Positions 1 through 64,000 of a DNA stretch of 64,000 nt are shown here, piece by piece (position 1 is the first letter of the stretch; every line of letters begins with the position of its first letter). A program made the position numbers and the translations under genes. The stretch covers positions 15,277-79,276 of the forward strand of contig JBJHDK010000002.1 in the NCBI GenBank assembly GCA_050486505.1, in the 5' to 3' direction. Source of the DNA: Fibrobacteria bacterium. GTDB taxonomy: Bacteria; Fibrobacterota; Fibrobacteria; UBA11236. Under the pieces are notes generated by a model that was not told where the DNA came from, searched no databases, and was given only the letters and a program-made list of their open reading frames with translations.

Positions 1-2
1 AT

Positions 3-302
3 TTTCTCGCGATCTGCCTCGAGAACTGCACCCTCGTCGCCTACCCGTACGACTTGCTCAACCGACTCGGCGGCGAAGACCCGGAGGTCGCGCGCGCGGG
101 CCTCGACCTCATCCACCACTACACCATGCAGCGGGAGCGGCGCTGGCGCAACATGCTTTCCCTGTCCACCGAAAAGGCCTACAGGGCGTTTCTCGAAGAG
201 CACCCCGACATCGCCACGCGCATCACCCAGGCCGACACCGCGCGCTACCTGGGCATCACGCCGGTGGCGCTCAGCCGCATCCGCGGGCACATGGATCATT
301 GA
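3..302 (+). CDS. Crp/Fnr family transcriptional regulator, 5' truncated by window edge
   Basis: Frame open from base 3 (FLAICLENCTL...); C-terminal Crp-type HTH 'ITQADTARYLGITPVALSRIR'. Confidence 0.85.
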   Translation, partial: FLAICLENCTLVAYPYDLLNRLGGEDPEVARAGLDLIHHYTMQRERRWRNMLSLSTEKAYRAFLEEHPDIATRITQADTARYLGITPVALSRIRGHMDH

Positions 303-404
303 GCCGGAAAGCATGGGGAACCCTGCCGGTTCCCCCTCCGTCGGGGTTTTCTTCACGGGGAACCCCCGAATCCCCCTGAAATTCTACCTTTGCCCGCTCT
401 TCGG

Positions 405-481
405 GCACCAGTAGCTCAGCTGGATAGAGCGTCGCCCTCCGAAGGCGAAGGTCACAGGTTCGACTCCTGTCTGGTGTACCA
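405..481 (+). tRNA. tRNA-Arg (anticodon CCG)
   Basis: Acceptor stem GCACCAG/CTGGTGT, D-arm TAGCTCAGCTGGATAGAGC, anticodon arm TCGCC-CTCCGAA-GGCGA, T-loop GTTCGACTC, encoded CCA end. Confidence 0.97.
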
Positions 482-499
482 CCTCACCCATCCGCATCC

Positions 500-811
500 T
501 CATCGCGCCTCCCGCCGCCAGGCCAGGATCCACCCCGCATCGCGGTGGCGCACGATCGCGCGACCTGCAGCGATAGCCCGGCGCACTTCCGTGTCGCGGC
601 GCTTCAGCCAGAGCTCCAGCCGGAGCGCCTCCGGCTTTCCCGACACCTTTCGCCTCCACACGCACTCCGCCGGACGGCGGGACGGCACCATGTACCGGGC
701 GCCCTTTCCGGAGTTGTGCATCGCCAGACGGCGCTCCAGATCGTTCGTTACCCCGCAATAAAGGGAGCCGTCGCGGCAGCGCAGGAGGTAGACGATCCAG
801 GGGGATTTCAT
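500..811 (-). CDS. GIY-YIG nuclease family protein (UPF0213-like)
   Basis: WIVYLLRCRDGSLYCGVTNDLERRLAMHNSGKGARY...ALRLE signature; ATG at 811. Confidence 0.88.
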   Translation of the reverse strand: MKSPWIVYLLRCRDGSLYCGVTNDLERRLAMHNSGKGARYMVPSRRPAECVWRRKVSGKPEALRLELWLKRRDTEVRRAIAAGRAIVRHRDAGWILAWRREAR

Positions 812-1149
812 GGGGTTCCGCCTCGAAACCCCTCTGCGGAGGGGCTGGAAGAATGAAAAACCCGGTTTCCGCTTTTTCCGAAATCGCACCGAAACGGTGT
901 TCCGGTCCCGGGTTCAAATCGCCTTAACGCATTGAAAGAACAAATACTTATAAAACAAGCGGCCGGTTTCGGGATGCGCAAAACCCGGGCAGGGAGGGCA
1001 CTTCCGGGCGCACCCCCGATTTTTCCTTGTGTTTTTTTTTCATTTAACACCTATCTTTTTCGTTGAGTCCTTTTGAAGTTCATGTGCCCTGTGTCCAGAG
1101 CCGCTCCATTTGGATTTCACAATCCAACCCCCCCTCAAGGAAATAGTGT

Positions 1150-1449
1150 ATGAATCTGTTCGTCGGTAACCTCGCATGGGCCACGACCCAAGCGGATCTG
1201 GAAGCGGCTTTCGGCGCCTACGGTGAAGTGTCCTCTGCAAAGATCATGACGGATCGCGAAACGGGAAAGTCCCGCGGCTTCGCCTTCGTCGACATGCCCA
1301 ATGACTCCGAGGCCCGCAAGGCCATCGAAGAGCTGAATGGCAAGGACCTCAAGGGTCGCGCCATCAACGTGAACGAAGCGCGTCCCCGCGAAGAGCGTCC
1401 GCGCTCCGGCGGCTTCGGCGGTGGCGACCGCGGCCCCCGTCGCTGGTAA
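1150..1449 (+). CDS. RRM (RNP-1) RNA-binding protein
   Basis: RNP-2 LFVGNL, RNP-1 RGFAFVDM, VNEARPR and a Gly/Arg tail; AAGGA RBS. Confidence 0.96.
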   Translation: MNLFVGNLAWATTQADLEAAFGAYGEVSSAKIMTDRETGKSRGFAFVDMPNDSEARKAIEELNGKDLKGRAINVNEARPREERPRSGGFGGGDRGPRRW

Positions 1450-1464
1450 GCTTCGGAAGTCATC

Positions 1465-1502
1465 AAAAAAGAACCCGCCCAGAAGGGCGGGTTCTTTTTT
1501 TT
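1465..1502. terminator. Bidirectional rho-independent terminator
   Basis: AAAAAAGAACCCGCCC-AGAA-GGGCGGGTTCTTTTTTTT between convergent genes. Confidence 0.9.
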
Positions 1503-1526
1503 GTCCGTGCGCGGCGCGGAGGCGAA

Positions 1527-2663
1527 TCAGCGCACGGCGTACTTGGCCAGCGCTTCGGAAGCCGGAGAGGCCACCGGTTTGACGAGATACCGGATATCGG
1601 GCCACGTTCCGGTGAGAATCACGGCATATCCTTGGTCGACACCCGTGGCGACGTATGACGACATGTCGCCGCCGAAGGATTCTTCGGTGGCGAGGTCGCC
1701 CGTGTGCGTGCGTGTCGCCAAGTCGATCTTCTCCACGCCGCCTTCCAAGTCGCCGTAGCCGGCGACGCCGGCGATGTACCAGACACCATCATGAACGGAC
1801 GCGGCAATCGGATTACGAAAGTTCAGGGGAATGGTGTCGGTGATCGTGCGCGTGGCGGCGTCGATCACGAGCACCAGCGACGTGTCATTCGCTTGCCACT
1901 GGTGATCGAGGCGTTGCAGGGCGACGAAAACATTGCCGCCGTGCGCCGCGACAAGGGACATGCGCGGGACATTCGTCGAGGAGTCGCGTGAATACGCCGA
2001 CAGGTCGATCGAATCCCGGGCACCGCCGTCGATGGCATCGGGATCAACGATCAGGAGGTGGGTGGAATTATAGCGCGGAATCCACGCCTTGCCGCCGGCG
2101 ATGGCCACACCGTAGGGATTGGAGTTCGGCCCTGCCTGAACGTCCAGGGTGATGTTGCGGCCGGGACGATTTCCCTCGAATCCCGTCACGACGCCGATCG
2201 AGCGGTCGAGCAGATAAACCCTGCCGTCCGCGGCGGCGACCGAGGGATCGGATCCGATCGACCCCACGCTCTGGCGGATGCGCCCCGCCACGGGATCGAT
2301 GACGCTCACCCCGCCTTCCACGTAATCGGTTTCCGTGACGACGACGTGGCCATCCGCGGTGAACGCAAGCGAGGTAGGAGGCAGAAGCTGCGGATAGTAA
2401 GCCGTAATGATCCCGGTGGAAACATCCACAGCGGCCACACCGGGCTCCGACGCGTGGCGGTTCCCTGCATAGAGAATACCGTCGCGGTATGCGAGTCCGG
2501 AGACATCGGTCAGGCTGTCCACCGACTTTCCGACCCAGGCGGAATTCGTGCCCGAGACACCGGAATTCCCGGAAGGGCCGGAATCGAAAAGGTTGCAGGC
2601 GGAGAGCAACAGGGCGGTCGCCCCGAGAAGCCCGATGCGTGGAAGGGAGTGATGTGTTTTCAT
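1527..2663 (-). CDS. Lipoprotein, probable beta-propeller (YncE/BtuG-like), in cobalamin-regulated operon
   Basis: Lipobox LLSAC; repeated beta-strand blades (VSVIDP, NPYGVAI, VLVIDA); 9 bp downstream of the TonB-dependent receptor. Confidence 0.75.
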   Translation of the reverse strand: MKTHHSLPRIGLLGATALLLSACNLFDSGPSGNSGVSGTNSAWVGKSVDSLTDVSGLAYRDGILYAGNRHASEPGVAAVDVSTGIITAYYPQLLPPTSLAFTADGHVVVTETDYVEGGVSVIDPVAGRIRQSVGSIGSDPSVAAADGRVYLLDRSIGVVTGFEGNRPGRNITLDVQAGPNSNPYGVAIAGGKAWIPRYNSTHLLIVDPDAIDGGARDSIDLSAYSRDSSTNVPRMSLVAAHGGNVFVALQRLDHQWQANDTSLVLVIDAATRTITDTIPLNFRNPIAASVHDGVWYIAGVAGYGDLEGGVEKIDLATRTHTGDLATEESFGGDMSSYVATGVDQGYAVILTGTWPDIRYLVKPVASPASEALAKYAVR

Positions 2664-2672
2664 GTAGTTCCT

Positions 2673-4643
2673 TTACAGGTTGAGGGAAAGACCGAGCGAC
2701 CAGGTCCGACCGCTTCGGGGACTGTAGACGAAGTCCCGATACTGTCGGTCGGTGAGATTTCGGACATCGAGGGAGAGTCTGATCGGGCCGCGATGCAAGG
2801 CACCGTGGGCACCCCACTCCACCTCGGCATCCCGGCGCGATACGGGAAGGTTGGCTTCGCCCGGATACCATGGGCTCCGGAAACCGAGCGTCGGTCCCAG
2901 GCGCGCGCCCTCGAACGGCTTGGCGAAGAATCCCGCGTGCGCCTCGACGGGACTGTGGTGCGCGGGGCGGTTTCCCGCGTGCAGTCCCTCGGTGATCTCC
3001 GCGCGCGACAGGGCGGCCGATGCCGCGGCTTCGAAACGGCGCGAATCCCATCCCCCTGAAAGTTCAAGACCGCGCACTTGGTAATCCGCACGGTTCTCGT
3101 ACAGCAGAAAGGGAGAAGCGCCGCGCGCGCCAAGGCGGATCGGGTCGGTGTGAAGATTCCAGTATGCCTCCCAACGCGCGCTCCATGCCCCATGACCGAG
3201 GCCGTGCAGGATCGAAACCCCCGACGTTTCCTCCGGGCGCAGCGCTGTGTTCGCCTGCACGCCGTGGTTGTCGCCCAGCAATTCGCCGGAAGAAGGCGCG
3301 CGCTGCTCATGCTTGGCCACGGCCGCGAAGATCCCCACGGTCGTTTGCCATTGCAGTGCGGCACGCAATGTGGATGGCATGCGCGCCACCGAGACCCGAT
3401 CTCCCTCGGGTGCGTCGGGATAGGCGCGCACCGCATCGGCATCGAAACGCACCGCCGCCGCCCGCGCCTCCAGCGTTGCGTTCAGGAACGGCGTGATGCC
3501 GTGATCCATGCGCCACCCGAGCAGTGCCTCCAGCCTGCGCCCCGCGGGCGCGGACATGTTTTGCGAAAACGGCGTTTCGCGCGGATCGACGGTTTCGGCA
3601 CGCAAATGAGCGTCCGTCGCGAAGGCCAGTGTCCCGGTCAGCGGAAGCCGCGCGCGCGCGTCCACCCCGGCGGATGTCGAGACCCGTTCCAACGCGTGCG
3701 AGAGATGGCCCAGCGTGCGACCGGGATCGCGATACGCGTCGGTGGCGCGATGCGCCTGCACGCCCGCCTCCCAGGACATGATCTCACCGTGATGCCGCGC
3801 GCGCCAGGCCCCCATCCATGCCTCGCGCACCGTGTAGGCGCTTGATCCGGTGCCGAGCAACCCGGGATATTCCTTGCGCGATTCCAGCCAAAGCAGGGAG
3901 ACGTCCTGGCCAAAAAACCCGTTTCCGGCGCGGGCCGAGGCACGGACCCCCCGGCTCCAGTACCCGTTGTTCCGCATGCGCGTGACACCGTCGTCGTCCG
4001 GATTGTGGATCGTGCCGTTGTCGTTGAACCATGGGTAATCGTTGCGGGCATGCTGGCCCTGCACACCGATCGACCATTGCGTCACCCCGTTTCCGCGAAC
4101 GGTCACGGCGGACTCCGCGGTTCCATGCGAGCCACCCCGGGCGTGCGCTTCGGTTCGGTCGGCACCGTGGGAGGACAAATCGATGCGGGCCAGCATGCCG
4201 GAACCGACGACGTCGGGATCGACCCCGGTGCGCGCCTCCAGCGACGTGAACCAAAGCAACGGCCACTTGGAAAGATCGGGCGCGGGGTCGCCATCCTGGT
4301 TGAGGCGCATTCCGTCGACGTAGATCTCGATGGATGAGGCGCGCGCGCCGCGAAAACTCAATTCGGAGTAGCCGCCCAGCCCGCCCTGCCGGCGCACGCG
4401 AAAACCCGGCAACGAAGCGATCGCATCCTCAAGGGTCGCGAAACGGCGCAGGGCCTCGCCCTCGATGCGATGCGTGTCGGGTGAGGAGGACTCACTGCTG
4501 CGGCCGTACGCCTCCGTTCCCGGCAACTCGAGCGCTTCGGGCGTGACGCCATCGTCCGCGGCGACGGAAACCGCAAGGACAAACGGCACGGCGCGGGCGA
4601 AGGTCCGCGCAAAGATCCGCTTTCCCGTAGGGACGTGCGGCAT
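2673..4643 (-). CDS. TonB-dependent receptor (probable BtuB-like cobalamin transporter)
   Basis: Plug motif LPGFRVRRQGGLGGYSELSFRGA...IYVDGMRLN; C-terminus VRNLTDRQY...GRTWSLGLSLNL; ATG 4643 with GGAAGG RBS; downstream of cobalamin riboswitch. Confidence 0.88.
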   Translation of the reverse strand: MPHVPTGKRIFARTFARAVPFVLAVSVAADDGVTPEALELPGTEAYGRSSESSSPDTHRIEGEALRRFATLEDAIASLPGFRVRRQGGLGGYSELSFRGARASSIEIYVDGMRLNQDGDPAPDLSKWPLLWFTSLEARTGVDPDVVGSGMLARIDLSSHGADRTEAHARGGSHGTAESAVTVRGNGVTQWSIGVQGQHARNDYPWFNDNGTIHNPDDDGVTRMRNNGYWSRGVRASARAGNGFFGQDVSLLWLESRKEYPGLLGTGSSAYTVREAWMGAWRARHHGEIMSWEAGVQAHRATDAYRDPGRTLGHLSHALERVSTSAGVDARARLPLTGTLAFATDAHLRAETVDPRETPFSQNMSAPAGRRLEALLGWRMDHGITPFLNATLEARAAAVRFDADAVRAYPDAPEGDRVSVARMPSTLRAALQWQTTVGIFAAVAKHEQRAPSSGELLGDNHGVQANTALRPEETSGVSILHGLGHGAWSARWEAYWNLHTDPIRLGARGASPFLLYENRADYQVRGLELSGGWDSRRFEAAASAALSRAEITEGLHAGNRPAHHSPVEAHAGFFAKPFEGARLGPTLGFRSPWYPGEANLPVSRRDAEVEWGAHGALHRGPIRLSLDVRNLTDRQYRDFVYSPRSGRTWSLGLSLNL

Positions 4644-4706
4644 GATTCCTTCCTTCCGCGGGGCTGGGCCGCGGAACGATTGTCTGCGTCTGTCGAGGGG
4701 GCGGGC

Positions 4707-4734
4707 GTAGGGGCAAATAATCATTTGCCCCTAC
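4707..4734. repeat. GTAG-type REP-like palindrome
   Basis: GTAGGGGCAAATAATCATTTGCCCCTAC; differs by one base from copies at 48978 and 63809. Confidence 0.85.
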
Positions 4735-4769
4735 ATCGCCCGCCCTCGTCCCGAAGAGCAGCGCGTGAA

Positions 4770-5007
4770 CCCGCAGGTGAGTCTTCTGGCTTGCGGCGGG
4801 AACCCCTGTTGGGGGGATCCGGAAGTCTTCCGCCTTCCCGCCCGGCGCCCCGTTCCCCGAAGGGGGGGGATGGCCTGGACAGTGGCTGGCGCGCGCAGTT
4901 GCGGGCGCCGGGAAAACATCAACCGCTTACAGCGACGAGCTCGCTCCCGATTCGCACGGGATTCCTCGTTATGCCCTTCCGAACCGTTCGGAGGGCTCCC
5001 TGTGAGC
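4770..5007 (-). ncRNA. Cobalamin riboswitch
   Basis: Minus strand reads AGGGAG...AACGAGGAATCCCGTGCGAATCGGGAGC...GCTGTAA...GCCACTG...GGGAAGGCGG...AAGCCAGAAGACTCACCTG (B12-box), upstream of a TBDR. Confidence 0.92.
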
Positions 5008-5045
5008 GAATGGAATAGTAGTCAATGCGGATAGCGGGGCGTCAA

Positions 5046-5119
5046 ACGGGCGACCCCACGGGTCGCCCGTACATGAATCGATGCCGAAGGAATGTAGGGC
5101 CGAGCCGCTGGCTCGCCCG
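5046..5119. repeat. Pair of REP-like palindromes
   Basis: ACGGGCGACCC-CAC-GGGTCGCCCGTAC and GTAGGGCCGAGCCGCTGGCTCGCCCG just downstream of degP. Confidence 0.7.
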
Positions 5120-5122
5120 AAA

Positions 5123-6670
5123 TCAACGTGCCCGCAGCGCCCGCAGGTCTGACCGCCCCTGATGCTGGATCATGAACGCGATCTGCTCGCCGGCCTCCAT
5201 CTCCCGAATCGCGTTCGAAAGCTGGCGCGCGTCGCGGACCGGACGGAAGTTGGGATCCTGACGCCGCTTGAAATGCGTGATCAGCATTCCCTCGCGCAAG
5301 CCGTTCTCGGCGGCGGAAGAGCCGTCCATGACTTCCAGAACGACCACGCCCGCTGCTTCGGGCGCGAGGTTGAAACGCTGGCGCGACGTCGCGTCGGGGG
5401 CGTCGAATCTCATCCCGAGCTTGCCCGAACTATAGCCGCCCCGGGTATCCTCCCCTTCAGGTAAGGACGGCCCGTCGACATCATCTCCTTCCTCGCCAGG
5501 TCTCGCCCCGATCTTCGCGTTGATGCGCGTCTTTTTTCCATCGCGCCAAAGCTCGACAGGATAGCTCTCATTCGGGCGCAGATCCGCGACGAGGTTGCGC
5601 AGGTGGGACGCGTCCTGGATCTCCGACCCGTCGATGGTGAGAATGATGTCGCCCGTGCGGATGCCGGCGCGCGCCGCCGGCGAGTTCGGAACGACCTCGC
5701 GCACGAGGGCACCGTGCAGCCGCTCGAGGCCGAGCGCCCCGGCGAGGTTCTCGTCGACGTTGTCGATGGCGACGCCGAGGTACCCGCGCGTCACGCGACC
5801 GTCGTAGATCAGGTCCTCGGCGACCTTGATCGCCATGTTGATGGGAATCGCGAAGCTGACGCCCATGTAGCCGCCGGTTCGCGTGTAAATGGCGGAGTTG
5901 ATGCCCACGACCTCGCCGCGCAGGTTGACCAAGGGGCCGCCGGAGTTTCCGGGGTTCACCGCCGCATCGGTCTGGATGAAGTTCTGGTAGGAATCCGGGC
6001 CGCCGATGCGGTCGCGGCGCCCCTTCGCAGACACGATGCCCGCGGTCACGGTGTTCTGGAGGGCGAAGGGGTTGCCGATGGCCAGCACGCGCTCGCCGAT
6101 GCGGACCTTGTCAGCGTCGCCGAATGCCAGTGGGTGGAGTTCGCCGCGCGGCGCATCGATCTTCAGCACGGCAACGTCGGTCTGGCGATCGATCCCCACG
6201 ATGCGCGCTTCGTAGCTCTTGCGGTTGGGAAAGCCGACCTTCACGATGTCGGCGCCCTCGAGGACGTGCGCATTGGTAAACACGTATCCGTCACGGGAAA
6301 CCACGAAACCCGAGCCGCCGCCCAGCGGGATGTTGCGGCCCGGTGCGCGTTCCTCCGGCATGCGGGGCTGGGGAATTCCGAAGAAGTCGAAGAACGGGTT
6401 GTGTTGCTGGCGTTGCTGTTGCGGCGTCCAGCGCCGCTCCGTGGTGATCGAGACCACGCCCGGCGTGACCGCATCGACGACCTTGACATAGAGATCGTTG
6501 TACTCGTTCACCCGCCGGGGGTCGGTCTGGGCCAAAGCCCCCTTGCCCAGCTCCACGCTGCCGCGGGCAGGGCGGGCGTCCTTGTCGCCTTGTGCCACGG
6601 CACAGGTTGCGGCAAAGACCACGCCGGCAAGCCCCAATGCTACGCGTCTCGTCCAATTCGGCTGAAACAT
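5123..6670 (-). CDS. degP: Do/DegP family periplasmic serine protease with two PDZ domains
   Basis: Signal peptide; GSGFVVS, TNAHV, DVAVLKI, QTDAAVNPGNSGGPL triad motifs; RGYLGV PDZ start. Confidence 0.93.
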   Translation of the reverse strand: MFQPNWTRRVALGLAGVVFAATCAVAQGDKDARPARGSVELGKGALAQTDPRRVNEYNDLYVKVVDAVTPGVVSITTERRWTPQQQRQQHNPFFDFFGIPQPRMPEERAPGRNIPLGGGSGFVVSRDGYVFTNAHVLEGADIVKVGFPNRKSYEARIVGIDRQTDVAVLKIDAPRGELHPLAFGDADKVRIGERVLAIGNPFALQNTVTAGIVSAKGRRDRIGGPDSYQNFIQTDAAVNPGNSGGPLVNLRGEVVGINSAIYTRTGGYMGVSFAIPINMAIKVAEDLIYDGRVTRGYLGVAIDNVDENLAGALGLERLHGALVREVVPNSPAARAGIRTGDIILTIDGSEIQDASHLRNLVADLRPNESYPVELWRDGKKTRINAKIGARPGEEGDDVDGPSLPEGEDTRGGYSSGKLGMRFDAPDATSRQRFNLAPEAAGVVVLEVMDGSSAAENGLREGMLITHFKRRQDPNFRPVRDARQLSNAIREMEAGEQIAFMIQHQGRSDLRALRAR

Positions 6671-6829
6671 GGCGAATCCTTTCGTGAATCGCCCGATATT
6701 TTACAAAGCCGGGCCGGATTTTCCATGAATCCGCCCGTTCCGGGGCGTGGCCCGTCCGATCGGAAGGCCATTCCCGGAGGGCCCTTTAGCTACCTTTGCC
6801 GTCCCAAAACCAACTTCAAAGGAACAAGC

Positions 6830-8248
6830 ATGGCACAAGCGGACATCGGACTCATCGGCCTCGCGGTGATGGGTGAAAACCTCGTCCTCAACATGGAAAG
6901 CCGGGGCTACACGGTTGCAGTCTACAACCGCACCACCTCCAAGGTGGATGATCTCGTCAATGGACGCGGCAAGGGAAAGAAGCTCGTGGGCGCTCACTCC
7001 ATCGAGGAGTTCGTCGGATCCCTCAAGTCGCCCCGCAAGATCATGATGATGGTCAAGGCCGGTCCCGCCGTGGATGCTCTCATCGAGCAACTCATCCCCC
7101 ATCTCGACAAGGGCGACATCCTCATCGACGGCGGCAACAGCTACTTCCCCGACAGCATCCGCCGCACGAAGGATCTTGAGGCCAAGGGCTTCCGTTTCCT
7201 GGGCGTGGGTGTCTCCGGCGGCGAAGAAGGCGCCCTGAAGGGGCCCTCCATCATGCCGGGCGGTTCGGACAGCGCGTGGGAAGATGTCCGCCCGATTTTC
7301 CAGGCCATCGCCGCCAAGGTCGGCCCCAAGGCCGACATCCCCTGCTGCGAATGGGTCGGCGCCGACGGCGCAGGCCACTATGTGAAGATGGTGCACAACG
7401 GCATCGAGTACGGCGACATGCAGCTGATCTGCGAGGCCTACGCGATGATGAAGCACCTGCTGGGCATGACCCCGCCCGAGATGGCCGAGGTCTTCACCAA
7501 GTGGAACGAGGGGCCCCTGGACTCCTACCTCATCGAAATCACCCGCGACATCCTGAAGAAGAAGGATCCCGAGAGCGGCAAGTGGATGGTGGACGTTATC
7601 CTCGACAAGGCCGGCCAGAAGGGCACAGGCAAGTGGACCTCGCAGAACGCCCTCGACCTCGGCATTCCCATCCCCACCATGATGGAAGCCGTCGTGGCCC
7701 GCAGCCTCTCCGCGCTCAAGGACGAGCGCGTCGCCGCCGGCCGCCGCTTCGCCGCGCCCGCGCTGCGCACCCCCGAGGATCGCGAGAAATTCCTGCAGGC
7801 GATTCACGACGCGCTCTACGCCTCCAAGATCATGTCGTACGCGCAGGGTTTCCAGCTGCTGCGCGCCGCGGCGACGGAGTACAAGTGGGATCTCAACTAC
7901 GGTTCGGTCGCCCTGCTTTGGCGCGGCGGCTGCATCATCCGTGCCCGCTTCCTCGAGGAGATCAAAAAGGCCTTCGACGCCGAGCCGGGCCTCAAGAACC
8001 TGATCCTTGCGCCGTACTTCACCGACGTGATCCAGAAAAGCGAGTCGAACTGGCGGCGCGCCGTTTCCGAGGCGGTGCTCTCGGGCATCGCGGTACCCGC
8101 ATTCACCTCCGCGCTGGCCTACTACGACGGTTACCGCAGCCCCGAACTCCCGGCGAACCTGCTCCAGGCGCAGCGCGACTACTTCGGCGCGCACACCTAC
8201 GAGCGCATCGACAAGCCCGGATCCTTCCACACGGAGTGGCTGGGGTAA
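6830..8248 (+). CDS. gnd: 6-phosphogluconate dehydrogenase, decarboxylating
   Basis: IGLIGLAVMGENL, GVSGGEEGALKGPSIMPGG, VKMVHNGIEYGDMQLI, QAQRDYFGAHTYER; ATG 6830 with AAAGGA RBS. Confidence 0.98.
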   Translation: MAQADIGLIGLAVMGENLVLNMESRGYTVAVYNRTTSKVDDLVNGRGKGKKLVGAHSIEEFVGSLKSPRKIMMMVKAGPAVDALIEQLIPHLDKGDILIDGGNSYFPDSIRRTKDLEAKGFRFLGVGVSGGEEGALKGPSIMPGGSDSAWEDVRPIFQAIAAKVGPKADIPCCEWVGADGAGHYVKMVHNGIEYGDMQLICEAYAMMKHLLGMTPPEMAEVFTKWNEGPLDSYLIEITRDILKKKDPESGKWMVDVILDKAGQKGTGKWTSQNALDLGIPIPTMMEAVVARSLSALKDERVAAGRRFAAPALRTPEDREKFLQAIHDALYASKIMSYAQGFQLLRAAATEYKWDLNYGSVALLWRGGCIIRARFLEEIKKAFDAEPGLKNLILAPYFTDVIQKSESNWRRAVSEAVLSGIAVPAFTSALAYYDGYRSPELPANLLQAQRDYFGAHTYERIDKPGSFHTEWLG

Positions 8249-8283
8249 TCCCCCGGCGCCCCAAGGGGGAGCGGGAAATTTTC

Positions 8284-8310
8284 AAGGGCGTCCCGATGGG
8301 ACGCCCTTTT
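8284..8310 (+). terminator. Rho-independent terminator
   Basis: AAGGGCGTCCC-GAT-GGGACGCCCTTTT after gnd. Confidence 0.75.
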
Positions 8311-8440
8311 CGTTTCATCGTGCCCAAGACAAGCAAGCGCGACCTGGGTATCGTGCCCGTTCATCTCGCTGGAGGGGGCCATCCTTCTTTAGTGCGCGGA
8401 CTCATCCGCGATGATTTCGCACTTCGCGCTTCCCGCTTCT

Positions 8441-10255
8441 CTATTCGGAAAACCGCACCCGCAAAAGCCCTGCGCGCAGCTGCACGGGGATCCCGACGCG
8501 GGTTTCGCCATCCGCGCGCAGGGCGGCATGGAGGCGGCGCCCCTGAAGGTCGAAGAGCTCGACCCTGCGCATTCCCTGCGGCCACGCCAGATCGCCCCCC
8601 CGATGCACATGCAGGAAGCCCTGCACCTGGCGTTCGCGCATCTCCGTTGCGGTACGCCGCACGCTCACCGGCAGACAGCTTCCGGTATATTCGATCCGGG
8701 CGATGCGGGTGGCATTCGAGGACTGGAAGAATCCGGCCGCGTAATGCGCCACGTACAACGCCCCATCGTGGGGGCCGACCTGGATGTCGATCATCCCGAC
8801 CGCGCCCGAAGGCCTGAACGTCGCCGCAAAGCCGGGGAAATCCTCGACCGAAACGACCTCCGTCCCCGAATCATTGAGGGTGACGAGCTTGACCCAGTTC
8901 CGGGCGTTCTCGAAAATCAACCACTTGCCGTCGAGATGAGGCGGCATCTTGACCAACGACGCAAGCGTTCCCTTGTAGCGCAGCATCGGGCCGCTGAATG
9001 CCGACGTGTTGCTGACGGTCCCGAAACCGTAAGCGGGATTGTTCTGGCCGCTGTTCCTCGAGATCGGCAAGATGGACGGCTCCGCCGGGGTCAGGCGCGT
9101 GACGCCCGTGTTCAGGGGAGAGTTGTTGAACACGCTGTCCGGATTCTGCGGGGGAAGGCTGTAGCTCGAGCTTGCCGGGTTCCACATGGCGTAGCCACGG
9201 TTCGGCCCGACGAAATAAGGCCAGCCGTGAAACCCCGGGCCGCGGACGACATTGAACTCATCGTTTCCGACCGGACCACGCGATGCGGTGGTGGAGACGT
9301 TGTCGGGACCGACATCTCCGTAGAACAGCCAGCCCGTCTCCTTGTCCACGTGCAGGCTGTAGGGGTTGCGATGCCCCAGCGTGTAGATCTCGGGAAGGAT
9401 CTTCGTCGTGTCTTCGCCCGCGACCCATGCCCCGCCAAGCTGCCGGTAAACGTCGCGATAATTCCCCGGAGGAATGGAGTAGCCCTTTTCGGAACCATCG
9501 GGCTTGATGCGGAAGATCTTGCCGCGCCAGTCCATGGTGTTGGTCACCGCCGCCTGGTTGTCCTGCGTCGGGTTGTTCGAGTTCATGGGCGCGAAGTTGT
9601 CGGAGTTCTCGACGTTGTTGCCTGTGCTGAAGTACAGGTTGCCGTCGGCATCCCAGCTCATGGCGCCGCCCTGATGACAGCAAATGCCCATGCTCCACGG
9701 CATGTCGATGAGCACCTTCTCGCTGGCCGGGTCGAAGTCTCCATTGGGTAGCACGGTGAAGCGTGAAAGGCGGTTGAGCTCGCCGAGCGCCACGCGGGGG
9801 TTGTAGATCACGTAGGCTTGGCGGTTGGTTTCGAAGTCGGGATCGAATGTGACGTAGCGAAGCCCGTACTCGCGGCTGTTGCCGGCGAGCTGCCCGGTGC
9901 CGAGCCCGGTGGACACTTCGAGGGTCAGCACGGTGCGCGCCGTGTTGGTGGCGGGATCGAACGCCCTGATGCGCCCGGTGGTGTTGTTCGTCGAATTCGT
10001 CAAGGTCGTGCGCCGCTCGGTCCAGTACACCGTGCCGTCGGTGTGCACGTGCAGGCCCACCGGTTCGATCATGTTCGGATCGTGGACGATCGCATTCTGG
10101 TTCGCCCCGCGCGCAACCAGCACCACCTCGCGAAAATCCGAAGGTGCAAGATCGGGGCACCCGGGCCATGTCAGGGCGCCATGCGACAGGCCGACCCCGG
10201 CCCCTGCGAACAGCACGGCGGAAACGAGGGGATAAATGGGGGGACGGGTGGGCAT
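8441..10255 (-). CDS. Secreted PQQ-dependent sugar (glucose/sorbosone) dehydrogenase-like protein with C-terminal sorting-like domain
   Basis: Signal peptide; CCHQGG, GKIFRI, PEIYTLGHRNPY, GDVGPD, GFHGWPYF motifs; C-terminal VELFDLQGRR...LRVRF. Confidence 0.85.
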   Translation of the reverse strand: MPTRPPIYPLVSAVLFAGAGVGLSHGALTWPGCPDLAPSDFREVVLVARGANQNAIVHDPNMIEPVGLHVHTDGTVYWTERRTTLTNSTNNTTGRIRAFDPATNTARTVLTLEVSTGLGTGQLAGNSREYGLRYVTFDPDFETNRQAYVIYNPRVALGELNRLSRFTVLPNGDFDPASEKVLIDMPWSMGICCHQGGAMSWDADGNLYFSTGNNVENSDNFAPMNSNNPTQDNQAAVTNTMDWRGKIFRIKPDGSEKGYSIPPGNYRDVYRQLGGAWVAGEDTTKILPEIYTLGHRNPYSLHVDKETGWLFYGDVGPDNVSTTASRGPVGNDEFNVVRGPGFHGWPYFVGPNRGYAMWNPASSSYSLPPQNPDSVFNNSPLNTGVTRLTPAEPSILPISRNSGQNNPAYGFGTVSNTSAFSGPMLRYKGTLASLVKMPPHLDGKWLIFENARNWVKLVTLNDSGTEVVSVEDFPGFAATFRPSGAVGMIDIQVGPHDGALYVAHYAAGFFQSSNATRIARIEYTGSCLPVSVRRTATEMRERQVQGFLHVHRGGDLAWPQGMRRVELFDLQGRRLHAALRADGETRVGIPVQLRAGLLRVRFSE

Positions 10256-10501
10256 GAGTGCTCCGGACGGAGGTGAATGAAGTGTTTTCATTGTAACACG
10301 AAACCGCTTCGTTCGCCTTCCGTTTTCACGGAATCGGAACCCCGGGGGCAAAACTGCCGGAGATCGGGCCGAAAACCGTCCTCCCGTCCGCCTCCCTGAT
10401 TGATTCTGCCCGCCGGTCTAGGTAAGTTTCCCCGACAGCAAGGGGATACGCCGGCCCGGGACTTTTCACCCCGGAGCGCCCGATCCTCCGGAGACCGCCG
10501 C

Positions 10502-12073
10502 ATGAAAGTCCTCTTCCTGAACCCTCCCTATTTCCCGATGTTTTCACGGGAATCCCGCAGCCCGAGCGTGACCAAGTCCAGCACCCTGTACTGGCCCATG
10601 TTCATGTGCTACGCCGCAGGTTGCGTCGAGGAGGACGGGAACGAATTGCTGGTGCTCGACTCCCCGGCCATGGACCTGGATCTCGCCGCCACGCTCGAAA
10701 AGGTGAAGGCCTTCAAGCCCGACTTTGCCGTCCTGAACACCTCGACACCCTCCATCAACAACGACATGCGCGTCGGCAAGGCGATCAAGGAAGCCGTGGG
10801 ATGCCCCATTGCCATGATGGGAACGCACGCCACCGCAGAACCGATCGAGATCCTCGAGCGCGAGCCCGCCATCGACTACGTCATCATGGGCGAGGCGGAC
10901 TACACCGCCCGTGAGCTGGTGCGGCACCTGCGCGGCGACGGTCCCGACGCGATCGCGAAGGTCGCGGGAATCGCCTACCGCACGGGGGACGACTTCCATA
11001 AAACCCCCGAGCGCCCGAAGATCGAGGATCTCGACTCCCTGCCGTGGGTCAGCAAGGTGTACCGCAAGCACCTGTTCTCCTGCTACAAGCGTTACTTCTA
11101 CGGGGCGAACATCAACCCCCTCATCGTCATCCTTTCGGGACGCGGGTGTCCGTTCCGCTGCACCTACTGCGTCATCCCCCAGACGTTGACCGGCCACACC
11201 TACCGCAAGCGCTCCATCGGCGATGTCGTGGACGAACTGGAATACATCAAATCCGCGTTCCCGGATCTGGGCGAAGTGTTCTTCGAGGACGACACCTTCA
11301 CGGCCCACCCCACCCGCACCGCCGAACTTTGCGACGAGATCGTCAGGCGCGGGTTGAAGATCACCTGGTCCGCCAACGCCCGCGCCGACGTGAAGCCGGA
11401 TGTCTTGTTGAAGATGAAGCAGGCAGGGTGCCGGGAACTCTGCGTGGGCTTCGAATCCTGTTCCACCGATGTGCTCAAGAACGTCAAGAAGGGTCTGGCC
11501 AACGGCATGTCGGAACGCTTCATGGAAGGCGCCAACAAGGCGGGCATCCTCATCCACGGCTGCTTCATGGTGGGGAACCTCGGCGACACCCCGGAAACCC
11601 TGCAGGCCACGCTCGAGTTCGCGAAAAAACTGAACCCGAATACCGCACAGTTCTATCCCATCATGGCCTATCCCGGAACCTCCGCCTACGAAGAGGCACG
11701 GGCGCGCGGCGAACTCGCTTCCGAAGACTACGACAAATGGCTCGACAAGGACGGCCAGCACAACACCACCGTCATCCGCAAAGGGCTGACCTCGCAGCAG
11801 CTGGTTGATTTCTGCGACCGCGCGCGGCGCGAATTCTACCTCCGTCCCCGCTACGTGTGGAAGCAGGCGATGATGGCCCTGACCAACAGCCGCGAGCGCT
11901 ACCGCGTCTTCCGCGGCGCGGGCACCCTCTTCCGGCATCTCTTCCGCAAGCACGGAGCGCCGCAGGCGGCCAGCGAATACTCCGGGCGCCCCAAGGAGCC
12001 CTCGGCCCGCGAATTGACGGCCGCCCAGAAGGTGTCCTCCACCGAACGGCAAACTGTTTCCACGGACGCGTGA
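10502..12073 (+). CDS. B12-binding radical SAM protein (HpnJ-like)
   Basis: KVLFLNPP N-terminus, GRGCPFRCTYC cluster motif, FFEDDTFT, CVGFES, IHGCFMVG, YPGT. Confidence 0.88.
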   Translation: MKVLFLNPPYFPMFSRESRSPSVTKSSTLYWPMFMCYAAGCVEEDGNELLVLDSPAMDLDLAATLEKVKAFKPDFAVLNTSTPSINNDMRVGKAIKEAVGCPIAMMGTHATAEPIEILEREPAIDYVIMGEADYTARELVRHLRGDGPDAIAKVAGIAYRTGDDFHKTPERPKIEDLDSLPWVSKVYRKHLFSCYKRYFYGANINPLIVILSGRGCPFRCTYCVIPQTLTGHTYRKRSIGDVVDELEYIKSAFPDLGEVFFEDDTFTAHPTRTAELCDEIVRRGLKITWSANARADVKPDVLLKMKQAGCRELCVGFESCSTDVLKNVKKGLANGMSERFMEGANKAGILIHGCFMVGNLGDTPETLQATLEFAKKLNPNTAQFYPIMAYPGTSAYEEARARGELASEDYDKWLDKDGQHNTTVIRKGLTSQQLVDFCDRARREFYLRPRYVWKQAMMALTNSRERYRVFRGAGTLFRHLFRKHGAPQAASEYSGRPKEPSARELTAAQKVSSTERQTVSTDA

Positions 12074-12756
12074 ACGCCCCTCTGAGAATCGCCGTCCTCG
12101 CCTCGGGGGGCGGCTCCAACTTCCAGGCCCTTCTGGATCATGCCCGCGCCGGAGACCTCCCGGCGCGGTTCGTTTTCGTGGCATCCAACAACAGCAGGGC
12201 CGGAGCACTCGAGCGGGCAAGGTCCGCCGGGATTCCAGCCCACCACGTCAGTGCCCGCACCGAAGGATCGGAAGAGGCCGCCGTTGCGCGCCTCCTGTCC
12301 CTGCTCGACGCGCATTCGCCGGACCTGCTGGTGCTCGCGGGCTTCATGAAAAAAGTCCCCGACGAGATTCTCGCCCGCATGAAAAACCGCGTGGTCAATA
12401 TCCATCCGGCGCTGCTCCCCGAATTCGGAGGCGCGGGAATGTACGGCGCCCACGTGCACGAGGCCGTCGTGAACGCCGGCCGCAAGGAGTCGGGGATGAC
12501 CGTGCACATGGTCAACGGCGAATACGACAAGGGACAGGTCGTGCTGCAGCGCCGCGTCTCCCTTCCTTCCGGCGCCGACGCGGATGAAGCCGGCCGGCGC
12601 GTGCTCGCGCTGGAACACGACAGCCTCTGGCGTGTTCTCAAAGGCTTCGCGGACGGCGACATCGTTCCCACGGAATACGATGATCCCGCACGGGCCGTCC
12701 GCATCAACCCCGATTGGGCGGCGCGCATGCAGGCGCTCGCCCCCCCCAACGCGTGA
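12070..12756 (+). CDS. purN: Phosphoribosylglycinamide formyltransferase
   Basis: IAVLASGGGSNFQAL, LAGFM, NIHPALLPEFGGAGMYG, GMTVHMV; GTG overlaps the upstream stop. Confidence 0.96.
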   Translation: MNAPLRIAVLASGGGSNFQALLDHARAGDLPARFVFVASNNSRAGALERARSAGIPAHHVSARTEGSEEAAVARLLSLLDAHSPDLLVLAGFMKKVPDEILARMKNRVVNIHPALLPEFGGAGMYGAHVHEAVVNAGRKESGMTVHMVNGEYDKGQVVLQRRVSLPSGADADEAGRRVLALEHDSLWRVLKGFADGDIVPTEYDDPARAVRINPDWAARMQALAPPNA

Positions 12757-13409
12757 GAGCGGACCCCTGGCCCGCGCTGCTCGCGCACGATCTTGCCTTC
12801 GCGGCGCGCGGGCCCGTCTGCGGGATCGACGAAGTCGGGCGCGGCCCCCTCGCGGGAAACGTGGTGGCGGCCTGTGTCATTCTCGACCTCGGGAATGACG
12901 GGGGTTCCCTTCCCGGCCTGAACGACTCCAAACGGGTCTCTCCGGTGAAGCGCTCCCTTCTGGACGCGCGTATCCGGGAGACCGCCGTCGCGTTCTCCAT
13001 CGGTGAAGCGACTCCCCGGGAAATCGACGACATCAACATCCTTCAGGCCACTTTTCTCGCCATGCGTCGCGCCATTGACGCCTTGCCGGTGCGCCCGGGC
13101 CTCCTCCTTGTGGACGGGAACCAAATACTCCCAGGCATCGACATCCCGCAAGTCTCACTCGTCGGAGGCGACGGGCTCTCCGCCTCCATCGCCGCGGCGT
13201 CGATCCTTGCGAAGGTTGCCCGCGACCGGCAGCTCGAGCAGGCGGGGATGCAATGGCCGGGATACGGGTTCGAGCGGCACAAGGGTTATGGCACCGCCGA
13301 GCATCGCAAAGCACTCCTCCACCAAGGGTTCACGCCCCTGCACCGGAAGACATTCTGCAGCGCGATTCTGGATGCACGCGAATCACCGATCACGGAGGTT
13401 CCCCGATGA
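12753..13409 (+). CDS. rnhB: Ribonuclease HII
   Basis: GIDEVGRGPLAG, LNDSK, INILQAT, SIAAASILAKVARD, HKGYGT. Confidence 0.96.
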   Translation: MRADPWPALLAHDLAFAARGPVCGIDEVGRGPLAGNVVAACVILDLGNDGGSLPGLNDSKRVSPVKRSLLDARIRETAVAFSIGEATPREIDDINILQATFLAMRRAIDALPVRPGLLLVDGNQILPGIDIPQVSLVGGDGLSASIAAASILAKVARDRQLEQAGMQWPGYGFERHKGYGTAEHRKALLHQGFTPLHRKTFCSAILDARESPITEVPR

Positions 13410-14416
13410 GGGCCTCGAAGGCAAAGCCAGCCCCCTCGAAAATGCGTTCCTGGGTTTCAAACGCAGCGCGTATCGGTATCGGCATCTTCGTGGTGTGGGC
13501 GCTGGTACGCACCGGTGCGCTCAAGCCCGAGTTGCTCGGAGACGCAATCACGGGGCATCCGTTCCTGTATGCGACGGCCTTTTTCGTGTATCTCGTGCCG
13601 CTGCAAATCCTCGCCTGCGGACGCTGGTACTGGCTCCTGCGTTCGGCGAAAGTTTCCATCACCCTGAAGGAAACCGCTCGCCTGCATTTCACGGGTCTTT
13701 TTTTCAGCGGCTTTCTTCCCGGCGGCATGGGGGGAGATCTGGTGAAGGGATGGTACCTCGTGCGGGGACGCGACCGGATCGAAGGCGCGGCGGCGCTGGG
13801 GACGCTGGTGGTCGATCGCATCATCGGCCTCTTCGGACTCATCGGTCTGGCGGCACTGACCACGCTGTTCAACGCCGGGGTATGGAAAGCTTCGCCCGTC
13901 CTGGCAACGCAGTCGACCGTTATTCTCGCGGCTGCCGGCGGCATGCTGGCGATGACCTTCGCGTATCTCTCGCCTTGGAAGCCACGCTGGCTTCCGGAAC
14001 CTGCACGCGAGGGTAATGCCCGGGGATTCCTGATGGAACTCGCAGCGGCGCTCACGGCTTTCCGGAGCGCACCGCGCGTCTTCGTCGGAGGCATCCTCAT
14101 TTCCATGATGGTACACTTCTGCCTCGTCACGGTGTACGCCCTTTGCGGCGGCGCCCTCGAGGTCCCGCTCTCCTTCCGCTTGCATGCCTATGTCGCGCCC
14201 GTGCTGACCTTCGTGAACGGAATTCCCATTTCGCCTGGGGGCCTCGGCGTGGGCGAAGCGGCGGGCATGGTGCTCTACGATCTGGCCGGCGCGCCGCACT
14301 CCCAAGCGGAGATCCCCGCACTCGTGCGAACGATCGTGTTGATGACCGCGCTTCTCAGCGCGCCGGCATATCTCTTCATCAAGCAACAGAGGACGGGCCG
14401 TTCCGAAAACGCCTGA
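13406..14416 (+). CDS. UPF0104 / lysylphosphatidylglycerol synthase TM-domain (flippase-like) protein
   Basis: RW motif, FLPGGMGGDLVK, VDRIIG, PISPGGLGVGE; multiple TM segments. Confidence 0.88.
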   Translation: MRASKAKPAPSKMRSWVSNAARIGIGIFVVWALVRTGALKPELLGDAITGHPFLYATAFFVYLVPLQILACGRWYWLLRSAKVSITLKETARLHFTGLFFSGFLPGGMGGDLVKGWYLVRGRDRIEGAAALGTLVVDRIIGLFGLIGLAALTTLFNAGVWKASPVLATQSTVILAAAGGMLAMTFAYLSPWKPRWLPEPAREGNARGFLMELAAALTAFRSAPRVFVGGILISMMVHFCLVTVYALCGGALEVPLSFRLHAYVAPVLTFVNGIPISPGGLGVGEAAGMVLYDLAGAPHSQAEIPALVRTIVLMTALLSAPAYLFIKQQRTGRSENA

Positions 14417-14506
14417 CGCCCCCGAGGAGGCTCCGACCTCCGCGGCCGCGGCCCTCATGAACTAACTTCCCCGGCAAGCACGCGACAGCGAACCCCCGGA
14501 GGCAGC

Positions 14507-14692
14507 ATGGATTTCACCAAACCCCGTACATGGACCGTGGCAGAGATCGGCTGCCTGAAGTGGGCATCCATTCTCATCGGCGCTGTGATCGGCGCCTACA
14601 TCCCCGATCTGGTCAAGCAATACGTTTGGGTCTTCGTGATCTCGGCGGCCATCCTTTCCATCAAGCCGATCTCGGGGTACTTCCGAAAGTGA
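14507..14692 (+). CDS. Small two-TM membrane protein
   Basis: GGAGG RBS; 61 aa with two hydrophobic segments. Confidence 0.7.
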   Translation: MDFTKPRTWTVAEIGCLKWASILIGAVIGAYIPDLVKQYVWVFVISAAILSIKPISGYFRK

Positions 14693-14735
14693 ACCCGAAA
14701 ACCCTGACGCTCCGAACGCATTCCCCCACCCCCAC

Positions 14736-14784
14736 CTCCCAACTCCCAACTCCCAACTCCCAACTCATAACTCGTAACTCGTAA
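14736..14784. repeat. Heptamer tandem repeat
   Basis: (CTCCCAA)x4 CTCATAA (CTCGTAA)x2. Confidence 0.85.
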
Positions 14785-14790
14785 CTCAAC

Positions 14791-15744
14791 ATGGGCACCT
14801 TCCAGCTCGCGGCCACGGTTATCGCAGCCGTCATGCTGTTCCTGCACAGCCTGCAGTCCTTCTCGCGCGAAGTGCGCGTGCTGGGGCGCGACCGCCTACG
14901 CCTGTGGCTTGCGGCTGCGACGAAGAACCGCATTTACGGATTCACCCTCGGCGCGCTTTTCACGGCCCTGGTACAATCCTCGAGCGCAGTGTCGGCGCTG
15001 GCCATCGCCCTTGTCAACGGGGGCATGCTTTCCTTCACAGGTTCGCTTTCGGTGCTGCTGGGAGCGAAGGTCGGCACGACCATCACCGCGTGGCTGGTGA
15101 GCTTCAAGCTGACGGGGCTGGGTGCCTACGCCATCATCCTCGGCACCGTGATCTCGATGCTTCCCTACGGCATGCGGGTCATCGGCAAAAGCGTCTTTTA
15201 CTTCGGGCTCATTTTCCTTTCGCTTGATTTGATTTCCACGGCACTGAGGCCCCTCCAGGACGATCCATGGCTGATCGACATCCTCTCCCTGGCCGCGACG
15301 CCATGGATCGGCGTGATCGTGGGCGCGCTCGCCACGGCTCTGTTGCAGTCCTCGAGCGTGACGGCGGGTCTCGCCGTGCTGCTGGTGCTGCAGGGAGTTC
15401 TCGACCCGACGGGCGGCGTGGCCATCGTGATCGGGGCGAATGTCGGAACGACCGCGACAGCGCTCATCGCAAGCATCCCGATGGACCGCCCGGCCAAGCG
15501 GGCGGCGCTCGCGTATCTCTTGTTCAACGGCACAGGCGCGCTCCTCTTCCTTCCCTTCATCCAGCCCTTCGCGACATTCACGCTCGGGCTGGTCGACACG
15601 CCCGCGGTGGGCGTGGCCTTGGCGCAGTTGTTGTTCAACCTGAGCACGGCCATTCTGTTCCTGCCCTTGCTCGGTCCGATCGGCCGATGGCTCGACCCCA
15701 GCGCCGGCCCGGATCTGCTGGCCGACATGCCCAGGCCCAAATAG
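14791..15744 (+). CDS. Na/Pi cotransporter family protein
   Basis: Duplicated TALVQSSSA...GAKVGTTITA and TALLQSSSV...GANVGTTATA repeats. Confidence 0.92.
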   Translation: MGTFQLAATVIAAVMLFLHSLQSFSREVRVLGRDRLRLWLAAATKNRIYGFTLGALFTALVQSSSAVSALAIALVNGGMLSFTGSLSVLLGAKVGTTITAWLVSFKLTGLGAYAIILGTVISMLPYGMRVIGKSVFYFGLIFLSLDLISTALRPLQDDPWLIDILSLAATPWIGVIVGALATALLQSSSVTAGLAVLLVLQGVLDPTGGVAIVIGANVGTTATALIASIPMDRPAKRAALAYLLFNGTGALLFLPFIQPFATFTLGLVDTPAVGVALAQLLFNLSTAILFLPLLGPIGRWLDPSAGPDLLADMPRPK

Positions 15745-15798
15745 TTAGATGTATCATGTTCTTGTGAACACGTGTGAATCCTCACAAAGGAGGTTAAC

Positions 15799-16386
15799 AT
15801 GGGATTTCGTATCCCCCCGGCCGCAATGATCCTGATTGCGGCTTTCCTGACGGTCACCAGCACTCCGGTTTTCGGCGAGACCGGAGAGGGGGGCAAGTAT
15901 TCCATCGGTTTCGGTGCCGGCCTCACGGGAGGGTTCGGGCTTTCCTTCAAATACTGGATCGACGAAAAGAGCGCGCTCCAAATCAACTTTCTTCCGTTGT
16001 ATTTCGAGGAAAAGTACCCCGAGGACGGAGACTACTACTTCGACCCGAGAATCAGCGGATACTCAAACGAAGGAATGATCAGCCTGGGCGCACTTTACAA
16101 GCACGAGCTCGGAAGCGCGCAAAGCATGGGCCTGTCGGTTTTCACATATGGCGGCGGCAACTGGCTGGGAATCTTCAACAACAAGGACTACCGAACCGAA
16201 ACGCGGATTGTGAAGAGCAACGAAACGCGGCACATTTCCTCTGCAGGCGGGGGGTTCGGAGGAACCCTGACCATCTGGCGCATAGAACTTTCCGGCATGC
16301 TGGGGTTTTTCGGGTCATACGACGCTTTTTCCGGTACGAAGAGCCTTTTGCCTTCCATCGATGCCGCTGCGCACTTTCGCCTTTGA
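15799..16386 (+). CDS. Hypothetical outer-membrane beta-barrel-like protein
   Basis: AGGAGG RBS, signal peptide, GFGAGLTGGFGLSFKYW, alternating strands, C-terminal HFRL. Confidence 0.7.
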   Translation: MGFRIPPAAMILIAAFLTVTSTPVFGETGEGGKYSIGFGAGLTGGFGLSFKYWIDEKSALQINFLPLYFEEKYPEDGDYYFDPRISGYSNEGMISLGALYKHELGSAQSMGLSVFTYGGGNWLGIFNNKDYRTETRIVKSNETRHISSAGGGFGGTLTIWRIELSGMLGFFGSYDAFSGTKSLLPSIDAAAHFRL

Positions 16387-16527
16387 CGCGAAGAACGCAT
16401 CCCGGTCCGACTTTTCGCTTGCTTCGACGGAGTCCCTTCGTATACTGAAGTGTAGGGGCCCGTCCGTGGCGATGGCAGGATCCGGTGTCGCGGACGAGCC
16501 CTCCTTTACCCCGCAAAGGAGGATGTC

Positions 16528-16830
16528 ATGAGCGACGCAAAAGAAGACAAAGAACTCTACCGCCAAAAGCGACAGGCGCAGCTTGACGAATGGAAAGCCG
16601 AACTTGATCGCCTGAAGGCCAAGGCCATGGGTGCCAAGGCCGATGCGCAAATCGCCATCAACAAGCAGATCGAAGCCCTCGAGCCGAAACTCAAGGACGC
16701 CCGCGCCAAGCTTTCCGAATTGTCCTCGGCGAGCGGCGAAGCGTGGCATTCCCTGAAGCACGGGGTCGAATCCGCGTGGGATTCGATCAAGTCATCCGTG
16801 TCGGAGGCTTCGGACAAGTTCCGGAAGTGA
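16528..16830 (+). CDS. Coiled-coil stress-response-like small protein
   Basis: AGGAGG RBS; AQLDEWKAELDRLKAKA...AWHSLKHGVESAW pattern. Confidence 0.8.
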   Translation: MSDAKEDKELYRQKRQAQLDEWKAELDRLKAKAMGAKADAQIAINKQIEALEPKLKDARAKLSELSSASGEAWHSLKHGVESAWDSIKSSVSEASDKFRK

Positions 16831-16881
16831 CGCTCGGAAAAGCACGTCGCGCGGGAGGTTCCTGCTAACTTTCCGCGCGAC

Positions 16882-18396
16882 GTGACCACGGAGCCACCCC
16901 CGAACACAGAACTGCAGACGCAGGACACCCCCCGTCCCTCCCCCGAGGCCGAGACGCGTCTCCTGCGTCGCAAGATCCGACGCACCATCGCCGCCGCGGC
17001 CATCGGGGCGCACCTACTCGGCATTCTATCGTCGTTCGACGCCGTCATGTCGACGCGCACCTCGCAAGGCGCGGTGGCTTGGGTCATCTCGCTCAACACC
17101 TTCCCCTGGCTCGCCGTGCCCGCCTACTGGGTATTCGGGCGCACCAAGTTCCAGGGATACGTGATCGGCCGGCAAGCCGACGACTCGGTGCTGCATGCGG
17201 CCGTCTCCGAAAAGCTCGACCGCTTGCGCGAGCACGCCGCGACATTCCCGCCCGAGGCACGCCACCTCAAGGTGATCGAGCGCCTGGCGAAAATGCCGAT
17301 GGTCGGAGGCAATCGCGCCGAACTTCTGATCGACGGCGACGCGACCTTCTCGAGCATGTACGCCGGCATCGAGGCGGCGGAGCGCTACGTGCTGATGCAG
17401 TTCTACATCGTGCGCAACGACTCGGTGGGAAACGCTTTCCAGCGGCTGTTGATGCGCAAGGCCCGCGAGGGCGTGAAGGTGTACTTCCTGTACGACGAAA
17501 TCGGCAGCCACCGCTTGCCGGGTTCGTGGCTGCGCGAGATGGCCGCGTCGGGCGTGGAGGTGCGGCGCTTCCATTCGACACAGGGACGGGGAAACCGCTT
17601 CCAGCTGAATTTCCGCAACCACCGCAAAATCCTCGTGACCGACGGAACGAAGGGTTGGGTGGGGGGACTCAACCTGGGCGACGAGTATTTGGGGCGCGAT
17701 CCTCGCATCGGTCCATGGCGCGACACGCACCTGAAGCTGGAGGGCCCCGCCGCGCTTTCGCTTCAATTGTCTTTCGCCGAGGATTGGCACTGGGCGGCGG
17801 GGGCGCTTCCCGAGCTCGACTGGGATCCCGTTCCGGCCGAGGAGCCCGGCCTGCCGGTGCTCGTGCTTCCCTCGGGTCCCGCCGACCGTTTCGAAACCGC
17901 GAGCCTGATGGCTCAGAACGCCATTCATTCGGCGCAGCACCGGCTGTGGATCTCGAGCCCGTACTTCGTGCCCGACGAAGGGGTCATCGCCGCGCTCAAA
18001 CTGGCGGCCTTCCGAGGCGTCGACGTGCGCGTGCTCATCCCCGAGCGTCCCGACAACATCCTGACCTATTTCGCGGCCTATGCCTTCCTCGGCCCGCTGC
18101 TCGAGGCCGGGGTCGCGGTCCACCGATATGAGGACGGATTCCTGCACGCGAAAACGATGCTGATCGACGACGATCGCTCCGCCGTGGGAACGGTGAATTT
18201 CGACAATCGCTCCTTCCGCCTCAACTTCGAGATCACGGCCTGGGTCGTGGACGAGGGCTTCGCCACGGGAATGGAAGCGATGTTCAGCGACGACTTTTCC
18301 CGGGCCCGGCAGATGGTGCCCGAGGATGTTTTCGGGCGTCCCCTGTGGTTCCGGGCACTTTCCCGGGCGGCGCACCTGACCGCCCCGTTGTTGTAA
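16882..18396 (+). CDS. cls: Cardiolipin synthase
   Basis: N-terminal TM pair, two PLD HKD motifs (RNHRKILVTDG; FLHAKTMLIDD), SPYFVP, NFDNRSFRLNFE. Confidence 0.95.
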   Translation: MTTEPPPNTELQTQDTPRPSPEAETRLLRRKIRRTIAAAAIGAHLLGILSSFDAVMSTRTSQGAVAWVISLNTFPWLAVPAYWVFGRTKFQGYVIGRQADDSVLHAAVSEKLDRLREHAATFPPEARHLKVIERLAKMPMVGGNRAELLIDGDATFSSMYAGIEAAERYVLMQFYIVRNDSVGNAFQRLLMRKAREGVKVYFLYDEIGSHRLPGSWLREMAASGVEVRRFHSTQGRGNRFQLNFRNHRKILVTDGTKGWVGGLNLGDEYLGRDPRIGPWRDTHLKLEGPAALSLQLSFAEDWHWAAGALPELDWDPVPAEEPGLPVLVLPSGPADRFETASLMAQNAIHSAQHRLWISSPYFVPDEGVIAALKLAAFRGVDVRVLIPERPDNILTYFAAYAFLGPLLEAGVAVHRYEDGFLHAKTMLIDDDRSAVGTVNFDNRSFRLNFEITAWVVDEGFATGMEAMFSDDFSRARQMVPEDVFGRPLWFRALSRAAHLTAPLL

Positions 18397-18432
18397 GCCG
18401 CGGACATTGACCGCTCGGGCGGGAATCCATAG

Positions 18433-19773
<1,341 letters not shown>

Positions 19774-19878
19774 GCGGCCTCCGGAACAGCACCGCGCTTC
19801 GGGATTTTCCCCGGAGCGCGGGCGTCTTTCTTGGTATACTGATACAGCGTTTTCACCTCTATTTTTCAGGAGTTTTTC

Positions 19879-20211
19879 ATGCACGTCCAGGTCAACACAG
19901 ACAACCAGATCGAAGGCCATGAGCGGATGATCCAGTACACGCAGAAATTGGTGGGGGGCGCGCTGGAGCGATTCGGTGATTGGGTGACCCGTGTCGAGGT
20001 GCACCTGACCGACGAGAACAGTGCCGCCAAGGATGTCGGGAACGACAAGCGCTGCGTGATGGAAGCCCGCATCGCCGGTCGCCAGCCTTCCGCGGTCACA
20101 CATTTCGCCCCCTCCATCGACGAAGCCTTGAACGGGGCGCTCGTGAAACTCGAGAAAGTCCTCAACAACATGCAGGAGAAGGATCAGGACGCGCGCCATC
20201 GCGTGAAATAA
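19879..20211 (+). CDS. HPF/RaiA family ribosome-associated protein
   Basis: VQVNTDNQIEG, TRVEVHLTDEN, DKRCVMEAR; AGGAG RBS. Confidence 0.85.
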   Translation: MHVQVNTDNQIEGHERMIQYTQKLVGGALERFGDWVTRVEVHLTDENSAAKDVGNDKRCVMEARIAGRQPSAVTHFAPSIDEALNGALVKLEKVLNNMQEKDQDARHRVK

Positions 20212-20262
20212 GGCGCCCAGCCCGGCGCTTTCGCCGAAATTGATTTTGAGAGCTATCCTATT

Positions 20263-20298
20263 GGGCCCCGATTCCGCTTACGGGATCGGGGCCTTTTT
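20263..20298 (+). terminator. Terminator-like hairpin
   Basis: GGCCCCGATTCCG-CTTA-CGGGATCGGGGCC-TTTTT. Confidence 0.65.
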
Positions 20299-20316
20299 CA
20301 TCACACGGAGTTTCCC

Positions 20317-20424
20317 ATGAGCAAAAGTCAGGATAGCCAGAAGAGCACCAAGAAGGCGCCCGCCAAGTCGATGAAGGAAAAGAAGGCGGACAAGAAGCTG
20401 AAGAAAGCAAGCAAGAAGTACTAG
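20317..20424 (+). CDS. 35-aa lysine-rich small protein (below the ORF-track cutoff)
   Basis: GGAG RBS, MSKSQDSQKSTKKAPAKSMKEKKADKKLKKASKKY*, followed by a hairpin and T-tract at about 20449-20479. Confidence 0.75.
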   Translation: MSKSQDSQKSTKKAPAKSMKEKKADKKLKKASKKY

Positions 20425-20533
20425 CAGCCGACATAACGGGATTACGATGGGGGGACTCCGGGAGTCCTCCCTTTTCTTTGGGGGAAGCGGGTCCCTTGCC
20501 GGGTACGGGGCCGTGTACGCACATTCCGGAGTG

Positions 20534-21136
20534 ATGCGCAAACCTCCTACGTTGCTCACCGCGATCTCACTCGCATTCCTCGCGTTTTCCCTGTCGGGCT
20601 GCGCATGGCGGGTCATGGCTCCGCCGCCGCCCACCGATCCCGTCACCGTCCATCTCACGGCATACGCCCTGCATTCGCGCGTCGCCGTGCCCGATGAAGA
20701 AGGCACGGGCCGCATGATCGAATACGGTTTCGGCGACTGGGACTATTACGCCCTGCAACGTACGGGCGCGTGGCGCGGGTTCCGCGCGCTGTTCTTTTCG
20801 CGCGCCTCGGCCTTTTCGCGCAGGGAACTTCCCGCGCGTGACGATCCCGAAGCGTTCCGTGTACTAGCGGGGGGAAAGCGTACGCTGTCGGTGGAGGTCG
20901 AGCGGGAACGCGCGGACGCGTTGCGCGAGGAACTGGAGGCGCGCTGGCACGCGCTGGACTCCGCCGGTGCGGATTTCGCGATCCGCGCGGGCAGCGGGGT
21001 GGAATTGCGCAGGACGGAGGAGCGGTATCACCTGTTCCGCAATTCGAACCACCGCAGCGCGACGTGGATGCGCGAGTTGGGCTGCGAGGTGCGCGGGACC
21101 GCGATCACGAACCGGTTCAGGGAAGCGGTGAGGTGA
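20534..21136 (+). CDS. DUF2459-like lipoprotein
   Basis: Lipobox LSGC; H...EYGFGDWDYY; YHLFRNSNH.SATW. Confidence 0.7.
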   Translation: MRKPPTLLTAISLAFLAFSLSGCAWRVMAPPPPTDPVTVHLTAYALHSRVAVPDEEGTGRMIEYGFGDWDYYALQRTGAWRGFRALFFSRASAFSRRELPARDDPEAFRVLAGGKRTLSVEVERERADALREELEARWHALDSAGADFAIRAGSGVELRRTEERYHLFRNSNHRSATWMRELGCEVRGTAITNRFREAVR

Positions 21137-21180
21137 TGATGCTTACGCAAAGGTGACGTCAGCCCGTTCGGAATCTGGGA

Positions 21181-21612
21181 TCACTCACAACCTTCCGGAT
21201 CAAGGCGCTGCAAGTCCAAATCGTAGCGTGAAATTCCGTCGCGGTCAGGATCGACCGGGTAAACGTTCATGATGCCCTTGACACTCGATGACGTCACCTC
21301 GGAAAACCTGAACGAGGCGGTCCTGAAGCCGCACATGTCCTGAAAACACCGGGTGATGCCATCCTTGATGATCACATCCTGAACGACGGAATCCATGGTC
21401 ATGGTTGCCGGACGGACACTGTACTGGTATGCTGATCCGGCTTCAACTGTATCGCTGCTAAAGCGCATGACCAAGTCAGGAGGCTCCTTTGCGGAGCATT
21501 CCTCGAAGATGATTCCGGAATGCGGTGTGGGTCGGTGACACTCATCGCAGACGGGATCCGGGAGGCAGCCTGCAATGATGATCGCCGCGAAAAGCAGAAG
21601 CAACTTTGGCAT
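21181..21612 (-). CDS. Hypothetical lipoprotein
   Basis: GGAGG RBS, lipobox IAGC, Cys-rich mature region including CDECH. Confidence 0.65.
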   Translation of the reverse strand: MPKLLLLFAAIIIAGCLPDPVCDECHRPTPHSGIIFEECSAKEPPDLVMRFSSDTVEAGSAYQYSVRPATMTMDSVVQDVIIKDGITRCFQDMCGFRTASFRFSEVTSSSVKGIMNVYPVDPDRDGISRYDLDLQRLDPEGCE

Positions 21613-21696
21613 CCCGTCAACCTCCCGGCCACCTACACGCAGCGCATGACTCACTATTCACTCTTTCCCGCCACCCTTTTAAGGAAGCGGAGAACA

Positions 21697-23145
21697 TCAA
21701 ACCCGCAACTCCTCGCCCTTCAAATCCTTCCAGTCGTTCCACCGCGCCAGTGCGGGCGCGACGTGGTCCTTCAGGAACTCCTCCGTCTGCTCCTTCGATC
21801 GGCCCGTGTACTTCGACGGGTCGAGCATTTGCGTCAGCTTCTCCACCGTGGTGTCGAAGGACTTGTCGGCCGCGATGCGTTCGAGCAGATCGTTGGCGTT
21901 GCCGTGCTCCTTCACCTGCCGCGCCGCCTCCACCGAATGCACGCGGATCTGCTCATGCAGCTCCTGCCGGTTGCCGCCGCGCTTCACCGCGTCCATCATG
22001 ATGTTCTCGGTGAGCATGAAGGGAAGCTCCTCGCGCAGGCGCCGCTCGATCACCTTGGGATACACCACCAGGTTCGACGACACGTTCTCCGCGATGATCA
22101 GCATCGCGTCGGCGGCCAGGAACGCCTGCGCCACCGAAAGGCGCTTGTTGGCCGAGTCGTCGAGCGTGCGTTCGAACCACTGCGTCGAGGACGTGAACGC
22201 CACCGAGGCATGCAGCGACTGCACGTAGCGCGCCAGCGACCCGATGCGCTCGCTGCGCATGGGGTTGCGCTTGTAGGCCATCGCCGAGGAGCCGATCTGG
22301 TTCTTCTCGAACGGTTCCTCGACCTCTTTGAGATTCTGCAACAGGCGCAAGTCGGTGGAATACTTCGACAGCGACTGCGCGAGGCTCGAGAGCGCCGCGA
22401 GCACGCGCGCGTCGAGCTTGCGCGTGTAGGTCTGGCCCGAGACGGGGAGGCTACGCGTGAACCCTGCGCGGCGCGTGACTTCGTCGTCGAGCTTCTTCAC
22501 CTTCGCGTGGTCGCCCTCGAACAACTCGAAGAAGCTCGCCTGCGTGCCGGTGGTTCCCTTCACGCCGAGGAACGGCAGGCTTTCGGCCACCTGCACAACC
22601 TCTTCCAGGTCGAGCAACAATTCCTGGATCCACAGCGTGGCGCGTTTACCCACCGTCACCGGCTGCGCCGGCTGGAAATGCGTGAAGCCCAGCGCGGGCT
22701 GCGCCTTCCATGTGTCCGCGAAGGACGCCAGGGAGTTGATCGTCCGCAACAGGCGGCGGCGAAGAAGGTGCAGGCCTTCCTTCATCTGGATCAGATCGGT
22801 GTTGTCGGCCACGTAGGCCGAGGTCGCGCCGAGGTGGATGATGCCGGCGGCCTTGGGGCATTGCTTCCCGTAGGCGTGCACGTGCGCCATCACGTCGTGG
22901 CGGACACGTTTTTCCTGCGCCTCGGCCTCCGCGAAATCGATGTCCGTCGCGTGCGCCTTCAACTCCGCGATCTGTTCATCCGTGATCGGGAGGCCCAGTT
23001 CCTGCTCGGCTTCGGCGAGGTGGATCCACAGCGTGCGCCAGGTCTGGTGCTTGAATTGGGGAGAAAAAAGAAAGCTCATCTCCCGCGAAGCATAGCGGCG
23101 GATGAGGGGGTTATCGTACTGGGCGTAGGCGTTTTCGGTGCTCAT
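21697..23145 (-). CDS. purB: Adenylosuccinate lyase
   Basis: YDNPLIRRYAS, RHDVMAHV, IHLGATS, GFTHFQPAQ, GSSAMAYKRNPMRSE. Confidence 0.96.
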   Translation of the reverse strand: MSTENAYAQYDNPLIRRYASREMSFLFSPQFKHQTWRTLWIHLAEAEQELGLPITDEQIAELKAHATDIDFAEAEAQEKRVRHDVMAHVHAYGKQCPKAAGIIHLGATSAYVADNTDLIQMKEGLHLLRRRLLRTINSLASFADTWKAQPALGFTHFQPAQPVTVGKRATLWIQELLLDLEEVVQVAESLPFLGVKGTTGTQASFFELFEGDHAKVKKLDDEVTRRAGFTRSLPVSGQTYTRKLDARVLAALSSLAQSLSKYSTDLRLLQNLKEVEEPFEKNQIGSSAMAYKRNPMRSERIGSLARYVQSLHASVAFTSSTQWFERTLDDSANKRLSVAQAFLAADAMLIIAENVSSNLVVYPKVIERRLREELPFMLTENIMMDAVKRGGNRQELHEQIRVHSVEAARQVKEHGNANDLLERIAADKSFDTTVEKLTQMLDPSKYTGRSKEQTEEFLKDHVAPALARWNDWKDLKGEELRV

Positions 23146-23199
23146 GGGGGGCAAAGGTACCCTCCGGGCGGCCCGGGGCAAAGCCTCGGGGCGGCGGGG

Positions 23200-23541
23200 T
23201 CATTTCTTCGCGGATTTCGCCTTCGGCTTTGTCACGGATTTCGCGGCGGCCGCGGAATACGGGGGCGTGGCCTCCGCCACCTTCTCCGCCAGCATGTGCT
23301 TCATCAGGGACTGGTAGGGCATGTCCTTTTGGTTCGCCATCATCTTGATACGGTCCAGCATGCCCTTGGGAAGACGGATCGAAATCGTCTCCGTGGAGGG
23401 CTTGAGATTGGGCATCGCAGGATTCAGGATTGCCTTGGTAAAGTCGAAGAAATCGGTCGCATCGTGCGTCGCCCAAAACTCATGTTCCTCATCTTCCGAC
23501 TTGAATTTCGGGATTTCCTTCACCTTAGTCGACTTGCGCAT
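23200..23541 (-). CDS. BrnA/CopG-like antitoxin
   Basis: IPKFKSEDEEHEFWATHD...TETISIRLP...MPYQSLMK (RHH); overlaps the toxin stop. Confidence 0.88.
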   Translation of the reverse strand: MRKSTKVKEIPKFKSEDEEHEFWATHDATDFFDFTKAILNPAMPNLKPSTETISIRLPKGMLDRIKMMANQKDMPYQSLMKHMLAEKVAEATPPYSAAAAKSVTKPKAKSAKK

Positions 23542-23830
23542 AACGCTCCCTCTCTTTCTTCGACATTGCCCGGGCCGACACAACGCGGATCCGTTTTTCA
23601 CGAAAGACAAAAACAATCGTCAACATTCTGTCCGCACGGGAACGCCCCAAGCATGTATAGCGCATTTCCCTCTCCGGGTATTTGGCCACATCAAACAGAA
23701 CGGGTCGGTTAAAGAACACCTCCTCGGCTTCCACCTTGGACACTTTGTGCTTTTCCCAGTTCTTGGCCGCATTCCAATGATCCCATTCGAACCCTTCGAT
23801 TTTTGCGAGCTTTTGGGCCAAGGTTTCCAT
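23525..23830 (-). CDS. brnT: BrnT family toxin
   Basis: GFEWD...KNWEKHKV...EAEEVFF...RIRVVSARAMSKKER. Confidence 0.92.
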   Translation of the reverse strand: METLAQKLAKIEGFEWDHWNAAKNWEKHKVSKVEAEEVFFNRPVLFDVAKYPEREMRYTCLGRSRADRMLTIVFVFREKRIRVVSARAMSKKERERYAQVD

Positions 23831-23922
23831 GTATATGAAGAATATATACACGAAAAACTCTGTATGCAAGCACAATCATCACGGTCCAACGGATTCGCCC
23901 CCACAAGGAGCGATCATACCGG

Positions 23923-25116
23923 TTATTGCCCCAGCACCTTCCGAAACGCGGTGATCACATCCGCCACATCCTTGTCCGACAACGCCGCCGACAACGGCAG
24001 GGATACCGTGCGATCACCGATGTCAGCCGCCACGGGACACTCGGAACGCTTCCAGCCCAAGGCCTTGCGATAGTACGGATGCTCGCACAGCGCGCGGTAA
24101 TGAACGCCCGCGCCGATTCCTTCCGCCGTCAGTGCGGCAAGCACGAAATCCCGCTTTCGTCCCGCGTTCTTGCGAATCAGCGGCGTGTAGAGATGGTATG
24201 CGTGCCGCTCGTCCTTCCCAGGCTCCGCGGGAAGCGTCACCGGCAGATCGGCAAACGCCTCCTGATATGCCTTCCAGATCGCACGGCGGCGACGCCAGTT
24301 GGTTTCCACGCGGCGTAACTGGGGAGTCCCGATCGCCGCCTGCAAGTCGGTCATGTTGTACTTGTACCCGAGGTCGACCACATCGTAGTGCACATACCCT
24401 GAATCGGAATAGCGCCGCCACGCGTCCTTGCTCATGCCGTGCAGCGCCAGCCGCTTGGCACGATCCGCCACGGCGGCGCCCCGGGCAAGGATCATGCCCC
24501 CTTCGGCGGTGGTCACGTTCTTCGTGGCGTAGAAACTGAAGCAGCCAGCATCGCCGAAGGTCCCCGCCTTGCGGCCGCGCCATTCCGTCTCAATGGCATG
24601 CGCGCAATCCTCGATGACCTTGATCCGGTGCGTTCGCGCGATGTGCAGGATCGCATCCATGTCGCAGGCGCGGCCCGCGAAGTGGACCGGAAGAACCGCC
24701 TTCGTGCGCTTCGTGACCTTGCGCGCGATTTCATCCGGACTGATGTTGAAAGTGACCGGATCGCAATCGGCGAGCACGGGCGTCGCGCCCGCGTGCAGGA
24801 TCGCGTTGGCCGTCGCGCAAAACGTCATGGGCGTCGTGATCACTTCGTCGCCCGGGCCGACGCCGAGGGAAAGAATGGAGAGGTGCAGCGCCGCCGTGCA
24901 GGAATTCACCGCCACGGTTCTCGCCGGATCCATGCCCTTGTACGCGGCGAAAGCCGCCTCGAATTCCGCGACCTTCGGGCCGGTACCGATCCAGCGCCGC
25001 CGCAGGGAATCGGTGACGCCCGCGATCTCCTCGCGGCCGATGCGCGGAGCGCCGAAGACCAGGAAGTCCTTGCGAGAGCGGACGGGTCTTCCCCCGTCGA
25101 TGGCGAGTTTCGGCAT
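23923..25116 (-). CDS. DegT/DnrJ/EryC1/StrS sugar aminotransferase
   Basis: NSCTAALH, PVHFAG, IEDCAHA, FSFYATKNVTTAEGG, GYKYNMTD. Confidence 0.95.
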   Translation of the reverse strand: MPKLAIDGGRPVRSRKDFLVFGAPRIGREEIAGVTDSLRRRWIGTGPKVAEFEAAFAAYKGMDPARTVAVNSCTAALHLSILSLGVGPGDEVITTPMTFCATANAILHAGATPVLADCDPVTFNISPDEIARKVTKRTKAVLPVHFAGRACDMDAILHIARTHRIKVIEDCAHAIETEWRGRKAGTFGDAGCFSFYATKNVTTAEGGMILARGAAVADRAKRLALHGMSKDAWRRYSDSGYVHYDVVDLGYKYNMTDLQAAIGTPQLRRVETNWRRRRAIWKAYQEAFADLPVTLPAEPGKDERHAYHLYTPLIRKNAGRKRDFVLAALTAEGIGAGVHYRALCEHPYYRKALGWKRSECPVAADIGDRTVSLPLSAALSDKDVADVITAFRKVLGQ

Positions 25117-25176
25117 TGGGCAAAATTAACCGCCGCTCCGGCAAAGCGACGGGAGTCGTTCGTATCTTGACGCCTT

Positions 25177-26931
25177 ATGTCGATCGCGGGCTGCATCCAT
25201 CCTCCCGGACACGGACACGTGTTGGCGCCGGTGGTGGAACTCCTCCATCCTCGCCGCAATCGCGACGCGACAGCCCGCGACGGGTATTTCACCCATGAGG
25301 CCCTGCATCTCGTCGAAACGGCCGCCCGCGAGCCTTGCGGGCATGCCGGTGAAGGGGTCAGGTGCTGGATCGACGGGCGCATCGACAACACCGCCGACCT
25401 GCTCAGGCGCTTCGATCCCGAAGGAGACCCCCGGCCCGCCTTCCTTTTCGCCCGGGCGCATGCCCGCGGCCTTCTTGAGCAGGTGCTGCAAGCCGCGGAC
25501 GGAGATTTTTTCGCCGTCGTGCACGATGCCCCCGCGCGCAGACTGTTTTTGTGTAACGACCGTCTGGGACTGCGGCCGGCGTACTTCGCGGAGGCGGCGC
25601 CGGGATTCTTGTTCTGTACGCGCCTGCGAGGATTCGCCGCCTTCCCCGGGTTCGCGCCCCGGATTTCGCCGGACGCGCTGGAATGCTTTCTGGATCTGGG
25701 ACATTTCGTCGGCGACCTGACGTGGTTCGAGGGTGTCCGCCAGCTTGCGCCCGCGACCCTGCTTGAGGTGGACACCGTCGACGGAAAAATCCGGGCGGCA
25801 CGGAGGTACTGGACCTGGGAGCGCATCGGGCGCAGGAGCATCGGACTCGAAGCGGCCGCCGAAGAACTGGGCGACCTGTTGCGCGATGCCGTCGCGCGCA
25901 GGATCCTTCCCGGAGAGCGCGTCGCGATCCTGCTGAGCGGGGGCCTCGACTCGCGCGCGATTCTCGCCTGTACCCTGCCGGAGCAATGCGCGGGAACGGC
26001 CACGTTCGGACAGCCGGGTTGCCGCGATCTTCTCTACGCGGAACGTGTCGCCCGCGCCGCCGGAGTTCCGCACCGCGCGCTCCCCCTGACGGAGCACGAA
26101 TGGTTCCTCAACCGGCTCCACGCCGTCTGGAAGACCGACGGCATGAGCGGGCCCGCCGACCTGCAGGGATCGCGCTTTCTCGGCGACCTCCTCGCGATCT
26201 CCCCGGTGAACCTGAACGGCTTCGCGGGCGACCTCGTCGCAGGCGGCAGCTATCTTGATCCGGCGCGCCTGGATACGCCGCCCGATGCCGCCTTCGCCGC
26301 GTCGCGTTACGGGCGCCACGCGCGCTGGTCCGACCCCGCGGACGCCTATTTCAGGTCGCCGCGCACCGACCCCTACATCCTCGCCAACAGGGTGCGACGA
26401 CTCACCGTCTCCGGAACCCTCGAAGTCGAAGACGCGATGGAGCAACGAAAGCCCTTCATGGACACGCGACTGCTCGAGTTCCTGTACTCCCTTCCCGAAG
26501 CGCACCGCCTGCACGGACGCGTGTACCTTCGCGCCATGTTGCGCCTGCGGCCCGACCTTTTCGCGCGCGTGCCATGGCAAAAAACCGGGCTCTCCCCACG
26601 CTTCGGAGACGGGTTTCCCGTGCGCGCATACTGCGCCGTCTTCCGCCGCCTGCAGCGCCTCGGCTGGCCCTCGGCCCCCACGGAGCTCGCCGACTTTCCC
26701 CGCTGGATCGCGGCGTCACCCGGCCCTTTCGGCACACTGCTCGAAGATCCTCGCGCACTCTGGCGCGACCTCGCGCCCGCGCGCCTGCACCATCACTTTC
26801 AGTGGCGCGCCCATCCCTCCGCCGCACAGGCGCGCCTTCAGTTGCAGGCCGCGGGCGTGGAAGCCTGGTTCCGCCAACTCTTCAACGGCACGCACCGCGA
26901 CCCGGAAGTTTCCGAAGCACCGCCTGCATGA
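25177..26931 (+). CDS. Asparagine synthase-like ATP-dependent amidoligase
   Basis: NDRLGLRPAY, LLSGGLDSR PP-loop, LNGFAGD, RKPFMD; no N-terminal Cys. Confidence 0.8.
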   Translation: MSIAGCIHPPGHGHVLAPVVELLHPRRNRDATARDGYFTHEALHLVETAAREPCGHAGEGVRCWIDGRIDNTADLLRRFDPEGDPRPAFLFARAHARGLLEQVLQAADGDFFAVVHDAPARRLFLCNDRLGLRPAYFAEAAPGFLFCTRLRGFAAFPGFAPRISPDALECFLDLGHFVGDLTWFEGVRQLAPATLLEVDTVDGKIRAARRYWTWERIGRRSIGLEAAAEELGDLLRDAVARRILPGERVAILLSGGLDSRAILACTLPEQCAGTATFGQPGCRDLLYAERVARAAGVPHRALPLTEHEWFLNRLHAVWKTDGMSGPADLQGSRFLGDLLAISPVNLNGFAGDLVAGGSYLDPARLDTPPDAAFAASRYGRHARWSDPADAYFRSPRTDPYILANRVRRLTVSGTLEVEDAMEQRKPFMDTRLLEFLYSLPEAHRLHGRVYLRAMLRLRPDLFARVPWQKTGLSPRFGDGFPVRAYCAVFRRLQRLGWPSAPTELADFPRWIAASPGPFGTLLEDPRALWRDLAPARLHHHFQWRAHPSAAQARLQLQAAGVEAWFRQLFNGTHRDPEVSEAPPA

Positions 26932-26955
26932 CGCGCAGGCAACAGGAGCCCCCCC

Positions 26956-27609
26956 ATGAGAATCGACATCTGGTCCGACATCGTCTGCCCCTGGTGCTAC
27001 ATCGGGAAGCGCCGCCTGGAACAAGCGCTGGAGGAGCTTCCCGACGGCGCCGCCCACCAAGTGGTCTGGAGAAGCTACGAGCTCAACCCGAACGCTCCGC
27101 GCGCGTCAACGGAAACAACCCGTGACATGCTCGCGCGCAAATACGGGGTCGCCCCGGAAAAGGCAGTCGCCATGCAGGCACACGTCACTGCCATCGCGGA
27201 GGGCTGCGGACTCGACTACCACCTCGACCAGACACGGCCCGAGAGCTCCTTCGACGCTCACCGGCTCGTGCATCTCGCCAAGGCCTCCGGATTGCAAGGT
27301 GAAATGAAGGAACGCCTGCTCCGTGCTTATTTCACGGAAGGCCTTTCCATCAACGACAAGGCTACGCTGATCCGCTTGGCCGAAGAGGTCGGACTGGGGG
27401 GAACCTCCGCGGCCGAAACCCTGGACGGGGACGCCTTCGCGGACGCCGTGCGCGCCGATGAAGAAGAAGCCCTGCGCATCGGAATCCGGGGCGTTCCGTT
27501 CTTCGTGTTCAATGGATCCCTCGCGCTTTCGGGCGCGCAACCGGTGGAAACATTCCGGGAGGCGTTGATGGAAGCGGCAAGTGGAATGCCAAGAGGAGAT
27601 GGAACCTGA
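26956..27609 (+). CDS. DsbA family oxidoreductase (FrnE-like)
   Basis: IDIWSDIVCPWCYIGKRR, GVPFFVF, SGAQP. Confidence 0.93.
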   Translation: MRIDIWSDIVCPWCYIGKRRLEQALEELPDGAAHQVVWRSYELNPNAPRASTETTRDMLARKYGVAPEKAVAMQAHVTAIAEGCGLDYHLDQTRPESSFDAHRLVHLAKASGLQGEMKERLLRAYFTEGLSINDKATLIRLAEEVGLGGTSAAETLDGDAFADAVRADEEEALRIGIRGVPFFVFNGSLALSGAQPVETFREALMEAASGMPRGDGT

Positions 27610-27636
27610 AAGGACGGCGTACGAGGACGGAACGCC

Positions 27637-29088
27637 TTATCTCATTTTTTCCCGCAGGTCACGTAACGCCTCCCGCGCCGCAACCGGCGTAAACAGGCGC
27701 GCCACCAGCACAAACAAGAGCGCGGCACCGAGCCCCGGTATGACCAATTCAAGAGCAGGCGACAACGACAAGCGCGCGGCGAGAAACGATGCCGCCCACG
27801 CCGCCGGAATCGCGGGAACAAGCGCCCAACCCGCCGCGCGGGCGATCGCCTTCGGTGCGACTCCCAACCAGCGGCGCGGCAGTTCAAAATCGAGGGGCAG
27901 GGTCAGCACGGTCACGAACAACATCGCAACGGCTACCCCGAGCGTGCCGTAACGCGAGCCTGCCAGAATCGCAAGCACGCGTGCCGTCAACACGAGGACA
28001 TTGACCCCGAAGCTGACGCCCGCCTTCCCCAACGCAAGCACAAGGTTTCCCAAGGCGTTTCCCATCACGATCAGGAATCCCAGGACCGCCATCACGCGCA
28101 GTACCGGGATCGCGGGTTCCCAGCCCGTGCCGAGGACGGCCCGCAACAGGGGATCCGCAAGGCCGAGCAGCAACGCGTAAACCACCGAGGCCGGTAAAGC
28201 CAGCAGGGAAAGGGAACGCAGATAGGCGCTCGCCATGCGCGCCCGGTCTCCCTGCATGCGCGCCAGCAAGGGAAGCAAGGTGCGCGTCACGAAAGGGCCG
28301 AACAGCGCGGCGGGCTTGAGCGCGATCTGCGCCGCCATGGAATAAAAGCCCGCCGCTGCGGGACCAAGCAAGGCCGCCACCAGCAGGCGATCGAGGTTGC
28401 CCGCCGCGTTGTTCAGGGCGCGCTCGCCCATCTGGAAGGCGCCGAACCCGGAAAGAGGCCGCAGGTCGGCGACCTGCAGCCGGGGAAGAGGCCGGAGCCC
28501 CGACAGCGCGCCGAGCAGCACGAAGCGGGATCCGACCAATGCGAGCTGGCCTGCGATGAGGGCCATGGGCTCTGCGCGCCAAAGGATCCATGCCACCGCG
28601 ACCGCCAGCGCGATCACCGCCGCGCCGATCTCTCCAAGCGCGAGCCGCTTGAAGCGGAGTTGTCGCTGCAGGCGGGCCTGAAACACAGCCGCGGGGCCAA
28701 AGAAGGGAAGCGACAGCGCGGCGATCCACAGCAGCGGCGCCAACCCTTCCAGCCGCAGCACCGTCGCGATGCCGCCGGCGAGCGCGACCAATGCCACGCA
28801 CAAGACCGCTCCGGAAGATGCGGCGGCCCACCAGGCGCTGGCCCAGGTTTTTTCGGGGGACGACTCGCGCTGAACCAACGCGTTCGTCATTCCCAGGTCC
28901 GCGAACCCCCACATGAAGCCGGTCACCGCCAGGGCGACCGCAGCCAGCCCGAACTCCGCGGGAGTCAGCCAGCGCGCAAGCACCACGAGCTGAACCAGCT
29001 GGGACACCAACGTCGCAACGGCAGCGGAGGCGTTCCAGCGAAGCGCGGCGCCGGCGGCACGCCCCAACGACGGAGTTTCGGCTTCCAT
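27637..29088 (-). CDS. Wzx-type polysaccharide flippase
   Basis: LARWLTPAEFG, ADLGMTNALVQR, NLDRLLVA...GFY; many TM segments. Confidence 0.88.
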   Translation of the reverse strand: MEAETPSLGRAAGAALRWNASAAVATLVSQLVQLVVLARWLTPAEFGLAAVALAVTGFMWGFADLGMTNALVQRESSPEKTWASAWWAAASSGAVLCVALVALAGGIATVLRLEGLAPLLWIAALSLPFFGPAAVFQARLQRQLRFKRLALGEIGAAVIALAVAVAWILWRAEPMALIAGQLALVGSRFVLLGALSGLRPLPRLQVADLRPLSGFGAFQMGERALNNAAGNLDRLLVAALLGPAAAGFYSMAAQIALKPAALFGPFVTRTLLPLLARMQGDRARMASAYLRSLSLLALPASVVYALLLGLADPLLRAVLGTGWEPAIPVLRVMAVLGFLIVMGNALGNLVLALGKAGVSFGVNVLVLTARVLAILAGSRYGTLGVAVAMLFVTVLTLPLDFELPRRWLGVAPKAIARAAGWALVPAIPAAWAASFLAARLSLSPALELVIPGLGAALLFVLVARLFTPVAAREALRDLREKMR

Positions 29089-30242
29089 CACGAGTTCAGG
29101 AAGGCGGGCAGTCCCCGCGCGTAAGCATCCCAATGCCAGCGCGTGCGCGCGACACGGCATGCAGCCGAGTGGGTTTCGTGGTTCCCGATCAATTGACGAA
29201 GGGCACGGGCGATATCGTCGGGCGAAAACGCATCGGCCGCCACTCCCACACTCTCCTCTGCCAGCAAGGCCCTGTGGGCGGGATTGTCGCTGAACAACAC
29301 GGGAATTCCGACCTGGACATAGTCAAAGATTTTATTGGAAAGCGTCAAGGCGAAGCTCTCGCACACCGGCTGCACGAGATGAATGCCGATGTGCGCGGCC
29401 GACATTTTCGAAGGGAGCGCTTCAAAGGGGACTGTCCCATGAAAAACGATACGGTCCCCGGCACCCGAGGCGAGCGCCTTTTCGCGCAACGATGCCTCCG
29501 CAACGCCGCCGCCATAAACGTCGAGCGTGAGCCCGGGATGCGACGACATGACGACGAACAATTCCGGAAGCCCGCTTGCCTCCCGCAGGCTCCCCTGATA
29601 CACGAGCTTCACGGGTTCGCCCGGGCGCGGGGATTCCGGCGAAGGTTCCCCCCCTCCTCCCCTGGCCTGCAACGGCATATTGGGCAAAAGGTGGAAGCGT
29701 ACGCGGGGATGGCGGGCCTGCAGGCGTTCGAGAATCGCGGGGCTGACGGTGACGGCTTTTCGGATCAATGCGAAACCGGCATTTTCCCACGCCGTCCAGA
29801 ACAGGCGGCGAGTGGCGCGGCTTCGCACCATCGGCGTTTCCAGGAACAACTCGTGGGAGTCGTACACGACCATGCGCCCGCGCAACCTCCCCCACAAGGC
29901 GAGCCAGAACAGCGGCGGGGCATCGAGGGAGATCCACACCCGGGCGGGCGTGCGCCACAGCAGGGGAAGCGACCGGAACATCCACGTCACGAATGCCGGC
30001 AGGAACCCCTGCAGGTGCGAGCGGCGCGTCAGAACGCGGATGTCGAACCCGTCCCAGGCAGGCCCCGGGGGATGCAAGGGTTGATCGCAGCAAATCACCG
30101 GCCGATAGCCGGCCTCGCGCAACGTCGTCGCGAGCTTGTAGCAGCGATGATCGGTCGACAGATCGGTGAGGATCGCGAGGAGAATCTCGGGGGAATCCTG
30201 CCCGGTCGATCCGGTGGATTGGTTGGGAAGGGGGGAAGTCAT
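29088..30242 (-). CDS. Glycosyltransferase family 4
   Basis: VYDSHELF, LVYQGSL, LSNKIFDYVQVGIPV; TGATG coupling to the flippase. Confidence 0.88.
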   Translation of the reverse strand: MTSPLPNQSTGSTGQDSPEILLAILTDLSTDHRCYKLATTLREAGYRPVICCDQPLHPPGPAWDGFDIRVLTRRSHLQGFLPAFVTWMFRSLPLLWRTPARVWISLDAPPLFWLALWGRLRGRMVVYDSHELFLETPMVRSRATRRLFWTAWENAGFALIRKAVTVSPAILERLQARHPRVRFHLLPNMPLQARGGGGEPSPESPRPGEPVKLVYQGSLREASGLPELFVVMSSHPGLTLDVYGGGVAEASLREKALASGAGDRIVFHGTVPFEALPSKMSAAHIGIHLVQPVCESFALTLSNKIFDYVQVGIPVLFSDNPAHRALLAEESVGVAADAFSPDDIARALRQLIGNHETHSAACRVARTRWHWDAYARGLPAFLNS

Positions 30243-30311
30243 GCGATTCCGGTGGAAAATGCAAAAAGGAAGACGGAGCGGCCGGGCGCCGCTTCATATC
30301 TTTGATTTTCC

Positions 30312-31463
30312 GTGACCCGCACCGCCTTAAACCCGAACCTGACGCGCAGATGTCTGCCAGGACTGCTTGCCCTTGCAATCTCTCCCCTGTTGCGCGCATT
30401 GCTCCTGCCACTGCGCCGCCGCAGCCGTGAGGATGCTCCCGTTACCGTCTTCGCCAGCTACATGGTCGGCGACCTGTTCATGGCCTTGCCGGCGCTGAAG
30501 CGCATCGCGGCCGCGATCCCGGTGCGCGTACTCTGCCGCGCAGACTGCGTGAGCTTCCTTGAACGCGAAGGCATCCCTGCGGCGCCCTTCACCAACAGCT
30601 TCCGGATCCGCCCCACCGTTTCAACCTTCCTCGAAACCTGGCGTTCCGCATGGAGCCTCCGCGGCCACCTTGACGGCATCGCGCTGGACCTCGACGCGGA
30701 TCCCCGCACGGCATTCTGGTTGCGCATTGCCGGAGTCGCGCGCGTCGTTTCCTACCGCCGCGCCTACGGAATCCTGTTCGATGATGCGTTCGCCCTGCCT
30801 TCCGGCGCCGTGCACCAAGCCGACCGCGACATGGCGGTGGTGGAGGAGTTCTTGCGGAGGCACGTCCTGAACGGGAGACGGGCGACGGCAGACGGGAGAG
30901 CTCCCAGTATGGGCGACCTTCCCGGCCTTCGCCGGGGTGACGGGGTCGCCCTTACGGAGAGAGTGTATCACCCCCCTCCCCCGTCTCCCGCCTGGCTCCT
31001 CTCAGTCTGGACGCGCAAGCCCGCAAAAAACTGGCCGCTCCCGAGCTGGGAGGCATTCATGCAACGCCTTCAGGAAAAGGGGGTTCCCTTCGCGGTCATC
31101 GACGCCCCCGATGGAGACGCGGAGTTCCGGGCCTTCCGGGAGCGGTGGAACGGGCGGGTCGACTTTGCACGCGGAAGCCTCGTCGAAATCGCGGACAGAG
31201 TCCGCTCCTCCGCGGGCGTGATCGCCACCGACAACTTCCTCGGCCACATGGCCGGGTATTACGGGAAACCCGTCCTGTGGATCAACGTCTGCTCGCCCGC
31301 GGAACAGGTGGAACCGCGTGGCCCCCGAACAGTGCGCGTGCAGGCGAAGGATCCGCGACAAGCGAAGGAGCTGGATTCCGAAACGGTGTGGCGAACCTTC
31401 GAGGATCTTCGCGCAGGCGCACCTGCGGCGGCTTCAACGTCTTCCGCTACTCGGGCAAGCTGA
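30312..31463 (+). CDS. Glycosyltransferase family 9 (heptosyltransferase-like)
   Basis: MVGDLFMALPAL, HQAD, KNWP, IATDNFLGHMA. Confidence 0.8.
   Translation: MTRTALNPNLTRRCLPGLLALAISPLLRALLLPLRRRSREDAPVTVFASYMVGDLFMALPALKRIAAAIPVRVLCRADCVSFLEREGIPAAPFTNSFRIRPTVSTFLETWRSAWSLRGHLDGIALDLDADPRTAFWLRIAGVARVVSYRRAYGILFDDAFALPSGAVHQADRDMAVVEEFLRRHVLNGRRATADGRAPSMGDLPGLRRGDGVALTERVYHPPPPSPAWLLSVWTRKPAKNWPLPSWEAFMQRLQEKGVPFAVIDAPDGDAEFRAFRERWNGRVDFARGSLVEIADRVRSSAGVIATDNFLGHMAGYYGKPVLWINVCSPAEQVEPRGPRTVRVQAKDPRQAKELDSETVWRTFEDLRAGAPAAASTSSATRAS
30907..30955. repeat. 49-bp composite palindromic element inside the GT9 gene
   Basis: GTATGGGCGACC-TTCCCGGCCTTCGCCGGGGTGACGG-GGTCGCCCTTAC; its reverse complement matches 55733-55781 at 45 of 49 positions. 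Confidence 0.85.
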
Positions 31464-32943
31464 CTCCACCGGGAAGATCGAGGTGCTCCGTCGAGAGCAC
31501 CGTACCGGCCGGATCGATCAACACTCGCCAAACTTCCTCCACGCCGGCACGGATCTTCCGCAAGGTCACGTCGGCCCCCTGCGGGCCTGCGGAACCCTCG
31601 GTGCGGATCGTGTCTCCGTTGACGTAAGCCGCAACCGTGGACATCATCCCCTCGAAGGCCTGCCCGATAGGCAACGGAACCTCGGGAATGAAGGCCGAAA
31701 CCGTGCTCCGGACAGGACCCGTGCGCCAGTTGCGCGCGACGACGAAGTCGAGCAACTTGTGCTCGTCGATTTTCTCGGGAGCGCTTCCCAGCAACAACCG
31801 ATAACTTGCGCCGTATCGAACAAGGGAATCCCGATAGAAATACACCGTGTCGATCTGCATGCGCGCAGTGTCTCCTGCAAGGAGCAGGGCGCCATCTCCG
31901 GTTCCTTCGAAAGCAAAGGATGCCGTCGCACCATTCATGAGATGACGTTCTTCGTGCAGGCGCAGTTGCAGCAATGTGTCTCCGCCCTCCCCCGCGCCAC
32001 GGCGCATGCCGGCCCGCATGTTCAACGTCAGCCTGCGGACTCCCGTGGGCGCGGAACTCCCGCGGACAATCCGGAAGAGTTCAACGACCCCGGATCCGGT
32101 TTCATCCCACAGGCGACGATCCCAGTCCGCATCGCGGATGAGCGTCCATTCCAGGGTGTCCCCGCCCGCCGCCCGGCGGAGATGCTCGAACTCCTCGGGC
32201 ACCGCCCCGGGTTCCGCATAAGCGCCTTCGGGACCATGGATGCGCACGCGCTTGCGATCCGTGCCACCATCGGGAAGCGGAGTCACGGTGGTGAATGTCG
32301 CCTCATCGAAGGTTTCCGTACGGTTCGAATTGACAAGGCGGTACGTTCTTCGCGAACCGTTCGCCTCGATGAGTGCGCCGCGCACCTCGAGAGGCATCAG
32401 CCAGCGCTCCGGATCCGCCTGAATCGAGTCGAGAAGCGATGAGACGGGCGTGACCGAAAAACGGTCGCGGATGAAGACGACCAGCGTGTCGGACCGCGAA
32501 AGTCCAGGAAGCTCCTGCTGCGCATAGGCATGAAGGCGTCCGAAGAGCAGCGCTTCCTGAATGCGGGTTCCGCCCAGGTCCAGTTGCCAGAGCGAGAGAT
32601 CGATGGTGTCAAGGGTCGACTTCGCCAAGCCTCCGGCAGGGGGGGAGACCGTTGCGGCCATCAGGGATTTACCCAGCCCGGTCCCGGGCTGCGGCAGCTC
32701 GACCTGCAGGGAATCGAGCCCGTCGAGGTCGGGAGGTTCGGGCAATTCGAGATCCTGAAGCTGCTGCCACTGCGTCGCCGAGGCAACGTCGGTGACGGTG
32801 ACGCGGCCGAGGTTCTGCACGGTGTTCGGAAAGTCTTCTCCCCCGCCACCGCCGCTGAACAGGGAGCCCCCCTCCTCAAGAAGGCACGCCGAAAGCACGC
32901 AGGCCGATGCCACGGCCAACATGCTTCGGACGGGCGAAATCAT
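31447..32943 (-). CDS. Hypothetical lipoprotein
   Basis: Lipobox VLSAC followed by GGGGGEDFPN; ATGA overlap with the upstream gene. Confidence 0.8.
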   Translation of the reverse strand: MISPVRSMLAVASACVLSACLLEEGGSLFSGGGGGEDFPNTVQNLGRVTVTDVASATQWQQLQDLELPEPPDLDGLDSLQVELPQPGTGLGKSLMAATVSPPAGGLAKSTLDTIDLSLWQLDLGGTRIQEALLFGRLHAYAQQELPGLSRSDTLVVFIRDRFSVTPVSSLLDSIQADPERWLMPLEVRGALIEANGSRRTYRLVNSNRTETFDEATFTTVTPLPDGGTDRKRVRIHGPEGAYAEPGAVPEEFEHLRRAAGGDTLEWTLIRDADWDRRLWDETGSGVVELFRIVRGSSAPTGVRRLTLNMRAGMRRGAGEGGDTLLQLRLHEERHLMNGATASFAFEGTGDGALLLAGDTARMQIDTVYFYRDSLVRYGASYRLLLGSAPEKIDEHKLLDFVVARNWRTGPVRSTVSAFIPEVPLPIGQAFEGMMSTVAAYVNGDTIRTEGSAGPQGADVTLRKIRAGVEEVWRVLIDPAGTVLSTEHLDLPGGVSLPE

Positions 32944-33818
32944 GCCTTTCCCTTGCGCACCTTCACGCGTCGCGACTTGGGAAAGAGCTGGATCGAGAGC
33001 TGCAAGATCATTTCGGGATCGGTGTCCTTCTCAACGAGGTCCAACATCTCCTTGCGGAAACGTTCGGCAAGATCCATCAACTTAAGGCGCGTCTCCTCGC
33101 TGACCATCACGAGCAGGGTGGAGATATGCCGGTCTGCGGGGCCAAACTTAAATGGAACCTCGGACGCCTGCAAAATCCACTCCCGGTTCAGGCGCCGCAC
33201 CAGGGCCGACAGGGTCGGCGGGGGTTCGACAAATTTCTGGGTCACATGGTAGCGCCCCCCGCTCCCGCGGATGATGAGCCCCCAGACTTCAAGATCCTGG
33301 ACGTACTTGCGAACCAGCGCCGGCGCAAGAGGGGGCTCCAGGAACTTCCCCAGCATCTCGCAATCGCCACGAAAGTCGAATGCATTCACGGCACAGCGCA
33401 CCAATGCGTACCTGTAGTCCTGATAGTACTTGACCAACGAGGGACTGAACCGCGCGAAACGGCTGCGGTTACGGCGCTGCAGGATGTCCTTGTAGGCCCG
33501 TTGCCGCACGGAATCCTTCCTGGCCTGCCCGAACTCGACGAGAAGCAGCAGGAACTCCGTCTCCGCTTCATTGAGACCGAAGACGGGTGCCATCTTGAGA
33601 GCCTGGTTCCGGCTCAACGTACGCTTGCCGATGATGACGTCCAGGAGGTACCCGGGGTTCGTGATCCCCGCCTCACGGGCGAACTTGCGGTGAGACCAGG
33701 ATGGATCCTCCGCCTTCAGGCCTTCGAATGCGGCCTTCAGGTACGCCCTGAAATCGTCATACTGGTAGACGTTCGGGCGTTCAGGAATTTTCGGTCCAGC
33801 TTCCATTCGGTCGCTCAC
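32940..33818 (-). CDS. TIGR02147 / DUF4423 family protein (N-terminal HTH)
   Basis: VYQYDDFRAYLK...SHRKFAREAG...YLLDVIIGKRTLS...F..LVEFGQA; C-terminal LQLSIQLFP. Confidence 0.85.
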   Translation of the reverse strand: MSDRMEAGPKIPERPNVYQYDDFRAYLKAAFEGLKAEDPSWSHRKFAREAGITNPGYLLDVIIGKRTLSRNQALKMAPVFGLNEAETEFLLLLVEFGQARKDSVRQRAYKDILQRRNRSRFARFSPSLVKYYQDYRYALVRCAVNAFDFRGDCEMLGKFLEPPLAPALVRKYVQDLEVWGLIIRGSGGRYHVTQKFVEPPPTLSALVRRLNREWILQASEVPFKFGPADRHISTLLVMVSEETRLKLMDLAERFRKEMLDLVEKDTDPEMILQLSIQLFPKSRRVKVRKGKA

Positions 33819-33821
33819 AGG

Positions 33822-33861
33822 AAAAAAACAGAACCCGCCGCCCCTTCAGGACGACGGGTTC
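33822..33861 (-). terminator. Terminator-like hairpin directly upstream of the TIGR02147 gene
   Basis: Minus strand GAACCCGTCGTCC-TGAAG-GGGCGGCGGGTTC-TGTTTTTTT. Confidence 0.65.
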
Positions 33862-34243
33862 GTGGGGCCGGAAGCACGGGCTTCCGGCCCCGGTTCAGGC
33901 GCACTCCCAGGCCCCCGCCCGGTTGCGCGCCTCCTCTCCCCCTTCGATCCTGTCTGCAAGAAAACCGGACACCCGGGGACGGTCGGTAATTTCACGTGAC
34001 GAATGTACCGTGGTGCTCCAGACGTTGCAACATCATTTTGATGGCAAGATAACAATCAACGTTCATTTTATGGCGATTATTGGATTTAAATGCAGTTATT
34101 TCTCCTTTTCATATCGTTTTGGATTCGATTATTCGATAACATTATGCGGTCGACAAGTCCTTGTGCCCGCTTTTTCTGCGGAATTGCCGGGGATGCGGAA
34201 AACGGCTAGATAGTTCGAACACCCGAAACTCAAGGAGTAACCC

Positions 34244-34711
34244 ATGGAAATGGATATCGGATTGGCCAAAAAAGACCGCCAAAAGATTGCAACGGGGCTG
34301 TCGCGCGTTCTGGCGGACAGCTATACCCTCTATCTCAAAACGCACAATTTCCATTGGAATGTGACCGGGCCGATGTTCCAGACTCTCCATCTGATGTTCG
34401 AGACGCATTATACCGAACTTGCCGTGGCGGTGGACGACATCGCGGAGCGCATTCGCGCCTTGGGGCACCCCGCACCCGGAACCTACAAGGCGTTCGAAAA
34501 ACTCTCTTCGATTCCGATGGAGGACGGCGTACCGAAGGCGACTGACATGATCCGCTCGCTGGTCAAGGGCCACGAGGCTGTGGCAAAAACCGCCCGCACC
34601 GCCTTCGTTGACGCGGATGCCGCTGGCGACGAGCCCACGGCCGACCTCCTGACCCAACGCATGCAGGTGCATGAGAAGACCGCGTGGATGCTCCGCAGCC
34701 TGCTGGAATAA
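34244..34711 (+). CDS. dps: Dps family ferritin-like protein, copy 1
   Basis: [51 protein letters not shown]. Confidence 0.96.
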   Translation: MEMDIGLAKKDRQKIATGLSRVLADSYTLYLKTHNFHWNVTGPMFQTLHLMFETHYTELAVAVDDIAERIRALGHPAPGTYKAFEKLSSIPMEDGVPKATDMIRSLVKGHEAVAKTARTAFVDADAAGDEPTADLLTQRMQVHEKTAWMLRSLLE

Positions 34712-34854
34712 TTACGAATTAAGAATTACGAATTTAACGCAGATGTCGCTGCCGCATGAAGAGTCCGTGCGCCATGCAAACGTGAATCGCCGAAGTCCGA
34801 GTTCAAGACGCCGCCCTTCATTCGTAATTCGTAATTCGTAATTCTTAATTCTTA
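34710..34854. repeat. Inverted pair of heptamer tandem arrays
   Basis: AATTACG/AATTAAG x3 at 34710-34735 and ATTCGTA/ATTCTTA x5 at 34820-34854, between convergent genes. Confidence 0.85.
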
Positions 34855-36294
34855 TCGCCTGCGAATCTTCTCAATGATCCCGGTGGTCGAAAGCCCCGGG
34901 ATTTTTTCGACCACGTGAATGCGGCCGCCATGGCTGCGCACGAGCGGCGCCTCGATGCAGTCGGTACCGTACTCGGAGCCGTTCACGTGCACGTCGGGCC
35001 TGACTTCGTCGAGAAACGGCATCGGCTCCTCCTCGTCGAAGACATGCACATAGTCCACGCAGCGCAAGGCGAGCAGCATGCGCGCCCGTTCCGCCTCGGG
35101 CACAAGCGGGCGATCCGCCGACTTGTAGCGCTTCACTGAGGCGTCGCTGTTGAGACCGACGATCAGCACGTCACCCTGACGCTTCGCTTCTTCAAGGATG
35201 TGAAGGTGTCCCGCGTGCAGCAGGTCGAAGGATCCGTTCACGGTCACGATGCGCTTCGCCTGCTTGCGCAGCAGCATCGCAAGCGCAGCCAGGCCCGCAC
35301 GCTCGACCAGCCGGGTTCCGTTCAATGAATCCTGCAGCAACTCCTCGCGGGTGACGGTCGCGGTTCCCAGTTTTCCGACCACGATCCCTGCTGCGCGGTT
35401 CGCAAATTCTGCGGCGTCGCGGATCGATAACTTCGCGGAAATTCCGAGGACGAACGCCGCAGCGACCGTGTCCCCGGCCCCCGAGACATCGAAGATCTCC
35501 CGCGCCGATGTCGGCAGGCGAAAGCTTTCGCCGGAATCCCGGTCGAAGAATGCAAGGCCTTCGGGCCCCAAGGTCAATAACACGTGCGACGCGAACCGCT
35601 TTCGGAGGGCATCCCCTGCCGCCGACACCTTTTCGGGGGATGCTTCGCAGGCATCCCACCCCAGAAGCCCGAGCGACTCCTTCCAGTTGGGCGTCACGTA
35701 GTCGACTCCCCGATAGCGCGAACCATGCTGCGGACGCGGATCGACCAGCACCGGAATGCCGGCGCCCCGCGCGACCTCGAGGATTGCACGCGCGAGTTCT
35801 TCCGTGAAGACCCCCTTGGCATAGTCGGAGACCACGATCGCGCGCGCATCCGACAGGTGGCGGCGCGCGGACGCCAGGATCGCACCTGCCAGTTCCGATG
35901 AAATTTCCGTCGTGTCCTCGCGGTCGAGGCGAAGCAATTGCTGTCGCTGCCCGACCAGCCGTGTTTTGGTCAACGTCGGCCGGCCATCATCGAAGGCCTC
36001 CAGCCCGATGTTCGAGGCCGCGCACAACGCATCGAAAGTGATCCCGGCAACGTCACGTGCATTTCGCAGGGTGAAAAGCACTGGTTCCCCGCCCAAGGAC
36101 GCGATGTTCGCGGCCGTGTTCGCGGCACCCCCCAGTACCTGCCGGGTCTTCCCGGGGTCAACCCGCAAGATGGGAACAGGGGCCTCCGGAGAAAGACGCG
36201 AGCAGTCGCCGGTGAGATATTCATCCACCATGCTGTCGCCCAGCACAAGAATTTTCGCTCCCCTGATGCGGGTCAGCGCGTCGCGCATGTCCAT
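34852..36294 (-). CDS. hldE: Bifunctional heptose-7-phosphate kinase / heptose-1-phosphate adenylyltransferase
   Basis: RLSPEAPVP, GGAANTAANI, SDYAKG, DVSGAGDTV, NGSFDLLHAGH, VGLNSDASV. Confidence 0.94.
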   Translation of the reverse strand: MDMRDALTRIRGAKILVLGDSMVDEYLTGDCSRLSPEAPVPILRVDPGKTRQVLGGAANTAANIASLGGEPVLFTLRNARDVAGITFDALCAASNIGLEAFDDGRPTLTKTRLVGQRQQLLRLDREDTTEISSELAGAILASARRHLSDARAIVVSDYAKGVFTEELARAILEVARGAGIPVLVDPRPQHGSRYRGVDYVTPNWKESLGLLGWDACEASPEKVSAAGDALRKRFASHVLLTLGPEGLAFFDRDSGESFRLPTSAREIFDVSGAGDTVAAAFVLGISAKLSIRDAAEFANRAAGIVVGKLGTATVTREELLQDSLNGTRLVERAGLAALAMLLRKQAKRIVTVNGSFDLLHAGHLHILEEAKRQGDVLIVGLNSDASVKRYKSADRPLVPEAERARMLLALRCVDYVHVFDEEEPMPFLDEVRPDVHVNGSEYGTDCIEAPLVRSHGGRIHVVEKIPGLSTTGIIEKIRRR

Positions 36295-36373
36295 GGGGGT
36301 CAATTCTATGAAAATTCGAAGCGCCGGACCCCACGAACCGCGATGTTTCGGCTGTAACTACATTCCGCCGACG

Positions 36374-36847
36374 ATGTTGCGGATGAACCATCGCTTGCGT
36401 GCCGGCGGAGTTGCGTGGGGAATTTGCCTCCTCTACGTGCTTTTCCTGTTCGCGCCGCGCTTCGAGCTGTTCTCCCACGTCCATGAGCATGGGGATCGCC
36501 CCCATCATCACGGTTTCCTGAGCGCGCACGACGCGGTCTTGCAACAAACCGTGCGCGCCCTCGGGGAGGCACCTGCACCGAAGGGTTCTTCCGGGGCGGG
36601 ATCCGCCTCCGCAAACGCCCTCCTGCCCCTCGAGGCGGGCGTCGCCGGAGTGGCCCCCCAAAAGGGCATCGTGCATTCCCACTACCAGGAAGACCCCAAT
36701 CTTCTGGGGCTGGGAAGCGATCCCTCCCGGATTCCGGAGGCGCGGGTGTTCCCGCCCGCCGTTCCGCCGGCGGAGCGCCCTGCCGCCACCGCGCATGTCG
36801 CGGCCACGGCGCGCGCGCCACCGTCCCCCGCTGCCGCGGTCGCCTGA
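36374..36847 (+). CDS. His-rich membrane-targeted leader protein with C-terminal RAPP motif (DUF2946/CruR-like architecture)
   Basis: Hydrophobic N-terminus, HVHEHGDRPHHH, HSH, Pro/Ala-rich linker, ARAPP seven codons before the stop. Confidence 0.75.
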   Translation: MLRMNHRLRAGGVAWGICLLYVLFLFAPRFELFSHVHEHGDRPHHHGFLSAHDAVLQQTVRALGEAPAPKGSSGAGSASANALLPLEAGVAGVAPQKGIVHSHYQEDPNLLGLGSDPSRIPEARVFPPAVPPAERPAATAHVAATARAPPSPAAAVA

Positions 36848-36923
36848 CGACCTCGAGCGACGTCCCGAACGCGCCTCCGATCGGAGTACGCGTGACCCAT
36901 GCCATCCTTCCAGGAGAACCGAG

Positions 36924-37694
36924 ATGCCCCTCTCGATCCGCAGGCCCGTCCTGTTCCATCGCTTCGTGCCCTTCGCCGCGGCTTGGGCGCTCGCCCTCGC
37001 GGGCTGCGCCACCGATGCCGACGTGCGTCCGCGCAACGGAGTCATCGACTTCCACATCGCCGCGGGAAACGCCGGTTTCACCACCCGCCTCGGTGCGGAT
37101 TCCCTCGTCTGGAACCTCGACGCCGCCCTCGCCACCGTGGGCGAAATCGGCATCCACTGGGAACGGCTTCTCGCCAAGCCGGCGCACGACGTCCCCGGAG
37201 GCAGGCCTTCGCCCAAGATCTACGAGTATTTCGCCGTTGATTTGTTGCGGACACAGGCATTGCAAACCATCGCGGTCCCCGCGGCGATCTACGACCACGT
37301 CCACATGATTTTCCGGCCGGCGAGTGAAACAACCCGCGGCATCGACTCGCTGCCGGCCTTGCTGGGGCACAGCCTGTATTTCTCGGGAACCGTCACGGAT
37401 GGAATCGACACATTGCCGTTCCGCGTCGAAATCGACAGCACGTATCGCGAGAACGACCTCGGGGATGCCGTCTTCAGCCTCCAGGTCCTTGCGGACCAAC
37501 GCTATCGCATGTTCCTGGCTCCGGAGCTGGATCTCTGGTTCTCCGGAATCCTGCGCGGCGACCTTGTGCCCACGGCGGGGGACACCGTCGTCATCCGCCA
37601 CGACAACGCAAACCGGCCCGCCGCGCTCAAGCTCGAAACCCGTTACACCCTGGACAACGCCTTCGGCGTGATGGTGGAAGCGCATGCGCCTTGA
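36924..37694 (+). CDS. Hypothetical lipoprotein (possibly DUF4382-like)
   Basis: AGGAG RBS, lipobox LAGC; FAVDLL motif shared with 39883-40764. Confidence 0.78.
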   Translation: MPLSIRRPVLFHRFVPFAAAWALALAGCATDADVRPRNGVIDFHIAAGNAGFTTRLGADSLVWNLDAALATVGEIGIHWERLLAKPAHDVPGGRPSPKIYEYFAVDLLRTQALQTIAVPAAIYDHVHMIFRPASETTRGIDSLPALLGHSLYFSGTVTDGIDTLPFRVEIDSTYRENDLGDAVFSLQVLADQRYRMFLAPELDLWFSGILRGDLVPTAGDTVVIRHDNANRPAALKLETRYTLDNAFGVMVEAHAP

Positions 37695-39807
37695 CCTCGC
37701 ATGCTTCCGGGACGTCTTCGAGCGCCTGACCCTCGCCGTGGGATTCCTCGCCATCTCTGCGATGGCGGCGGGAGCACACCCATCCGCAGCAGCGGAAGAT
37801 ACCACCGGTGCCGACCTGGAATTCGAACCGCATACGGTGACCGGCCGGGAACGCGACACCACGGCATCAAGGCCCTACCGGACACGCGTCACGGATCGCG
37901 GGGATCTGGATCGCGCTGTTTCCAACAACATCCTCGACGTGCTCGACCGGCAACCCGGACTCTTCAAGCAAATCGACTGTTCCGTCTGCAACACCGCGCA
38001 GATCCGGCTGCTGGGGTTGAACGGAGCCTACACCCAGGTGCTCGTCGACGGCGTCCCGTCCCATACCGGGCTCTCCATGATCCACGGCATCGAGCAAATT
38101 CCCCTCGCCAACATCGAACGCATCGAGGTAATCCAGGGCGTGGGCAGCGTGCGGCACGGCGGCAACGCCGTCGCGGGCATCATCAACATCGTCACCGCCC
38201 GACCCGGCCCGGTGCCCGAGGCCAACGTCTCCGTGCGGTACGGCGACTCCAACGAGCAGGACTACCAGGCATCCTATTCGGGTATGCATGGCGGCAAGGG
38301 CGTGCAGTTTTCCTTCGCCAAGCACTCGAGCCCGCAAATCAATTCCGACGGCAACCACGTGTACGATGTCGCGGAATTCGACCGCTCCACCTTCTCGGGG
38401 CGGTTGTCCGTGCCTTTGGGAAGCCGGGTTTCCCTCTTCTACGCCTTTCAGGCGGGAAGCGAGGAACGATTCGGGGGGACCGTGTCCAGTTCACGCCGCT
38501 GGATAGGGGACTTTCAACCCGAGTCCACCTTCACCGACGGGTTCGGCCAGACCGTGACGCAGCCATTGATTTATCAGGAGTACGTGCAAAGCCGCCGCGT
38601 GAGCTACGAGACCGGATACACCGCGCATCTTGATGGCGGACTCGTGCAAAGTTCCCGCATCAACTTCACCGAGCACTACCAGAACGGGTATTACGGTTAT
38701 CAACACTTGGAAGCCAAGCAGCGCCTGTTGTTCGTTGAGAACGATTGGACCTGGTACCGGCCCCGGCACGAAATTTCCCTGGGTGCATCCTACCAGGACG
38801 ATTCCTTCCGCGACAACCGCTCGCTCGGAAATCACTCCCACCGCGTGCCCGCGCTCTATGCACAGGACATCTGGAATCCCGCAGACGATTGGCGCGTGCT
38901 GGCGGGCGTCCGCGGCGATTTCCACAACGTGCATGGGCTGCTGTTTTCTCCGCGCGCGGGCCTCCACTACGGAGGCATCCCCGAGCTCGGCTTGCGCATC
39001 AACGCGGGCGCAGGCTTCCGCACCTTCAACCTCTTCAGCGAGGATCACGCCGCCGTCACCACTGCGCTCTACGTTCCGGACCCACTGGACGGACTCGATG
39101 CCGAGCGCTCTTGGTCGGTCGTGACGGGAGCGGAATGGTTCCCCCTCGCCCGCACAAACACCTTGTGGAACGTCGTGCTTGATGCCTCCGCTTACCAGAC
39201 CTGGATCACCGGGTTCATCCAGCCGCGCTACCTGCCGGAGTTCACCGTGGATGGACGACAGCGCGTGCGCTACGAGAATCTTGACGGCCGCACCGTCGCG
39301 CGCGGCCTGCAGCTGACCGGGGAATTGACGTCTCCGTTCGGCCTGGAGTTCGACGGGGGAATCAACCTGCTCGACAATTACAACACGCGAAGCGGGGAAC
39401 AGACGCGACTTTACAACACGCCGCGCCACACGGCTTCACTGGCCGCATCGCAAACCTTCGCGCGCACGGGTACGACCCTGCTGGCCGATGCAGCGCATGT
39501 CGGTCCGCAACGACTGCGCGAAGTACGCTTCGGCCCTCCGCCGGAGAGCGGGCCCGACGACGGCCTCGTGCAACCGGAGCGCGAGTCGGAATCCTATCGG
39601 ATTTTCAATGCCGGAATCGAGCAACGATTGGGAGCCTTCGTGGCCTCGCTCTCGGTGCGCAACATCGGGGATTTTTACCAGGCCCGGCGCGAACCCGTGT
39701 TTTACTCACACGAATACAACGTCATCACCAACTCCGTATTCGCCCCCCTCAAGGGGCGATCCATCCACCTTGGAATACGCGGCCGGTTTCAGGCCGGAAA
39801 CTTTTAG
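37684..39807 (+). CDS. TonB-dependent receptor with CxxC in the plug domain
   Basis: QPGLFKQIDCSVCNTAQIRLLGLNGAYTQVLVDG, IERIEVIQG..S..HGGNAVAGIINIVT, PRAG, VRNI, GRSIHLGIRGRF. Confidence 0.93.
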   Translation: MRLDLACFRDVFERLTLAVGFLAISAMAAGAHPSAAAEDTTGADLEFEPHTVTGRERDTTASRPYRTRVTDRGDLDRAVSNNILDVLDRQPGLFKQIDCSVCNTAQIRLLGLNGAYTQVLVDGVPSHTGLSMIHGIEQIPLANIERIEVIQGVGSVRHGGNAVAGIINIVTARPGPVPEANVSVRYGDSNEQDYQASYSGMHGGKGVQFSFAKHSSPQINSDGNHVYDVAEFDRSTFSGRLSVPLGSRVSLFYAFQAGSEERFGGTVSSSRRWIGDFQPESTFTDGFGQTVTQPLIYQEYVQSRRVSYETGYTAHLDGGLVQSSRINFTEHYQNGYYGYQHLEAKQRLLFVENDWTWYRPRHEISLGASYQDDSFRDNRSLGNHSHRVPALYAQDIWNPADDWRVLAGVRGDFHNVHGLLFSPRAGLHYGGIPELGLRINAGAGFRTFNLFSEDHAAVTTALYVPDPLDGLDAERSWSVVTGAEWFPLARTNTLWNVVLDASAYQTWITGFIQPRYLPEFTVDGRQRVRYENLDGRTVARGLQLTGELTSPFGLEFDGGINLLDNYNTRSGEQTRLYNTPRHTASLAASQTFARTGTTLLADAAHVGPQRLREVRFGPPPESGPDDGLVQPERESESYRIFNAGIEQRLGAFVASLSVRNIGDFYQARREPVFYSHEYNVITNSVFAPLKGRSIHLGIRGRFQAGNF

Positions 39808-39882
39808 CGACACCCCTGTTCACCCCACCCGAAAGGACAACCCGTGACAGACGCGCATCCAACCCGAACGAAAGGGAAAGAC

Positions 39883-40764
39883 ATGGCACAGACCCCTCGA
39901 AATACATGGTCGCTGACCACAATGACAATGGCATCGGCATTCGCATTGGCGCTTGCCGGATGCTTCAGCACCGACAACAAGAAGGAAGACGGTCCCGGTA
40001 CCATCGAATTCCGCATTCAGGGTGAAGACATTCCGTACCACAATCTTCTCGGTGAGGACGACCTCGGTTATGTGTACGCGGATTCGGCCACCATCGAGTA
40101 TGCGTACATGATCGTGCGCTCGCCGAAGTTGAACCCCGCGGGACACGGCCACCATCACTCGCTCGCGAAGACCGGTGCGACGCTACATTCGGGTGTCAAC
40201 CTTCCCGGTTTCTTCGCGGTCGATTTGCTGCAGGGGGCGACGCTCGGTACGGTTGAGGGCGTGGATCCGGGAAACTACGGGATCAACCCGGAGATCACGA
40301 TCTATCCGGCCAATGCTTCGGAGCGGGCGGGAGACAACATGACGGATTTCAACGAAGCGCTGGCGCAGATCCCCGAGGGGTACTCTTTCCGGTTCGGCGG
40401 GATGTTGTACATGAAGGACACGGCCGTGGGCGCGGTGCGCTATGAGGTCCGCCAAAACGTCGCGGGCATCGTCTCGATCGAGGAGTTCCCCCCGGATGGG
40501 GGCGACGGCACGCCCCTCGTCGTGAGGCCCGGCAAAACCCTCGTGGCCAGCTTCCATCCGCACATCGATCATGCGCTGGAAGTGCTTGCGGATGAAAACC
40601 AACTGGATTGGGCGTCGTTGGAGATGTCGGGAGACACCGTGGTTTTTTCCCCCGCGACGAACAACCTCGTCCTGGTCGGTAGTGACAGCGTGAATATTTA
40701 TCAGGCGCTCGAGGGCAAGATCAAGCAGGGCGACCACTGGGATGTAAACGTCATTCCGGATTGA
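39883..40764 (+). CDS. His-rich hypothetical lipoprotein
   Basis: Lipobox LAGC; GHGHHH; FAVDLL; HPHIDH. Confidence 0.8.
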   Translation: MAQTPRNTWSLTTMTMASAFALALAGCFSTDNKKEDGPGTIEFRIQGEDIPYHNLLGEDDLGYVYADSATIEYAYMIVRSPKLNPAGHGHHHSLAKTGATLHSGVNLPGFFAVDLLQGATLGTVEGVDPGNYGINPEITIYPANASERAGDNMTDFNEALAQIPEGYSFRFGGMLYMKDTAVGAVRYEVRQNVAGIVSIEEFPPDGGDGTPLVVRPGKTLVASFHPHIDHALEVLADENQLDWASLEMSGDTVVFSPATNNLVLVGSDSVNIYQALEGKIKQGDHWDVNVIPD

Positions 40765-40798
40765 ACGTCCCCGGATGGCGGCGCGGCTCTCGACTGGC

Positions 40799-41773
40799 CT
40801 ACAGGGCCAACCGCCGTGCCAATGCAAGGAGCTCGCGATCGAGCTCCTTTTTCTTTCCGACCGCGTCGGCGAAGGGGACGAGTACCATCTCGCCGCCCGC
40901 CTCGCCGGCCATCTTGCCCGTCTCGCCCGCCATCGCGGAGCGTACCGCATACGCGCCGAGGCGCGTGGCAAGCAAGCGATCGCGCGCGGTGGGGGAGCCG
41001 CCGCGCTGCATGTGCCCAAGCACCGACACGCGATAGTCGTCGCCGGTGATTTTTCGCATTTCCTCGGCAAGCGCGGGTGCGCCGCCGGGGAAGGCTCCTT
41101 CGGCGACCACGACGATGCTGCTCGTCTTGCCCGCCTTGCGGCCCCGATGCAGGCGATCGCATGTCGCCTTGAGGTCAACCGGATCCTCGGGAACAAGCAC
41201 CTCTTCGGCGCCGCCGCACAGCGCGACCTGCAGCGCGATGAAGCCGGCGTGCCGACCCATCACCTCGACGAGGAAGTAGCGCTCGTGCGATTCGGCCGTG
41301 TCGCGGATCTTGTCGATGGCCTCGAGCGCGGTGGTCACCGCAGTATCGTAGCCGATCGTTTCCTCGGTGCCATACAAGTCGTTGTCGATGGTCCCGGGAA
41401 GCCCGAGCACGATGCCGTCCCAAACCTCCTGCAGGGCCATGCACCCCGTCAGCGTTCCGTTCCCGCCGATGGCGATCAAGGCGTCGACGGCATGGGCGCG
41501 GAGGGTTTCCGCTGCGCTTGCCAGCCCCTCGGGGGTTCCGAACTCCGGGCAGCGCGAGGTGCGTAGCACCGTACCGCCGCGCTGCACGATGTTGGAGACG
41601 TCGCGCGGCCCCAAAGGATGCAATTCTTCCTTCAGCAAGCCGTAGTATCCGCGCTGAACCCCAAGGACAACATGCCCCAGCGAACAGGCTTCGCGCACCA
41701 CGCCGCGCACCGCGGCATTCATTCCGGGGGCATCCCCCCCGCTGGTCAGGACTGCGAATCGTAGATGTGCCAT
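40799..41773 (-). CDS. pfkA: ATP-dependent 6-phosphofructokinase
   Basis: LTSGGDAPGMNAA, GGTVLRTSR, PGTIDND, EVMGRHAG, LGHMQRGG. Confidence 0.96.
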   Translation of the reverse strand: MAHLRFAVLTSGGDAPGMNAAVRGVVREACSLGHVVLGVQRGYYGLLKEELHPLGPRDVSNIVQRGGTVLRTSRCPEFGTPEGLASAAETLRAHAVDALIAIGGNGTLTGCMALQEVWDGIVLGLPGTIDNDLYGTEETIGYDTAVTTALEAIDKIRDTAESHERYFLVEVMGRHAGFIALQVALCGGAEEVLVPEDPVDLKATCDRLHRGRKAGKTSSIVVVAEGAFPGGAPALAEEMRKITGDDYRVSVLGHMQRGGSPTARDRLLATRLGAYAVRSAMAGETGKMAGEAGGEMVLVPFADAVGKKKELDRELLALARRLAL

Positions 41774-41909
41774 GGCGAAAGAGTAAGCATTTCGCGCTTT
41801 CACCGACATCTTCCCGAATTCACGCGCCGGATTGCAAGCCCTGCCTTATCTTAACCTTTGCCGGCCGCATGCAGCGGCGCGCGAAAGCACCGGACATCAA
41901 GGAGGCTCC

Positions 41910-42356
41910 ATGAGTGGACTCGTCGATCTCGGAAACCGCATCCTGAACATTGCACCATCCTGGTCCTGGCTGCCGCCCCTGCTGGCGCGTATCGCGATGG
42001 GCTGGGTATTTATCACTTCGGGTCTCGGAAAGCTGCAAAACCTCGACAGGGTCACCGGCTTTTTCAACAGCCTCGGAATTCCGGCTCCCGGAGCGATGGC
42101 TCCTTTCGTCGGCACGGTCGAACTTGTTGCCGGCGTGCTTCTGATCGCGGGACTCGCGACACGCCTCTCGGCCATTCCTCTCGTCATCATCATGGTCGTC
42201 GCGCTCCTGACCGCAATCGGCCCGAGTGTCGAAGGACTGCGCGGGCTGTTCGGCACACAGGAATTTCTGTACGTCATCATGCTGATCTGGCTCATGGTCG
42301 CGGGCCCGGGCCCCGTCTCCATCGATTCGAAGGTATCCGGCAAATACCGAAGCTGA
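41910..42356 (+). CDS. DoxX family membrane protein
   Basis: LARIAMGWVFITSGLGKL, ELVAGVLLIAGLATR, GPGPVSID; AAGGAGG RBS. Confidence 0.92.
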   Translation: MSGLVDLGNRILNIAPSWSWLPPLLARIAMGWVFITSGLGKLQNLDRVTGFFNSLGIPAPGAMAPFVGTVELVAGVLLIAGLATRLSAIPLVIIMVVALLTAIGPSVEGLRGLFGTQEFLYVIMLIWLMVAGPGPVSIDSKVSGKYRS

Positions 42357-42380
42357 GAGGATCACCATCCACGCTTCCAG

Positions 42381-42407
42381 GAGCCGCCCCACCAGGGCGG
42401 CTTTTTT
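42381..42407 (+). terminator. Rho-independent terminator
   Basis: GAGCCGCCC-CACCA-GGGCGGCTT-TTTT. Confidence 0.75.
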
Positions 42408-42478
42408 CTGCGTGTCCCGGCAAAATCCCCGAAAATCGCGCGGGTTGGCGAAGCCGACCCCCACCTCCAAAAAACCAC

Positions 42479-42507
42479 TTGACATTGAATTAGAATCATT
42501 CTAAACT
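42479..42507 (+). promoter_or_regulatory. sigma70 promoter overlapped by a PerR/Fur-type 7-1-7 operator
   Basis: TTGACA-N17-TAAACT; perfect palindrome TTAGAAT-C-ATTCTAA at 42490-42504. Confidence 0.85.
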
Positions 42508-42513
42508 ATGGGC

Positions 42514-42924
42514 ATGGCACCGCTTCTCACCAAGCACCGCGAGACGATCCTCACCGTGGTTCAGTCCAGCAAGGACCACCCCACGGCGCGGCAGGTTTTC
42601 GAGCGTTCCCTGAAAAAGGATCCGCGCTTGAGCATGGCGACGGTGTACAACTCCCTGAACTTCCTGACGAGCGGGGGCTACATCCGCCGCATGGAAGCGG
42701 GCGAGGAAGGAACGCGCTACGACGGAATCCTCGCACGGCATGACCACCTGATCTGCCGCCAGTGCGGCCACATCGAAGACGTGGACGTTCTTCCCTCGGA
42801 CAAGGCGCGCGTCGCGTCCTTCCCGCATTTCCAGGTCGAAGAGGTCACGCTACGTGTGACGGGACTGTGCGCCTCTTGCCGCAAGCAGTCCCGTCAAGGC
42901 AATGGAACCGCAATCACGCCCTGA
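42514..42924 (+). CDS. perR: Fur family peroxide-responsive repressor
   Basis: [31 protein letters not shown]; upstream of dps-ahpC; alternative ATG at 42508. Confidence 0.85.
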
Positions 42925-42941
42925 GTTTTTTTGGAATCACG

Positions 42942-42956
42942 TTAGAATTAGTCTAA
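42942..42956. promoter_or_regulatory. Second PerR-type box, upstream of dps
   Basis: TTAGAAT-T-AGTCTAA; one arm mismatch relative to the 42490 box. Confidence 0.75.
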
Positions 42957-42973
42957 ATCAATTGGAGGTCCCC

Positions 42974-43450
42974 ATGAAAGCACCCACCATCCAGATCGGC
43001 ATCAAGGAGGCGGACCGCAAGAAGGTCGCCGAAGGGCTTTCCCGCGTGCTGGCCGACAGCTACACGCTTTACCTGAAAACGCACAACTTCCACTGGAACG
43101 TGACCGGTCCAATGTTCCAGACCTTGCACCTCATGTTCGAGGAGCAATACACGGAACTCGCCACGGCCGTGGACACCATCGCGGAGCGCATCCGCGCCCT
43201 CGGCTTCCCGGCCCCGGGAACCTACTCGGCATACGCGAAACTCTCCTCGATCTCAGAGGAAGAGGGCGTGCCCGAGGCGAAGGAAATGATCCGCTTGCTC
43301 GTGCAGGGAAACGAGGCCGTCGCCCGTACGGCGCGCGAAACCTTCCCCGCCGCGGAGAAGGCCGGAGACGAACCCACCGCCGACCTGCTGACCCAGCGCA
43401 TGCAGGTCCACGAGAAAACCGCGTGGATGCTGCGGTCGCTGCTGGAATAG
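42974..43450 (+). CDS. dps: Dps family ferritin-like protein, copy 2
   Basis: Same Dps ferroxidase motifs as copy 1; GGAGG RBS. Confidence 0.96.
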
Positions 43451-43454
43451 ATGT

Positions 43455-43483
43455 GCAGGGGCGACGCATGCGTCGCCCTCAAC
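43455..43483. repeat. REP-like palindrome
   Basis: GCAGGGGCGACGCATGCGTCGCCCTCAAC. Confidence 0.7.
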
Positions 43484-43528
43484 AGAGAGCCAACCACACA
43501 GAGTCACCCAAACGAAAGGATCCATCAC

Positions 43529-44116
43529 ATGTCAACCCTCGTCACCAAACCCGCGCCCGCGTTCAAGGCCAAGGCCGTGCTGCCCGACGGCAGCTTCGGC
43601 GAAGTCGACCTCGCACAGTACCGCGGCAAGCACGTCATCGTGTATTTCTACCCGCTGGCGTTCACCTTCGTGTGTCCGACCGAAATCATCGCCTTCGACA
43701 AGAAGATCGAGGAGTTCAAGGCGCGCGGCTGTGAAATCGTCGGCGTCTCCGTCGACTCGCACCACACCCTCGCGGCCTGGCGCAACACGCCGGTCAAGGA
43801 GGGCGGCATCGGCGCCATCCGTCACCCGGTGGTGTCCGACCTGAACAAGCAGATCGCACGTGACTACGGCATCCTCTTCAACGAGGAAGTCGCCCTGCGC
43901 GGACTGTTCCTGATCGACAAGGAGGGCGTCGTGCGCCACGCGCTGGTGAACGACCTGCCGCTCGGCCGCAGTGTGGATGAAGCCATCCGCACGCTCGACG
44001 CACTGCAGTTCTTCGAGGAGAACGGCGAAGTCTGCCCGGCCAACTGGCACAAGGGCGACGAGGCCATCAAGGAAACCCGCGACTCCGTGGGTGCGTACCT
44101 GGCGAAGTCGGCCTGA
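43529..44116 (+). CDS. ahpC: Typical 2-Cys peroxiredoxin
   Basis: FYPLAFTFVCPTEI, ALRGLFLID, GRSVDE, GEVCPANW. Confidence 0.95.
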   Translation: MSTLVTKPAPAFKAKAVLPDGSFGEVDLAQYRGKHVIVYFYPLAFTFVCPTEIIAFDKKIEEFKARGCEIVGVSVDSHHTLAAWRNTPVKEGGIGAIRHPVVSDLNKQIARDYGILFNEEVALRGLFLIDKEGVVRHALVNDLPLGRSVDEAIRTLDALQFFEENGEVCPANWHKGDEAIKETRDSVGAYLAKSA

Positions 44117-44365
44117 CCCTTCCGGTCTTCCGCACGCTTTCGACGAAAGTGATGCGGGGGACCCCCTGTAAGCAAGCCTGCCCCCGCGCTGCGACTACGG
44201 AGACAAAGCGGGGGCGCAACGGAGGGGGCCGGAGCCAATTCGGTTCTCCGTTGCCAGGAGGCTCCGGATCCGTCCGGAGCCTCCACCGTTTTCGCCCGTC
44301 GCAGCGCACGAAGCCGCGGCGGATACTTATGATGTTTGCGTTCGCCCGCGAAAGGAAGTGCGCGC

Positions 44366-45148
44366 ATGGACATTTTCTGGATCGCGGTCCTGGCCAGCCT
44401 TGCCGCGGGCGCCGCCACGGGACTTGGGGCGCTTCCGGTTCTTTTCTTCCGCACACTGTCCGCACGCATGCGCGACGGGTTCCTCGGCTTCAGCGCAGGC
44501 GTCATGCTCGCGGCGTCGGCGTTCTCCCTGATCATCCCCGGAATCGAAGCCGCTTCGGAGCGCACGGGCACGACGATCGCCGCGGTCATCGTCGGTGCGG
44601 GGATCCTGCTGGGCGGCGGCTTCGTTTGGTTGATCCACGCCTTGGTGCCGCACGAGCACTTCGTGAAGGGGGCGGAAGGGACGACGGTTGCCGAGGCCCG
44701 CAAAATCCGTCGCATCTGGCTGTTCATCCTCGCCATCGCGGTCCACAACCTTCCCGAGGGACTGGCCGTCGGCGTCGGATTCGGAGGAGAAAACATCGGA
44801 AACGGAGTCGCCCTCGCCATCGGCATCGGGCTGCAAAACCTGCCCGAGGGTTTCGCTGTGGCGGTCGCATTGTTGGGAATCAAGGGAATGACGCCCTGGA
44901 GGGCGGCAGGCATCGCTTTGCTGACGGGCCTGCTCGAGCCCGTGGGCGGAGCGATCGGCGCCGGGCTTGTGACGACGTCGGTCCTGCTGCTTCCGTGGGG
45001 ACTCGCCTTCGCGGCCGGGGCGATGCTCTTCGTCATCAGCAACGAGATCATCCCGGAGACTCACGCGCAGGGGAACGAGCGCGAGGCCACTGCAGGCCTC
45101 ATGATCGGCTTCGTCGTGATGATGGTTCTCGATGTGACCTTGGGCTGA
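44366..45148 (+). CDS. ZIP family metal transporter (GufA/ZupT-like)
   Basis: GFSAGVML, PHEH, HNLPEGLAVG, QNLPEG, AAGAMLFV..EIIPE. Confidence 0.94.
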   Translation: MDIFWIAVLASLAAGAATGLGALPVLFFRTLSARMRDGFLGFSAGVMLAASAFSLIIPGIEAASERTGTTIAAVIVGAGILLGGGFVWLIHALVPHEHFVKGAEGTTVAEARKIRRIWLFILAIAVHNLPEGLAVGVGFGGENIGNGVALAIGIGLQNLPEGFAVAVALLGIKGMTPWRAAGIALLTGLLEPVGGAIGAGLVTTSVLLLPWGLAFAAGAMLFVISNEIIPETHAQGNEREATAGLMIGFVVMMVLDVTLG

Positions 45149-45183
45149 CGCAGCATCAACCCAAGATCGCTTCGACAGGCAGG

Positions 45184-45663
45184 CTAGTGCCCGTGGTGGC
45201 GGTGGTAGAAGTCGTCGGGATCGGGCGGCGCGATGCCGCGGAGGGTTTCCTGGAGCATGATGGCGACTTCGATCAGGGTGTTCATGCGCAGCCGCGCCTC
45301 TTCGGACTCCTCATCCTCAGGAAAGGGCGCGAGACAATCGCGTAGTTCGCAATACCGCACGGCGCGCGCATAGGCATCCGGGAACGCCCTGCGATGACGT
45401 TCGAGAAACGCCATGCCGACATGGATGAAGGCCTCGGGCTGGTAATGCCCGTCAAGCACTTCCTCCGCTTTCTTCGAAGCCTGCACCACCCGGTAATCCG
45501 CATGCCAGTACCATGTGGCTACCGCCGCGATCAGTGCAACCACCAGACCGTATACCAGGTGGATTCCCTGCCTGTTTCCGGATCGGGGAGGCAGGGTCAG
45601 GGCCGTGATCAACACAAACGCAGCCGTTGCCGCCACGGTCACGATCAACAAAGATGAATTCAT
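45184..45663 (-). CDS. Hypothetical two-TM protein with a His-rich tail
   Basis: GGAG RBS; two N-terminal TM segments; ends HRHHGH. Confidence 0.65.
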
Positions 45664-45744
45664 GCGGTCTCCAGGAAACTCAAACGGTTACCCAAAATAG
45701 TCAAAGCAGGGAGGAGCATGGCTGTTCGCAAGGAAAGCGGCCAT

Positions 45745-45782
45745 GACAATCCCGGACAAACCGCGCTTTGTCCGGGATTGTC
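45745..45782. promoter_or_regulatory. Perfect 16-bp inverted repeat upstream of the guanidine operon
   Basis: GACAATCCCGGACAAA-CCGCGC-TTTGTCCGGGATTGTC; function inferred only. Confidence 0.5.
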
Positions 45783-45846
45783 GTTCTTGATGCGGCCCCG
45801 GGGTGACAAATGTTCGTTTCTGTGCCTGCACCCGACAGAATCGGCG

Positions 45847-45861
45847 CGGCACGGTTTTTGT
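45847..45861 (+). promoter_or_regulatory. Candidate sigma54 -24/-12 promoter
   Basis: CGGCACGGTTTTTGT (GG-N10-GT variant of TGGCACG-N4-TTGC). Confidence 0.45.
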
Positions 45862-45912
45862 TTCGGACTTGGTGACGGAGTCCTCCCTTTCATTTTATGC
45901 ACGGGGTCAAGC

Positions 45913-46920
45913 ATGCACACGATCAAGGTTTTCCTGCAGCGCGCCGGTCTCTCCGGCGTCGTCGCCGCTCTCGCCTTTTCACTCTCCATCGTCGCGCTCA
46001 AGGCGCAGGCAAGCCCGCTCAAGATCGGTTACAGCGACTGGCCGGGCTGGGTCGCCTGGGATATCGGCATCCAGAAAGGGTGGTTCAGGGAAGCAGGAGT
46101 CGACGTGGAGTTTCTGTGGTTCGAATACGTCCCCTCCATGGACGCTTTCGCCGCCGGCCAACTCGACGCGGTGGCGATGACCAATGGAGACGCCCTCGTC
46201 ACGGGGTCAACAGGCGCGAAAAGCGTCGCCATCCTCCTCAACGACTACAGCAACGGCAATGACATGCTGGTCGCACGCCCCGGCATCCGTAATCTCGGGC
46301 AACTCAAGGGGAAGCGGATCGGCGTCGAGGTCGGCTTCGTCGGTCACTTGCTGCTGCTCAATGCCCTGCAGTCCGCAGGACTGAAGGAAACCGACGTGAC
46401 CCTCGTCGACATTCCCACCGACCAGACCCCGCAGGCCCTCGGAGGCGGTCAGGTCGATGCCATCGTCGCCTGGCAACCGAACAGCGGACAAGCCCTCACC
46501 GCCCTGCCCGGTTCGCGCGCACTCTTCACCAGCGCAGACGCGCCGGGAATCATCTACGACGTGCTTGCCGTCAATCCACGCTCCCTCGCCACCCGCCGCG
46601 ACGACTGGAAGAAGGTCGTGGGCGTGTGGTTCCGCATCGCCGACTTCATCAACGACCCCGCCAATCTCGCGGAAGCCAGCCGCATCATGGGAGCACGCGT
46701 GGGGCTTCCCGCCGACGAGTACGCGAAACTGATGAAAGGCACCTTCTTTCTGGGCAAGGAAGGCAACCTGAAGCACTTCCGCGAAGGAAACGACCTGACC
46801 TCGGTGTTCCACTCCAACCGGGTGGTCGACGCGTTCAATCTCGAGTACGGGGTCTACGAGGAGTCGCAGAACGATCCCTCCTATCTCGATCCCTCGCTCG
46901 TGCTGGAGTTGGCGAAATAA
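45913..46920 (+). CDS. ABC transporter substrate-binding protein (urea/guanidine carboxylase-associated)
   Basis: Signal peptide; [26 protein letters not shown]. Confidence 0.9.
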
Positions 46921-47016
46921 AGCCCGCGTGACGGGTCTCCGGGCCCGGTTGAAATCAAGGTGCAACGGCGTTCCGCACTGTCTGGGCCGTCGCCGTCGCC
47001 TGGAGCCTTTTTCGAA

Positions 47017-48075
47017 ATGACTTCCACATCCAATGCGCCCTGGTTCGCCCTGCGCAAGGACGTTCCGGTGCGCGCGCGCGGGCTGATGCTGGTGATGGCC
47101 TTCGTGGTGCCGCTGGGGGTTTGGTCGGCGGTCAGTTATCTCCCGTTTCTCTGGCACCCGCTGGTGTTGATCACCGACCCCGGGGACGCGAGCGTCGAAG
47201 GGTTTCACGACTATCTCGCGCGCGGCATGCTTGTCGAACGCGACGTCTTCAACGAGCGTAACGCGGAGCTTGCCGATGCCGGCGCCGCACTCGCCACGGG
47301 CATCCGCAAGAACCCCATCTACCTGCCCGCCCCGCACCAGGTCGCCGTCGCCTTCTACACAGGCTTCAGAACCCCTCCCGTACGCACGGGGGACCTGTGG
47401 TTGCACGAGAGCCTCGCGCACAGCGTCCGCGTGATCTTCAAGGGATTCTTTCTCGCGGTCCTTCTCGGCCTTCCGCTCGGGGTCCTGTGCGGATCCTTCG
47501 CCTTCTGGTCGCGCATCTTCGAGCCCTTCGTCGACTTCATCCGCTACATGCCCGCGCCCGTGTTCGGCGCGCTGGCCGTCGCGATCTGGGGACTGCACGA
47601 CGCACCCAAGGTCGCGGTCATCTTCATCGGAACGTTCTTTCAGCTCGTGCTGGTGACGGCCAACACGACAAGAAAAGTGGACGGGGCGCTCCTGGAGGCC
47701 GCACAAACCTTGGGGTGCTCGCGCCGCCAAATGCTTTTGCACGTGATCATCCCGTCCGCGATGCCGGGGCTGTACCGCGACCTGCGCATCCTGCTCGGCT
47801 GGGCTTGGACCTACCTCGTGGTGGCGGAACTCATCGGGGTGAAGTCAGGCATCACGGCCTTCCTTTATCAGGCGCAACGCTACAAGCAATTCGACAACGT
47901 GTATGCCGCCATGCTGATGATCGGGTTGATCGGGTTGTTCTCCGACCAGATCCTCGCCTGGATCGAAAAGCGGATCTTTCCCTGGCAGGAAGGTGCGCGT
48001 TCCTTCAGCAATCCGTTCCGTCGGCGCGCGACGCGCGTTGTGCCTGCCGCGTTGAACCCCGGAGGCACGCCGTGA
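47017..48075 (+). CDS. ABC transporter permease (SsuC/TauC-like)
   Basis: [23 protein letters not shown] motif, [15 protein letters not shown]. Confidence 0.92.
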
Positions 48076-48965
48076 ACGGCTTCAACTACAAGACGCAGTC
48101 CGAGGCCGTCGCGGAACGTTTTCGCAAGCTCAAGGAACGCCCCGTCGTCCTGGAAGTCAACGGCCTGCAAAAGAGTTTCAGCGGAATGCATGTGCTGAAG
48201 GAAGTGAACCTCGAGGTGCGGCGACGGGAGTTCCTCTGCGTGGTCGGCGCATCGGGGTGCGGCAAGTCGACACTCGTGCGTCTTCTCGCCGGGCTTGAGG
48301 ATCCGGACGGCGGCGAGGTGCTGCTCGACGGCAAGCCCGCGCGCGGGCCCTGCGCCTCACGGGGAATGGTCTTTCAGGGTTACACGCTGTTTCCATGGTT
48401 GAACGTGCGTCGCAACATCATGTTCGGCCCGCGCATGCAGGGCAAGGGACGCGAGGCTTCCGCCGAGGAGGCCGACCAGTGGATCCAGCTCGTGGGGCTT
48501 TCCGATTTCGCGGACGCTTACCCGCACCAGCTTTCGGGAGGCATGAAGCAGCGCGTCGCGATCGCGCGGGCCCTGGCAAACTCACCGCGCATCCTGCTCA
48601 TGGACGAACCCTTCGGAGCCCTCGACGCGCAGACGCGCGCACAAATGCAGCGCAACCTGCTCCACATCTGGCGCAACGCCGACGTCACCATCGTCTTCAT
48701 CACGCACGATCTCGACGAGGCCATCTACCTCGCGGACCGCATCCTCGTGCTGCGCCCCAAGCCCGGCCCCGGACGCGAGAGCATCGCGGAACGCATCGAA
48801 GTCTCCGTCCCGCGACCGCGCACCCCGGAACAGTTCGCCTCACCCGAGTTCGTCGCCACGCGTCGCCGCCTCGAAGAGTGGATCCATCCCGCCGGATCGG
48901 AGAACACGAACGAGGACAACCTGCCCCGCCTGCGCCTCACCCGCGTGGGCGACGAGGTGGAATGA
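48072..48965 (+). CDS. ABC transporter ATP-binding protein
   Basis: [30 protein letters not shown] overlaps the permease stop. Confidence 0.95.
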
Positions 48966-48977
48966 CAGGGGACCGAT

Positions 48978-49005
48978 GTAGGGGCAAATGATCATTTGCC
49001 CCTAC
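48978..49005. repeat. GTAG-type REP-like palindrome
   Basis: Perfect 28-bp palindrome GTAGGGGCAAATGATCATTTGCCCCTAC. Confidence 0.88.
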
Positions 49006-49064
49006 CCTCGTCGCCCAAAAAAACCGTACGGATGAGGCATGCCTCATCCCAACAGGGAGATGAT

Positions 49065-49787
49065 ATGACACCCACTTTCCACACCGAAACCCTCCCCGGC
49101 GGGGCGGCCACCTCGCTCATCCTGCGGCGCGGCCTCGCACTGCGACTGACGTCGGGAGGCAACAGCGCGAACGTCTCCGCCCTGCTCTTCAACTCCGACC
49201 GTCCGCTGGAACGCTACAACATGCCCGATACCCTGAAGGGGCAGTACACCGCCTTCCTGACGGCGGGCCGCGCCCTGTACTCCGACATGGGACGGGTGCT
49301 GTGCTCGATCACGGAAGACTCCTGCGGGTGGCACGACACCATCGGAGGGGTGCTTGATGCCCGGCGCGCTGCGGGAAAGTACGGTGTGCTGACCTACCAG
49401 CAGGCCCGCAACGATTTCCACCGCAACGGGCGCGATAATTTTCTGATCGAACTCGCCAAGCACGGGCTCGGCAAGCGCGACCTGCACGCCAACGTCAATT
49501 TCTTCAGCAAGGTCGCCGTGGATGAGGAAGGCAGCCTGCGCTTCGTCGAGGGACACGCGTCTGCGGAATCCTTCGTGGAGCTGCGCGCGGAGATGAACAC
49601 CTTGGTCGTTTTATCGAACACCCCGCATCCGCTCGCGCCCGCAGGCGCGTGGAATCCGCCGCCGGTCGGGCTCTCCGTGCGCGCCGTGCCGCCTCCCGAC
49701 ATGGACGACGCATGCCGGACATCCCGTCCCGAGAACGGGCGCGCCTTCGTCAACACCGAAACCCTGAACCGGTTGGAGACCGCCTGA
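49065..49787 (+). CDS. cgdA: DUF1989 protein, carboxyguanidine deiminase subunit (UAAP1-like)
   Basis: [39 protein letters not shown]. Confidence 0.85.
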
Positions 49788-50443
49788 TGGCCATCCTGAA
49801 CTACGTCGAAAGCGAACTGCAGATCGAGAATGCGGTCTACGACCATATCCTCCCCGCCGGCGAAGGCTGGATGCACCGCATCCTGAAGGGGCAGACGTTT
49901 CGCATCACCGACCTCGAAGGGAACCAGGCGGTCGACACCCTGTTCTACAACGCCGCCGCTCCCGAGGAACGCTACGATGCCACGGAAACCCTCCTCGCCC
50001 AGGGCAACCTGTTCCTCTCCACGGGAACCCGCCTGATGTCAACGGAAGGAAACGCCCTGCTGGTCATCACGGCCGACACCTGCGGGCGGCACGACACCCT
50101 CGGCGGCGCCTGCTCCGCCGAAAGCAACTCGGTGCGCTACGCGCTGGACAAGCGCCACATGCACAGCTGCCGCGACACCTTCCTGCTGGAGCTGGGCCGC
50201 TGCGACCATGCGCATCACCCCTGGGGAAAACGGGACATCTCCCACAACATCAACTTCTTCATGAACGTGCCCGTGACTCCCGAAGGCGCCCTCACCTTCG
50301 CAGACGGCGTGTCGGAACCGGGCAAGTACGTCGAGATGCGCGCCGAGATGGACGTGATCGCGTTGATCTCGAATTGCCCGCAACTGAACAACCCCTGCAA
50401 TGCCTACAACCCCACGCCCGTGAGGCTGACGGTATGGAATTGA
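49787..50443 (+). CDS. cgdB: DUF1989 protein, carboxyguanidine deiminase subunit (UAAP2-like)
   Basis: [44 protein letters not shown]. Confidence 0.87.
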
Positions 50444-53400
50444 CGCCCGACACGGGATCGCCGCGACCGGTGCCTGTACGGGCCGTGTTGATCGCCAACC
50501 GCGGTGCGATCGCGCGGCGCGTGGCGCGCACCCTGAAGCGGTTGGGGGTTCGCTCCGTCGTCGTGCACTCCGATGCGGACCGGGGATCCTTGCACGTCAC
50601 CGATGCGGACGAAGCCGTCCCGCTGGGAGGGTCTCGCCCGGCGGAGTCCTACCTCCGCACGGAGAAAATCCTGGAAGCCGCGAAGCGAACCGGCGCGGAA
50701 GCCATCCACCCCGGTTACGGATTCCTCAGCGAGAACGCGGACTTCGCCGAAGCCTGCGAGCACGCGGGCATCACCTTCATCGGCCCCACTCCGGAACAGA
50801 TGCGCGCCTTCGGCCTCAAGCACACCGCGCGCGAACTCGCGGCCCGCCACAACGTCCCCCTCACTCCCGGCAGCAGCCTGCTCGCGGATGCGCGGGAAGC
50901 CCTGAAGGAAGCGGACCGCATCGGGTACCCCGTCATGCTCAAAAGCACCGCGGGCGGAGGCGGTATCGGCATGCGGCTCTGCCGCGACGCGAAGGAACTT
51001 GAAGCCGCGTGGGACAGCGTCGAGCGCCTGGCCACGGCCAACTTCGGACACGCGGGCGCCTACGTCGAGCGCTTCGTCGAATGCGGGCGGCACGTCGAGG
51101 TGCAAATCGCGGGCGACGGAACCGGAGCCGTCATCGCCGTCGGCGATCGCGACTGCTCGGCGCAGCGCCGACACCAGAAGGTGATCGAGGAAGCTCCCGC
51201 CCCCGACATCCCCGACGCCATCCGTGCGGAACTGCACGCCTGCGCCGTGCGCCTGTGCGCCGCCGTGAAGTACCGCTCGGTGGGGACGGTGGAGTTTCTC
51301 TACGACGCCGCGCGCGAGGAGTTCTACTTCCTCGAGGTGAACACGCGCCTGCAGGTCGAACACGGCGTCACCGAGGAAGTCACGGGCATCGATCTCGTGG
51401 AGTGGATGGTCCGATTGGCTATGGGGGAGCCTCTGTCCTCCGTGGCCGGCCCGCTGGAGTCGTGGCCGCGCGTTCCCGAGGGGCACTCGATGCAGGCCCG
51501 CGTGTACGCGGAAAACCCGGTCGCGGACTTCCGCCCCTCCACCGGTGTTCTTTCCCGCGCCGACTTTCCCGCCATCCGCGACATCGCGCGCGTGGAGACC
51601 TGGGTCGAGCGCGGCACCGAGGTCACCGCGCTGTACGACCCGATGCTGGCGAAGATCATCACGCGCGGTGCGGATCGCGAGGACGCGCGCCAACGCCTGC
51701 TCGACGCGCTCGACCTCACCGCGCTCGAAGGTCTTGTCACCAACGTCGATTACCTCGCCGCGGTCGCCTCATCGCAGGAGTTTGCGCGCGGCGCGGTGGA
51801 CACGGGGTTCCTTGGACGTTTCACCTACGGCCCGGGAGCCCTCGAAATCCTGGAGGCCGGCGCGCACACCACCGTGCAGGACTGGCCGGGCCGCACCGGC
51901 TACTGGGACGTGGGCGTGCCGCCCTCCGGGCCGATGGACGCGCTCTCCTTCCGCATCGGCAACGCCCTGCTCGGGAACCCTCCCGACGCGGCCGGGATCG
52001 AATACACCTTCACCGGCCCGGCCTTGCGCTTTCACGCGGACACGACCGTGTGCCTCACCGGCGGAGACCTGCCCGCCACCCTGGAAGGACGCCCCGTCGC
52101 TTGCTGGCAGCCTTTCCCCGTGCGCGCAGGACAAGTCCTGCGCATCGGCGCCTGCGCGGGTGCCGGTCTGCGCGGCTACCTCTGCGTGCGCGGCGGCATC
52201 GAGGCCACGCCCTATCTCGGCAGCCGCGCCACCTTCGACCTCGGCCGCTTCGGCGGGCCCTTCGGGCGGGCGTTGCTGCCTGGGGATGTGGTGCACGTCG
52301 GTATGGGCGACCCGCAGGTCGCCCATACAGGGGGTGACCGCACCCCGCCCGCCCCTCCGGCTTCACCGGTGTCCATGGCGCGCCATTGGGACATCGGTGT
52401 GCTCTACGGCCCGCACGGCGCGCCCGACTTCTTCGCGCAGGACGACATCGAAACGCTGTTCTCCGCGACCTACACCGTGCACCACAACAGCAGCCGCACG
52501 GGCGTGCGGCTCAAGGGGCCGAAACCCGAATGGGCCCGCGCCGACGGCGGCGAGGCGGGACTGCACCCGTCCAACATCCACGACAACGCCTACGCCGTGG
52601 GCGCGATCGACTTCACCGGCGACATGCCGATTTTGCTCGGCCCCGACGGGCCCAGTCTCGGAGGATTCGTCTGTCCCGCCGTCACGGCACAGGCCGAGCT
52701 GTGGAAGCTGGGCCAACTGCGCCCCGGCGACACGGTGCGTTTCCATCGCTGGGACGCCGCCCACGCCGCCGCCGCGCTGGAGCAGCAGGAGCACGTGATC
52801 GCGACCATCGCGACAACGGGAGCCATTCCGGAGGAACGCGCGGCGGTGTCGCTCGCCTTCGGCGCCCTGCGCGCGTCCGTCTTCGACCCCGACGCGGCGG
52901 TGCTGGAGCGCGTCGCGGCGCGGGGTGCGCACCCGGGGCTGTGCCTGCGCCGCCAGGGCGACGCGCACCTGCTCGTCGAATACGGGCCGCTGGAGCTCGA
53001 CCTGACCTTGCGCGCCCGCGTGCAGGCCCTGCTCGAAGCCTTGGCCGCGGGGAGCACCCCCGGAATCCTCGAATGCACGCCAGGAATCCGGTCGCTGCAA
53101 ATCCATTTCGACCCGCGCCGCCTTCCGCTCACGCGCCTGATCGACCTCGTGCTCGAACTCGACGCGGCCCTGCCGCCTGCGGACGCATTGCGCTTCCCGT
53201 CGCGCATCGTGCACATGCCCCTGAGCTGGGACGACGAGGCCATTCATCGCGTCATCGAGCGCTACATGACCGCGGTGCGCGCCGACGCGCCCTGGTGCCC
53301 GAGCAACATCGAGTTCATCCGCCGCATCAACGGCCTCGGTTCAATCGAGGACGTGAAGCGCATCGTGTTCGATGCATCCTATCTCGTGCTCGGACTCGGC

Positions 53401-54156
53401 GACGTGTATCTCGGCGCGCCGGTCGCCACGCCGCTGGATCCGCGCCATCGCCTCGTCACCACCAAGTACAATCCGGCCCGCACCTGGACGGTGGACAACG
53501 TGGTGGGGATCGGGGGGGCCTATATGTGCGTCTACGGCATGGAGGGGCCCGGAGGCTATCAACTCTTCGGACGGACCTGCCAGGTGTGGAACACGCACCG
53601 CGTCACGCGCGACTTCGCGCAGGACAAACCCTGGCTGCTGCGCTTCTTCGACCAGATCCGTTTTTATCCCGTGTCGTACGCGGAGTTGATGGACTTCCGC
53701 GAGGACTTCCTGCTTGGGCGCGCATCCCTGAAGACAGAAGACACGACCTTCGATCTCGGAGAGTACTCGCGTTTTCTCGAGGAGAACGACGTCGAGATCG
53801 CCGCGTTCCGCGCGACGCAACGGCAAGCCTTCGCCGAGGAGCGCGCCCGCTGGGAAGAAGCGGGCCTGGCGACGGTGGAGGAGCGCGAGGACGATGCTCC
53901 CGCCGAAGACGCCGTGATCCCGGAAGGCTGCGCCGGAGTGGCGGCTCCCATCGCGGGCAACGTGCTGCGCGTGCTCGTGGAGGAAGGCGACGTCGTGGAG
54001 GCGGGGCAATCCGTGGCCGTGCTCGAAAGCATGAAGATGGAGTTTCCCGCGCCGGCGCCCGTGGGCGGAACGGTGCGCACCCTGCGCTGCAAGCCCGGCG
54101 GCATGGCGCAGGCGGGGCAGGTGTTGATGGTGGTGGAGAGGAGAACCGAAAAATGA
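50434..54156 (+). CDS. uca: Urea/guanidine carboxylase (biotin-dependent)
   Basis: IANRG biotin carboxylase, [44 protein letters not shown] biotin-attachment site. Confidence 0.96.
52301..52328. repeat. REP-like palindrome inside uca
   Basis: GTATGGGCGACC-CGCA-GGTCGCCCATAC with perfect 12-bp arms. Confidence 0.8.
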
Positions 54157-54222
54157 GAAGGGGGAGGTGGGGAGGGAGAAAAGGGAGGCGTCACAGAACC
54201 TGTCAATCAGATGAACAAATGA

Positions 54223-54323
54223 CGTCACCCCCGCGAAGGCGGGGGTCCAGCCAGCGAAGGAACGTCCCCCATGGGTCTTGTCAATCCCCTGCTGACTGGA
54301 TGCCCGCCTTCGCGGGCATGACG
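54223..54323. repeat. Inverted dimer of CGTC-type REP-like repeats
   Basis: CGTCACCCCCGCGAAGGCGGGGGTCCAG ... CTGGATGCCCGCCTTCGCGGGCATGACG. Confidence 0.85.
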
Positions 54324-54355
54324 ACGTCCCTTTCTCGAACAGGAGTACGAGTACG

Positions 54356-56218
54356 ATGAACATCCCCCGCATCGTGGAACTCCGTGACCTCTACGTGTCC
54401 GGCTCCGTCACCGTGCCGGAAGTCGCGGCGCGGGTCCTGGAACTGTCCGGCCGCCCGGAACACAAGGAAGCATGGATCCACCGCGTCCCCGAACAGGTTT
54501 TGATGGCGGAGGCGACCCGCCTCCAGTCCCTTCCCGAATCCGCGCGGCAAAAGCTTCCGCTGTTCGGGGTTCCTTTCGCGGTCAAGGACAACATCGACGT
54601 CGCGGGTGCGCCCACCACGGCCGCCTGTCGGGACTTCGCGCGCATGCCGGAAGCCTCCGCGCCTGCGGTGCAGCGCCTGCTCGACGCGGGCGCGCTCTTC
54701 GTCGGCAAGACCAACATGGATCAATTCGCGACCGGCCTGGTCGGAACCCGCAGCCCCTACGGGGAGTGCCGCAACCCGTTCGACCCGGAGTACATCACCG
54801 GCGGATCCAGCTCGGGATCGGCGCTGGCCGTCGCCACGGGCATGGTGTCGTTCGCCCTCGGCACCGACACCGCCGGATCGGGGCGCGTTCCTGCCGCCTT
54901 CTGCAACCTCGTCGGCGTCAAGCCCACGCGCGGCCGCGTCGGTACGCGCGGCGTGGTGCCCGCATGCCCGAGCCTCGATTGCGTCACGGTCTTCGCGCGC
55001 GAAGCGGCGGACGCGTATGCCGTGTTACGCGTGATGGATGGTTTCGACGCGGACGATCCGTGGTCGCGAAGGATTCCGGACAAACCACCGGAAAGCGCTC
55101 CCGGTCACTCCGCGATCACGACGGGATTCCGGTTCGGGGTTCCGCTGCGCGGCCAGCTCGACTTTGAGGGGGACTCCGCATACGAGGCCCTCTACGGGGA
55201 AGTCGTCGAGACGATGCGCGCGCGCGGCGGAACTCCCGTGCCGGTGGACATCGAACCCCTGCTCGCTTGCGCGCGCCTCCTCTACACCGGGCCCTGGCTG
55301 GCGGAGCGCGCCGAAGCGATCATGGGCCCGGGAACCTTCGGAGCGAAGCACCCGAAGGCGTTGCTTCCGCTGTTGCGCGAGATCCTCGCGCCCGCACCCG
55401 CGCTCTCCGCGATGGACGCCTTCCGCGGCTTCGGGGAACTCGCGCGCCTGCGTCGCGCCGCAGAACCCCTGTGGGACGCGACGGATTTTCTCCTGATGCC
55501 CACGGCGCCCACGATTTTCACGCGGGCGCAGATCGCGGAAGACCCCGTCGGGCGCAACGCGATCCTGGGCCGCTGGACCAACTTCGTCAACCTCATGGAC
55601 CTCTGCGCCGTCGCGCTGCCCGCCGGGTTTCGTCCCGACGGGCTGCCCTTCGGCATCACCTTGATGGCGCCCGCATGGCATGATGATACGTTGGGAGACG
55701 TGGCGGCCCTGTGGGAGGGGCGTGTCGGTGTCGTAAGGGCGACCCCGTCACCCCGGCGAAGGCCGGGGGGGGCGCCCTTACAGGGGCACACGCCCCGCAC
55801 ATCCCTGCTCGTCTTCGGATTGCACATGACGGATCAGCCGTTGAACCATGAACTGACCGCGCTCGGCGCGCGGCTGGAAGGAACAGTACGCACCTCGCCG
55901 CACTATCGCATGGCCCTGCTGCGCCGTGGAGAAAAACGATTGCCCGGTGTATGGCGCCAACCCGGTGCGACCGGAATTTCGCTGGAGGGCGAAGTGTGGT
56001 CGTTGCCGCAGGACAAGGTCGGCGCGTTTTTCACGCGCGTGCTTCCACCGCTTTGCCTGGGTTCCGTCGAACTGGAAGACGGCGCCTGGGTGAAGGGGTT
56101 TCTTGCCGAGTCATCCGCGTGTTCGACTGCCGAAGACATCAGCCGCTTCGGGGGGTGGCGCGGCTGGATCGATTCCACAGGAATGTATGGGCGACCCGCT
56201 GGGTCGCCCGCGACATAA
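54356..56218 (+). CDS. atzF: Allophanate hydrolase
   Basis: [57 protein letters not shown]-terminal domain ending DISRFGGWR. Confidence 0.95.
55733..55781. repeat. 49-bp composite palindromic element inside atzF
   Basis: GTAAGGGCGACCCCGTCACCCCGGCGAAGGCCGGGGGGGGCGCCCTTAC; inverted near-copy of 30907-30955. Confidence 0.85.
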
Positions 56219-56248
56219 CCAAAAAAACGACCCGCTGGGTCGCCCGCG
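56185..56248. repeat. REP-like palindrome overlapping the atzF 3' end, plus a partial tandem copy
   Basis: GTATGGGCGACCCGCTGGGTCGCCCGCGAC, then CGACCCGCTGGGTCGCCCGCG again at 56228. Confidence 0.78.
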
Positions 56249-56353
56249 CCCTGATGGCCCGCACGGCGCACCAACCACACGGGATACCTCCAACCCCAAA
56301 CAGCGCGGCGATCACATTGCCCGCCCCCCGCTCCTTTTCTACCCTGCCTCTCC

Positions 56354-56917
56354 ATGAAAATCCTTGTGCTGCAGGCCATCGAAGAAGAACGCTTTCCGCT
56401 CGCCCTCGGGGAACACGCGCTGGCGCACATCACCAGCGGCATGGGCAAGGTCAACGCGTCCATGGCCGCCACCCACGGAATCTTCGAGCAGTCTCCGGAC
56501 CTGGTCCTGAACATCGGCACCTGCGCCGCCATCGAGCACAAGGTCGGGGACATCTTTGTGTGCCGCGAGTTCGTGGACCGCGACCTCGCCAAGGTCTCCG
56601 GACTGGGGCTCGCCTCGGAGTACGGGTTCCACGACGAGCTGGCCGAGCGCGGCTACTGCCGCGACTGGCGGGAACAGGGAGTGTGCAACACGGGCGACTC
56701 TTTCCTGACCGAGCTCATCGATGCGAAGGGAGACTGCTTCGACATGGAGGCCTTCGCCATCGCGCAGGTTTGCAAGGCGCGGCGCGTGCCCTTTCTTTCC
56801 GTCAAGTATGTCACCGATATCATCGGGAATAACTCGGTGGAACACTGGAAGGAGAAGCTCGCGCATGCGCGCGAGGATCTCGAAAAGTTCTTCGCCACGC
56901 GCCCGGCGATCGCCTGA
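56354..56917 (+). CDS. MTA/SAH nucleosidase-like (PNP_UDP family) protein
   Basis: SGMGKVNA, LNIGT, TGDSF, DMEAFAIAQVC, SVKYVTD. Confidence 0.88.
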   Translation: MKILVLQAIEEERFPLALGEHALAHITSGMGKVNASMAATHGIFEQSPDLVLNIGTCAAIEHKVGDIFVCREFVDRDLAKVSGLGLASEYGFHDELAERGYCRDWREQGVCNTGDSFLTELIDAKGDCFDMEAFAIAQVCKARRVPFLSVKYVTDIIGNNSVEHWKEKLAHAREDLEKFFATRPAIA

Positions 56918-56931
56918 CCCGGCCCACCACC

Positions 56932-57414
56932 ATGAACGCGCAATCCTGGATCGAGCAACTCGGCCTCACGCCCCACCCCGAGGGCGGATTCTTCGCGGAA
57001 ACCTATCGGGCCTCCTTTCAGGTCGGATCGCCGGCGGGACGCATGACGGGCGCGTGCACGTCGATTCACTACCTGCTGCAAGACGCGGACTTCTCGGGCT
57101 TCCACCGCCTGGGGTACCCCGAGCTGTGGTATTTCCACGCAGGATCCCCCCTTCACATCCATTGTATTGATGATGCGGGGAATTATTCCTTGCACACGCT
57201 GGGTGGGGACGGTTCCGGAAGCTCCCTGTCGCTCGCGATCGAGCCGGGCATCTGGTTCGCCGCGGAGCTTCCCTCGAAGTCGGGGTTCTCGCTGGTGAGC
57301 TGCGCGGTCGCGCCGGCGTTCGACTTCTCCGTGTTCGAGATGGCGAAGCGGGAGGAGATGCTGAAGGAGTTTCCGCAGCACGCGGAAATCCTGCAGAGGC
57401 TGTGCAGGGACTAG
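56932..57414 (+). CDS. Cupin_5 (DUF985) protein
   Basis: LTPHPEGGFFAET, TSIHYLL, FHRL...ELWYFHAG, LVSCAVAPAFDF..FE. Confidence 0.92.
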   Translation: MNAQSWIEQLGLTPHPEGGFFAETYRASFQVGSPAGRMTGACTSIHYLLQDADFSGFHRLGYPELWYFHAGSPLHIHCIDDAGNYSLHTLGGDGSGSSLSLAIEPGIWFAAELPSKSGFSLVSCAVAPAFDFSVFEMAKREEMLKEFPQHAEILQRLCRD

Positions 57415-58586
57415 GGCGTCGTCGCCTTGACCTCATAAACATTCGCCCGCACCGAGATCGCTCCGTTGTCGAGGAACATGCCGCGCACCGGCTTGAACCA
57501 GATGTCTTTTTCGAACGCCGGATCCGGGAACAACATGCACACGCGGCTTCCGGGGCAGCGCATCTTCAGGAAATACCCGAAGTCGGCATAGAGTTTGTGG
57601 ATCGCCGCATCGGACTTTCCCGCCTCGCCCTCGCCCGCACCCACGCGCTCGCCGTAGGGCGGGTTGGTCACGATCACCGCATCGGGGAATTGCCCTTCCA
57701 CCGTGCGGAAATCGCCGAGCGACACGGGAATCGCCCCCGCCCACGGTGTCGTCGCGATGTTCGCGCGCGCGGCCTTGACTGCCTTGGCGGAGATGTCGAG
57801 CCCGCCGATCTGCCCGGGAGTGAGCGGAAGGATCGCCGCGTCGAATTCCGCCTTGATCCGGTTCCACGTTTCCGCGTCGAAGTCGGGCAACGCCTCGAAG
57901 CCCTGCCGCGCGCGAAACCACCCCGCGGGAGTGCGCGTCGCCAGCATCGCAGCCTCGAGCAGGATCGTGCCGCTGCCGCAGAGGAAGTCGCGCAGGGGTT
58001 CCCGCTTTTCGATCGGATCCCACTTCACGAGGCGCAGCATCGCCGCCGCAAGGTTCTCCTTGAGGGGAGCCTCCACGGCATTCTCACGATAACCGCGCCG
58101 GTGCATCACCCCTGTCGAGTAGGACAGGCTGATGGTGGCACGATCGCGATGCAGGTGCAGGTGCAACCGCACATCGGGGTCGTCCTTGTCCACATCGGGG
58201 CGCTCGCCGCGCACCTCGCGGATGGAGTCGGCCACGGCATCCTTGAACTTGAGCGCGGCGTATTGGCTGTGCGTGATCGTGGAGTCGGCGACCGAGGCCG
58301 TGATTTTGAAGGTGCGGCCGGGGCGAATGATTGCATCCCAGTTGTACGCGGCGGCGTTTTCGTACAAGGCCTCTTCGTCAGGGCAGTCGAAGGTTCCCAG
58401 GGGACGCAATACGCGTGAAGCCAGGCGCGAAGCATACACGACGCGATAGACCTCCTCGCGGCTCAGCTCCGCCTCGACCCCAAGATGCACGGCGCGCGCG
58501 TTTTCCACACCGAGCTCCTTGAGCTCGGTGAGCAGCATCTGCTCCAGGTTACGCGCGCAGGCGACGAAGAAAAGGTGGCGGGACAT
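57411..58586 (-). CDS. THUMP-domain SAM-dependent RNA methyltransferase (RlmL-like)
   Basis: KDAVAD, MHRRGYR, APLKENLAAAML, DFLCGSGTI, TNPPYGER. Confidence 0.92.
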   Translation of the reverse strand: MSRHLFFVACARNLEQMLLTELKELGVENARAVHLGVEAELSREEVYRVVYASRLASRVLRPLGTFDCPDEEALYENAAAYNWDAIIRPGRTFKITASVADSTITHSQYAALKFKDAVADSIREVRGERPDVDKDDPDVRLHLHLHRDRATISLSYSTGVMHRRGYRENAVEAPLKENLAAAMLRLVKWDPIEKREPLRDFLCGSGTILLEAAMLATRTPAGWFRARQGFEALPDFDAETWNRIKAEFDAAILPLTPGQIGGLDISAKAVKAARANIATTPWAGAIPVSLGDFRTVEGQFPDAVIVTNPPYGERVGAGEGEAGKSDAAIHKLYADFGYFLKMRCPGSRVCMLFPDPAFEKDIWFKPVRGMFLDNGAISVRANVYEVKATTP

Positions 58587-58613
58587 GGGGAGGGGCTCCG
58601 GAGACAAAAAAGC

Positions 58614-58685
58614 GAACAGCTTACAGCTGACAGCAGCACATAAAACAAAGAACCGATTGGGGAAAAGTGCTGTTAGCTGTTAGCT
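58614..58685. repeat. Inverted pair of short heptamer arrays
   Basis: GAACAGC TTACAGC TGACAGC ... GCTGTTA GCTGTTA GCT. Confidence 0.6.
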
Positions 58686-58693
58686 CTTCGCGG

Positions 58694-59068
58694 TCAATAC
58701 ATCCCTCGTTGAATGATCACCAACTCCGGCTCCTTCGGTTTCTCGGCACGCGGCTTTCTCTCTCCTTGCGCCTGGCCGTTTCCATTCCGTTGCCCGTTCT
58801 GACCGTTCTGTTTCTGGGCGCCCTCTTCCTTGGGACGGGCTTCACGCACGTTGATCGTGCGTCCCATCAGGTCAAACCCCGCCAACGCCTCGACGGCCTT
58901 GCGCCCCTCTTCCTCGTTCGGCATCTCGACGAAACCGAATCCGCGGGAGCGGCCCGAAAGCCTGTCACGAATGATGCGGGCCGACTCCACAGTGCCGTGG
59001 GCGGCAAAAGCTTCCTGCAATGCCTCATCGGTGGCCGTGTACGAAATATTGCTGACGTAGATGTTCAT
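58694..59068 (-). CDS. RRM RNA-binding protein, second copy
   Basis: IYVSNI, RGFGFVEM, INVREARP; Q/N/G-rich tail. Confidence 0.93.
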   Translation of the reverse strand: MNIYVSNISYTATDEALQEAFAAHGTVESARIIRDRLSGRSRGFGFVEMPNEEEGRKAVEALAGFDLMGRTINVREARPKEEGAQKQNGQNGQRNGNGQAQGERKPRAEKPKEPELVIIQRGMY

Positions 59069-59364
59069 CCATGTTTCCTTGTTGGGAACTTGACCGTGAG
59101 GATTATGGGGGACCGGGGCGGCCTCTCATGGGCCCCGGAAAAGCACGAAAAACACTGAAATCAATCCGAACGGGTGCCTCAAATATAATCCGGTTGCGGG
59201 GGTTGCAGAGATTCTTTCCGGCCGCAAACGACCTTTTGAGGGGCTGCATCCCCCTTTCCCCGATGCTTTCCTGACACGTTTTTCGTGCAGATTGGGTACT
59301 TTTACCCGTCCCGCGCAATGCCGCGTCCAGGATTCGTTTCACCTTTTTCCCGCAAGCTCGCACC

Positions 59365-60954
59365 ATGGCAAACCTCTACCTCGGACTCGACTGTTCCACC
59401 CAAAGTTTCACCGCCCTCGTGCTTGAACAAGGCACGGCGACGGATCCCTCCTCGACCCGGATCCTGGCGGAACGCAGCCTCAACTTCGACGAGCATTTTC
59501 CCGAGTTCAAGACCCGCAACGGCGTGCTGGCCGGCAAGGACGGCGTCGTCCACTCCCCGCCGCAAATGTGGGTGCGCGCACTGGAGGAGACCCTCGCGCT
59601 GCTGAAGAAGCAGGGAATCCCCCTCGATAAGATCACCGCCATCGGAACCTCGGGGCAGCAGCACGGATCCGTCTACCTCAACGCATCGGCGAAGCGCGCC
59701 CTCGCCCAACTCGACGCGACGCGGGCACTGACCCCCCAACTCGATTGGATCTACTCCCGCAAGACTTCCCCCATCTGGATGGATTCCAGCACCTCGGCGG
59801 AATGCAAGGAGATCGCGGAGGCTCTCGGCGGCGACGACGCCGTATGCGCCCTGACCGGCTCGCGCACCTTCGAGCGCTTCACCGGCCCGCAGATCCGCAA
59901 ATTTTACAAGACCGAGCCGGAGCACTACCTCGCCACCGCCCAGATCTGCCTGGTCTCTAGCTTCATTCCGTCCTTGCTTGCAGGCAAGATCGTTCCCGTC
60001 GATCCCGGTGACGGTGCAGGCATGAACCTGATGGACATCGCGAAGCGTCAGTGGAGCCCCGAGGCCCTGGAAGCGACCGCGCCCGGCCTCACCGACAAGC
60101 TGCTGCCGATTCTCGAAACCACCGAGGCGGCCGCAACGATCTCCGCCTACTTCGTCGACCGTTTCGGGTTTTCGCCCGACTGCAAGGTTCTTCCCGGAAC
60201 CGGCGACAACCCCGCCAGCCTCGTGGGGCTCGGCCTCGTTTCCGGAGGCGCGCTCGGCATTTCGCTCGGCACCAGCGATACCGTCTTCGCATACATGAAC
60301 AATGTCAGCACCGATCCTTCCGGTGCGTCGCACGTCTTCGGCAGTCCCACCGGCGGCTACATGGCCATCTCCGTCTACAAGAACGGCAGCCTCGCGCGCG
60401 AGGCCGTGCGCCAGCGCCACGGGCTCAACTGGGACCAGTTCTCAGCGATTCTCGCGCAGACACCCGCGGGCAACGACGGACGCATTTTGTTGCCCTACTT
60501 CGACACCGAAATCGTTCCCCACGTCCAGAAGGCGGGCGCGCAGCGCTTCGGGTTCGGCGAGGGTGACACCGAAGCCGAGGTGCGCGCCGTGGTCGAGGCG
60601 CAGATGACCAGCATGCGCATCCACTCCGAGTGGATGGGCGAAACACCGAAGCGCATCCAGGCGACCGGTGGCGCCTCGAATAACCGCGAGATCCTGCAGA
60701 TCATGGCCGATGTGTTCGGGGTGCCGGTGATGCGGCAAGAAACGTCCAACTCGGCAGGATTGGGCGCTGCGGTGCAGGCGCAGTTCGTGGCCCTGAAAGA
60801 GTCCGGATCCACGGTGTCGTTCGAAGAGCTGACGCAACCTCATGTGAACGCGACCTATACGCTGCAGCCGAATCCGGCGCATGCGGAGGTCTACGCGAAG
60901 TTCCGCGAGGAATACCGGAAGAAGGAAGCGGAATACGTGGGGTCGCTTGGCTGA
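59365..60954 (+). CDS. xylB: Xylulokinase (FGGY family)
   Basis: LGLDCSTQS, SGQQHGSVY, PIWMDSST, ERFTGPQIRK, TGDNP, SLGTSDT, TGGAS. Confidence 0.9.
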   Translation: MANLYLGLDCSTQSFTALVLEQGTATDPSSTRILAERSLNFDEHFPEFKTRNGVLAGKDGVVHSPPQMWVRALEETLALLKKQGIPLDKITAIGTSGQQHGSVYLNASAKRALAQLDATRALTPQLDWIYSRKTSPIWMDSSTSAECKEIAEALGGDDAVCALTGSRTFERFTGPQIRKFYKTEPEHYLATAQICLVSSFIPSLLAGKIVPVDPGDGAGMNLMDIAKRQWSPEALEATAPGLTDKLLPILETTEAAATISAYFVDRFGFSPDCKVLPGTGDNPASLVGLGLVSGGALGISLGTSDTVFAYMNNVSTDPSGASHVFGSPTGGYMAISVYKNGSLAREAVRQRHGLNWDQFSAILAQTPAGNDGRILLPYFDTEIVPHVQKAGAQRFGFGEGDTEAEVRAVVEAQMTSMRIHSEWMGETPKRIQATGGASNNREILQIMADVFGVPVMRQETSNSAGLGAAVQAQFVALKESGSTVSFEELTQPHVNATYTLQPNPAHAEVYAKFREEYRKKEAEYVGSLG

Positions 60955-61000
60955 GGACTCCCTGTTAGGGGAACGGCCACGAAAGGGCACAAGGAACACA

Positions 61001-61037
61001 AAGAAAGGGCGGATCAATGATCCGCCCTTTCTTTGTC
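61001..61037. terminator. Bidirectional terminator
   Basis: AAGAAAGGGCGGATC-AAT-GATCCGCCCTTTCTTTG between convergent genes. Confidence 0.85.
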
Positions 61038-61062
61038 CTGCTAAAGCACCGCAACGATGCGT

Positions 61063-61581
61063 TTACGGCGCGGCCTCCGCGCACATCGCATCGAGCTTGA
61101 CGTAGCTCATCTCCATGCCATCGGTCATGCCGGTCTGCAGCGCGGCTTCGCGTGCTTCCTTCGAAGCGTACAACACCGTCATCTCAAGCTCCGTCCTGTC
61201 CGGCGACAGTTCCCGGAACAGGATCGTGACCCGGGTCTCGCCCCCCGTCCAGTCCTCGTCGAACAACTCCGTGTGCACGATGCGCGCGGGCGGATCGACC
61301 TCCAGGAATTTTCCGCCCCATCCCATCGCCTCGGGTCCGCCGTCCCAACCCTCTTCCACGGGCTCGCCGTTTCTTCGCAACTCGTACCGGAATGAGCCGC
61401 CCGCGCGCAAATCGACTTCGCACACAGCCATCTCCCAGCCGTCGGGCCCGGTCAGCCAGCGCTTGAGCAACTCGGGCTTCGTATGCGCGTCGAAAACCAG
61501 TTGACGGCGCGCGTCAAAAGTGCGCGTGATGCGCAATTCGCGATCGCCCATGAGTTCGACGTTCAGTTTTCCTGTCTTCAT
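61063..61581 (-). CDS. SRPBCC/AHSA1 family protein
   Basis: ITRTFDARRQLVFDAHTKPELLKRW, EVDLRAGG, PPARIVHTE, GMEMSY. Confidence 0.92.
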   Translation of the reverse strand: MKTGKLNVELMGDRELRITRTFDARRQLVFDAHTKPELLKRWLTGPDGWEMAVCEVDLRAGGSFRYELRRNGEPVEEGWDGGPEAMGWGGKFLEVDPPARIVHTELFDEDWTGGETRVTILFRELSPDRTELEMTVLYASKEAREAALQTGMTDGMEMSYVKLDAMCAEAAP

Positions 61582-61982
61582 CGTGATTCTCCTTTGCCGG
61601 GGATGATGCGTCGCGGCCGCTTCTCCGCAGCCTTGAGGGTGTCGAGCAACGCGTCGAGTTGTTGGTACCGCCCTTCCCAGAAGCGCCGGTAGTTCTCCAA
61701 CCACTCCACCGCTTCACCCAGCGGCTTCGCCTCAAGCCGCCGCGGACGGCGCTGCGCCGAGCGCCCGCGCGAGACCAGCCCGGCATCCTCAAGCACGCGC
61801 AAATGCTTCGAGATCGCCGGCTGGCTCAGGTCGAAAGGTTCCGCCAACTCCTGCACGGAAGCTTCGCCTTGGGCCAAACGCTCCAGGATCGCTCGCCGTG
61901 TGGGATCGGCCAGGGCCGAAAACACCGCATTCAGAGTGTTTTCGGCCAGTCCGTAGGCATGTCCATATCCAATCGGTTGCAT
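61578..61982 (-). CDS. ArsR/SmtB family transcriptional regulator
   Basis: FSALADPTRRAIL, LSQPAISKHLRVLEDAGLV; ATGA coupling to the SRPBCC gene; upstream TTGACA-N17-TAGATT. Confidence 0.92.
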   Translation of the reverse strand: MQPIGYGHAYGLAENTLNAVFSALADPTRRAILERLAQGEASVQELAEPFDLSQPAISKHLRVLEDAGLVSRGRSAQRRPRRLEAKPLGEAVEWLENYRRFWEGRYQQLDALLDTLKAAEKRPRRIIPGKGESR

Positions 61983-62267
61983 AACTGATAGGTAATCTAC
62001 TGTCGCCTTTTCAGCGTGTCAACCCGATTTTTCAACGCCTGCAACCGCGGGCACACGTGCCTGCAACATCCCCGAAGCACAGCCCTCCTACTCTATGCCC
62101 CGTCTCCGGAACATCCCCCGGCAAGAAAGGGCATCCATGTCCCCAGCGCTCCCCTCCACCGTCGCGCCCGCAACGGAACCCCCCGTTCTCCTCTCCGCGC
62201 CGACCGACCTCGGCGGCCCCGACTCCCTGTTCGCCACTATCCGCGCCACGCGCAAGGCGTGCCCCCC

Positions 62268-63008
62268 ATGGTGCTCGAGCGTGGCGACTACCGCCTGCAC
62301 TTCGCCACCACCGCCGCCGAACTCGACGCTCTCCTGCGCCTGCGTTACGACGTCTACAACCTCGAAATGGGCGAGGGATTGAAGGAGTCCGAGCGGACCG
62401 CGCGCGATACGGACGCCTTCGACGCGCAATGCCACCACCTCTTCGTGCAACACAAAGACAGCGGAGAGTGCGTGGGAACCTACCGCCTGCAAACCGCCGC
62501 CATGGCGCGTTCGGGATGCGGCTTCTACACGGATCAGGAATTCCGCATCGGCGACCTTCCCGAGGCCGTGCGCGAAGACGGCGTCGAAGTGGGTCGCGCC
62601 TGCGTCGGTCGCGCGCATCGCAACGGGCACGTGCTGCAACTGTTGTGGAAAGGGCTCGCGAACTACCTGTTGTGGAACGGCAAGCGCTATCTCTTCGGAG
62701 CGTGCTCCCTTTCGAGCCAGGATCCGGCGGAAGGGGTTGCCCTGTACCGCGAACTCTCTACGACGGGTTCGCTGCATCCGGAAATCCGCGTCGCCCCGCG
62801 TGCGGGGTGGGAGTGCCGCATCGAAGGATCGGTTCCCGTCGTCACGCAAACGCCAGAGGTGCCGCGACTGCTCAAGGGTTACCTCAACCTGGGCGGACAC
62901 GTGTGCGGCGAGCCCGCCCTCGATCGCGCCTTCAAAACCATCGACTACCTCGTGCTGCTTGACATCGAATCGATGCCGCCTGGGTTGTTTCGTCGTTTCG
63001 TGGCGTAG
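62268..63008 (+). CDS. GNAT_5 / OlsB-like amino-lipid N-acyltransferase (start uncertain)
   Basis: LRLRYDVY..E, DAFDAQCHHL, VGTYRL, EVGRACV, LFGACS, LLKGYLNLG..VCGEPALD..F...D. Confidence 0.88.
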   Translation: MVLERGDYRLHFATTAAELDALLRLRYDVYNLEMGEGLKESERTARDTDAFDAQCHHLFVQHKDSGECVGTYRLQTAAMARSGCGFYTDQEFRIGDLPEAVREDGVEVGRACVGRAHRNGHVLQLLWKGLANYLLWNGKRYLFGACSLSSQDPAEGVALYRELSTTGSLHPEIRVAPRAGWECRIEGSVPVVTQTPEVPRLLKGYLNLGGHVCGEPALDRAFKTIDYLVLLDIESMPPGLFRRFVA

Positions 63009-63010
63009 GG

Positions 63011-63994
63011 GTGACAGCGCGCCACCATCACATCTCCATGGTGCCAAAGCGCCCGCCTGTCCGGTGGATGCGCGGTTGCCTGCGCGCTGCGGGATTCGTC
63101 GCGTGGACGTTGGCGGTCGGCGGAGCGTGGCTCTGCGTGCGAACCGTCCTTCCCCGGACGCGTCACGCCGCGGGTGGCGCATGGACATTGCATTTGTGGT
63201 CGCGCGGGTTGCTTCGCCTGCTGGACATCACGATGGTCATTCGGGGGGCGCCCTGTCGCGGGCCCGCGCTGCTTGCGGGAAACCATGCCGGTTACCTCGA
63301 CGTCGTGGCGCTCTCCGCCATGTCGCCTGCGCTCTTCGTCTCGAAGGATGATCTCGCGGGCTGGCCCGTGCTGGGATTCCTCGGCAGATCGGTCGGCACG
63401 CTTTTTCTCAAGCGCGGCAGCCCGCGCGCCGTGACCAATGTCGGCAATGCCATGCAGGCCGCCTTCCGGGAAGGACGGCGCGTCATCGTCTTTCCCGAGG
63501 GCACGACTTCGAACGGGCACTGCGTCTTGCCCTTCCATCCCTCCCTGTTCGAGCCCGCCCTGCGCGCGGGAGTTCCCGTGCAGGCCTCGGCGATCGCGTG
63601 GACGCGCAAGCACCCTCGCGACCCCGAAGATCTTGCCGTGTGGATCGGCGACGCGGAGTTCCTGCCGCACCTGTGGCAGTTGTTTTGCGCGCGCGGACTG
63701 ACTGCGCGCATCGTGTTCCGGGAAGCTGTTTCAGGGTATCCGGATCGGCGCACCGCCGCTGAGTCCACGCGCGCATGGATCGTGGGGGTATCGGACGATG
63801 GGCCGGTTGTAGGGGCAAATGATCATTTGCCCCTACAACCACCCCCGCACGGCGTCGGCCACGCTACCCCTTTAGTGCGCGGCCTCGCGCACAGGATCCG
63901 GGGCATGCGGCATGGCCACCGCGCGCCCGGCACGGCGCAACAACGGCAGGTCGTTGGCGGAGTCCCCCGCGGCAAGGGCGTTCGAGACGGATAA
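63011..63994 (+). CDS. Lysophospholipid acyltransferase (OlsA/PlsC-like); C-terminal extent doubtful
   Basis: NHAGYLD, WPVLG, FLKRG, FPEGTTS, PFH; follows the OlsB-like gene. Confidence 0.82.
   Translation: MTARHHHISMVPKRPPVRWMRGCLRAAGFVAWTLAVGGAWLCVRTVLPRTRHAAGGAWTLHLWSRGLLRLLDITMVIRGAPCRGPALLAGNHAGYLDVVALSAMSPALFVSKDDLAGWPVLGFLGRSVGTLFLKRGSPRAVTNVGNAMQAAFREGRRVIVFPEGTTSNGHCVLPFHPSLFEPALRAGVPVQASAIAWTRKHPRDPEDLAVWIGDAEFLPHLWQLFCARGLTARIVFREAVSGYPDRRTAAESTRAWIVGVSDDGPVVGANDHLPLQPPPHGVGHATPLVRGLAHRIRGMRHGHRAPGTAQQRQVVGGVPRGKGVRDG
63809..63836. repeat. GTAG-type REP-like palindrome
   Basis: Identical to 48978-49005. Confidence 0.88.
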
Positions 63995-64000
63995 CCCCAG
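63872..64000 (-). CDS. Cof-type HAD hydrolase, C-terminal fragment (not in ORF track)
   Basis: Minus strand from 64000 translates LGLSVSNALAAGDSANDLPLLRRAGRAVAMPHAPDPVREAAH*, with HAD motif IV GDSxND. Confidence 0.8.
   Translation of the reverse strand: MGLSVSNALAAGDSANDLPLLRRAGRAVAMPHAPDPVREAAH

Follow-up and report, generated by a model that had tools for sequence, protein, structure and literature searches.

A histidine-only leader with a RAPP tail, a candidate CruR-type arrest switch upstream of a lipoprotein and TonB receptor cassette in a Fibrobacteria genome

The window analysed here, a 64,000-nucleotide stretch of DNA from a Fibrobacteria bacterium, has a short histidine-rich open reading frame in front of three envelope genes. 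To judge from sequence comparisons, this is probably an arrest switch of the CruR type with His in place of Cys, likely nickel-sensing, that would shut an importer off when metal is plentiful. The first-pass annotation had proposed such a His-for-Cys analogue of CruR with a RAPP motif, heading an envelope metal-import operon, and conservation and spacing in the leader family support the proposal.

The leader (positions 36374..36847, forward strand) encodes 157 amino acids and was characterized by its sequence, a homologue alignment and a predicted structure. It lies in the same frame inside a 311-aa open reading frame (35912-36847) that runs antisense to an hldE-like gene. Met1 and Met4 are both possible starts and neither has a clear SD upstream. 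The hydrophobic segment covers about residues 13–28, and a membrane helix is predicted at residues 10–26. This is followed by a first His cluster, HxH-x6-HxH (His35, 37, 44 and 46; HVHEHGDRPHHH; 36476..36511, forward strand), a variable linker, a second HxH (His101 and His103, HSH; 36674..36682, forward strand) continuing into QEDPNL, a Pro/Ala linker, and the RAPP arrest motif (Arg147–Pro150; 36812..36823, forward strand) seven codons ahead of the stop. The second HxH is 44 residues before the arrest Arg. A 76-nt spacer (36848-36923), with a hairpin at 36869-36893, separates the leader from three co-oriented genes, for a lipoprotein, a TonB-dependent receptor (TBDR) with CSVC and a lipoprotein with GHGHHH. 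The hidden open reading frame with its signal/TM segment, His motifs and RAPP, as well as the spacer and the three genes, are all present as first annotated.

The junction of leader, spacer and lipoprotein is contained in a single contig with zero differences in run X1, possibly the source run, and it also spans two overlapping contigs in run X2, from another study. A contig of a diverged strain in run X2 has 23 differences in all; His101, His103, Asp107, Asn109 and Leu110 are unchanged among the 9 differences listed for the leader.

The AlphaFold model of the leader is of modest confidence (pLDDT 67, pTM 0.36) and displays only two strands, 30–36 and 100–106, which must pair. A structure search found no fold match to it, and no Pfam family matches the leader at E ≤ 0.1.

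RAPP-like tails are common by chance: in this genome (63% GC) 94 stop-to-stop frames of at least 70 aa have R[AG][PG]P among their last 16 residues. The tail by itself is thus not beyond chance, and it is conservation in the family that decides whether the leader is real. The family is unnamed and comprises 67 clusters at 50% identity. With a profile that omits the tail, 57 of the 67 relatives score E < 1e-3, and R[AG]PP is within the last 20 residues in 49 of these 57. His35 is kept in 57 of 58 aligned members, and the other five His, the arrest-motif Arg and both Pro in all 58; CxxC is found in none of them. The homologue check called for in the first-pass annotation thus shows both the His clusters and the RAPP-type tail to be conserved. 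Weak leader matches in family f5 and in genome G005, and a second match in G001, were excluded from all counts; no His-rich RAPP open reading frame is present at the f5 loci.

The distance from the last HxH to the Arg was measured without alignment in 70 proteins, six of which lack the motif and were dropped. It is 43–45 residues in all 64 scorable proteins (45 in 53, 44 in 10 and 43 in one), and at 11 further loci it is 45 in nine and 46 in two. Unlike this distance, the gap between the two His clusters varies from 29 to 80 across the family.

According to the available sections of PMC9426467, CruR (Bp2923, Bordetella pertussis, DUF2946/PF11162) has 45 residues between CxxC and RAPP, the spacing is conserved, an increase of 5 impairs copper control, and Rho acts as the regulator at a C>G bubble; arrest of CruR was demonstrated in vitro (PMC12992588, in the part available). 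By its place in the sequence, the second HxH of the leader is the positional equivalent of the CruR CxxC. Both leaders are the first gene of an operon and combine an export signal with metal ligands some 45 residues ahead of the Arg of a C-terminal RAPP; both also have a C>G stretch, a long spacer and a TBDR downstream. However, the leader has neither CxxC nor a PF11162 match, and its six His form two clusters separated by about 55 residues; its cargo is lipoprotein–TBDR–lipoprotein where that of CruR is TBDR–PepSY, and the metal clues point to nickel rather than copper. The suggested comparison with DUF2946 was negative: PF11162 is not among the matches listed for 10 homologues at E ≤ 1, and in the genome nothing is over the cut-off and the best match lies away from the leader.

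Two other groups of leaders are comparable. CutF (Rhodobacter capsulatus) and the His-only SSN clusters 14 and 17 share an exported leader, metal ligands and a Pro-rich tail (PMC9973294; bioRxiv 10.1101/2025.02.05.636593; both as far as available), and the leader has a signal segment (from hydrophobicity and the model), a His-only motif and PP within its last 15 residues. CutF differs in that it stalls upon copper at PPP, opening an SD hairpin for a detoxifying oxidase. The accessible text of PMC9973294 gives the His-only CutF-like clusters beside HupE/UreJ as computational predictions, with nickel or cobalt sensing suggested. Going by that description, clusters 14 and 17 have HupE/UreJ as the next gene and were filtered at <150 aa, whereas the leader has 157 aa and precedes outer-membrane importers, which sets it apart. 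The second group is the described class of RAPP/RGPP uORFs before TonB receptors (PMC12992588), small secretory or membrane proteins with a C-terminal RAPP/RGPP and a TBDR downstream; the available portion of that paper mentions neither a His-only family nor a link of the class to a metal or to NikR, and members of the leader family may already be listed within it. The first-pass suggestion of a new system therefore does not hold in the strong sense, as both groups have already been described in these sources.

An export signal together with RAPP is also the layout of secretion monitors (PMC12992588, sections available), and the leader could monitor protein export in the manner of SecM, ApdA and ApdP, its His having no sensing role. 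This is very improbable: protein-localisation genes are absent downstream of the leader at every locus read, none of the 16 leaders with a visible downstream gene being followed by sec or yidC, and the six His are conserved as strongly as the arrest motif.

A C>G stretch covers the 3′ end of the leader and the spacer (36750..36923, forward strand) and is a candidate Rho loading site. Spacers range from 76 to 188 nt across leaders. In the first 50 nt past the leader stop all 12 leaders have more C than G (mean +7.2), compared with a mean of –1.4 (sd 7.3) in 179 control gaps, all taken from this one genome with a crude ORF caller; the excess in the window itself is +5, a level that 21% of the control gaps reach. 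C before the stop is inflated because of the Pro/Ala codons. A Rho match over the cut-off is present in the genome. The C-rich spacers, together with Rho, favour a CruR-like termination.

A translational switch of the SecM or CutF type, in which the stalled ribosome opens an SD hairpin and metal possibly induces the stall, is improbable. The SD (AGGAG, 36912-36916) is indeed within a 4-bp hairpin, TCCTTCCAGGA (36905-36915), and it could also pair with CTCC of the hairpin further upstream; in G013, G016, G025 and G018 stalling makes the ribosome binding site 2.7–5.3 kcal/mol cheaper to open, one homologue heads an efflux pump, and CutF works in this way (PMC9973294, as available). In the window, however, stalling lowers the opening cost only from 8.4 to 7.6 kcal/mol, and some 75 nt lie between the end of the stall footprint and the SD; 6 of 12 leaders change by less than 1 kcal/mol (two of the start sites used were off by a base). 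Metal-induced expression, moreover, suits an exporter and not an importer. Of the hairpin and SD pairing described in the first-pass annotation, the base-pairings are real, but their stability is no better than that of shuffled sequences (z = 0.22), and a role as the switch is not supported by the 0.8 kcal/mol change.

The leader is quite likely an arrest switch of CruR polarity. In the absence of metal, the ribosome would stall at RAPP and cover the C-rich stretch, blocking Rho loading, so that the operon would be transcribed. With metal present, the His-bearing strands 30–36 and 100–106 would close on the ion as the second leaves the tunnel; the pull from this closure would release the stall and Rho would end transcription in the spacer. 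In the literature found, arrest-peptide metal sensing has been shown only for copper and Cys ligands. The leader family would be a His version with the same 45-residue ruler and a two-part site closing at the tunnel exit.

The first cargo gene (36924..37694, forward strand) encodes lipoprotein 1, of 256 aa, with lipobox LAGC (Cys28), a predicted MbnP-like beta-sandwich and the conserved motifs GIHW, HD, HxH and END. Lipoprotein 2 (39883..40764, forward strand; 293 aa, lipobox LAGC, Cys27) is a distant paralogue with a GHGHHH loop (40141-40158) and a conserved HPHxDH (40555-40572). Two structure searches with the model of lipoprotein 1 both rank MbnP of Methylosinus trichosporium (PDB 7L6G) first (Foldseek probability 0.98, TM 0.42, E 4e-3; second search Z 9.9, next best 8.7, over 189 residues with rmsd 3.8). 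The language-model neighbour of lipoprotein 2 is PF20243, at 0.93 with low recognition. Both lipoproteins thus appear to have the MbnP fold, the structure model being that of lipoprotein 1. In the available text of the papers on MbnP, it is defined by a WxW kynurenine motif and an MbnH partner (PMC11951088, PMC3621798), and its genes also neighbour TonB receptors (PMC3621798). The cassette lipoproteins differ: both lack WxW, they have no Pfam match, no MbnH peroxidase is found among the neighbour genes, and two paralogues flank the receptor.

The receptor (37684..39807, forward strand; 707 aa) has DCSVCxTA in its plug (CSVC at 37978-37989) and matches Pfam plug PF07715 and barrel PF00593, both over the cut-off. 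Among the 25 NCBIfam models listed, which do not include OprC and ZnuD, the best match to a named equivalog (BtuB, siderophore receptors) is 73 bits, against cut-offs of at least 223; solved structures matched generic plugs only. Four genomes from another family have orthologues that lack a leader and are 42–44% identical to it. A plasmid search gave four distant receptors (24–26% identity) without CSVC. A genome-wide pattern scan gave 3 loci among 96 candidates, two titled Chitinivibrionia bacterium; these possibly belong to genomes that are already included, and they were kept out of the counts.

The leader and its cargo occupy a variable slot between the divergent hldE-like gene (PfkB + cytidylyltransferase; 34852..36288, reverse strand) and the convergent pfkA (40799..41809, reverse strand). 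The slot is empty in G004, G005 and G009, with hldE directly adjoining pfkA in G004 and G009, and holds other cargo in G001, G008, G010 and G012. In 12 relatives the leader precedes a different, nickel-type TBDR, and across the order the leader immediately precedes 12 of the 13 TBDRs with an HGHGQG plug. The gene after the leader is a lipoprotein here, a TBDR at 13 homologous loci and an efflux adaptor at one. None of the four other carriers of the lipoprotein–CSVC TBDR pair has a leader with it. The first-pass expectation of conserved synteny with CxxC TBDRs is contradicted by the 12 relatives and the four leaderless carriers, which instead point to a cargo swap: the three-gene cargo was probably acquired later, replacing the usual receptor of the family. 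Such a swap would make the leader a portable control module, and it draws attention to a receptor–lipoprotein importer that is still uncharacterised. At the efflux locus, the metagenome homologue L099, the leader heads an RND operon, which suggests the opposite polarity there.

The leaderless carriers and the variable slot could also mean that the leader is a leftover of an earlier receptor, the cassette having its own promoter or read-through, and broken leaders do occur (tail lost and receptor broken in G026; a fragment and no receptor in G027). This is less probable still than the translational switch, since the six His, RAPP and the spacing are all intact, the five residues noted above are kept in the diverged X2 strain, and the 76-nt spacer gives little room. 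A scan of 36200-41000 gave no sigma-70-like promoter for the cassette, but it also gave none for the leader. In a search for a Fur box ahead of the cassette or leader, no region scored convincingly above shuffles (best score 13/19, in G264, reached by 47 of 300 shuffles). G026 was included for synteny and excluded from spacer and spacing counts; G027 was used solely in the urease comparison, as a genome with a leader.

Nickel is the slightly favoured metal for the leader. NikR_C is found in one of 32 family genomes, G002, where a nickel-type TBDR with an operator-like palindrome is present at the same hldE slot without the leader; this makes nickel likely, and the NikR-for-leader exchange is seen in this one genome. 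The G002 TBDR site agrees at 12 of 14 positions with a perfect palindrome 153 nt before cbiM, 5 kb from nikR, a match that is partly by construction because the pattern was written from that site; it has no match in the Afipia or Methylocystis regions. Receptors there (Afipia pHCG3B, with hyp genes; Methylocystis pGW6_1) are related to the usual receptor of the family (45–50% over the plug) and adjoin nikR, and their annotation implies nickel transport. They differ in being controlled by a DNA-binding repressor, and the receptor of the window is of another subfamily. The leader has a cbiM-like permease cluster as its neighbour in G028 and a His-rich DsbD_2-type permease in G013, G015 and G018 (labels partly from sequence reading). 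The genome of the window has urease matches, and none for NikR, NiFe hydrogenase or NiSOD; urease is not enriched in leader genomes (12/14 vs 11/18, Fisher p = 0.23).

The substrate of the cargo is less certain than the metal of the leader, and that the cargo imports nickel is possible but somewhat doubtful. The four other carriers of the lipoprotein–CSVC pair show no match to NikR (0/4) or urease (0/4; completeness of G264 69%), and this speaks against a dedicated nickel importer. The metal that the same switch senses, or that its cargo imports, could instead be zinc, copper, cobalt or manganese, at least in the case of the swapped cargo, a reading less probable than nickel for the leader. 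Multi-His sites bind several metals. The plug Cys pair and MbnP-fold lipoproteins recall copper systems, the leader is back to back with a zinc-type ABC cluster in G016, and metE follows the TBDR in G008, G013 and L098. Against this are the NikR exchange at the same slot, nikR beside the usual TBDR and the Ni/Co-type permease neighbours; an MbnP copper site would lack WxW and MbnH, and CbiC, found in 1 of 39 genomes, is absent from that of the window, so that there is little cobalt demand for B12 synthesis.

A literature search, which reached few subscription papers, gave no publication about a RAPP leader that senses nickel or about receptors with CxxC in the plug. The family has a natural control, NikR and operator versus leader at the same slot with the same receptor type. 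With this control, the His version and its two-part site, two questions can be put to a direct test: does folding driven by metal provide the pull that ends the arrest at RAPP, and can leaders of this kind be specific for nickel? A further, rather unlikely reading is that the stalling peptide is the nickel sensor of the family, replacing NikR and interchangeable with it at one slot, and that here the switch has taken control of an importer unrelated to the usual one, made up of a TonB receptor with a Cys plug and two His lipoproteins of the MbnP fold; if true, this importer would be an undescribed outer-membrane nickel uptake machine that feeds urease. Downstream of the cassette, a terminator-like hairpin and T run (40826..40849, forward strand; consensus match only) is inside the 3′ end of the convergent pfkA.

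The leader, a 157-aa open reading frame at window positions 36374–36847 (+), has a predicted N-terminal membrane segment, six histidines and the motif RAPP (36812–36823). All features listed for this locus in the first-pass annotation were confirmed in position. The host genome (G000) is an assembly of 2.4 Mb with 63% GC and 99% completeness. RAPP-like tails are frequent by chance in this genome (94 frames), and the 76-nt spacer that follows the leader folds no more stably than shuffled sequences (z = 0.22). Thus the case for the leader depends on conservation.

A single-sequence search with the leader yielded 3 homologues among 872 candidates. Genome searches gave matches in 12 of 208 genomes (3 of these are weak and without confirmation), and a further genome search gave matches in 15 of 39. 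In a set of 1.84 billion proteins, a profile of 11 family sequences picked out 67 representatives, of which 57 were retained at E<1e-3 by a profile lacking the tail. The tail is present within the last 20 residues in 49 of the 57, as RGPP in 33 and RAPP in 16; the other 8 are truncated, frame-shifted, longer-tailed, or bear RDPP. Of the 70 proteins, 58 full-length ones make up the alignment; the other 12 were excluded as fragments, tail-less or carrying long end extensions. Five histidines, the arginine and both prolines are invariant, and His35 is found in 57 of 58. Conservation of the His cluster and RAPP, which the first-pass annotation had named as a check, is thus upheld in this alignment. 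No CxxC is present in any of the 58. The annotation had also raised membership in DUF2946, the family of the Bordetella copper leader CruR; neither the leader nor 10 homologues gave a match. The leader and CruR appear alike in working mode, but the leader is not a DUF2946 member. As leads only, a language-model search points to similar unnamed clusters in Myxococcota and Nitrospirota, and in Bacteroidota to clusters of DUF6769. In 18 of the 58 leaders (P0006, P0022, P0026, P0029 and others), the segment from the last HxH to RAPP contains a further hydrophobic stretch, which is absent from the window's leader.

The two His clusters are separated by a variable 29 to 80 residues. The distance from the last HxH to the arrest Arg, counted without alignment in 70 proteins, is 45 residues in 53, 44 in 10 and 43 in one, with 6 proteins lacking the motif and hence unscored. 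It is 45 or 46 residues at 11 further leader loci. Although the profile search is biased towards collinear sequences, it does not force the spacing, as is shown by how freely the distance between the His clusters varies. In CruR, the distance from CxxC to RAPP is reported as 45 residues, conserved within one or two, and a five-residue insertion as impairing copper control (PMC9426467). By this equal spacing, the second HxH of the leader occupies the position of the CruR CxxC. The AlphaFold model of the leader (pLDDT 67, pTM 0.36) displays helices at 10–26 and 51–64 and only two strands, 30–36 and 100–106, which are thus predicted to pair; such pairing would join both His clusters. In a G001 homologue (L042, about 4120–4670 (-)), the first cluster is followed by an expanded tract, HSHSHPHSHSH, and the last HxH is still 45 residues from the Arg.

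The leader lies immediately upstream of a receptor with a GGKANQ...HGHGQGY plug (the usual receptor) in 12 relatives: G001, G008, G010, G012, G013, G015, G016, G018, G025 (unpublished data), G026 (broken), G028 and G030. Within the order, 12 of 13 receptors of this type are preceded by a leader; none is present in G000. In G001, G008, G010 and G012, the leader and usual receptor occupy the slot beside hldE; G004, G005 and G009 have nothing in it, and G000 has the leader and three genes: lipoprotein 1 (36924–37694), a TonB-dependent receptor with a CSVC plug (37684–39807) and lipoprotein 2 (39883–40764), all (+). This CSVC receptor was found in none of 60 relatives at E<=1e-40. It is paired with lipoprotein 1 in 4 of 295 other genomes of the phylum, all in one distant family; in one (G264), lipoprotein 2 also follows the receptor's end, on a further contig, and in another (G267) the region is on two contigs, C8 and C19 (L068, L075), counted once. 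A conserved synteny of leader and CxxC receptor, which the first-pass annotation had named as a check, is not supported, since all four other carriers of the pair are leaderless and the 12 relatives join the leader to a different receptor. The cargo of the window is probably swapped relative to the family's usual receptor. The leader–cassette junction is on a single contig in sequencing run X1, possibly the source of G000, and on two overlapping contigs in run X2 from another study, where 21 of the 23 listed receptor differences are at third codon positions.

Among 224 metagenome candidates, leader homologues were found at three loci: one is followed by the usual receptor, one heads an RND efflux operon and one stops at a contig edge. 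The efflux operon (L099:5361–12708), followed by a gene read from sequence as HupE/UreJ-like, is a candidate for opposite polarity.

The CSVC receptor has plug and barrel domains and fits no named equivalog; DCSVC is conserved in all 5 receptors compared. A model of lipoprotein 1 (pLDDT 76, built from 5 sequences) has MbnP as its best match in two structure searches. WxW is absent from lipoprotein 1 and no MbnH is found nearby, following the definitions in PMC11951088 and PMC3621798. Lipoprotein 2, which has a conserved HPHxDH, is distantly paralogous to lipoprotein 1 (E 2.8e-4). Both are likely metal-catching partners of the receptor.

Regulation by CruR is reported to run through Rho at a stretch where C exceeds G (PMC9426467). 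In the first 50 nt after the stop, all 12 intact leaders have more C than G (mean excess +7.2), against a mean of -1.4 (sd 7.3) in 179 control gaps; the window's own excess is +5, matched by 21% of control gaps. The excess is highest around the stop codon, its coding side being inflated by Pro/Ala codons. Rho is encoded in G000; two Rho-like genes are seen (G000:C22:5077–6303 and G000:C81:4970–6058), one passing and one missing the TIGR00767 cut-off. The hairpin switch at the Shine–Dalgarno sequence, suggested by the first-pass annotation, appears weak in the window, where the cost of opening the ribosome binding site is calculated as 8.4 kcal/mol without and 7.6 kcal/mol with a stalled ribosome. 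In that calculation, which had two start sites off by one base, stalling lowers the cost by 2.7–5.3 kcal/mol in four relatives and by under 1 in six.

Several observations favor nickel as the metal. Of 3 plasmid regions opened around relatives of the usual receptor, 2 have nikR next to the receptor gene, in one case among hyp genes. In G028, G013, G015 and G018, the leader is next to genes for cbiM-like or His-rich permeases. Of 32 family genomes, G002 alone has NikR_C. Its receptor in the hldE slot is leaderless and has a candidate operator site, which agrees at 12 of 14 positions with a perfect palindrome; this palindrome precedes cbiM and is close to nikR. Urease is present in G000; neither NikR nor CbiC was found there. 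Other observations speak against nickel. The operator pattern was derived from the G002 receptor site, and the exchange of NikR for the leader is from one genome. Urease is not enriched in leader genomes (p = 0.23), and the four other cassette carriers gave no match to NikR or urease. Zinc-type and metE neighbors also occur in the family's loci. Nickel is the best guess for the leader's metal, less so for the window's cargo. The metE gene directly follows the usual receptor at L015:8257–8477 (G013), L014:8269–10620 (G008) and L098:3749–4372, and one copy has its own cobalamin riboswitch.

His-only CutF-like clusters beside HupE/UreJ have been described, with nickel or cobalt sensing suggested (PMC9973294), and RAPP/RGPP upstream open reading frames are reported before TonB receptors across Gram-negative bacteria (PMC12992588); the leader family may be among those tabulated there. 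Three points are added to this prior knowledge: the His ruler, the exchange of NikR for the leader, and the probably swapped, uncharacterised importer.

Other leaders were seen in relatives. G016 has a second RGPP leader (L018:9529–9861; no Pfam match), arranged back-to-back to the His leader. It contains HAH plus CQLC, at 44 residues from the Arg, and is followed by a porin-like gene and an ABC cluster of the ZnuA/ZnuB type; a similar ABC cluster is on G000:C14. In G012, an RGPP leader (L020:1881–2273) with CAPC 46 residues before the Arg precedes a lipoprotein and a ZnuD-like receptor. G028 has a Cys-pair leader with an RSGPP end (L038:10833–11279) before TolC-like and CusB-like genes. An unrelated His-rich RGPP leader in G290 (L074:6052–6474) precedes a CNNC-plug receptor and ExbB/ExbD-like genes; this receptor type is leaderless in G282, after DtxR-like and FeoB-like genes (labels read from sequence).

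The slot, between hldE and pfkA, is inside a peroxide/metal stress region conserved in the genus. Beyond pfkA, at 41910–45148, are DoxX, a Fur-family regulator, Dps, AhpC and a ZIP transporter, and a second Dps is left of hldE (34244–34711). A neighboring gene in the window exceeds the TIGR02147 cut-off; as this is a paralogue family of Fibrobacter, the host probably belongs to Fibrobacterota. Elsewhere in the window, a cobalamin riboswitch (Rfam; 4759–5018 (-)) is upstream of another TonB-receptor-like open reading frame (2673–4724 (-)), which is probably a B12 importer.
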